Assembly: GCA_900088475.1 (NCBI GenBank)
Contig: FLMG01000167.1
Span: 1 to 50,827, forward strand
Direction: 5' to 3'
Source: Hyphochytrium catenoides
Lineage: Eukaryota; Protista; Hyphochytriomycota
DNA: 50,827 nucleotides
Part shown: positions 1-50,827 of the stretch, piece after piece
Position numbering within the stretch: the first letter of the stretch is position 1
Layout: each line of letters begins with the position of its first letter
Notes under the pieces: model-generated
Databases searched by the model: none
What the model was told of the DNA's origin: nothing
What the model saw: the letters and a program-made list of their open reading frames with translations, nothing else
Program-made: the position numbers and the translations under genes

Positions 1-432
1 TGTGAAGCGCTACACGCGACAGAACATCACGGAGATCCATGGCCCGATCACTGTCGTGGCCAGCAAAAGTCAGAGGATGACCTTCTATGAGTGTCCCAAC
101 GATCTCAGTGCTATGGTGGTAAGAAACAGAGACAGAGAGATGGAGAGAGAGACAAAGGGAAAGAGACGGGGAGAGAGACTGAATGAAAGAAAGAACTTGG
201 TTTGAAACTTAACATCTTTATTGTCTTTTTGCTCATTTCTTCTACTCTTTCTAGCCACTTGTCACTTCTTGGCTATCTTCCCTTACGCGTTCCTGGCGAT
301 CATGTACAAGGAGGACTCTTTTCCTCGCCTTCCCTCTCATGCTCACCACAGCCTTGCTCGCTCTCCTCTCTCTCTCTCCCTTTCGCTCGCTCTCTTTCTT
401 TCTCTCTCTTTCTCTTTCTCTCGCTTTCTTTC

Positions 433-471
<39 letters not shown>

Positions 472-639
472 NNNNNNNNCGCGAGTTTCGGCTTTGAGAT
501 GGAAACCTTTGAGTTCCTGAACATTTTGCAGGTAAATTGCCTACATTTCGCACTTTGAAGTGTACGGAACTTGAAACCTGGGCTGAGTGTTCACATCTCC
601 TTCATAGCTTCTCTCTACATGGCTGTTTTGGTTTCTCGT

Positions 640-676
<37 letters not shown>

Positions 677-852
677 CTCCCTCCCTGCCCCCTCCTTCCT
701 GTTTCCTTCCTGTCGCCTTTCGTCTCTCCACCATGTTCTCCGACGGCGGTTCCTGTTCGAAACTCAACCTCTTGGGAGTCCCATCTTAGCTCGTCCTATT
801 TCCTCTACTCTTTGTCCCGTCCCTTCTCTCCTTCTCTGTCTTCACACTACTG

Positions 853-886
<34 letters not shown>

Positions 887-3800
887 AGGTGCATGGTTTC
901 CCTAAGGTTATGGGGATTCTGACTCATCTGGACAAGCTTCGGAACAACAAAGCGCTAAGAAAGACCAAGAAAAGTCTCAAGCACCGCTTTTGGACGGAGA
1001 TATACCAGGGAGCGAAGCTCTTCTACTTTTCTGGGCTGCATAATAACAAGGTACGTCTGTCAATGAGGAAGGGGAGAAGGTGCCAGGAAAGAGAAACCAG
1101 GAAAGAGAGAAGAGAGGAAACCTAAGAAAGACGAGACAGAGAGAACGAGGAGGGAGAGAAGAGAGAGAATAACCGGAGTAACATAGATCTTGACGAAAAT
1201 CCGGAGAAACCTGAGGTCTCTACAAGGTTACGCTTCATGCAAATGAGGCCTGCTCTTCTTGCTTTTCCTCCTCTCACTGCCAGTTCTCTGATTGGGTTTG
1301 ACCTTGAACAACGATCACTCGCACTCCTCCCACTGGAGCGCTGACCTCTGACTCTTCGTCTCTCTCTCGTTCTCTTCTCTCTCTCTGGCTCTCTTGGGGT
1401 TTTTCTCGCGGTCTTTCTCTCTCCGCTCTCTTTGTCTCTCTCTCTCTCTTCGCCTCACTCTCTTTTACTTGTGGCTCCTCCCAGTACCCAAAAGGCGAGG
1501 TGAACAACCTCTGTCTCTTCATGTCCAGGACAAAGTTCCGCCCCTTGACGTGGCGAAACAGTCATCCTTACGTGCTAGCGGACCGGTTGGAGGACCTCAC
1601 CCACCCTGACAAGCTCCAGGCTGACCCCAAGTGTGACCGAAGGGTTACCCTCTACGGATATGTTAGAGGAACGCACCTGAAGCCAGGAATGAAGGTGAAG
1701 ATCACTTTCTCTCCCTCTCTCCTATCTCTCTTGCTCACTTCCCATCGTGGCGCTTCTTATGGACACTTCTCTCCCAGCGTTTTGCCGCAATGCACTTGGA
1801 GTCTTGGATTCCTCCCTTATTCTTAGGAAGATAAAAAGCTTGTCCTCTCTTGTCAGTTGTCGCGTTGCCGTCAAGGAAGAGTTTTAAGAGTCCTCTCTGA
1901 ACCCCAAGTGATTCTGATATCTCTCGTCCTTTCAAACCTGTCTTGGTTTTACCTGTGATGCAGGTTCACATCGCAGGCACTGGGGATTTCTTCATGGAAA
2001 GTGTCACCGCTCTTGCAGATCCTTGTCCACTGCCTGCCAAGTCTGAGGAGAAGAGAAAGAAGCATCTCACTGAGAAGGATACTCTCCTCTATGCACCGAT
2101 GTCCAGGTAGAACTTCCCTTCTCTACCACTCGCTCTTCGTCCTTTTCCGTTCTTCTTCTCTGTCTCCCTCCAATCATCTCTCGTTCTCTGTCTCTCTATA
2201 TATTAAGAAAGAATCTGAGAGTCCTGGTGAACTTCTCCACCTCTTGTAGTGTTGGCACGGTCATGTATGACAAGGATGCAGTGTACATTGACCTCAAGAC
2301 CGTCAATTACTCAAAGACTGCAGAAGATGGAGAGGGAGAAGAAGAAGGAGAAAGAGTGGAGAGGGGTCAGGCTTCCACCGAAGGCGTTGCCATGATTAGG
2401 GACCTCCAGGTCAGTCATTGGGACCTTTCTTTCTCTCTCTTAGTCTCTTTGCTTTCTCTCCTCCTCTGTACCTGTCGTTCTCTCCAAACCCTCCGAGGAC
2501 AGCGACGTCTGGGGGATTTGGACTCTTTCTTTTCTTGAGACCTCTCTCTCTCTCAAAATCTCTCGCAGCTTTCCTCACCTCTCTCTCTCTGTCTCGCTCT
2601 GGCTGTATCTGTCTTCCTCTCTCTCACTTCCAACATTTAACATTCTGTTGTTCCCTTTTTGTCGACAGGAGGTAGCAGTAGGCATCGACGATAGACTGGA
2701 GGACCGCTCTCTCTCTCTCTTCAAATCCTCTCAACCGCTCAGCAACGCTGACGTAAAGGTTGAATCGGACGCCACTTCCGAAGAAGAAGAAGAAGATGAG
2801 GAAGACGAGCATGACGACGACGAGGAACAAGAGAAAGACGAGGCCAAAGGAGCTCGCTATCAAGAGGAAGTAGTAGAGGATCACACTGGAAGAATACGAA
2901 GACGGGCCATTTTCTCTAACGATAACGATGAGGAAAGCGGCGAAGAAGATGAAGACGATGGCGAGGTTGAGGAAGAGAGCGACACGGAAGAGGAAGAAGA
3001 GGAGGGAGACGAAGAGGATAGCGAAGAAGAAGAAAGAGAGGGAGCAGTCAACGAGATAGGTACTGGCGCCACACGATGGAAAGAGCAAATTTTAGACCGT
3101 GCGGCGCAGTCTTTCCTCCAGCGAGAGAAAGAGACAGTTAGTTTCATGGAACTTATCTATGGCAAGCCAGAGAAGCTGCAAGAGAAGGAGGAAGAGAGCG
3201 AGAAAGATGAAGACGATGATGACTTCTTCAAGATTAAAGGAAAGAAGGAGAAGGTAAGGGCTAGATATTCGCTTCTTCCTACTTCGTTTGGCTCGTCTTT
3301 TTTATCTCTACCTCTGTTTGAGGGAGCTACGACATGACAAACCTCTCTTTCTCTCTCTCTGTTTTCTCCCTGCCTCTCTCTCTCTCTCTTTACCCCCATT
3401 ATCATAATAATCCCCATTGACCTGCTACTTACCCCTTTCTCTCATGGTGTCGGGCTGCCTTATGTCTGCCCCTAGGACTCAAATACGCACCAGGAGATGG
3501 ATTGCTCGCGCTACCACTTCGCGGTGGAGGAGCTGGATGACTGGGAGGAGGACGAGGAAATCTATGAACGACTAAAGAATCGCTTTGTGACGGGAAACTG
3601 GCAGAAGGAGAAGGGAGAGGGAGGTGAAGAAGGAGAGGAGGAGGAAGTCGATGGTGACTTTGAGGACTTGGAAACCGGTGAAGTGCACAAGGCGAAGCAG
3701 GTAGGGTTGGCAGACATGTTCTTCTCTCTCTCTCTCTCTTTCTGTGTGTCTCTGTCTCTGTGTATAAATATATGCTATTCACTCTACAGTTATCTGTTAT

Positions 3801-6800
3801 GCCGACCTCACTGTATCTAGCTATATCCTGCTTTCCTCCTTCACAGTTGATATCACTTATCTTTCTTCGTAAGGTCCTGGCCTTCTTTCTCTCTCTACAA
3901 CTCCTTAGATGCCCCTTACTAAGTCTCCTCTCCTTTATCGCAGAGGCCCCAGGAGACGGATGAAGAGATGCGCCTCAGGCTGGCGGTAGAAAAGGCAGAA
4001 AAGAAGGCAAAGTTCGATGAAGAATATGATGACGAGAAAGAGGGAGCGAAGGAGGAAGAGGAGGGCGAGCACGTTAGTGAGCTGATGAAAGAAGCCAAGC
4101 GGCTGAGAGAGTCCCAGGTAAATGCGGGCAAACTCTCGAAACGCAACTGTGGCTTTGTAGCTGTCTCCTAGTCTCTTTCTCTCTCCTCTATCTCAGAACG
4201 GAGTAGTCTTCTCTTTCTATCACTCTTGCTCTAGCCCTCCCTCGTTCTCCTATAACGTGTCGATTACCTCGAGAAAATGCCTTGCCTTTTGCTACTTTTC
4301 CTTCACTCCGATAGTAGATCTCCTCACGGTTCCTCTTACCTACTTTTTTGCACTTCGGCTTGGCTCTAGAGAGAAAGAAATGCTAAAGAGTTCGGAGATG
4401 AGGGGGAAGACCGAAGACTTCAGTTAGAAGGCTTCCGTCAAGGTAAGAAGGGCCTTGTAGCATAACTTCTACCTTCGAAGGGAAGGAGCGCTCACATTTT
4501 TCGTGGTTGGTTAGGCCTGTATGTTCGCATAGAGATATCCGGCGTCCCGTCAGAGTTTGTTACGTACTTTAATCCTCAGGTGCCCATCCTGATCGGAGGC
4601 CTTCTCCCATCCGAGCACAGCCTGGGGCTCATAAGAATGAGGATCAAGAAGCACAGGTACCTTTGCCTTCTGGGAACACTAGAAGGAACGGGAAGGACGG
4701 AAGAGAGAGAGATGAAAGATGACTCTTCGGGCCGACCAAGGCGTAGAGAGATAGTAGAAGAGAACGACAGAAGAGAGATTGAACGCTAAATAGTCGGACA
4801 TAGGCAAGGAAAGAGGAGTCTTGAGACAGTCTGAAAGTCCAGTTCGAGGTATTCTACCCCTCTATCCCTGTCGTCGTCAAATCGGCGCATTTATCCCGCT
4901 CTGTGTAGGTGGCATCGCAAGGTTCTGAAGACGAACGATCCTCTCATCTTCTCCCTTGGATGGCGGCGCTTCCAGTCTCTTCCGCTGTTTTCCACCGAGG
5001 ACCAGAATGATCGGCATCGCTATCTCAAGTACACGCCAGAGCACATGCACTGCTTTGCAACAATATATGGGCCTATCACACCGCCAAACACTGGTGAGAA
5101 TATTTCTCACTCTGTAGTCTTGAGACTAGTCTCGGTTCTATGTCTCCTCCTTAGTCTCTCTCTCTCTCTCTCTCTCTATGTCTTGTTCCCTCTCCCCGCC
5201 TTTCTCTGTGCCCCAGCCCTGGTTGCCGCCCAACTGCTCAATCTCTCCTCGCCTCTAGGTGTTCTTGCCTTCCAGCGGTTGTCCGGTACCAGCGGCTTTC
5301 GAATTAGTGCCACTGGCGTCCTTCTGGAACTGGATCACTCGTTCACCGTCGTGAAGAAGTTGAAGTTGGTGGGAACGCCATATAAGGTGAGAACAGGAAT
5401 TTGAAGGGAGATTAAGAATTGAGAGAGGGGAGAGAGAGAGAGAGAGAGAGAGAGAGGTGCAGCAAGGGTCAAGCCAAAGGAAAGGTTACAAGCGTATCGT
5501 CGTGACTACTGTCAGACCGAAGATACGCCGGGTATTCTTTGGCTTTCCCTTTCCCTTCACCGTTTACCGTGCAAGCGGACGGTTGACGTTAGGAACCCCT
5601 ATGCCACTTATGTGCCTTTCTTTCCTCTTTGTCTCTCTCGCTCTACCTCTTGTTGTCGTCTCTCGCTCCTCACACATTCACGCTGCGCCGCGCAATGTAT
5701 GTAGGTGTTCAAGAACACCGCCTTTATCCGAGGAATGTTCAACTCTGAACTCGAGGTGGCGAAGTTTGAAGGTGCCTCCCTGCGCACCGTGAGTGGGCTG
5801 AGAGGCCAAGTGAAAAAGGCTGTGAAGGGACACCAAGGAGACTTTAGGGCGACCTTCGAAGACAAGATCCTTCTCTCCGATATCGTTTTCTGCCGTACCT
5901 GGGTGCCAGTCACAGTGAAGAACTATTACAATCCAGTCCTGAGCAGCCTTGTCCAGCGGCCCGAAGAGGTAAGGCCAGCGGAAACATGATTCTTGGGTTA
6001 GACAAGCAGACAACAAAGCAAGCAAATGGAAGAGAGTTAGGCCTGTCTTGATGAGTAAGGCTTTCTGCTGCTCAACTAAGTTTCTTCTTTTCTTCTCTTT
6101 CTCTACTCGTATCTCTCCTCATTTCACCTTTCGAAGTGGCGGGGAATGAAAACCGTTGGCCAACTGCGAACAGAGAAACAGATACCAATCCCTGTGAAGA
6201 AGGACTCAGTGTACAAGCCTATTGAGAGAGAGGCGAGACGGTTTAACCCACTCGCCATCCCTAAGAAGCTGCAGGTGAGCGTCTTCTTGCTTTTCTTATG
6301 CTGCAGGTTAGGAAGAGTCTCTTGCGTGAGAAAAAGACGAATGAAGAGGCATGCAGGGAACAGAGACAGGAATCTTCAACACGTGCTTTCCATCTGGGTT
6401 AAGAACGAAGCGCACTCCTGTCCATCAGGACCGTGTCGCTTCACCTCCAGGACGTTTTTCTAACATTGCTCCCACATCGGTTTTCCTTCCTTCTCCTCAG
6501 GCTGACCTTCCATTCGCGAGCAAGCCAAAGCTGGATAAGAAGAAGTCGAAGTCCTCGTACCTTACCAAGAGAGCCGTGGTCCTGGACCCAGAGGAGAAGA
6601 AGAAGTATGCCTTCATGCAACAGCTGACAACTCTGAGAAATGACAAGCAGGACAAGAGAAAGAGGAAGCAGAGAGAAAAAGCGGAGGACCATGCAAGGAA
6701 GAAAGCCAAGTTAGCCGAGAAGTTTGCTCCTCTACAGAAAGAGGAAAAGAAGAGAAAGTACCGAGAGCAGGGCAAGGAGGAGAAACGTAGGACGGCCAAG

Positions 6801-6818
6801 GCTGCGGCTAGGGATTAA
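1..6818 (+). CDS. BMS1: Ribosome biogenesis GTPase BMS1, 5'-partial, ~16 exons
   Basis: GT-AG-joined exons give recognisable BMS1 motifs: GPITVV...[11 protein letters not shown] (<1-118), [17 protein letters not shown]|[15 protein letters not shown]...[17 protein letters not shown] (480-531, 889-1050), [18 protein letters not shown] (1485-1694), acidic tract (2669-3253), IKKHR|[22 protein letters not shown]...[22 protein letters not shown]|[38 protein letters not shown]. Stop TAA at 6816-6818. The G1 motif lies upstream of the window, and a short conserved segment falls in the gap at 472-479. Confidence 0.96.
355..471. repeat. (CT)n microsatellite/polypyrimidine tract in a BMS1 intron
   Basis: Directly visible CT dinucleotide run abutting the N-gap. 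Similar runs occur at 642-674, 855-884 and 5156-5176. Confidence 0.95.
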
Positions 6819-7166
6819 ACTCTAAGTGTTGCACTAAGAAAGAATGTTAAGATCTTCCATAGATTAGAGAGTCCAATGAGGGTCGTGAATGATGGAGCGC
6901 AGCCCTCGCGATCTAAGCGTCATGAGGCTGCTTTCAATCGTTGTCGCTTTCCCAACATCTTTTATTGTCGCCTTATTTGTTTACGTCCATGGAAAGCTAC
7001 AGCATTAGACTCCCAGAAGTGTCTTGCGCTCTTAGGACGCGTTTGCAACGGCCTAAACCTGAAGTGATATGCAAGCCATGGCACACCATTTCCTGTGTAA
7101 GGCCTGGCCCAATTTCACGCGACATAGCGCACTGACAGTGCGCTGCTGTGTAACTTTGTCATCAAT

Positions 7167-10100
7167 TCACCATCGACCATCCTCAGCTAGCTCTCCCTCG
7201 TTCTATAACCTCCACAACTCTAGTACAAAGCTCCTGAACTTGACCTTGGTCGTTATTCTTTTCGTAGTTCAAGCCCCGAGAGCAGGAAGCACCAGGCCGA
7301 AGACTAAAGTCAGGTGCATATCTGCAGTAGACACATAGACATGATTACATACATAGCTTAACATGTGCACCCAAGTGCAGCTAGAAGAGAAAAAAGTCAA
7401 ACACCAGGCTAGAAGAGAAAGACGCCAAACACCAGGCTGCGCTTTAGATGTAACGTTTAGCTCTTGGGAGCCCAATGACATACTAGGTATGGCACGAGGG
7501 CCGAGTACACAAGAAAAGAGCTTTGAGTAGGCTCTGAGATTGGGTGGCAACTTCACCTCACTTAAGTAAGTGCTCGGAGAGGTTGCCGTAGCCACTACTA
7601 CCAAAAGAGGGCAAAAGGAAGAAGTTTGACATACTCTAATATGCTTCCGTGATCTGGGATGCTGTCGATCAGGCACTGCGGAGCTCCCCTTTGCGCAGCC
7701 AAAGCGGTCAGAACCGTCCAACATCGTACCACATCGGCCCTATGATAGCCGCCCCCTCCTAGGACTAACAAGGGCTTTGCCTGGGCCTTTATCAGCACCA
7801 TGCATTTACTGTACGAGGCCGACGTTAGGTTAAATGTTCCAATTGGATCCCTGTACATTTCACCAGGCGGCAAACAGACAGCTGAGTGAGAATTGGTCCG
7901 CAGTAGCATCCAATCGGGACTGATAAATGGGAGCAGAAATGCAAAGGTAGGGATTCGAGGAAAGGTACCATCTCCGCCTCTATGAAAGACGTCCAAATGA
8001 GTTACAACGGAGAAAATATGTCAATGCCCGATTCGAAGAGACAACGCAAAGTGTACCTGCTTAGTGCATCCGCCCCGCACTGCAGCACGATTGCATCAGG
8101 TGGAAAGATTGAAAGAACCTTCTCCACTGTGGTCTTGAAGACAGTGAAGAAATCATCATCGTTTATGCCGTCTGGTAGAGGCACGTTGAGATTTCTGTAC
8201 TTTCCCTTGCCTTTTCCTATCCTATCCATGGAGCCTATTATAAGGTTGGGTGAGGGAGATAAGCCTTGAGGGGCCTCATTGACAGTATCGTAAAGAAGAT
8301 GGCACTTGTTCAAGGCAAAGGAAGTGCGAGAATAAGGTGAGCGTTATCAAAGCAAAAGGAGAGAGAGGCTCACCAAGCAACACTATAGATAACAAGTGAA
8401 AGGTGACTAAACGCAGAGCGGGGTTCTATAGTTTTCGTACCGGTTCCGGGGAAGAACATTTCATTGTACTTATGAAATGAGACCGTATACACGGATGAAG
8501 AATAGTAGAAGGCCTCTTCAACCCCGTCGCCGTGGTGTACATCTAGATCTATGTAGAGAACCCGTCGCATCCCACCGTGCTGTAAGGCCAATATTCCTAC
8601 AGGATAGGCCATGTTCGGGGTCTGGGGTTAGGCCATAATAAGGGAATCAAATGGGTTCTATGATATGTCTGGGTTAACATGGCTCGGTTGAAGCAGGACA
8701 GACGAGAAGCTTTATCTTAGATTACTTACCCAGGACAATATCATTAACGTAGCAGTAGCCTGAAGCAAGGGCCTTTTTTGCGTGGTGTCTGCCTCCTACG
8801 TGGCCGACAAAGAAAAAGAGAAGCGGAGAAACGGGTCATGCAACCATAGTTCCAGAACGTTGTCTCTTCCATAGTCCCACAAGCTACTCTCCCTATTTCT
8901 TTCTCTTGACCAGTAATTCTCTTTGCTCAGCTTCCCATGTGGGAGGTCTACTTGCTATCTGCAAGAGAGACCATGCTCTTCCGCTCAGCGTAAATTATAT
9001 TTCCTAACGTAGCTTACATACCAGCCCAGCAAATAGCTGTGTCAGTCCTACGGCTGAGGAGCTCCTTCACGGCAGACAGCACTCCGCCGACGATGTACTG
9101 ACAGTATTCCCATAACCCACGGAACACACTGCAGTCATCTATCAGGCCATAGTCTTCGAGAGAAGAGGGCGATGACCCGTCTTGCTTCTCTGATGCCTTT
9201 CTCAGAATGTCAATATACTCCTCGTCGTGATAGGAGATAAGATCCTGGTACGTGGCAGGAACTGGCGCAGCAACTCTAAAGGACGTGAAAGGAGCAAACC
9301 CATGGCTAAGAGACCACAGATGCACTGAAAAGAGACTCGAAGACTAGAAAGAGTGATGAACAAGGGGCACATGAAGTAAGTAAGGTAGAACCGAAGGGTA
9401 AGGTTCAAAATCCAAGAAGATAGAGCACCTGTCCACAAACTGGAAGGTTCTAACCGTGCCTAGATTGGCAGGCACTCAACCGATGATACCCGAAGGTAAA
9501 GGCCGTTTTGGAGAGGTTCCAGAAACATAAAGACTAATGGAGGAAGAAGGGTAAGCGCTCACCTCAGGTATGTCTGCAGGCCATAAGCGCAAATAAGATT
9601 CCAGAGCAGGATGTCCTACAAGGAACGCGATAGCCGGTTGTCAAAGAGCGTAACTCCTTGCTCGTTTCTGGCACTCATGCTGAAGGAGCTAAGGTATCTC
9701 GCTTTTCCCCCTACGCCCTACCGCGATCTCGTTCTTCCATTTCTGATCCTGCCTTCAACTCGTTTTCCCTCTTTCCATTCTCACTTTCGGTCTCGTTATC
9801 TCTCTTTGGTGTCTGCAGTCTGTTTTCTAGTGCTAACCATTAGCGATAGGCCTTCTCCTCGCGTCACCCTCAGCCCACCCCTTTCGACCACCTCTGCCTC
9901 GCCAGCTTTGATAAGTTGTTGATAGAGGTCCCCAATGTTCTCTGTGTGCACCTCTTGAAATCTATCTATCCTACATCTCTAGCGCTGTCCGCATTAAGCA
10001 GTTCATGTGGGCACCCAACCTACCCTTCCTCTGTGTACAGGCAGCAAGTTACACGCTTTGAGATAGTCGGTCGAACATATAAGAACTGCCTCTTTCTGCA

Positions 10101-10562
10101 TCAACAGCACCGGTAAAGATTAAACGGTCACTGGATAGAACAGCACCATACCTCTGACGGAATCTTGACCCTATGAGGCATTGGTGGCGGAGGGGGCATC
10201 GCCGCTCGATCAAGCTCTAGACGAGATGAATGAATTCTTGTTTCTTTCTTTAGACCCAGCTCAGCTATCCCAGCGGGAGACGGGGTTACAATGAACGAAG
10301 CATCGTTCGTCGCAAGGCCATTACTCTGTTGCTCAGTGGCTGGTGGGACTGGTGGCTCATTGATGGGATTTTTGTGGGCCATACAAATCTGAGGACTCGG
10401 TAATTCGTCTTCTGATGATGACTCCGTTTGCGAAGAGGAAGGACCGACCACCACTCCGTCATCTGGATGACCTGGTCCAAACTGTGCAGGCACTTGCATA
10501 CAAGACACTTCATCCTTTCGACCACATAGATCGTGGTTTAGCGTTCCTAAAACAGGCTGCAT
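7167..10562 (-). CDS. HDAC8: Class I histone deacetylase, HDAC8/Hos1-like, 9 exons
   Basis: Minus-strand exons 10562-10152, 10095-10024 ([24 protein letters not shown]), 9615-9563 ([17 protein letters not shown]), 9275-9022, 8795-8730 ([23 protein letters not shown]), 8596-8441 ([19 protein letters not shown]...FFPGTG), 8234-8057 (VLQCGADAL), 7850-7635 (DPIG...LVLGGGGY), 7321-7167 (YAPDFSL...TGA). All junctions are GT-AG and in frame. The HH, DxH, D and Y catalytic/zinc residues are present. It lacks the HPMKPHR motif of HDAC1/2/3. The start codon at 10562 is less certain. Confidence 0.88.
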
Positions 10563-10958
10563 GATGCCAGGTCCTCGGAATCATTACGCCTGAATCATAA
10601 CACGCAGATCCATGAACGCAGTGTATCCATCCGTCGCCAGCCACAACCTTTCCTCGAGGGGCAGACTTTTTGCGTGTAAGAACTAGATAAACCTACGAAT
10701 CCTCCATGAACTCCTAAAATCCACAAGTCCTCGGATGACCCAATGATATGCAAGGATGATCGCGTTTCTCGAAAGACAAAAGCTTCAAAAGTCTGAAGCA
10801 ATTTTTAATTTTGAGATGGAATTCAGAACCATTATCAAGTTCTTTCATCAGACATCAGACTACCAGAAAGATTTTGAGTTCTGAAGCTTGAGACAGCTCT
10901 TGGAAATTGGAAGGACATCAGACCAGACATAATTCTCTATTTGTAACGATTGTTTTGC

Positions 10959-11126
10959 TGTACTTGTACTTGTACAGAAAGGTACCTGTAGAGGCAAGTA
11001 CAAGTACTCTATCTACTTGGTGATGGGAGGTTTTTCCTGTGTATGAACAGGTTTGGATGTAAGCCTACAAATACAGGTACAAGTACAAGTACATGTACAA
11101 GTACAAGTGCAAGTACATGTACAAGT
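10959..11126. repeat. GTACAA/TTGTAC hexamer repeats in inverted arrangement
   Basis: GTACTTGTACTTG (10960-10972) is the exact reverse complement of CAAGTACAAGTAC (10995-11007). A further ~8 imperfect GTACAA units lie at 11077-11126. Confidence 0.85.
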
Positions 11127-13044
11127 AAGTATTTATGGGACGGAAGAAGAAGGCACAACAACTGCAACAACGAGAGTGAAGAGCCGATAATCTTCAATCA
11201 TCATTTTCCAAAAGTACCATCCTCTTCTTACCAAAGGATGGGCCATAACGTGGCCAACGACATCTTCCAGGTCATCTACAATAAAAGCTTGTTACGTGCC
11301 ATCACAGACTTCCAGCCTGGAAAGACATTCTCATATTGGATTGACGGAGACAAGGCATTGCGGCTAACTCACCGATCGCTTATACATCTGAAGGACTGTG
11401 CCTGCAGCACGAATTTCTTCTTTAGCAGCAGAGCTATAAGAATCGCGGTCGAGCGAGGGAGTCTGGAGCTCTTGCAGACCGTTCTTGACCAAAGTGGGAA
11501 GAGGAGGTTCGTTGTTGAGCCCTACAAGGAAGATACAGAAGAGGTATTGAAGGATCTGCAGCCTATCACGATACGCTGGAAACTGAGAAAGAAAAGCCCA
11601 AGCATCCGCCGCCACCATGGCATACCCGCCAGTTGTGTTTCTCACGGTGATCATAAGGACGAACAGTTGTACGGGAAGAGTTCAACAGATAAAGGAGATG
11701 ACGACTTTTCGTTAAAGGAGTCGACGATGAGTTTAGCCAACCTTGCAGCCACGCTAGGTCACCTACATGTCCTGAATTGGCTCTGTACGAACACAGACTA
11801 CAGCTTTGATAGAGTGGGGTTATTGGGTGCGGTGAAGTATGGTCACGTGCAAATCGTGCAATGGATGTGGTCTCGATTTGACGGATCCCTAACCGATCAC
11901 AGAAAAGCTCTCCGGTGGGCAGCGGCATACGGATGGGTGGCTCTCTACAAATGGCTTCTCTCTCGTTGGAATCATCATGACGAAAAGTTCACTCTAAACT
12001 TGGCCAGCAATGCGACTAAGGAGACTGTGCATCTCACTTTCCTCAAATGGATGGCGACAACTCACCCAAAGGTTATTGAGCACCAGTCAGAAGTTATCTT
12101 CGAGGAGGCTCTGGCAAGTGGGCATTGGGAAGTGGTCAACTGGATCAATGCGCTTCATCCAGTAGGTGATAACCATATGATAAGCTGCTGCACCCTGAAG
12201 CGTGCGGCCCTGAGTGGACATTTAGACGTTTTGGAATATATAAAGCAGCGTTGGCCGAATGTGGGTGACGTCTGTGAGCTTGCTACAAAGGGACAGCTCA
12301 ATGTCCTTCGATGGGCCTTCATCTCATGTGAGAACTCAACAGTGGGTATCGGAGTAGGAGCCATTTGCAAGGCTGTTTCTAGTGGACACTTGGACATCGT
12401 AAAGTGGATTCTCTCAGAACGGCCTTCTGACTGCAGCTTGCTTCCACGCTGGCTTATTGTTCACGCTGTAATAACTGGTAAACTGGAGATCGTGCAGTAA
12501 CTACTATTCAATCTGTCCGGATGCCGAATATGAGACCAAAAAGGCCATGAAGGGAGCTGCTAAACTAGGATTTGCAGACATCGTTGGATATATCTACGAG
12601 AACTATGTGGAGGTGGATGGGAGGGGTGGCAACAACGGTGAGCCGATATGTGACAGCGACAGACAGACCAAATTGTGGTTAGCTAGAGTTCTGAAAACAG
12701 CGTTGTTACATGGACAGCTAGAAGTTGTCAGATACCTTTACAATAAGGGCTGCGGTGAGCTCAAAGTCAAGGACGTACTAGCCGGGGGAAGAGTTAATGT
12801 GGAGCTATTGCAGTATGTATGGGATCGGGCAGCGGATCGTTGCTACCATGAGGGAGATATCAATTATCTCCTTCGATCGGACTTATGGTCCGTGGCCTTT
12901 TGGTTGCTGTCTCAGCCGTCCAAGTCACGCAATACCTGGATTAAACACCGACTGGCAATTGATAGTAGCATAGCTTCCAGAACTTTCAAAATTGAGATTG
13001 GAGCGTCTACGGATCAAAGGAAGAAAGTACTGCTGGTGACGTGA
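11043..13044 (+). pseudogene. Intronless ankyrin-repeat protein gene with a +1 frameshift at 12498-12500 (pseudogene or assembly error)
   Basis: Repeated AAxxGHLxVLxWL-type ankyrin units: AVERGSLELLQ, AATLGHLHVLNWL, AVKYGHVQIVQWM, ALASGHWEVVNWI, AALSGHLDVLEYI, AVSSGHLDIVKWI, AVITGKLEIVQ. The next frame continues with AAKLGFADIVGYI and ALLHGQLEVVRYL. Removing one A from CAG-TAA-C joins the two ORFs (LEIVQYYYSICPD...). The real start may be ATG 11238, because the ORF from 11043 begins in the GTACAA repeat. Confidence 0.8.
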
Positions 13045-14339
13045 ATTCTGGAATCAAAAGAAGTGGTAGATTCATATGCGATCAGGTAGATGGCAGCCTA
13101 CATGCGATGACAAAGGTTTTGGAAAAGAACGACTGCACCGGACCCTAACCAGCGGATCATGGACATCTTGGGAAGTACGTTTTAAGTTACCCAGTGGGAC
13201 GAGAGACCAGAAGGAAGGTGAAGAGCAGGTCAAAGCAGCAAGCGTTCCGTCGTCCTGCTGCATAATCACCTGTTACTTGATATCTTAGGGTCGGCACCCA
13301 CAAGAAGCCAGGTCTTCACGCATTCTCCAAGTTGCCTCATGATGAAGTGATTGATGACCACGTCTGCTGGGCCCTTGGTTGGTACTCTACTACTCAAAGC
13401 TTCTTCTTCCGCACCACGAGCGACGAGCTTGTTGCTACTACTACCTACGAATAACTACTGCTAGTTATTGTATCGAGCTGAACGAAAGAAGCTGGATGCT
13501 GCATCATCATTAATGATGGCAATCGTCGACTTGACACTGCCAGGATGTCGGGCTCCTCCCACGCTAACCTGGTTCCTGACAATAACTGCAGCAGCAAAGA
13601 GCTGCACAACATACTACAGTCGGCCAGGAGCTGCACCACAGCACGCAGCCGCCGCTGATGATGATAGACCATCCATCATCAACCCCTCTATAATTCAAGT
13701 CACAGACACTACGAAGCCCTCTTCGAAGTTCAACATGCTGATTTCGGCATTGTCGAAAATCGTCCCTCGACAAAGATTTACACCTCCACTCGTACAATTT
13801 ACACATATCTTTTGCGGGGGTTATTCTGAATAGCCTATACTTTGAAGGGATGATTATGGATAGCCAAATGCAGTATGCAGTGATACACTGAACTAATTTT
13901 TAGCATCGAAATTGACAATAAATTACGAAAACTGTGAAGTCAAAATCCGGGATCTGAAATGCGCTTTTCCTGTCTGTGTCGCTTCGTCTAAAGAGCCAGA
14001 AAGCGGGCTCTGCAGTATGAATTCTGGAGATCGATCTCTTACCATCATCGGGATTTCGGTCTCTTTCCAGAGACAGACAGGACACGATGGGCGCTTCACA
14101 TTACTCGAAGCGCAGGTTCTGCCCATTACGTCTGATACACAGCTTCTGCCGATAGGTGCCTGCTTCCTGTGTTTCTGTCTATCTTATGGAGAAAAATTAG
14201 TACGAGCCTTCGAACTAATTGGGGCGGGCTAAATGTGAACGCTTGAGGGTGCTCTACCGACATACCTGGCCCTTCGTAGCTCTCATCCGCCATACCACAT
14301 CTGCGGTACCTCTTTATGCCCTTGATGGCCCACTTTACC

Positions 14340-17300
14340 ATGAGTAGTACAATCGACCTATCGCTGGAGAGATTCTGCGTAAGTCATCAAGCACTTCTGT
14401 GCCCTATACTAGAAAATCGGTCCCCAATGTATAGTCTGCTTCTTTGCACTCTAGCAATGGGCTCTGATACTCAAGCCTGCTATTTATAGGATGAGTACAG
14501 CTCCACCGAGTTTATTGAGGAGCTCACTCGAGGACTCCTTGGCTCCTCCTCGGCCCACGCTCCGATGTCGCCAACGTCGTCCTCTAGTAACCTCCAAACC
14601 TCAAGCTCCACGAAGAGGACGGATGGCAGTCTGCCTCTGGAGGAGCTAAAGAGGCTCTTTGAGGATACTTTGGGTCAATTAGGCGGGCTTCGCGATGAGG
14701 TTCGCTAATCTCTGGCTCCAGTTGCCTTCTCCTATTCTAAACCCCACTCTCTACATAGGTAACGACCAACATTGATTCCCTATCCCAGCAAACAAAAGCA
14801 GCGGATAGAAAGTACCAGCAAGCGCTTCAGCAGCACGATGCCTCTCTTAAGGTAGGAGAAGGGGTAAAGGGACCTAAATGACACTATCTATAGACCTGTC
14901 ATGGGACACTTGCGTTGAGAATGGGTGGAGGAGACGGGTTAGGCGAGGAATTTGGCAAAATAAAGTGTCATTATTTCTTATCGTCTCCATCTCCAGGCCG
15001 TGCTTTCAGAAATCGATCAGCTGGAAGACCGCTTCGGCAGAGTTGGGGCCATTGCGCTTCGAATAGGTAATGATCCACCTTACCGATTGTTCTTTAGCTT
15101 GTCAATACACGTCGTTGGCTGCGTATATTGGGTTTCAAGGCTCGAATACCTTAGAGACATCCATCTACTTTTCTGTCCTCTCCACAACCCTGACCACTAA
15201 GATCTTGCGTCAATTCGTTTTCCCTTGTCGCTCCTCTTATTGTGGCATCTAAACGTTCAATCGTCTTCCTAGGGGATCGTCTTGCAACCATTGACTCTCA
15301 GCGACAACGAGCCATGGACGCGTCTCTTCTCATGCAGCACTTCCAGGACTTCCGGGCTGCCTCAGTAACTGAGACTCCGGAGGACAGCCTCCCATCATTG
15401 TTCAAGGACTCTCGCAGACAATATGAGGTAAGATGGGGAGCACGTTGACACTAGGCAGAGACCATGGACGGCCCGGTGATTTAGCTATAACTAGAGAAGT
15501 CGTTTTAGCCTCACCTTGACTAGGCTTAGCTCTTGTAGATGTCTTGATATTCTCACTTTTATAACCCTCTTCCTCCTGTCTCGATATCACACTCTCTAGG
15601 CGGCAAAGGTCCTCAGCCAGTTGCAGGATGTGGTTGAAGGCATCGGAGTTCCTTCTGTTGGAAAGGTCCTTATAACCTACCTGTCATCCCTAAACGAAAT
15701 ATCTTTGTTCATGACCTTTTCCCTCTTGCATTCCAGCCTCCTCCCAAAAATGATTCTCCTCAGGGTTGTTTCTACATTCGCACCATCCTCGTCTCGTTGC
15801 CCACTGTGTGTTCAACGAGGAAGTCTCCGTCTCCCTCATTACTAACCTCTTACTCACACTGGCAACTAGCGCCGGTGTCTCTCTCTCCTTCCTCCGTCAT
15901 GGAATCTCGACCAACCTCAAATGACTCTCTCTATGTACCTCAGTCGGCAAAGCACATCCAGGCCCTGAGCCAGAAGATTGAAAACAGGCTTCTAGACGAA
16001 TTTTCCCAAGCGCAAGCATTGCCTAATCCCGACATCTTTGCAATGAGAACGTCGGCGGAAGTTTTGCTTGAGAATGCCGCAAAAGACAAGCTATTTAACC
16101 GATATGTGTGGAACATAATGCAGGACAAAGTTGCAAGGTAGACAGGGAAGGTGGGAAAGATAGGGCGGCACAGACAGGTCACAGGTCGATGTTACAACGT
16201 TCATTGCTGAATAGGCAAACGCGGTAGTCGCCTCTCTTTTCTTCTCCTTTCCTGACCCATTCAGCCATCTGACCCCCCGGTAATCTCACTGCTTATCCCT
16301 GGACTGTAAAACCACCTGCTACGCCCACTTGGGACGCATTTCTTGCTAGACCTGCGCAGGTTGTAGAGAAAGGATCGGAGCTGGAATCTCTATTCAACCG
16401 CATTCGAGAGGTCTGCGCAACCGAAGTGGAGATTATCGCAGCAGTCTTCCAGGGTTCCGCCGCGACCTCTCTACTGGAGCTACTGCTCGAACGAATATTC
16501 AGCGACCCAGTTTCTGGTACTGTCTGCTGCATTGCATTACGGTCAAAATGAGTCTTGCGGTGCTGATATCTTATCATCTATACTTCAGTCTTTGCTTATA
16601 AAAGCACTATCTTCCTCTCCGCCTGGGATATCTCTCCTATATGCAGGCATTCAAGCTCAACTGGAGCAGCTCTTGTCCGAACGTGGCGGTGGGCGGACCT
16701 CCTACAAGGAGACTGATGTCCCTCCCACCGAGTATTTACAGCTTCTCTCCTCTGCCTATGAAGAGACCTTCACCCTTGTAGAAGATTTGAATAGCCTCTT
16801 CAAAGAGAAGAACTCTCATGAGGAAGGAGCGTTGACTGGAGGAGAGGGAGGGGGAGCTCTGCCAAGACTTTTTTTGGACCCATCCTTCCTCCCACTCCAG
16901 CTGACAAACCTTTTCGCTTCGTACAAGCGTTTCTACGTCAAGTGGGAGGAGGCCCTACTGCGGGAACGCTGTACGACCCTTTTAAAGCCAGTAGCCGCAC
17001 TCAATAAGAAAGGAGGCAAGCAGAGGACTACACAGCAAGGTAAAAGTGTCAAATCTTAAAGCGGTTATTAAAGCCGCCAAGGACCCTATAGGTCTTTGCA
17101 CTTTCTTGGGGACCCACTGCTTGCTCCGTCTATGGTGTTGTGCGTTGAGATTCGCGACTTCATCTTTTTGTACATGTATCTCATCATCTTGGCCTTAGCG
17201 GAGCTGCCAGCCAGAGGCAAGGGTTAACGTACTCTACTGCGGCTGTTACGATGCTATGATGCTTTACCTAACCTCTCTTGTCTTGGTGGATGCAGTTCTT

Positions 17301-20174
17301 CTGCTCCATGTACACTGACGTGTCATGCCTGTTCTTGTCCTTCATATATTGGGGCGATGCCGACTCTTTCACTAGCATATGTTGCCGATGCCAGCTCTCT
17401 CTCAGCATCCAAAATTCGAATACTGACAACTGTTATCGGAAGCAGGACCTTCTTCTTCATCCACAGAAGTGAAGAAGCTATCTTTTCCAGAGCTCCTTAG
17501 GCTTTGCGAGGGCGGTTCAATAGCGACGAAACTCATTCAATTCTCAAAGGTCAGTTACGCGGGAAGCCATTGAGCGCAGCCTTATTTTCTTGCTTTATGC
17601 GTCCAAGTGCTACACCACGTGTAGAGAGCATCGATGGGATGGTCACTAGCTGCTAACTTTCTTATCAATGGATACGTAGGAAGCCACAGAGCGCTCTCTC
17701 CAGATGTCAATGGGCTCAGATAAAGGGCCCGAATATGCTTCATACCTCTTCTCAAGCCTCTGTTCCTTCTTTGGTGCACAGTTTTTTCAGGTGCAACCAT
17801 AGCCTGCCCGACTCGGCTGTATACGCCCGGCTCTTGTAACCTCGTCTCCTCTTCAGGGCAGTTCATTGCCCGGCTAAACTCTTGTCCCTGAGTCTTCATC
17901 CGCCTTTAGGTTACCTGCCTTTCCGCCATATCAGCTCTGTTTGCGAATCATTCACATTGTATTTTCAGCCACGGGCTGTCCTTATATTCAAGATCTCAGC
18001 ACCTTCTATGGAACTTCTTGTCGTTCGTTTGACCAGAGGCTTCGATGTTGGCATTAACGGAGTCATTTTCTCTGGAACTGTTTTGCAGTTTATATTTGAG
18101 TCGACCAACGACCTGCTCCAGGATGCTTCGGACTCAGGTGCTGCGCCTCCGCCCTGGGAGTTTTACCGGATTATTGAGGTTCGTTGTCTTATAAGGGCGG
18201 TGACGTCTCCACCCTGCCACTGGTGTCCCTACTCTTGCTCATTACTACTGTTGAAGCGATAGGTCTTCTTAAGCTTTCCTATTCCGTGGTTTCCTGTGGG
18301 TCTTTGTCCTCCACTCAAGGCTACTCTCTCCGTCGTGATCTTCTCCATACGTGCACCACTGTCTCATGCGAATGGCCCTTCCTAGATTGGCAAGGATGGA
18401 GTTGCTCTGCTCCAGGAGCATTTCAACACGGTTGTCCGTCCAGCTGTGATGTCCAAGCCCACAGTCTTAACATATCCTAGATACCACTCTCTAAGTTCCT
18501 CTCCATGTATCACAACCTTCTTCTCTTATTAACTGCGCACGTCCCTTCGCTTCCTACCTCCGCACACTATCTAGCGTTTTCCGCTGCAGGTCCAGGTTAC
18601 CATCCTCTGTCCTTTGGGACACAAGTTTGTCCTGTTTCCTTAACTGCCTTCCACTGTGTGCTCAGAATACAAGCGGTCTGTCATAGCTGCACTTGAAAGC
18701 AAAATCATAGATGGTGTTGAGCGTAGTGTGGAACTACTCATCAACCATGTCAAGTACACTCTGAGGTATGACCGGGACACACTACAATATGGAAAGGGAG
18801 GTAGAATGAAAGACATCAGATACTAGGGGCAGGCAGGCAATTTCCACTTCCGGAAACTTCCGTATGCTCCTTTTTTGCCGAGGGCTGTCCCTCACACGTA
18901 TGCAAAAGCTCGACCCAGGGCAAGAATGACTTTCTGCCAAAGGAGGAGTATCAGAGTTTCCAAGCCACAGCGGCGTGTCAGGCAGTCTGCAAGATACTTA
19001 AATCGCAGACAGAGCACATAGCGAAGTGCCTGGTAAGTTGCACTTTCCTTCTGCTATTACCTTCTAGCCCTTTTCCTCTTTAGATGCGATACTTGGGGCT
19101 TGTTTGTCCCCCTTTCCTAGTGTACCATTCTTCCCTTTGTCTTTACGTGAAAGGACTGTGCAGCGCAAAGTGATTACCCTCAGGTTAAGACTCTCTCTTG
19201 CCTTTATCTGCGCACTTCGTATAGGGTGAAAATAACCCTGGGTCCATTTGGAGCATGATAGGGATGCGCTTTCAGCAGGTGCTTATGGAGCACATTCTAA
19301 AGTATCACATCAACATGCAAGGATCGTTCACTCTAATGAGGTGAGCCGGCTGCATTGGCTGCAGTCACCTCGAGATGCAGCCTTGAGGAGTAGTAAAGAA
19401 GCTGAGAACTTAACAGCCATCGCTCTCTACTGCTGTCTCTATTCCCAGGGATATCGATGAATACCGAGCAGTGATGCGGGGTATGGGTTGTGAGGAGGTG
19501 AATGAATCTTTCGATGGCTTGAGAGAGATTGTCAGTATCTACATGGTCAAGCCCGAGAACCTCTACTCCGTTCTGAAGGTGCGCGTCTATCTCTTGACCC
19601 TATTTCGCCCATATCCAGTCTACCTGCCACTCCTAACGCCCAAATGAATATTACTTTGTTGCTCATGAGGCTCTTCCTCTTTTGACTGGGGTATGCTGTT
19701 TCCCTTCTGCTCCCAAGCTTAAGCCTTCCGCCTGCTCGTCATCTCATTCATTTGGGGACAACCTTTGTGTGCAGGAAGGAGCCCTGGCCACAATGGAGCA
19801 CGAAGTGGTTTACGCTTTCGTGAAACGGAGAGCGGACTATAAGCACCATATATCCTCTTCAGCCTTGAGATGTGTCCTAGCCAAACCTTCCTCTAACAGA
19901 GCAACCTACTTTCTCTCCCGGTTACTGTTGGTTCTACCTTCGCTGGCTCCGAGGCCTACATCTCCCTCCTACAACTTTTATAGTTTACGTTCCCTTTAGC
20001 TGTGCCTGTTTCTGGCTTCTTATATCATTGCATGAGAGTATAATTGCCCATGTCCAGCATAGCAGCCCTTAACTCGTATCCTACGGTGTCAAGGCAGCCT
20101 GGGCGAAAACTTTGTTCTCAACTCTTCTTTTGCAGCCTTTGAACATACCGCAGGCAGACGAAGATCAAGAGTAG
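14340..20174 (+). CDS. SEC10: Exocyst complex component Sec10/EXOC5, ~19-20 exons, including two AT-AC introns
   Basis: Spliced product: MSSTIDLSLERFC|DEYSSTEFIEEL..., LEDRFGRVGAIALRIG|DRLATIDSQRQRA, IENRLLDEF, EVEIIAAVF...LLLERIF, YLQLLSSAYEET, QGKNDFLPKE...ATAACQAVC, GMRFQQVLMEHILKYHINMQGSFTLMR|DIDEYR, FDGLREIVSIYMVKPENL, YAFVKRRADYK. These match the Sec10 family pattern. Stop TAG at 20172-20174, assuming the last AT-AC intron is spliced. Confidence 0.88.
18472..18654 (+). other. U12-type (minor spliceosome) AT-AC intron, 183 nt, phase 2
   Basis: 5' end AC|ATATCCTAG; branch site TTCCTTAAC at 18636-18644; 3' end ...CTTCCAC|T at 18654. Splicing restores the frame: VMSKPTVL-T-VCSEYKRSVIAALE. 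Confidence 0.9.
19850..20084 (+). other. U12-type (minor spliceosome) AT-AC intron, 235 nt, phase 0
   Basis: 5' end CAT|ATATCCTCT; branch site CCCTTAAC at 20066-20073; 3' end ...CCTAC|GGT at 20084. Splicing gives RRADYKHH-GVKAAWAKTLFSTLLLQPLNIPQADEDQE*. Confidence 0.8.
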
Positions 20175-21022
20175 CGCGTCTTTCTGCTGGGAAACGACTG
20201 AAAGAACCTACTATGGACGCAGCTCACACTCGCAAGATCCAGAGTACCTGGAGTCCTTATGACTCGACTCATCCATCTTCTCTCTTTAGGGCTGACTCCT
20301 TAGGGCTGAACCTTCTGACCATGGCTTCTGCTACCACTCTCAGGAGCACCCCGTCATGCTCCTGAGTTCCTACTCATTATTAGTCCTTTACTACTAAGCA
20401 ATTTTGGCCCCTTCGCTCGACAATCTCTTTATATTCCTGCGTTGCCTGCGTCGACGCTGCTCGCCGTTGTCAGACACGGATCTTGCCAAGCCGCAACTAG
20501 CTTGTGCTTGGGTCTTTGCATTCTTTCCCAGCTCTCCTTCTGCTGGAAATACGGGGCAGGAAACAGTCCTCTAAAGACCCTACTCGATAGGTTTTTCTGG
20601 ATGGTGGTGGTAGGGATACCCGCTACATTACAAAGGTAGAAAACGTCAGAGGCACAGACGAAGCTGACTTGTCGCCACATTGGCCGAATAGCTCAGTGCC
20701 GATCCTTGCTTGAGAGCATGCGCCGCTGGCCTGAGCTCTGCCATGTGCATGATGATGCCAATAGATAGAGATTGCACTTCATTTCTTCCTAGTTATAATC
20801 AGAAGGCTGTCAAAGATTTTATTGGGAGGAAGATCCACAACCAAAACATTCAGAATCCTTTCACGTAAAACATTCCTTGAAAGAATCATAGACCATAGTT
20901 ATAATGAGTTGAGACCGAAAAGGTGACCAAATTGAAAGGATCACTTGCAATATTTCATTGCCTCTTGAGTTTTGTCTTTTATGGTGGCGGGAAAAGGGGT
21001 GGATCTCTTACTTGGACCTCCC

Positions 21023-21286
21023 AGAGAGAGAGGGAGANNNNNNNNNNNNNNNNNNNNNNNNNNNNNNNNNNNNNNNNNNNNNNNNNNNNNNNNNNNNNNN
21101 NNNNNNNNNNNNNNNNNNNNNNNNNNNNNNNNNNNNNNNNNNNNNNNNNNNNNNNNNNNNNNNNNNNNNNNNNNNNNNNNNNAGAGAGATGGGGAGAGAG
21201 AGAGAGAGAGAGAGAGAAGAAAGAAGGAGAGTGTGCTCAAGAGAGAAAGAGAGAGAGAGTGTGTGAGATAGACGGAAAGAGAGGAA

Positions 21287-21321
<35 letters not shown>

Positions 21322-21465
21322 AGAGCGGACAGAGGCTGACCACTCTACAGGTAATGGAAAGCAGACACTGGATTGCTTCCCTGATGTGGAATCAGATCCC
21401 AGGCCTGGGACAAGAGAGAGAGAGAGAGAGAGAGAGTGAGAGAGAGAAGAGAAGAGAGAAGAGAG
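21023..21465. repeat. (GA)n microsatellite cluster upstream of the dynein gene
   Basis: Multiple GA runs at 21023-21037, 21183-21320 and 21413-21465, around the N-gap at 21038-21182. Confidence 0.95.
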
Positions 21466-21565
21466 ACAGGCGAACTATAAAGGTGGTGAAGGATCAACAG
21501 AGACAGCAAAGCTGGCCTGACAGGTATATTTCTGAGCGTGGCCCGCATCAGTAAGCTCCTAACAC

Positions 21566-22273
21566 AGCTGCGGTGGGCAAGGTAAACACGCTGAGCCTGC
21601 GCCGTTGTGTGCTCTTGCAAGAGAAAGAGTATCGCAGAACAGAGAAGAGAGATCTGCCCGGGAGAGAAGAGGGAATTGGAGGCACAGGTAGACACTTCGC
21701 CGCCCTTCAGGAAGTGAAGATGAAGGCTCAGTGNNNNNNNNNNNNNNNNNNNNNNNNNNNNNNNNNNNNNNNNNNNNNNNNNNNNNNNNNNNNNNNNNNN
21801 NNNNNNNNNNNNNNNNNNNNNNNNNNNNNNNNNNNNNNNNNNNNNNNNNNNNNNNNNNNNNNNNNNNNNNNNNNNNNNNNNNNNNNNNNNNNNNNNNNNN
21901 NNNNNNNNNNNNNNNNNNNNNNNNNNNNNNNNNNNNNNNNNNNNNNNNNNNNNNNNNNNNNNNNNNNNNNNNNNNNNNNNNNNNNNNNNNNNNNNNNNNN
22001 NNNNNNNNNNNNNNNNNNNNNNNNNNNNNNNNNNNNNNNNNNNNNNNNNNNNNNNNNNNNNNNNNNNNNNNNNNNNNNNNNNNNNNNNNNNNNNNNNNNN
22101 NNAGCTGCCGTGGGCAAGGTAAACGCGCTGAGCCTGCGCCGTTGTGTGCTCTTGCAAGAGAAAGAGTATCGCAGAACAGAGAAGAGAAGAGAAATCTGCG
22201 CGGGAGAGGAGAGGAGATTCCAGGCACAGGTAGACACTTCACCGCCCCAGGAAGTGAAGATGAAGGCTCAGTG
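21566..22273. repeat. Two ~170-bp diverged direct copies flanking an N-gap
   Basis: 21566-21733 and 22103-22273 both read AGCTGC.GTGGGCAAGGTAAAC.CGCTGAGCCTGCGCCG...GAAGATGAAGGCTCAGTG. They differ by about ten substitutions and two small indels. Confidence 0.85.
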
Positions 22274-22330
22274 AAGCTTCCACTCTGAGAAAGATTTGCG
22301 ATAGCGAGACTCTCCTCGGGTGGACAGGGG

Positions 22331-25300
22331 ATGGAAGAAGCAACAGTGACGAAGCCCAGCGGCTTCAACACAGATGTGTAAGTCTCTCTCTCTCTCTCTC
22401 CTCTCTCNNNNNNNNNNNNNNNNNNNNNNNNNNNNNNNNNNNNNNNNNNNNNNNNNNNNNNNNNNNNNNNNNNNNNNNNNNNNNNNNNTCTCTCTCTCTC
22501 TCTCCCTCTCTGCCTCTCCCTCTCTTCTCTCCGCTGGCGCTTTCCTGTCTATCCAGTGCCTGTGGACCCTCGCCGGCACCATCTTTTCACTCTTCTGCCT
22601 CTAAAACCTTCCCGCATTTCCATCTCTCTCTCCCGGAAGATGCTTTTCCTCACTAAGATGCACCTGCCTCGTTTGCCCTAGCCATTCTCTGTCTAACAAT
22701 CTGCATTCCAGTCTCTCTTCTTTCGTCATCAGGGTCGTTGCACCCATGATATCTCCTGAGAGAGAGAAGGAAAGTGAAGACTTTTTATCTTCTCTCTCTC
22801 GGGAGCTGGAGCTGCCATCATCCAGAAGCATACTGGACCAATTTGCAGCTGATGGCCAGTCACGTGTCCTCTACGTACAAGTTATTTATGAAAGAGAGGA
22901 TGGCAGCTTTGACTCCAAGGAAGCACAAACAGGTCCCCACCTACCTTTCCTCCGCTCTCTCTCTTTCTTCCTCTCTCTCTCTCTCTCTCCCTCTTCGTTC
23001 CCTTTCTCTCTCACTCTCTCTTTCCCTCTTTCCTATCTTCTTTCCTAATGTCATTATGGACCTTGCCTCTCACATTGCTTCTTCTCCTGCATAGAAAAAC
23101 CCTTTCTCCCTTCTTTGTCTTGCTCTCTCTCTCTCTCTGTCGGCTTTTTCTCTTTCTCATCAAGCCTTCTCGTTCTCTTCTTTCAGCTTCGCGGCCCCGC
23201 GTGTTCGTGTCAAATCAGATCCGCTACACGGCAGCAGACGAGGTGGCGAGCGGCATAGCTTTTATTAAGCGCTTTCCTAACCCTCTCGAGCCACAGCGGC
23301 CCTTGCTCAGCCAGCTTCAGCTTATAACCCTAGGAGGAGGTATGCAAGGCCACCGCAGGCAGGCCCACTGTTTCATTAGTCCCTCTCTGACTCTTTTTTC
23401 TACACGTTCTCTTCCTTTCTCTCAGCGCTATTCTGCCACCAAACTTCACTCTCTCTTCTGCCTGCCTCTCACTTGCATGGTTTGGACAGTAAGTCACCGG
23501 TCCCATTGCTTTTTCTCATTTCAGACATACTGTCTTTCGGCTGCTCCTCCTGTCCCTCTCAATGTCCATTCTGACTCTCTCTCTCTCTCTCTTTGCCCGT
23601 TTTCGCCGGCTCTACGTTAGCCGGGAAGGATAACTTCTCCTCTTCTGGAGACGGCCTTGGAGGTGACTCTGATGCACTTGAGATGGTCTACACCTATCTT
23701 CACCACGCTTTCGCTCCTTTGATGAGGCAGTACGCCGAGATTCGAAAGCCTAAAGTACGAAGGACAACGTCCTCTTTCTTCTATCTTATCGCATCTACAT
23801 ATTTCTACCTACTAACTCCTACATCTTCTTCCTCAAGCTGCGTCATGGTGATTGTCTTCCCAACGGAAGCTGCTATCCTCCTGCTTTGCTCTAACGGTGG
23901 AGCTTCATTTCACCTGCTGGTTATGTTGCCGTCTCTTTCCGTCTGCTGCCCTTCGAGACCATAAGCTCTGTCTTGTTCTGCTCGCTCTTCTATCTTCTTA
24001 CTCTTTCTCTCTTCTCTTGACTCTCGGCTCTTGCACAGTCTATGTCCACCCAAGAAGGTGGTGACGCTCAAAATGAGAAAAGCGGCATTCCTGCTGTGTC
24101 TAAGAAGATGAGAGAATTGGAGCTTGCGCTGCTTCAATGTCATCAGAACATGGACATTCCAGAGGTAAACGATGGGGGAACCATGTATCCAGCGCTGCTA
24201 GATGGGGAAGTATGAGGAACGCGCAGAAAGAAGGACCACACTGGGTAAAGAGATATTGGACAGGCGTTCGAGGGCAAGGAAATCAGTAGACTGAGATAGA
24301 AGAGAGATAGACAAGGCGCCAAGGAGGTAGAAGACAGGAGAGAGCCAACGTTTTTATGAAGGTCCACGTTCCTCTGACGACCTCTCGTGCAGGTGAACCT
24401 GGTCTTTCATCCGGCGGTCCAGGAGGCTGCCAAGAGAGTGAGAGCAGGCGAGAAGACTGACATTGAAGGGCTAGGCTTAGCAGAGAAACTGGGAGACGAC
24501 CTTTTCCTTAACGCCCTTCAGGTTCTCTCTTCTCACCTGTCCTCAACTCTGATCCTTAGACCGTCAAGCGCTTTGACAGCTCCTTTGCTTACGACCGATC
24601 TCTCTCCTATCTCCCCTTCTCTCTGATCGCTAAAGTTGTTTTCCGTGGCTTGTCGAGTGCGTTCGACCTCTTGCGTTCCGCTCTCCAACAACTTCTTTTG
24701 CTTTCTGAAGGGTGATCGGCCCTCTCTCTCACGTTGAATGCTCTATTTGTGCTTCTATGTATAGAGCGGGGTGAACCGCTGGATCAACGAGATTCGGAAG
24801 GTGACCCGACTGAGCTCTGAGCCTTCAGCAGGCAGTGCCTTGACAGAGATAAATTTCTGGAACAGTCTGCAGAAGAGACTCCAGCAGACCCAAGAGGTAA
24901 AAGGGTCGTCGGTTCCGGCGCATTCTTGCTTTCTGGGAAGGAGTCTGATCCATCTCTTGCATGGTCTTGCTGAGCCCAAACCTTTTAAACATAAGGCGTG
25001 AACAAATTACAGAAAGATCAGACCAGTTAGGAAGACTCCGTCTGTCTTTGTTGGTTCTTCGAGCATGCATAGTCTTCTTCGCTTCTCTTGTCTGCCCTAC
25101 TCTGGCATTTCAGGATAGAGCTCATTAAGGGCTCTATCCGTATGTCTGCCGCTGACTTTTCTGCCCTTCACCATCATCACTCATTTTCTTCCTCTGCCTA
25201 ATCTGTATCATGCGTTCTCTCTGGTCCCTCTACAGATGCTGTCGACACCTGAAATTGAGTTGACCTTGAACCTGTTGAAGCAAGGGAAGCGATTTCTTGT

Positions 25301-28300
25301 TACTGTGACGTTTGAGGCGGATCATGGGCTAGGAGCTGCCATTAAGCGGGTGAACAATATAATGACATTGATGAAAGGTAATATGTTTCGCTCTTTCGCT
25401 TGCTCTCTCTTTCTAGAGCAAAGGGCCTTCTTTCACTCTGTACCCTCGCTCGTGTTCTTATATGCTCTAAGTCGTCCTTAGCATGATACTAGCTTTCTTT
25501 TCCAAGCAGGCGCTCTTCGCATCGGCAGATTGCTCTGTCGTGCACATAAGGCTCTGCGCGTGTGTCTTCAATTCTCTTCTGTTGTTTGTCCGTCATGGGA
25601 AAGAGTCTTATCACAGTCTCCTCTCCGCCCGTATCATGTCTGTATATGTCTCTCTCTGTATCTGTGGTCCAGACTTCCCGATCACCGCTCTCCTGTCGGC
25701 TACAACTATTTCACAAGTGGAAGCCGCGATTAACGCTATCTTTATGCACTTGAAGAAGATTAGACTTGCAGATGAATATGAAGTCAGTACCTTGTCCTTT
25801 CATCTACTTTTACTTCTAGCTCCTCAAGGCTAAAGTCAACTCTCTTGCCTATCTGACGCTTCATGTTCATTACTCTCACTCCTCGAGACTCTACCACCTT
25901 TCGAGTTGTGCTATCCTCACATGTCCCTTGTACTATGAACCGTCTTTAGGGCAGTCCTAGCCATCTGTTCTTGCCAGCTGTTTTCCTTTCTAAAGCTTGT
26001 CCATCTCCGGAATGTATATGAACGTCCTCCCGCCCCAGCTTCCGCGGTGTATCCGTCTCCTAGAATCCATCAGTCGGGACCTTGGCTCTCAAGTCCAGAG
26101 TCTATTCGCCGCGCGTCCTCTTCTACGGATGCCCTATGCGGACTTTGAACAAGCTGCAGAGGAATGCAGCCAAATGTTTATCACATGGGATAAGCATATG
26201 AAGGTATGGCTTCTACCTTGAGGATTGACAAGGACAGACAGCGGAAGTTCAAACGGCTAAAGTGAGAGGACCATACACAGCACGTTAACACTGCAGCAAG
26301 ATAGAGACAGAAGAAAACGATACGTTTAGCACGTAATGAAGGGTGAAAGGAACTAATATCGCTTCGACGCAATCCTTGATATGTGTCCTTTGTAGGACTT
26401 TAATGACACTTTGAAAGAGCTTGCCCGTAAGCGAGGAGCTGGAATGGCAGACAGAGCAGGAGTTCTGGGCAGTGCGAACCTAGAGGTAAGGGCTACGATC
26501 ACTAGGTCCAAACTGTCATCTCCTCTTTGCCCATTTTAATGCCTAGCTGTCCCTCGTTGATGCAACGCCTTTTCGACTCCTCTGCATATTGCACAATGCC
26601 GAAAACCGTTCTCACTTAATTGTCCATAGCATCTCGCCGTCAGAGAGAGAATGGCGGAGCTGAGGGCCTTCCGCAGCCAGCATCAGCGCCTTTGTGAAGT
26701 TATTGAAAAAGTGCTGCAGCCTTCGCCTGAGGACGACGATGGTGGAGACAGGGAAGGGAGCTCGGACAGCCCGCGCGCTCTTCAAGAAATCGAGAACCAG
26801 TATACAAAGTTCTTGACCTTAGATGTCTTGGACGTGAGCACCGAGGGGTAAGTGTAGTTTGAGAAGGGTACGCCACTGAATTGGCCAAAAAGGTCACGCG
26901 AGAGAGGTGAACGATTTTCCAGTTGAAAGGGGCGTTTGCTAAGCTCTATCCTTCTCCTCTCTCTGTGTGGCTATTCTCACGATATGGCTCTCATCCCCTC
27001 GTTCAGTACCGAAGCTTGGCGCTCTGCTCTTGCTGCTTACGATGCCTGCATCGACCGCGTGGAGGGAAGAATTATCGCGAAGCTGACGGATCACCTGGGA
27101 GCGACCCAGAATGCTGATGAGATGTTCAGAGTCTTTTCTCGGTATGGCCCTTACATACTAGTTTCCCTCAACGTGATCTCCTAGGGCGTTTGTTCTCCTT
27201 GCTCCTGCTCCCTCTGATGCCCTGGAGTTACGGATTGATCCCCGGATGTCTGCAGTTGATCTGAATCATGGAAGCTGACATGACCTTGTTGCAGGTACAA
27301 TGCTCTCTTCTTTCGACCAAAGGTCCGTGGCGCCGTGCAGCAGTTCCAAATGCGCCTCATAGAGACCGTCAAGGCCGATGTACAGGCTCTACAGGTAGAG
27401 AGACGTCCCTCCTCCGCTCTTTTTATGTCAGATACGTCTAGCCTGCGTCTTGTAAAGTGTTAGTGAGCCAGCTGCTTGAAGAGCTCTATATCTCTCGCCA
27501 TGAGCAACGTCGCCTCCCAGCCGCTCTACAGGATCTCTTCCTTGTACCGCTAGTCCGCTCCTGATTGATCTCTACTCAACAGGATAAATTCAAGCGACAG
27601 TACTCTCAGTCTGAAGCCTCCAAGATGTCTACTGTCAGAGACTTTCCTCCCATATCTGGCGCTATTATCTGGGCCAGGCAGATCTCCAGGCAGTTGGATA
27701 CTTATATGAAGCGCGTAGAGGACGTTTTGGGGAAGGTACATTGCTTCTTCTCTTTCCCCTTCCTTTCGTGGCAATCGTAACTGTCACGCTAGTTCGGCCA
27801 AATGGACGCTTAACATTGTTCATTTCTTCTTCCATTTATAAGTGTCTTGAGCCGATCTACTTCTCTCTCTCTTCTGGCTTCATATAACTGTCTACCCCTG
27901 CTCTCTCATTCGGTTTTCTCAGGGCTGGGAGCAGCACATTGACGGGAAGAGTCTGAAGTCTGCGGCAGATGCTTTTCGGCAGCGCCTTGATACTCAGGTA
28001 TAACGACCTAACCGATCTAGGGTCTATGTGAAGGTCTTCGGGCAGGGTTCCTAAGATATGTCACTGCCACTCCTCTTTACTCTCTGGACTCCTTGTTCTT
28101 GTCACAGAAGCGTCGCCAGTTTTATATTGAGCGTAGATCTTCTTTGTCTTTTCCAAGACTATATCTTCCTGTTTCTTCTCAAACACGGATAATTTGAGGA
28201 TCACCTCGTCCGTTGCTGATATCTTAACCTGCTGTGATGCCATGTCTCCGCCACCTGCTAATCTCTCTCTTGCAGATTATCTTCGATAAATGGGTTCAGC

Positions 28301-31300
28301 AGTTCGTCAACGCCCCAAACTTTGAAGTCTCTGGGCCTGTGCTTGCTCTCTCTCAGCGGAGAGGAGAGGGAAAAGAGCTTCGCGTGGCCTTCGACACAAA
28401 GATTATCACTTTGTTCAAGGAGGTCCGAAATCTGGAATGGCTGGGTTTCCGAGTGCCCTATACCATTAAGGTAAGTTTTGAGAGCTGGAAGTGCGACGAA
28501 GGGTAGGAAGGGCGAGAATACCCGGCATATAGACAGAAAGGAGAACTGTCATCTCGTTCCAAAGCACGGCTTTCTGAGGCTCAAGGTTCTATTCTTCGTG
28601 CAGGTAATAGCAGAGGAGGCAAAGGAGAAATATCCCTATGCAATGTCCCTCCAGGCTACTCTCAGGACCTATCGTCAGACACTGAGCAGAGTAGAAGATG
28701 GAGCTGCTCCGCTGCTGGCCTCGTACAGAAAAGATGTCCATGCATGCGTGGCGACCGCTTTCTATAAAGCGAGACCGGTAAGAGCTGCTCTGCGAAGAAT
28801 GTTGTCCTGCCTCCGCTCTCCTACCCAACTTCTGCTTGATGAACGACTATTCAGGCCTCCTTCTGCTTTCCTTTCCATTTTCGCAGCAGTAACACATCTC
28901 TTTGTCTCAGATAAAATGGGATAGCGACTCATTGGATAACTACGTAAAGGAACTCTCTGAGCATGTTCTCACCTTCCAGGACAAAGTGGAGGACATCAAC
29001 ACGAAGTATCGGTAAGACATCCTCAGCTTTCTCCAGCCTCATCAGTTTTGGGGCTGGAGTACCGTGTGCGCACTAGGCGCAGTGCGGCAGCCGAGCTTCT
29101 GGGCTGACGAGTCTTTGCTATTCCTCCGGCACCGGATTTCAGTTGTCCCCGAATCATGCTGGTGGCCTGTTATTGCTTCTTTTGGTGCACTGTTTACCCT
29201 AGCATCCTGTTTGTTCCCCCCAGAGAAGTCTCTAAACCGTCTTCTCTATCACGCGCTAGTGCTGTGAAGGAGCGCCTTGAAGCACTGAAGACTTGCGAGT
29301 ACAGCCCTCAAGCATTTGAGCGCGAATTCGAGATAATGCAAAAGGTGAGTGAGGGTCGCTTTCATCGAGCATTCGGAGGCTCTATCTCGAGACCCGCCCT
29401 TGCCCTTTGTTTGACCATTGAGGCGGTTGAGTCTTCGTTCTCTATCCTGAAATATTCTTGGGGTTATCGATTTACGAGCGAGCGCTAGGAAATTTGTCGG
29501 TGTTTCTCCCCCTCTCTTTTCTGTCTCCTTCTCTCTCTCATCTCTTTATTTTTGCGAGCGATCACTTGATGTTAACCTGCTCTAACGAGTAGATTGTCTT
29601 GTGGATTGTTATCCTTCTTAATGATTGCAGATAATTGATGAGATGAATCTTGCTGGGTACCGCAACCTGAGCTACTGGGTGCACTCTCTGGACTCTGAAG
29701 TGGAAGAGGTTCTTGCCCACCGACTCAGAGAAGCCTTAACTTTATGGAAAAGTGCTCCGAATGAACAAGGTGGTAAGATTAGGTTGCCATCTCATCTCCA
29801 TCTCTTCGGCTTCTATCTTCTGGTTGCCAATTCTTCTCTTGTTGTTGCCATGTCTTGCCCGTTCTCACCAACCAAGAGTATCTCTGCTATGACTTACGAA
29901 GCTCTGTCTCGCAGGGCCATTGGAGAGGGACGCAACCGGCAAGAGCTCCGCTCTTTCCACCCGCCAAGGAGTAAGACAACCTCCGCGCTTCTTTTCTTAG
30001 CTTTAAACCATTCTCTTTCCAGCTTCTTCCGTATCTGTATCCGCTCACGATCATTATCGCCGGCTTGTCCTCGTTCATGAGTCGCTTCTTATCGGTGCTC
30101 TCGTTCGCTATGTCAACGCAGGCAGCATCGCGCCTGAAAATGAAGGAGTTAATATGTCAGATTCTTCTACGTAACCAGCTTCTTTATCTTGAGCCGCCTC
30201 TAGAACAGGCCAGGAGCGCATGGGTAACAATGCGTGTTAATGTTTCTCGTGTGCATTCTTGCGCACAGCTAGAGTTTTGCTTTTCTGTCTGTGTCTCTTT
30301 CCTTAGGTTCTTTGTCCTAGATCTGTGAAATTGAGGAATGGAGCTTGGCCTTGCGGGCAGGCTCGCCTTCTCTTTCCCTTTGAATAGCCCTCACAGACTT
30401 CTTCAATCGGAATTGAAGTCTCAAGTTTGTGTCTCATTCTCTCATCCTTCCTGGTGCCTGCGATGCCCTAACGACTCTGTCGCACATAGGTGGGTCATCT
30501 TCACTCGTGCATTGGCACGGTTTGCGACATCAAACGATTGCGGAGCACCACCTTTGACGACGTATTCGGGGAAGGAGGTGGCAGCAGAGGCGAAGCAGGG
30601 GGGCGAAGGGCAGTCACAAATTCCTCTTCGTCGACCTACGCATCTGTACTCCACAGATTCATGAAGGAGGACCCGACAGTCCTCCTCTCTACATATGCTA
30701 TGATAGAAGAACAGTTAGAAAGAGTGCGAAGCTACGTTCAAAGCTGGCTACAATACCAGGCGCTGTGGGATATTGATGTAAGATATATTGGATCTAACCG
30801 CCGACATTGGGAGAGGAGAAGGGACCAGAAGGGTCAGAAATGGGCGGCCACGAAGACGAGCAGGAGGGACATAGGATGCCATCAGGACTTACGGGGCAAA
30901 GAGCTTTATGGACGAAGAACCTTATTTGCGAGGACGTACATAGGGAGAGATCCGTTGGAGAGGAGCACCTTGGTGCATAAGTGCTGAGTTCTAGGGCAAA
31001 ACGTAAGGAGGGAAGAGGCAGGCTCATGGCTGACATCATGCAACCTTGTCTCTAGGCGTCTGTTGTCTTTTCTCGCCTGGGCTCAGATCTCAAACGCTGG
31101 CAAGAGCTACTGGGCGAGATCAGAGAGGCGAGGGGCAGCACGTTGGATAGTGCCGAACCCTGGAAGCGGTTTGGGCCCCTTGTTATTGACTATGGGCAGG
31201 TTCAGACCCAGGTAACCTTTACTCGAGATGCCTCTCTTCGTTTTATGCTGGTTGCCTCTTTGGCTTCATTCTAGTACATTTTTTCTTCTATCCTTGCTCT

Positions 31301-34300
31301 CCTTACCATTCAGTTTGGATCTAAGTGCTTTTGTGCGTAATTCATTAACTCTTCAAAACGTGCTGTCTCCTAGGTGAACCACAAATATGACGTCTGGCAA
31401 CGCGAATTCCTCGCCAAGTTCTCGTCTCTGCTTTCTGAGGCTATCAGCGGCTTCTACGCCAACATCCAGGCAAGAAGGAACAAGCTGGAGCAGAGTTCAT
31501 TGGACGGAGGGTGAGACTCTGTTCTTCTCTGTAATCGAGCCACTCATTCACCCCCTTAAGCTCTTCCTGTTACATCGCTCCGGAGTGAAGTCGCGCTAAT
31601 CTAACTTCTCTGTCCGTAGGACCCAGCAAGTGGTGACCAGCGTTACCCTTATTTTGGAGCTCAAGAAGAATATTGCACAGTGGCGAGAGGAGGTGAGTTA
31701 AAAACGCGCCTTCTTAGGGCCAGGGTTAGGGTGACGACTATATTCATCCGAATCAGGCCATATTGCAGACGCCGATCTTCTTCTCTCTTTCCTACTTGCA
31801 TTTAAACTTTTATAGAGTTTGAAGTGAGCTCAATGTCCCATTCTGGCAGACGCGCTTTCCTAGGTTATCTTCCCTTTTGGATCTGATAATGGGATTTATG
31901 GCTATGTTATGTTCTGTTCGTTGGGTGAAGTCCTAACAGGGCTCTCTCTTTACGGGATTCCTTATCAGTGAAGGTCTCTTTGTCCTCTCACTTTAAGGGG
32001 CTGTCGATAAGCTTCTTCTTATCCTGCAATTTGCTAACACAATACGCGTCAACACTTTGTAGATGGAGCTCTTCGTCTCGGGAGAGAAACTCCTACAGCG
32101 ACAGCGGTTCCAGCTGCCGTCCGACTGGCCTCTCATTTCTCTTGTTGAGGGAGAGTGGGATGCCTTCCTGCAACTCATGGAGAGGAAGACCAAGGCGATG
32201 GAGCGGCAGCTTCCGCAGCTACAGAGCAAGATCCTCAGTGAGGGGGGCATTCTAGAGGGAAAGATCAAGGTAGGCACATAGGGTGAGGGGTAGTACCCTG
32301 AGGTCGACCTGTTTGCCTTCTCTAAGCTACATTTTTTTGTTTGTTCGTGCTGGCGACCTCGGGGGGCTTGCTGTCTCTCGCTTTCACGTTTCCGTGGTGG
32401 TAGCCCCCCAATCATCAGAATTGCCATCTTCTTCTTTTCGAGAGAGAGAAGGGCCAGAATAGGGTTAGAGAAGAGTAGACCAGTAAAAGAGAAAAGAAGT
32501 GAAAGAGCTTGGCAAAACTGATCTCCGTTTCTGATAGGAACTTCTCTCTGAGTGGGACACGGCCAAACCTCTACAAGGGAACATTCCAGCGCGCACCGCC
32601 TTGGAATCTCTCTCCGTCTTTGAGAGTAGGTTGACCCGCCTCCAAGGCGAGTACAGGGATTTATCCATCGCTAAAGAGGCTTTGGAGCTGGACCCATTGG
32701 TGGAGGACAGGCTATCACCAATGTCTACAGAGCTAGCGGCTCTTAGGGACGTCTGGACCAACCTTTACAAGGTGATGGCCTGCTATGCTATCCTGCTTCA
32801 CCCCATCGCTCTCTTTGCCCAAGAATCTTCAAAAAAGAATGTCCTGTCCTTATCTCCTTACGCAACTTGAAGAGCCTCTGTTGCTTATCTTCCATTCTTG
32901 CACTAGATCTGGGAAAGTATCTCAGAAGTCAAAGACACTTTATGGACGGCAATTCAGCCTCGGAAGGTGAGAATCATAACGCGTTAAGTCCCTTCGGTTG
33001 TGTTGCCTTGCCCGCTCCCTCCTTCATTCCCCTCCATTCTCATTTTTTCTGGCCAAGCACCTTGAAGTGTGCTTTCTTGTCTGGTCCACGACTCACTAAT
33101 GTCAACTTCAAGCTATCTGATCTCGTCCTCTATACTTACTGCGTGAATGCTCGTCTGTGGTCTCAATGAAATGGATTATCTGGCAGGTTCGCAAGGCTCT
33201 GGAAGACCTTTTGGAAGAATTGAAGCTACTTCCCTCCAAGATCCGTCAGTATGAGGCGTATGAGCACGTCCATCGAACGGTCACAACGTACAGAAACACC
33301 ACCGCGTTGGTGGCTGAGCTTAAGAGCGATAGTTTGAAAGACAGGCACTGGCTGGAGCTGACTAGGAAGCTCAGACTTAGGCTGAGTTTCTCCGAAATGA
33401 CTCTGGGGCATTTGTGGGATGCAGGTGCGGGATGGGAGAGTACCTGTTCATTCTCTCCATAGGTTCCAGGCTTTCAGTGGTCCCTTTTACTGTGACTTGC
33501 ATACGCTGTGAGCACTTGCTCACTTACTGATGTTAACTCTGCTATCGCTCGGGTGCTGATCCTAACGCCTGCCTTAAGTGTCTCAACAATAGCGTTGTTT
33601 TGCTGTCATTGGCATGCTCCTATACTCATCGTAACTGATGCGGTACTTCTCCTATGCTATTGTCCTGTTGTCTAGACCTTCAACGGAATGAGAAAGATAT
33701 CCGCGATGTCATTCGTACAGCTCAGGGGGAGATGGCGCTAGAGGAATATCTCAGGGCTGTGAGGGAGCACTGGAACGCCTTTGAGTTTGATCTGGCGAAC
33801 TATCAGAATAGATGTAGGCTCATTAGGGGCTGGGAGGAGATGTTCAGCAAATTAGACGAGCATCTGAACGGTATTGTGTCAATGAAGAATTCGCCCTATT
33901 ACAAGGTAAGCGACGGTGGGGCAAGAAGCGAGATAGACAGGTTAAAGAAGCCAAAGATAAACTTAGGATTGGTATAACTTTTGGAAACTTCCAGGGGATG
34001 GCACAGACCGTGGATGGAAGAGACTCAGAGAGCGGAGAGACTGCATTTCTTTCTTAAGGGCTTGAGGCTCTGTCGTCTTGTCAAAAATGAGCATATGCCT
34101 CATCGGTGGCCCTAATACCCTTCCTTTCCCTCACTTGCTGTCTCTCTTGTAGGTCTTTTCTGAGACTGCTGGTGCTTGGGAGGATAAGCTAACCCGAGCT
34201 AGAGCCGTTCTTGACCTCTGGATTGATGTTCAGCGTCGCTGGGTCTACCTTGAGGGTATATTCTTTGGAGGCGCAGACATCAAGCAGCAGCTTCCTAAGG

Positions 34301-37300
34301 AATACTCGCGCTTCCAGGTAAAGCAGAAAGGGGAAAAGTTGGAAGGAAGAAACAGCCAGCTCCTTCTGCTCCCTGCTCAAGTCGTTTCATATGCAACGTC
34401 TGAATCAGTTCTAGGACCTCTGTAGACATGTTTCTGGCTGTGACTCGTCTTTCGCAGATAATCACTTCGTCGTTCTCACGGTCGCTTTTAACCTTAGAGT
34501 ATCGACAACGAGTTTGTTTCCATTATGCGGAAGGTAGCCCTCAAGCCTCAGATGATGGAAGTGCTGGAGCTTCCCAACCTACAACTGTCTTTAGAGAGAC
34601 AGGAAGATATGATGAGCAAGATCCAAAAGGCTCTGGGAGAGTATTTGGAGAGACAGCGCGCCGGTTTTTCTCGGTTCTACTTCGTTGGTGACGAAGACTT
34701 GCTGGAGATTATTGGAAATAGCAAGGATCCCGTTAAGATTCTGAGGCATTTGAGCAAGATGTTCTCGGGTATCTCATCATTGGAGCTAAAGAAAAAAGGA
34801 ATTGAGGACGCAGGACAAGCAGGAGGAGGAGGACAGCTCATAGTAGGGATGGTGTCCAGGGAAGGAGAAGTTGTCCCTTTTTCTGAGCCAATTGACGTGG
34901 AGGAGGACCCAAGAGTCAACGTATGGCTAGGAAAAGTTGAGAGACAGATGCGCCTTACCCTGGCCAACCTCTTAGAGACGGCGATAATCAACATGTCACA
35001 GTTCTTCTCTCCTTCTTCCTCCTCCCTTGTACCACAGAAGTTCTTAGATTGGGTTGACAAGTTCCCAGCCCAAATCGTTATCCTCGCCTCTCAGGTCGAG
35101 TGGTCGCAGAGCGTCGACCGAGCTTTGAAGGGAGGAGATAAGGAGAAAAAAGGAAGAGAAGCTCTTCAGACTATTCTTTCCCGCTTGGGGAGTTGTCTAC
35201 AGCTCCTTGCAGCCTGTGTACTTCAGGATCTACCGCAGGAGAGGAGAAAGAAATATGAGCAGCTGATAACTGAACTAGTACACCAAAGAGACGTCACCCG
35301 TTCACTGATTGACGAAGGAGTCGAGCAAGAAACGGACTTCAAGTGGGGCTACCATCTGCGTTATTACTACTATCCACAGGAGAAAGACCCCTTACAGAAG
35401 CTGAACATAAGGGTCGCCAATGCTCAGGTAAAAGGCTGAACTGGGATGCTTAGTGCTGATAGTGGAGCACAGGACGAACCAGATGGGCGGAGTGAAGATC
35501 TGAGCGTTGCGCTCCTGAGGCGTTCAATCAAAATCAAACTCTCACATGAACTCACGCCTTTGTAACCTTTCGACTGCTTCCCCCGCTTCGTCTCTCCACC
35601 CGTTCTAGTTCTACTACGGCTTTGAGTATCTTGGTGTGGGCGAAAGGCTGGTGCAGACGCCCCTGACGGACAGGTAATCGACGTTTCCGCCCTTATTTTG
35701 CTGGCAACTCGTTCAGACTGACCCCTATCCTCTTGGCATATTAGGTGCTATCTGACTTTGACGCAGGCCCTGCATTTCCGCATGGGAGGTAATCCATTTG
35801 GCCCGGCAGGCACAGGAAAGACAGAGAGCGTGAAGGCGTTAGGCGCACAGTTAGGCCGTTTTGTCCTCGTCTTCAACTGTGATGAACACTTCGATTTTCA
35901 GGCCATGGGGAGGATTTTCATTGGTTTGTGCCAGGTAAGAACGAGCTGCAGGCAACGAAGAACAGCTCAAACCAGAAGAGGAAGAGAGCGACGCCTTCGT
36001 GTAGTACACAGACGTTATAGTCGTCTATCTAGAAAGGGCCTCTGCTCTTTCTTCCTCTGTTTGTATCTGACTCCAATGTTCCCAAGTACTCCGTTCTTTC
36101 CATCATGCTGGCCTAACATCCTCTCGCTACCACATCACTGGTTGCAGGTAGGGGCCTGGGGCTGCTTCGATGAGTTCAATAGGTTGGAGGAGAGGATTCT
36201 CTCTGCCGTCTCTCAGCAGATCCAGACCATACAAGAAGGACTCAGCTCTCAGAAAGACTCTGTGGAGCTCATTGGGAAGTCGGTCAAGCTCCATAAGGAC
36301 GTAGGGATCTTCGTGACCATGAATCCTGGTTATGCAGGAAGGTCAAACCTTCCAGATAATCTTAAGCAGCTTTTCAGGAGCATTGCCATGGTGGCCCCAG
36401 ATAGAGAAATCATTGCACAAGTGATGCTCTTCTCTCAGGTCTGTAACATTGCTTTAGCTTTGCCTAGAATTTACCTCTGTTGAGTCGTCCTTCGGCAATG
36501 GCATCTGGCTAGTTCTATCTAGCTTATTTTCACACTTCGCTCTTTGTTCGCTATGGCTCACGGTCTTATGTCAGGGTATCGCTTCGGCCGAGAAATTGTC
36601 TAGCAAAGTGGTCCTCCTCTTTAAGCTTTGCGAAGACCAATTGTCCAGCCAGCCGCATTATGACTTTGGCCTTAGAGCTTTGAAGTCTGTGCTAGTCTCT
36701 GCGGGCACATTGAAGAGGGAAAAGCTCGAGGCACTTTCCAAAGGTAAGGGTGCTGTGGTTCCCTGGGGGACGATAAGGTTGATATGTGGAGAGGAGAAAG
36801 CGAGAACAAGTAGATGCAGCTTAGAGACGGAAGGACGGCTCAAGTAAGTTTGACAAGACCTCTCTGCTAATAGTCTTACGTTCATTCATGCATACTATAG
36901 ATGGCACAAGTCCCATAGTAGGAGGGCAGGAAGGACAACAAGCCCTACACATTGTGGAGAAAGAAGTACTGATCCGGAGCGTATGCGACACCGTTGTTCC
37001 CAAGCTCGTCGCCAACGACATACCCGTCTTTTCCTCTCTTCTCTCCGGTGTCTTTCCCGGCACTGAACTCTCTAAGGTTCAAGCGGACAAGCTGAGGGAG
37101 CACATTAAGGATATCTGCAAGGAGAGTGACCTGCTTCTTGGAGAAGAGTGGGGAGAGAAGGTCCTTCAACTTTACCAAGTCCTCTCTCTGCGACATGGAG
37201 TGATGATGGTGGGACCGTCAGGAACAGGGAAGAGCACCGCTTGGCGAGTGCTTCTGCAGGCCATGGAAAGACTGGATGGGAAGAAGGGAGAACACTACGT

Positions 37301-40300
37301 CATAGATCCCAAGGCTATAAGTAAGGAGCAGCTCTATGGCACCCTCGATCCCACGACTCTCGAATGGGAAGATGGTGTCTTCACCTTTATCCTCAGGCAG
37401 ATCTTAAACAATGTCCGAGGGGAGAAAGGGAANNNNNNNNNNNNNNNNNNNNNNNNNNNNNNNNNNGCAACAGTGAGTCGTTGTGGAATGGTCTGGTTTA
37501 GTGAGGATACTCTTTCGACTGCGATGCTCTGTGAGAATGCTCTCAGAAGTATGAGGAAGGCAGCAGGAAAGGCAAAGGAAGCTGGGGCTGGCATTGATCC
37601 TCACGAAGGCGCAAGAGCCCAGTATGTGCAAGCGGTTGAGCCGTTCTTCTTCCCCGGCAGGACTGCAGATTCGTTGTCTGAGACTCTGTCGGCGGGCAAC
37701 CTCTCCGGAACTTTGGTAGAGACCGCTCTCCGCTTTGCTGTGGAACAGGAACATGTAATGGAGGCAACGAGAGGAAGGCTTCTAGTTACTTTCTTTTCTC
37801 TTCTAGGGAAAGGAGTGGGGAAGGTGATAGAGTACAATGAGAGTCATCCTGATTTTCCAATGGGCGAGGAACAAGTCCAGAGTTTTGCCTCCAAGTGGCT
37901 GCTCTTTTCTCTTTTATGGGGCTTCGGGGGCTCTATGGCCTTAGGAAAACGTGTTGAATTGGCGGGACTTATTGAAGAGAGCTGCAGTGTTCCCCTTCCG
38001 TCTGCGCTCTCCTTCTCCAGCAGCAACAAAAAGAGCGCTTTCAAGGACGGGAAAGAGAACCTGGAAGGACGAGAGTCTCTTTTGGACTATGAGGTTTGCG
38101 TAGAGACAGGAGAATGGCGTCACTGGAAGCAGAGCGTCCCGCAAATAGAGTTAGAGAGCCACTCCGCTCTCTCAACCGACATCGTCGTGTCGACGGTGGA
38201 TACTGTGAGACATGTAGAGGTTCTGCGAGCTTGGCTCTCAGAGCATCGCCCTCTCATCCTGTGTGGGCCGCCAGGAAGCGGGAAAACGATGACGCTTAGC
38301 TCAACTCTTCTTTCGCTTCCTGACCTAGAGCTCGCCTCGCTTAACTTTTCCTCTACAACAACCCCTGAGCTTATTCTGAAGACCTTCAGTCAGTACTGCG
38401 AGTATAAAAGAACGCCGTCTGGACTGATTCTGCAGCCAACGCAGCCAGGTGAGGTAGTCTGAGATGCTCTTATCCATGGACCTGCTTGTTCTGGCTACTT
38501 CTTCCCTCCGCTTTTCCACCGATAATGGCTACTCCTGTCTCCACTTCTCTGTTTGTCTGTCCCTATCCGTCGTCTGCATGTCTCTTTCGAACGATATCGT
38601 CATCCTGCATAGCTCTTGTACCTCCTTCGCCTCGAAGTGTAGTGGCATCTGCCCGGTTGTTAGCCTATTCTCAATCTTTTCATGCATGTGGTGAAGGCAA
38701 ATGGCTGGTGGTTTTCTGTGACGAGGTCAACCTGCCTGCAAATGACCAGTACGGCACACAACGAGTCATCAGTTTCATGAGGCAGATGACTGAGCAAGGA
38801 GGTAGCGCTAAGTCGTCTTCTCTAGCATACTGATCCCTCTTCCATTCTCCGCTTAACGGTCTTTGCAATGGTAGTCCGTCCCTTCCTTCTCATCTCCAAG
38901 CCACACTGGCTGAAATTCAAAATAGATCTCCAATTCCAGAGCTTGGGCCAGTCATCGTTCATCGCCTAAGACTCTTTATCACAGGCTTCTGGAAAGGCAA
39001 GGACTACGTTCGGCTCCAGCGTATCCAGTTTGTTGGCGCCTGCAATCCTCCTACAGACCCAGGAAGAGTGATTCTCTCCAATCGATTCCTCCGACACTCT
39101 CCACTGCTACTAGTCGACTATCCTTCTCCCTCCTCGCTAAAGCAGATCTATGGAACATTCATCAAAGGTCTCCTGAAGCTTGCTCCATCGCTAAGAGCTA
39201 ATGTTGACCCGCTCACAAACGCTATGGTAAGACGACCTATCATGACAAATGTCCGCCAAATCTCGTCAGCGTGCCGTGACTTGTGGTTCTTATATGTCTG
39301 CAGTGATAGCATCCCCAACACTTCTCACCTTTCCTTTGTTACCTTGGCGCCGCCTCAGTCGTGGCGCCGTTCAATAATGAGCATTCATGTTGACAGTTCT
39401 CCGTGTCTGCTTGCGCAGGTCGACATCTATCTCTACAATCAGCGTGAGTTTACGCCCGACATGCATCCCCACTACATCTACAGTCCCAGAGAATTATCAC
39501 GGTGGATCCGCGCTCTGTATGAAGCGATCGAGCCGCTGGAGACTCTGACTTTGGATGAGCTGACTCGGCTCCTGGTGCATGAAGCTCTAAGATTGTTTGT
39601 TGACCGTCTTGTCACCAGAGAAGAGCAAGAGAAGTGCAGTCGCGCGATCGAGGACATCGTATGCAACGCTTTCCCTATGATAAACAGGTACAAGATTGTC
39701 TCAGTCTCTCCTCGGGTTGGGGTCAACACTTCCTGCTAGGTGTAATGCCTAGCGTCTACAGCTCCTTGTGATAGTTCGGATGCCCTAAACTGCCTTGCGT
39801 TAACTCCGTTCATTTCCCATGGCAGGAACACCACTCTGGCATCTCCAATCCTCTTCTCAACATGGTTATCGAAGAATTACGTCAGCGTCCAATCCAAAGC
39901 TCTACGAGAGCATGTCCAAGCTCGTTTGAAAGTGTTCAATGAGGAGGAATTGAATGTCCAGTTAGTAGTATTTGACTCCGTTCTGGAGCATGTGCTTAGA
40001 ATAGACAGAGTGCTTAGACAGCCGCTCGGACATTTGCTCCTTGTTGGAGAGAGCGGCGCCGGCAAGACTGTTCTCTCCAAGTTTGTGGCATGGATGAATG
40101 GTCTTAGTGTCTTCCAGGTAGGAGAGAAAAGAAGCTGAGAGAGAGGGAGAAAGAATCCTAGTGGAAGAGGACGGATGAAGGGAACAGGTCTATACTCCGT
40201 TCTTAATGCTGTCGATCTGATTGGCTACTCGCTATAGCCCTCTGCTCTGATTTGGCCCATCTCCTAGACAGCTGTGTAAGGTTTGACACACATTTTTTAC

Positions 40301-43300
40301 TGCTGCTGCAGGTCAAGGCTAGCCGAAAGTACGGGATCGACGACTTTGACGAGGATCTGAGAAAAGTATTGAGGCGCGCTGGCGTTGACGGGGAGAAGAT
40401 CTGCTTCATCTTTGACGAGAGCAATGTCCTGTCTTCCGCGTTTCTAGAGAGAATGAACGCTCTTCTGGCTAGCGGAGAGGTCCGAGAAACATCTTATTGC
40501 TTGTCTTGTCAATCCGAAAGACCTTGTATTGACCGTGTAGCTACTTTGGACCCTGAGCCTGAGTTGGGCTATGTCCTCTGTTTTTCTCTTCGCCCTGTCC
40601 CTCACGCAGCCTGAATATCAGTATCTTACGCTTTTTTGTTTGAGTATTTTTAGCACCACCGACGTCAATCCTGCTTTTGACACTTGTTGCCCCGTTATTA
40701 AGGTCCCTGGCCTCTTTGAGGGAGATGAGTACTCGTCGCTGATTACGGCGTGCAAGGAGGCTGCCCAGCGGGAAGGCGTAGTGCTTGACACTGAGGACGA
40801 GTTGTTCAAGAGGTTCACTAAGAGAGTACAGAGGAACTTGCATGTTGTCTTCACAATGAACCCAGCAGGAGGGGACTTCTCGTCATCACTCTCTCATCGC
40901 TCGGCTACGTCTCCAGCTCTCTTCAACCGCTGCGTGGTTGACTGGTTTGGCAGCTGGAGTCAAGGTGCACTCTCACAGGTAGGTACAGATCATCTGCGAA
41001 GACTAGCAGGAAGGAGAGTCGCTATTGTTCCTTGGCTGACCTACTCACTTGGGCTAACAGGTGGCATATGAGTTCACTCTAAATATGGACCTGGAAAAGC
41101 CTGAGTTCCAGGCTGGGCCAGAAGGAGACGAATTGCTGAAGGTGGTAGAGAACGTGGACATGGCAGGAGGAAGGTAAGGAGACGCATTCAATGAGAATGG
41201 ACATAATGGACAATGCAGGGATGCAGGGCCCGGAACAAATTCCTATTAGTTAGTAAATGGCTGCTGAAGGGTGATTAGCTGTGCAGGCTGAAGGCAGGAG
41301 AGCCCATAGTAGCTAAGAGAGTAGTGATAAGCCCAGGTGGTTGCGAGAGACTGGGAAGCCTCTTATCGTCTCTTTCCCTCGTTTCTTCTAGCGAGGGAAG
41401 ACAAAAGTCCTACAGGGCCGCGGTTGTTGCCTCCATCGTCCACATCCACAATCAGGCCATCGATACCATGCAAAGACTTGCAAGGAGAGGCCAAAAGGGT
41501 GAGTTGTCTATCAGTTCAGCTTCACTTTGCTTATATCGCTAGCGAAGTTTTCTCCATATCTTCGTAGGCTAGGGGTCTCTTGATCTCAGCATCGTACCTT
41601 CCCGGACGTATAAAAGCATTTAACGTGGCCCTTGTTCCTTCTTCTTCCTCCACGGTCAGCCAATTTCTTGTCTCCTCGCGACTATTTGGACTTCATCAAG
41701 CATTTCTTGGACGTTTATCAAGAGAAGAGGTGAGCCAGTGCGTGGCGTTGCTATAGAGTCAAAGAGCACTAGCACCTGGGATACCAGCGTTGTAGACGTC
41801 ATCATAAAGTTAGAAGGCAGAAGGGTGATCTGACCCTGCTCTTAACGAATACCTCTTCGAATGTTATGGACTCACGCCGCAACCTGCCTCCTTTTGTTGA
41901 CAAAGGAACCAATTGGAAGACCAGCAACTCCATCTTAACATTGGACTGACCAAGTTGAGAGAGACCCAGGAACAAGTAGCAGCTCTTCAGCTCTCTCTCT
42001 CCGGAAAGGAAAAGGAACTACGAGAGAAGGACAAGCTTGCGAATGAGAAGCTCCAACAGATGATTCGAGACCAAAACGAGGCTGAAAAGAGCAAGGAGAA
42101 TGCAGAGAAGCTATCGCTCTCTATTAGAGAACAAGAGAAAGAGATTGGGAAGAGAAAAGAAGAAGCACAGAAAGATCTCTCTCAAGCTGAACCTGCTCTC
42201 CTGGAAGCCCAACAAAGTGTGGGAAGCATTAGAAAGACCCAACTAGATGAGATTAGAGCTCTGGCTCGTCCTCCTCCCCTTGTGCAGCTTACCCTTGAGG
42301 CTGTGGCGGTGATGCTGGGAGAAAAATCTCTTGACTGGAGCGACCTCCGCAAATTTATCAGGTACGTGGTCGAAGTGTCTGCACCTATCAGCTTGAAAGT
42401 AAAAGTCAAGATGCGGACGGTGGTGAGGCAGGGGCAGGAGATCAAGGTGAAAGTCTGCTATCGGGGAGAGTTGTTAGCGTTGGAGCTCTCTGGACGTGAT
42501 CTAAGAGCAGGCTGACGCGTGCAAGCTAATAGACGGAGACACCAGGGAATAAGTGTGTGGAGGCAGCCTTCAATGAAGAGAAAGAGCTCCACAGCTCTTT
42601 ATAATCGACTGTCTCTCTCCTTCATCCTCTAGGCGCGATGACTTCATCTCCCAGGTTGTCAACTTCAAGAGCGAGCTATTGTCACCCAAGCAGAGGGAGA
42701 CAATTCAGAAGAAGTATCTTGAGAACGAGGACTTTGAGTTTGAGAAGGTATGTGGAAGAAGATGCAAGGCGGTAGCATGACTTCCATATCAAGCAGCTCT
42801 TGGGGCCTGTCTCCTTTCTTGTTCTGCTGCTCTTCGTGTAGTCCTCTCTGGTTGGCGCCTTCCCTCTTCTGTCTTACTTGATGGGCTGGTGCTGTCTTTG
42901 CTCTGTCATGACCTTCAGCATTCCTCAATGACTTGGCTTCTCACGCCTTTCTATCTTTTGCAGGTCAACCGTGCTAGCAAGGCATGCGGCCCTCTCTGCA
43001 AGTGGGTCGTTTCCCAGATCAATTATAGCGCGATCCTGAATAAGGTTCAACCTCTGAGGGATGAGGTGGCGAGTCTAGAGGCCGAAGCAGCTGGTCTTAC
43101 ACAGCAGGTTACGCCCCACTTCTCCCTTCTCTCTCTCGCGCTCTTTCTCTCTCGCCTTATTTTTTGGTGCTTGGATGTGCTGTCGCTACCCTTGTATGGC
43201 TTTCCTTACAGCGCCACACCAAGGACCTTCGTTTAGCGTCTACACTTGTTCGACCGTCCAGCCTGTTCACTCAAAGCACCATTGTCTCTCTTTTCAAGTT

Positions 43301-46300
43301 TCTTGGTCCGCCCTTTTTAACTCAACTCATGGACCTAACGCCTTTCTCTTTGACTGTTGCCTGCAGTTCGAGGAACTTCGTTCAGCTATCGAAGAGTATG
43401 AGCTGCGAATCTCTCAATACAAGCAGGAATATGCGGAGCTGATCAATGAGGCTCAAACCATTAAGGCGGAGAAGGAGAAGGTAGAGAAGAAGGTGGAGAG
43501 GAGTACTGCTCTTCTCGCCAACCTTCTAGGAGAGAGAAAGAGATGGGAAGAGAGTAGTGAGAGCTTCCAGAGTCAAATGGTAAGGTTCCCTATTAGCTTC
43601 TTCGTGCTATGCAGATGATTGATCAGTGTGGCATTTTCTGTACCAATGTGTGACCCACTGGACGCTGATGGCTCTCTTACTTTAGGATACTTTGACGGGC
43701 GATTCCCTCTTAGCGGGCGCCTTTCTCACATATGCGGGCTTCCTGGATCAAAGACAGAGACAACTGCTCTTCCAAGACTGGAGGGACGTGCTTCTCTCTC
43801 TGAAGGTAGGCAAGACATAAAGGCTTAAGTTGCTGTTTGGTTCTGTTTTCTCCTGAACCAATTACTGAACTTGAATCTCGGGTTATGAACCTCTTCCAGG
43901 GGTGACCTTGCTATCTTTTTCCAGTCTGCATTGCCAATCCCGTCTCCCTAGCAGCGTATCTCTTTCCTTAAGATCGTTCGTGTCTTGAAGCCCTTGGTTT
44001 CCCGTCGCAGGTCTCTTTCCGAGACGAGATCTCCTTGGCGGAGTATCTGTCCAAGCCCAACGATAGGTTGCAATGGCAGGCACAAGGCCTGCCATCTGAC
44101 GACCTTTGCGTGGAGAACGCAATAATCCTTTCAAGATTCAACAGGTGCGAGGGCAGACAGGACAAGTAGAATGCTGGCGGGATTGATGAGGGAGGAGATG
44201 AAGGGGAGACCGGAAAAGAGAAAATGATCGGTCAAGAAGATATAGAATAGGGGGACGTGGTGCACAGAGCGAGAGAGGGAGGGACGAGGGAGCTACGCAT
44301 ACCCCTAGATTTCCTCTGAGACCACTTCCTCAGACGTTGATTGACCCTGTTATCGTACCATCTCTCCTCTCTTTCATGATGCTCCTGCCGCAGATATCCC
44401 CTCATTATCGACCCGTCCAATCAAGCGAAAGACTTTCTGCTCAACAGTTATAAGGAGAAGAAACTTGTCACCGCCTCTTTCCTTGATGCCTCTTTCTTCA
44501 AGCTTCTAGCGTCTTCTCTTCGCTTCGGCACTCCTCTCCTGGTGCAGGATGTAGAGAGCATTGATCCTGTTCTCAACCCTGTGCTGAACAAGGAATATCA
44601 TAGAACAGGAGGAAGAGTACTAGTCCGAGTGGGAGAAGAAGAGATTGACTTCTCTCCAGACTTCGTGATGTTCATGAGTAAGTTACTAGCTTTCTCCAGC
44701 CCATGTCTCTCAGCGTCGCACTGTCCACGCTCTTCTCTATGCCGCCAAGCACTCACCTGTTGGTTTCCCTTCTCTCTAGGCACCAGAGATCCATCATTCC
44801 GGTTCTCTCCTGATCTCTGCAGTCGTGTCACCTTTGTCAACTTCTCCATCACTCCGGCCAGTCTCCACACGCAGTGCCTCACACGGATACTTAAGAGCGA
44901 GAGACCTGGTATAAGCCTCTCCTCTTCCTTTTCTTCGCTCTGTTATGAATCTTGCTATCCTCAATCTTGGGTCGCTCAGTTCCGCTTTCCAACAGTCTCC
45001 AAGCCCATTCTTTGTTGACCGGTAGTCCTCTCTCTGTCACTTTACGACTCCCTTCAATTGACCTTCAGTTCGACAATGGAGCCTAAAGGCGAGATTACCT
45101 ATGTTTGTCAGCTCATCTGAGAGACTTCTGTGAATCGTGGGCTTGCCTTTCGCTCTAACGCTTTTCCTCTCCTGCCTCGCTTTGTGCTCATAAGATATCG
45201 ACAAGAAGCGCTCGGACTTGCTTAAACTGCAAGGCGAGTATCAGGCTCGCCTTAGAGACTTGGAGGAGCAGCTCCTGGACAAGTTGAACGGCGTTCAAGG
45301 CAATATCCTAGACGACGATTCAGTTATCAATGCGCTGGAAGTGATCAAGTCGGAAGCGGCACAAGTGGCGCAGGAAATAGCCAATACGGAGGTTGTGATG
45401 AAGGAAGTGCAGGTAAGACAAGCGCTTCAGAGGAGGATTGAGGAGGTGGTTCCAGGGCCCTCTTATCTTCTTGAGCACTATAATTGTCACAGAGGAGGAT
45501 CTCGGATCAATTTCTTTCCTTCTCTTCTTGCTCTTCTGAGCCTGACACTCCCAAACCCCGCTTGCCCCATTCAGACTTTCTTGGCATCGTCAATCTACAT
45601 AGGTCCCTCATCTCTACTTTCGTCTCTTTCTAGGCGGTGACATCTCTGTTCGAACCATTAGCAATGGCGTGCACTCGCGTCTACTTTTCTCTCGAACAGC
45701 TTGCAGAGGTGCACTTCCTCTACCAGTTTTCTCTGCAGTTTTTCCTAAACATTCTGGACACTTTGCTGGATAGTAACAAGGTAAGTCGTGGTAGATTCCA
45801 GAAGACCGGTTTCGTTCTCCCCTCTCAACCCGGTCTGTTTGTGCACATGTTCGTCTCTCTTTCTCGTCCTCCTTCCCTCTCTCTTTTTCCAATTTTGTCT
45901 CCCGCACTCTCCTTTTCGATCTATCGATCCATCTCTTCTTACTCTTTTCATTTCCGACTTGACCCCATTCTTAGACCTAGTGTCTCTCTTACGTCCTCTT
46001 CTAGAAAGAGATCTTTGTTCTACATCTCGACTTCTCTCTCTATCTTCCCACTTCTCTAAGCCCGCCGCTTCTGGCTTCTCTCTCTTTAGCCCCCAACTGG
46101 CCAGAACCTAAACACAGCAGAGCGACTTTCCATGCTGACATCCAAGTTTTTCTCGGCTATCGCACGATCGGTCTCTCGCGGCCTGCTGGCTGATGATCGA
46201 CTAATGTTTGCGCTCAGGCTTGCTCAGATCTCTATTTCTCCCAGCAAGCAACTGTCAGATATGGAATGGGGTGAGAGAAGAGAGAAAGACAGCTCATACT

Positions 46301-48689
46301 TTGCTCTTGTTTCCTCTGCTCTTATCTGTATATAGTTCTGCTTGCATTTTTCCCTTTTTCATAATCTCCCTCCTTTCCAGCTATTTTGTATGACCATAAT
46401 TACTCTTTTCTAAGGCATCTCTGCAGACTTCTTCCTTCGTGGCCCTGCTATTCCTCCCTCTGTCTCGCAGGTGGAAGCTGTACAGGCTGTTCTCCCTGTT
46501 TCTGTCCCTGTCAAGCAGCAGCAGAGATTTGCCTCTTTATTGCTTATCCCATCTTTCTCCACTCTCCTGGAGCATATCCGCACTCACAAAGAGGAATGGG
46601 ACAGCTTCTTCTCCTCTGGTGAACCCGAGAATGCTCTTCCGTCCGTATGGCAAGAGGAGAAAGAGAAAGGAGAGCACGTCCTTTATAGTCTACGCTCTCT
46701 CCTTCTCCTTCACGTCTTGAGGCCTGACAGGTTCATATCTTACGCCGAGAAGGTGGTTGAGCTTGTCTTTGGAGCTGACTTCCCCTGGAGGGGAGAGGAA
46801 ACGGGTATGGAAAAAGTGGTCGAGGAAGAGAGCTCGGCCGCAGTGCCGCTATTGCTCTGTTCGAAGCCTGGTAAGTCTTATCAAAAAGCGAACTTGAGCG
46901 GTGAAAGGGCTAAAGGGAGATCTTCTTTTTCTTTCCTGCCGGTTGGGATATCCGTCTCTGTAGGGTATGACGCAAGCTCCAAAGTGGACAAGCTGGCCAC
47001 AGAGTTGAAGAAGAGGTCTTACCGGAGCATTGCGATGGGCAGCAGCGAAGGGTTCGAGATGGCTGAGAAAGCTATTGGAGGAGCTGCGAAGGATGGTGAG
47101 GAACCTAGGTCGACTATTCCTGTCTACGATATAAGCTGTCATGGCTGTCTCTGTCTTCCGCTCTTTAGCTCCCCCTCCTCTCTCCCTGCTACGCTGCTCT
47201 TCTAAACTCTCCTTCCACTGCCTCTTCTCAACGTGGATAATCGTTGGTCCCACTCCCTCTGTGTCTCTGACTAGCTCATTGTCTTATTTCTCTCGTCTCT
47301 TTTTGTTAGGTACTTGGGTTCTCCTGCGCAACATTCATCTGTGTCCAGACTGGCTAGGGCAGCTGGAGAAGCGCCTTCACTCCCTACCTTCTGTGCACAG
47401 AGACTTCAGGCTCTTCCTCACGTCAGAGATTCACCCGAAACTGCCAGTCAGCCTCCTCCGAATGGCTGATATCTTTGTCTTTGAGTCCCCTAGTGGCGTG
47501 AAGGTAAGAGGGTCTCTGTCTCACTCTCTCTCTCTCTCGTTCCCGGAAACGTCACCTCATGTGAGGCTCTCCCTGTCATATGTTGGGTCACATTGGCTCC
47601 TGCTCTGGCTCGACTTTTAGGTCCTCTCCTTGCTTCACTTCATCCACCAGTGTGAGGCATTCTTCTGCTCAGGCTTCGTCCCTATATCCGTGTACGCTCT
47701 CTCTCTCTGATAAATGCAAGTGAATTCTCATGCACTGCCGTTCTTCCTCTTCTGTCTCAGGCGAGCCTTCTACGTTCCTTCGCCACGATCCCCAGCTCTC
47801 GCATGAACCGTCAGCCGGTGGAGAGGGCACGCTTATATTTCAATGTGGCCTGGCTGCATGCAATCTTACAAGAGAGGCTGCGATACCGGCCAGTGGGTTG
47901 GTCAAAGGTTTATGAGTTCAGTGATGCGGACCAAAGATGTGCCTTCGACGTGATCGACTACTGGGTTGACTCTGCTGCGCAAGGACGGTACGGGGAGCTG
48001 TCTTTCTCTCTCCGCTTATCTCTTCTTCTTTGGTGTGTTTCTCTCTCTTTATCCCCTTTGAACCTCTTGTTCTGTCTCTCTATCTGTCACAATCTGGTCA
48101 GTGCCACTCCTTAGCTTGGACGTTAGCACTCCTGAACAGTAAATCCACTCCAGTCTTTGCTCTTACCTTCATCTACCTCTGTTCTTCTGCCTCATCTCAA
48201 CATCATGTCAACCATATCTCTCTCTCTCTCTCTTTTCTTCTTCCCCACAGAGCTCATATATCTCCTGAGAATGTCCCTTGGGACGCCATCCGCACCGTGT
48301 TAGGGCAGAGTGTCTACGGAGGGAGAGTTGACAACCCGTTCGATCAGGCAGTCATGGACTCTCTCCTTCTCCATCTCTTCAACAGCAAAAGCTATGACCT
48401 TCACCTCCCTCTCGCGTCTGCATGGGCAACCGCCAGTGCAAGTGCAAGGGACAATCCAGGCTCGAAGACGCTTGTGACGGCGCCAGACAGCCGGAATCGA
48501 GAGCAATTTTTGGACTGGATTGTCTCTCTTCCGAACTCAAATTCCCCACTATGGCTTGGCCTGCCTAGTACCGCGGAAACGATGCTTCTTACGCAACAAG
48601 GTAAGCTGAAAGGGAAGAGAAAGAAGAGAAAGGGAGTGGTACTTGGCCACTGGCGTAGCACTTCCTCTGCAGAGGTTGTATTTCAGAAC

Positions 48690-48723
<34 letters not shown>

Positions 48724-50551
48724 ATGTGTCAAACGGATTGTCCTCTTCGTATTACTCACCGGCTTCGCCTCCGCAGCGGCGCGTATCTCTTCCAACTTGA
48801 TGCGCCTTCAGGACTTATTTGTCAGCGAAGTAGAGCTCGCTGGCCAGGAAGAAGGAGGGGAGAGAAGACCTAGCCTAGGAGAGAGGCCCTCTTGGATGCG
48901 TCTCCTGTTGTCGACAACCGAGAATTGGCTACAGCTGCTTCCTAAGGTAGGGACCTCGTCGAGTAGCTTTGGTACATCGGGCTCGAAGTACGTGCTAGAG
49001 AGAGAAATGAAAGAGAGAAGCGGGAGAGGAGAAGAGAGGGAAGCAATTATGTGGAAAGAGAAGCATCGTCAAGAAAGAGACACCTGCAGCCCGACAGAGG
49101 AGTCACCGCTACTCCTCTCTCTCTTCTCATCTCTCGCAAAATTGCAGGAAGTCCACGCTCCAACACGCAGTGCCGAAGTTATCACTAATCCCATCTTCCG
49201 CTGCCTGGAGCGAGAGGCTCTGGTGGGGAGAGAACTGCTATCTGAGGTCCGTGGGCACTTGGAAAACGTGAGAGGCGTGTGTGAGGGAAGCCTAAAGCCT
49301 ACGAACGTCATCAGGGATATTATGGACTGCCTCGTGAAAGGTAAGCCCCAGATGGAGAGAGAGAGAGTAGAGAAAGAGAGTAGGAGGGAGAGAAAGAGGA
49401 GAGAGAGAGGAAGAAGGTGAGAGAGAGCCAAAAAGCAGGCATAAAGCGGGAGGATGAAGAAAACTAAAAGAAAGAGTGGGCCAGCTAGGAGGAAAGATAA
49501 AGTCTTGCTCTTCGACTCCTTCTCCTTTGCTCGCATGAACTCTTTCTGTATGGTCTCTTTACATGTCTTTCTCTTTTCACTTGCAAACGGTAACATTCTC
49601 TCTCCAAATCATCGATCAGTCAACATTTCTTAGTGCTGCCTCTAGGTGCATAGATCTTTGACCTCTCTCTCTTGTTAGGCCTCGTGCCAGATGTATGGCG
49701 GGGACATTACAAGGTGGCCAGTGTCTCCGCAGCCGTTTGGTTCGGAGACTTCATTCGCCGCCTCAAACAGCTGAACTCTCTCCTTCAAGGAGATGTAAAG
49801 ACAATTGGAAGGAGAAAGACAGACGGAGAGGGAGAGCCCATCTGGCTGGGAGGACTCTTCTTCCCAGAGTCGTTCCTTACGGCGACTAGACAGGCAGTCG
49901 CTCAGTCCGCAGGCACTTCTTTAGAGTCTTTCTCTCTCACCTTGGAGTTTAGTGCAAGAGAGAGAGATGAAGAGAGACAGAACCAGTTTCTCATCTCAGG
50001 TGCGGCCTATCTTTTACTCTTTCTCTGGGACTTCGGCGCGTCAGCGTCTTCAAAACTTCCCACTTTCCCCGGTTTACTTCGGCCTCTTTCTCTTATGTAC
50101 ACCTTTGTGTGTTCCACATCTGTTCTGTCATATTTGCCTGCCATTCGGCACGTGGTTCAATTTGTCTCTCCCTTTCTCTCTTTATCGTGGCTCTCTGGCC
50201 CTTGTTTCTCTCTCTCTTTCTCACCCACACACTCTGCTCCTCACTTCCCCAGGCATCCAGCTAGAAGGCGCCGTGGTGGAAGGTGGGCAGCTTGTTCTCT
50301 CCGACCAGCTTCGAGTGAGTCTTCCTCCTCTTCAGCTCGTCTGGGTCGACGCTTCCTCAGACGGCAGTAAAGGAGAGAGAAGACACCGCCAGCTTCTCCC
50401 TGTTTATCTCAACGAGACTCGCTCTGATATCCTCTGTGAGGTGGAAGTCCCAGTCATGGAAGGAGTTCCTTCTCACGTTTGGAGTCAGAGAGGAGTTGCT
50501 CTTCTCGTGTGGGAGCAACTCTCCTCTTTGGAGACAGAAGAGAATAAATAG
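22331..50551 (+). CDS. DYNC1H1: Cytoplasmic dynein-1 heavy chain, ~68 exons, all traced introns GT-AG
   Basis: Tail motifs typical of cytoplasmic dynein-1: [77 protein letters not shown]. Linker: [40 protein letters not shown]. Four P-loops: GPAGTGKT (~35798), GPSGTGKS (~37212), GPPGSGKT (~38265), GESGAGKT (~40046). Also the stalk/MTBD ([11 protein letters not shown]), AAA5 (RYPLIIDPS), AAA6 ([11 protein letters not shown]) and C-sequence ([18 protein letters not shown]). Stop TAG at 50549-50551. The first exon (22331-22377) is less certain, and part of AAA2 is lost in the gap at 37433-37466. Confidence 0.97.
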
Positions 50552-50795
50552 TCGGCTATTCTACAGAAGAGCTCTAAGTGCAGGCCTCGTGATGGATGGC
50601 TCCCTCTCTTTCTCTCTCTTTCTCTCTCTCTCCAGGAAGAGGATTAGGTAGATTCACTCACATTGTAGGTAGGAAAGGCTCAGCGTTATATTAAATGACG
50701 AATGCGATAGGAAATGTAGGAGAGTGCGTTAAATGCTCTTCCTGGATCATCTCATTTGCCCAGACAGCAACGCCAAAAACCAGACTCCTGATCCA

Positions 50796-50799
<4 letters not shown>

Positions 50800-50827
<28 letters not shown>
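50800..50827. repeat. (CT)n microsatellite at the window end
   Basis: Pure CT run extending to the end of the window. Confidence 0.95.

Follow-up and report, generated by a model that had tools for sequence, protein, structure and literature searches.

How is an exon of the exocyst gene Sec10 that ends in the residues KPTVL joined to the exon that follows it? Read through, its frame runs into a stop (TAA at 18530-32), and the original prediction was that the gap to the next exon is an intron with AT-AC ends, of the U12 type that is removed by the minor spliceosome. We have followed this proposal up across the whole stretch of DNA analysed (50,827 nucleotides, hereafter the window) and consider that this stramenopile protist most probably has a true U12-type AT-AC intron in its exocyst gene Sec10, at positions 18472-18654, with a probability of about 0.85. 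We reach this verdict on evidence from sequence and homology: the splice motifs and how they are spaced, the reading frame, and a spliced product that aligns with Sec10 without a gap at the junction.

The host gene can be assigned to Sec10 (EXOC5) on the strength of Pfam gathering scores that are exceeded and of a PDB match to Sec10 (5H11). One exon taken singly matches Sec10_N with 30.3 bits (cut-off 27.4), and single exons match Sec10_HB with 31.8, 30.1 and 26.4 bits (cut-off 26). Along the plus strand, the Sec10_HB matches succeed each other in the order of the profile, covering positions 26-69, 115-162, 174-266, 447-481, 482-524, 530-562, 559-606 and 605-630; the exons for positions 267-421 are not mapped. 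In the last third of the gene we have modelled the introns 18179-18385, 18472-18654, 18766-18908, 19033-19224, 19341-19448, 19579-19774 and 19850-20084. The five that do not have AT-AC ends start with GT followed by A, G or T, and four of these five close with YAG. For the intron 18766-18908 the weak AAG acceptor (...GCAAAAG|C) was chosen rather than the nearby CCCAG|G, because it is the only choice that keeps the frame; it also reproduces the exon spacing of zebrafish Sec10. The coordinates are collected in Table 1.

Table 1. Positions in the window of the predicted intron, its parts and flanking exons, the host gene and the neighbouring genes.
Feature	Position	Strand	Remarks
Sec10 (exocyst subunit) gene	14490-20174 (approximate extent)	+	Pieces of its exons align in order with Pfam Sec10_N and Sec10_HB
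Upstream exon	18386-18471	+	86 nt; IGKDG...MSKPTVL, then AC of a split Thr codon
Predicted U12-type AT-AC intron in Sec10	18472-18654	+	183 nt, phase 2, 69% pyrimidine
5' splice site ATATCCTAG (U12-type)	18472-18480	+	RTATCCT matched 7/7; +8 = A, consensus T
Branch-point sequence TTCCTTAAC (U12-type)	18636-18644	+	Branch A = 18642 or 18643
Terminal AC, 3' splice site	18653-18654	+	
Downstream exon	18655-18765	+	111 nt; its T completes the split Thr codon, VCSEYKRSV...HVKYTL follows
Predicted spliced junction	18471^18655	+	...GTCTTAAC^TGTGTGCTC...
Candidate second AT-AC intron, last intron of Sec10	19850-20084	+	ATATCCTC ... CCCTTAAC, 10 nt ending in AC; 235 nt, phase 0
BMS1/TSR1-type ribosome-biogenesis gene	~800-6800	+	Pfam RIBIOP_C, 98.6 bits at 5705-5986
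Dynein heavy chain gene, long, multi-exon	~25000-50827	+	Right half of the window; Pfam DHC_N2 160 bits, AAA_6 247 bits

The other contents of the window were surveyed as well. The dynein heavy chain gene contains an N-gap near 37435-37470. The intergenic stretch 20900-23600 holds several N-gaps and long microsatellites of the (GA)n/(CT)n type, which translate as RERE or SLSL runs, and G+C falls to 0.39 in 20001-22000. Two long open frames of 166 and 189 residues lie on the plus strand at 12000-13041 and have what, by eye, look like ankyrin-like repeats (SGHLDVLEYI, GHLDIVKWIL); a Pfam search of 12475-13041 at E 0.001 gave no match.

The exon that raises the question starts directly after the acceptor ...CCTTCCTAG|, whose last base is 18385, and ends, as the original prediction had it, at AC|ATATCCT, between 18471 and 18472. 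The class of a minor intron is defined by its 5' splice site and branch sequence, not by its terminal dinucleotides (PMC3584512), and both elements can be read here. The U12-type 5' splice site has the consensus RTATCCTT (PMC2846911), against which ATATCCTA at 18472-18479 matches throughout the seven-base core, the A at +8 being its sole mismatch. Towards the other end, the perfect TTCCTTAAC that had been described is indeed present, 10 nt before the 3' end of an intron of 183 nt; it is an exact match to TCCTTRAY, and the 10 nt that follow it, TGCCTTCCAC, end in the AC at 18653-54. The distance from either possible branch adenosine (18642 or 18643) to the last intron base amounts to 11-12 nt, and the optimum known for U12-type introns is 11-13 nt, with no distinct polypyrimidine tract (PMC3584512). 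A CAG lies 11 nt past the terminal AC, at 18663-65. From 18655 the downstream exon reads (T)VCSEYKRSVIAALESK..., so that the join AC|T is in frame and gives T-V-C-S-E-Y-K, as claimed. What is found at 18472-18654 is consequently the set of features of a U12-type AT-AC intron: the 5' splice site, the branch sequence, the short distance from branch to 3' splice site with no distinct polypyrimidine tract, and an in-frame AT-AC join.

Taken singly, these motifs are about as frequent as base composition predicts, with 11 occurrences of RTATCCT and seven of TCCTTRAY on the two strands of the window. Their combination is rare. Defined strictly as ATATCCT, then 40-500 nt, TTCCTTAAC, 6-12 nt and AC, it occurs once in the window, and 2 of 300 shuffled versions with dinucleotides preserved contained it (mean 0.007), an expectation that the pyrimidine-rich sense strand of this genome's introns would raise locally by several-fold, which is too little to matter. 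The lone occurrence sits exactly on the ends of two exons and joins their frames. A looser version of the pattern has three matches in the window, two of them on the minus strand, and both of these were set aside as chance: the pair 2082->~1860 is antisense to the BMS1/TSR1-like gene, and the pair 37510->37092 is antisense to the dynein heavy chain gene.

The junction itself was assessed by homology, on the basis of one Pfam profile and one distant sequence, that of zebrafish Sec10. Spliced at the AT-AC ends, the two exons yield a peptide of 66 residues that matches Pfam Sec10_HB with 26.0 bits (E 4.3e-6), its residues 6-65 lying collinearly on profile positions 422-481. The link had been said to be of about the length expected for Sec10, and 60 residues on 60 positions bear this out. 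By itself the downstream exon scores 10.9 bits (positions 447-481), and joining the upstream exon to it adds about 15 bits. Among solved structures the same peptide has one significant match, 5H11_A (24.1 bits, E 3.1e-4), from the crystal structure of zebrafish Sec10 (PMC5241887). A gap at the junction, which the original prediction had named as a point against itself, was looked for in this alignment and there is none: the residues of the join, L-T-V-C, lie on the fish LTEC. The lone gap, of one residue, is located two residues upstream of the junction, inside the exon. Further on, the exon that follows the intron 18766-18908 matches chain residues 358-393 of 5H11, and the spacing between the downstream exon and this next one equals that of zebrafish Sec10 (5 residues, chain residues 352 to 358).

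The reading that comes closest to competing is an ordinary U2-type GT-AG intron of 171 nt, with its donor at 18495 (TAA|GTTCCT) and its acceptor in the CAG at 18663-65. The U12-like motifs would then be coincidental, and CTTAAC would be a normal branch site some 22 nt upstream of the acceptor. Such a pair emerged when all in-frame, stop-free pairs with GT-AG, GC-AG, AT-AC or mixed ends were enumerated. The claim that the exon has no convincing in-frame GT donor is therefore fair and yet not absolute, since in-frame, stop-free GT-AG pairs exist, of which 18495/18665 is the best; another, 18446/18673, was discarded without a Pfam match. The acceptor at 18665 has a pyrimidine-rich run and is the first AG past the branch motif, and a GTT donor is apparently in use at 18179 in the same gene, so splice-site grounds alone leave 18495/18665 standing. 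Homology is less kind to it. The peptide that it yields scores 17.1 bits on Sec10_HB, against 26.0 for the AT-AC junction, with 64 residues for 60 positions (a 4-residue insertion), and 14.6 bits on 5H11 (E 0.32), against 24.1, with a 4-residue gap; in other words, four extra residues are required exactly at the junction. In each of two tests, which partly depend on each other, the predicted AT-AC junction thus comes out about 9 bits ahead. In addition, a U2-type intron leaves unexplained the arrangement of ATATCCT, TTCCTTAAC and AC, for which 0.007 occurrences are expected per window. We regard this alternative as very improbable.

Slightly less probable still is the possibility that both junctions are used, the AT-AC junction mainly, accompanied by a GT-AG form, a form ending at the AG at 18665 or a retained-intron form, produced by error or by regulated, slow minor splicing. 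The choice of the 3' splice site in U12-type introns is known to be error-prone (PMC3584512), and the CAG lies close behind the terminal AC. This acceptor had been named as one whose use would tell against the AT-AC intron, but the pair that it forms with the ATATCC donor (AT-AG, 18472/18665) was rejected because the resulting frameshift leads to a stop. Both the form that ends at 18665 and the retained-intron form would be unproductive because each carries a premature stop.

The DNA at the locus is variable. Compared with the window over 14400-20200, Logan DNA contigs (X1-X3) differ about once per 60-100 bases, with sets of differences that are not the same in different runs, which suggests heterozygosity or strain differences. 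Almost all variants listed at 18.1-18.9 kb are intronic. Two fall inside 18472-18654, namely a T inserted after 18495 and C>T at 18516, several more are found in the introns on either side, and there are none in the two flanking exons. The inserted T, present in contigs of two runs, lengthens the intron to 184 nt and has no effect on the exon frame. The distribution of the variants fits a non-coding 18472-18654, an observation to which we attach little weight. That Sec10 is broken here, as a pseudogene or by an assembly fault, and that nothing is spliced, is the least probable of the alternatives: Sec10_HB positions 267-421 have no mapped exons and a library of 1.8 billion proteins holds none resembling the largest Sec10 exon, but the exons with Pfam matches follow one another collinearly on the strand, one open frame runs through the last third of the gene as modelled, independent DNA contigs of three runs bear the window out over this region, and the exons on both sides of 18472-18654 are free of listed variants.

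Several searches looked for relatives of this Sec10. The largest exon (16649-17038, plus strand, 130 residues), compared by HMMER with 1.8 billion representative proteins, retrieved only a spurious repeat protein, and this library seems to lack both the Sec10 of the organism itself and any close orthologue. A search for homologous proteins with the 66-residue junction peptide gave no word-sharing candidate, a metagenome scan with a conserved exon found no relative, and the ESM Atlas returned generic CATCHR-type families only. None of the metagenome and metatranscriptome contigs contains the exact sequence of the spliced junction 18471^18655. A search for sequencing runs that cover the locus listed three DNA runs and no RNA run, and the DNA contigs show no joint there.

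For the U12-type AT-AC intron, we infer that the RNA would be cut at the ends of 18472-18654 by the minor spliceosome, because the intron has the class-defining features of minor splicing (PMC3584512). In this model, U11 snRNA would pair with the 5' splice site ATATCCT and would later be replaced by U6atac, while U12 snRNA would pair with TTCCTTAAC and bulge the branch adenosine, either 18642 or 18643. The AC located 11-12 nt past this adenosine would serve as the 3' splice site, chosen by its distance and without use of a polypyrimidine tract. Excision would then join the AC at 18470-71 to the T at 18655, by which the Thr codon and the Sec10 frame would be restored. An Rfam search of the window yielded no snRNA gene, and hence no minor snRNA among its hits.

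The last intron of the gene, 19850-20084, is a plausible candidate for a second AT-AC intron. Read through, the frame stays open up to a stop at 19997-99, and the C-terminal tail counts 49 residues, compared with 29 if the intron is spliced. Pfam gives 12.5 bits to the spliced product and 11.2 bits to the read-through product, and both matches stop close to position 630 of the 637 in the profile; neither these scores nor the PDB search tell the two apart. If this candidate holds, Sec10 would carry two AT-AC minor introns 1.2 kb apart; the further idea that the lineage has a set of minor introns far larger than the handful of Phytophthora, and dominated by AT-AC ends as in Blastocystis, goes together with it as a tentative proposal that we consider doubtful.

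Among the stramenopiles, Phytophthora has minor snRNAs together with a small number of U12-type introns, most of which are AT-AC (PMC2396436, PMC2846911), Saprolegnia has dozens of minor introns and Blastocystis hundreds, 77% of them AT-AC, and none were found in ochrophytes (PMC10639083). The intron in Sec10 shares the RTATCCT 5' splice site with those of oomycetes, e.g., the peptidyl-prolyl isomerase intron of Phytophthora sojae and P. ramorum (PMC2846911), and, as in oomycete U12-type AT-AC introns, where it reads TCCTTAAC, its branch site is near the 3' AC. Its host is a stramenopile related to the oomycetes, yet the host gene is a different one, Sec10. Blastocystis is likewise a stramenopile, and its minor introns are mostly AT-AC; they are, however, very short and prefer phase 0, whereas the one in Sec10 has 183 nt and is in phase 2. 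The U12-type consensus of human and other animals has T at +8, in contrast to the A found here. Our literature search turned up no minor intron described in Sec10/EXOC5. The position of the intron is probably not shared with animals, because no EXOC gene appears in the supplementary files of one human catalogue of minor-intron genes.

In summary, the U12-type AT-AC reading of 18472-18654 is supported by motifs that are correctly spaced, by the frame and by the preference of homology for the AT-AC junction. By analogy with the oomycetes, in which minor splicing is already documented, an intron of this kind would be ordinary for the lineage and is to be expected there. In annotation, gene finders that allow only GT-AG introns would break or mis-splice Sec10, with the result that four wrong residues are added or the protein is cut short. 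To the minor introns of a stramenopile lineage next to the oomycetes the intron would add another, in a gene from which none had been known. It leaves the knowledge of minor splicing as it stands, and it would support an active minor spliceosome in this lineage.
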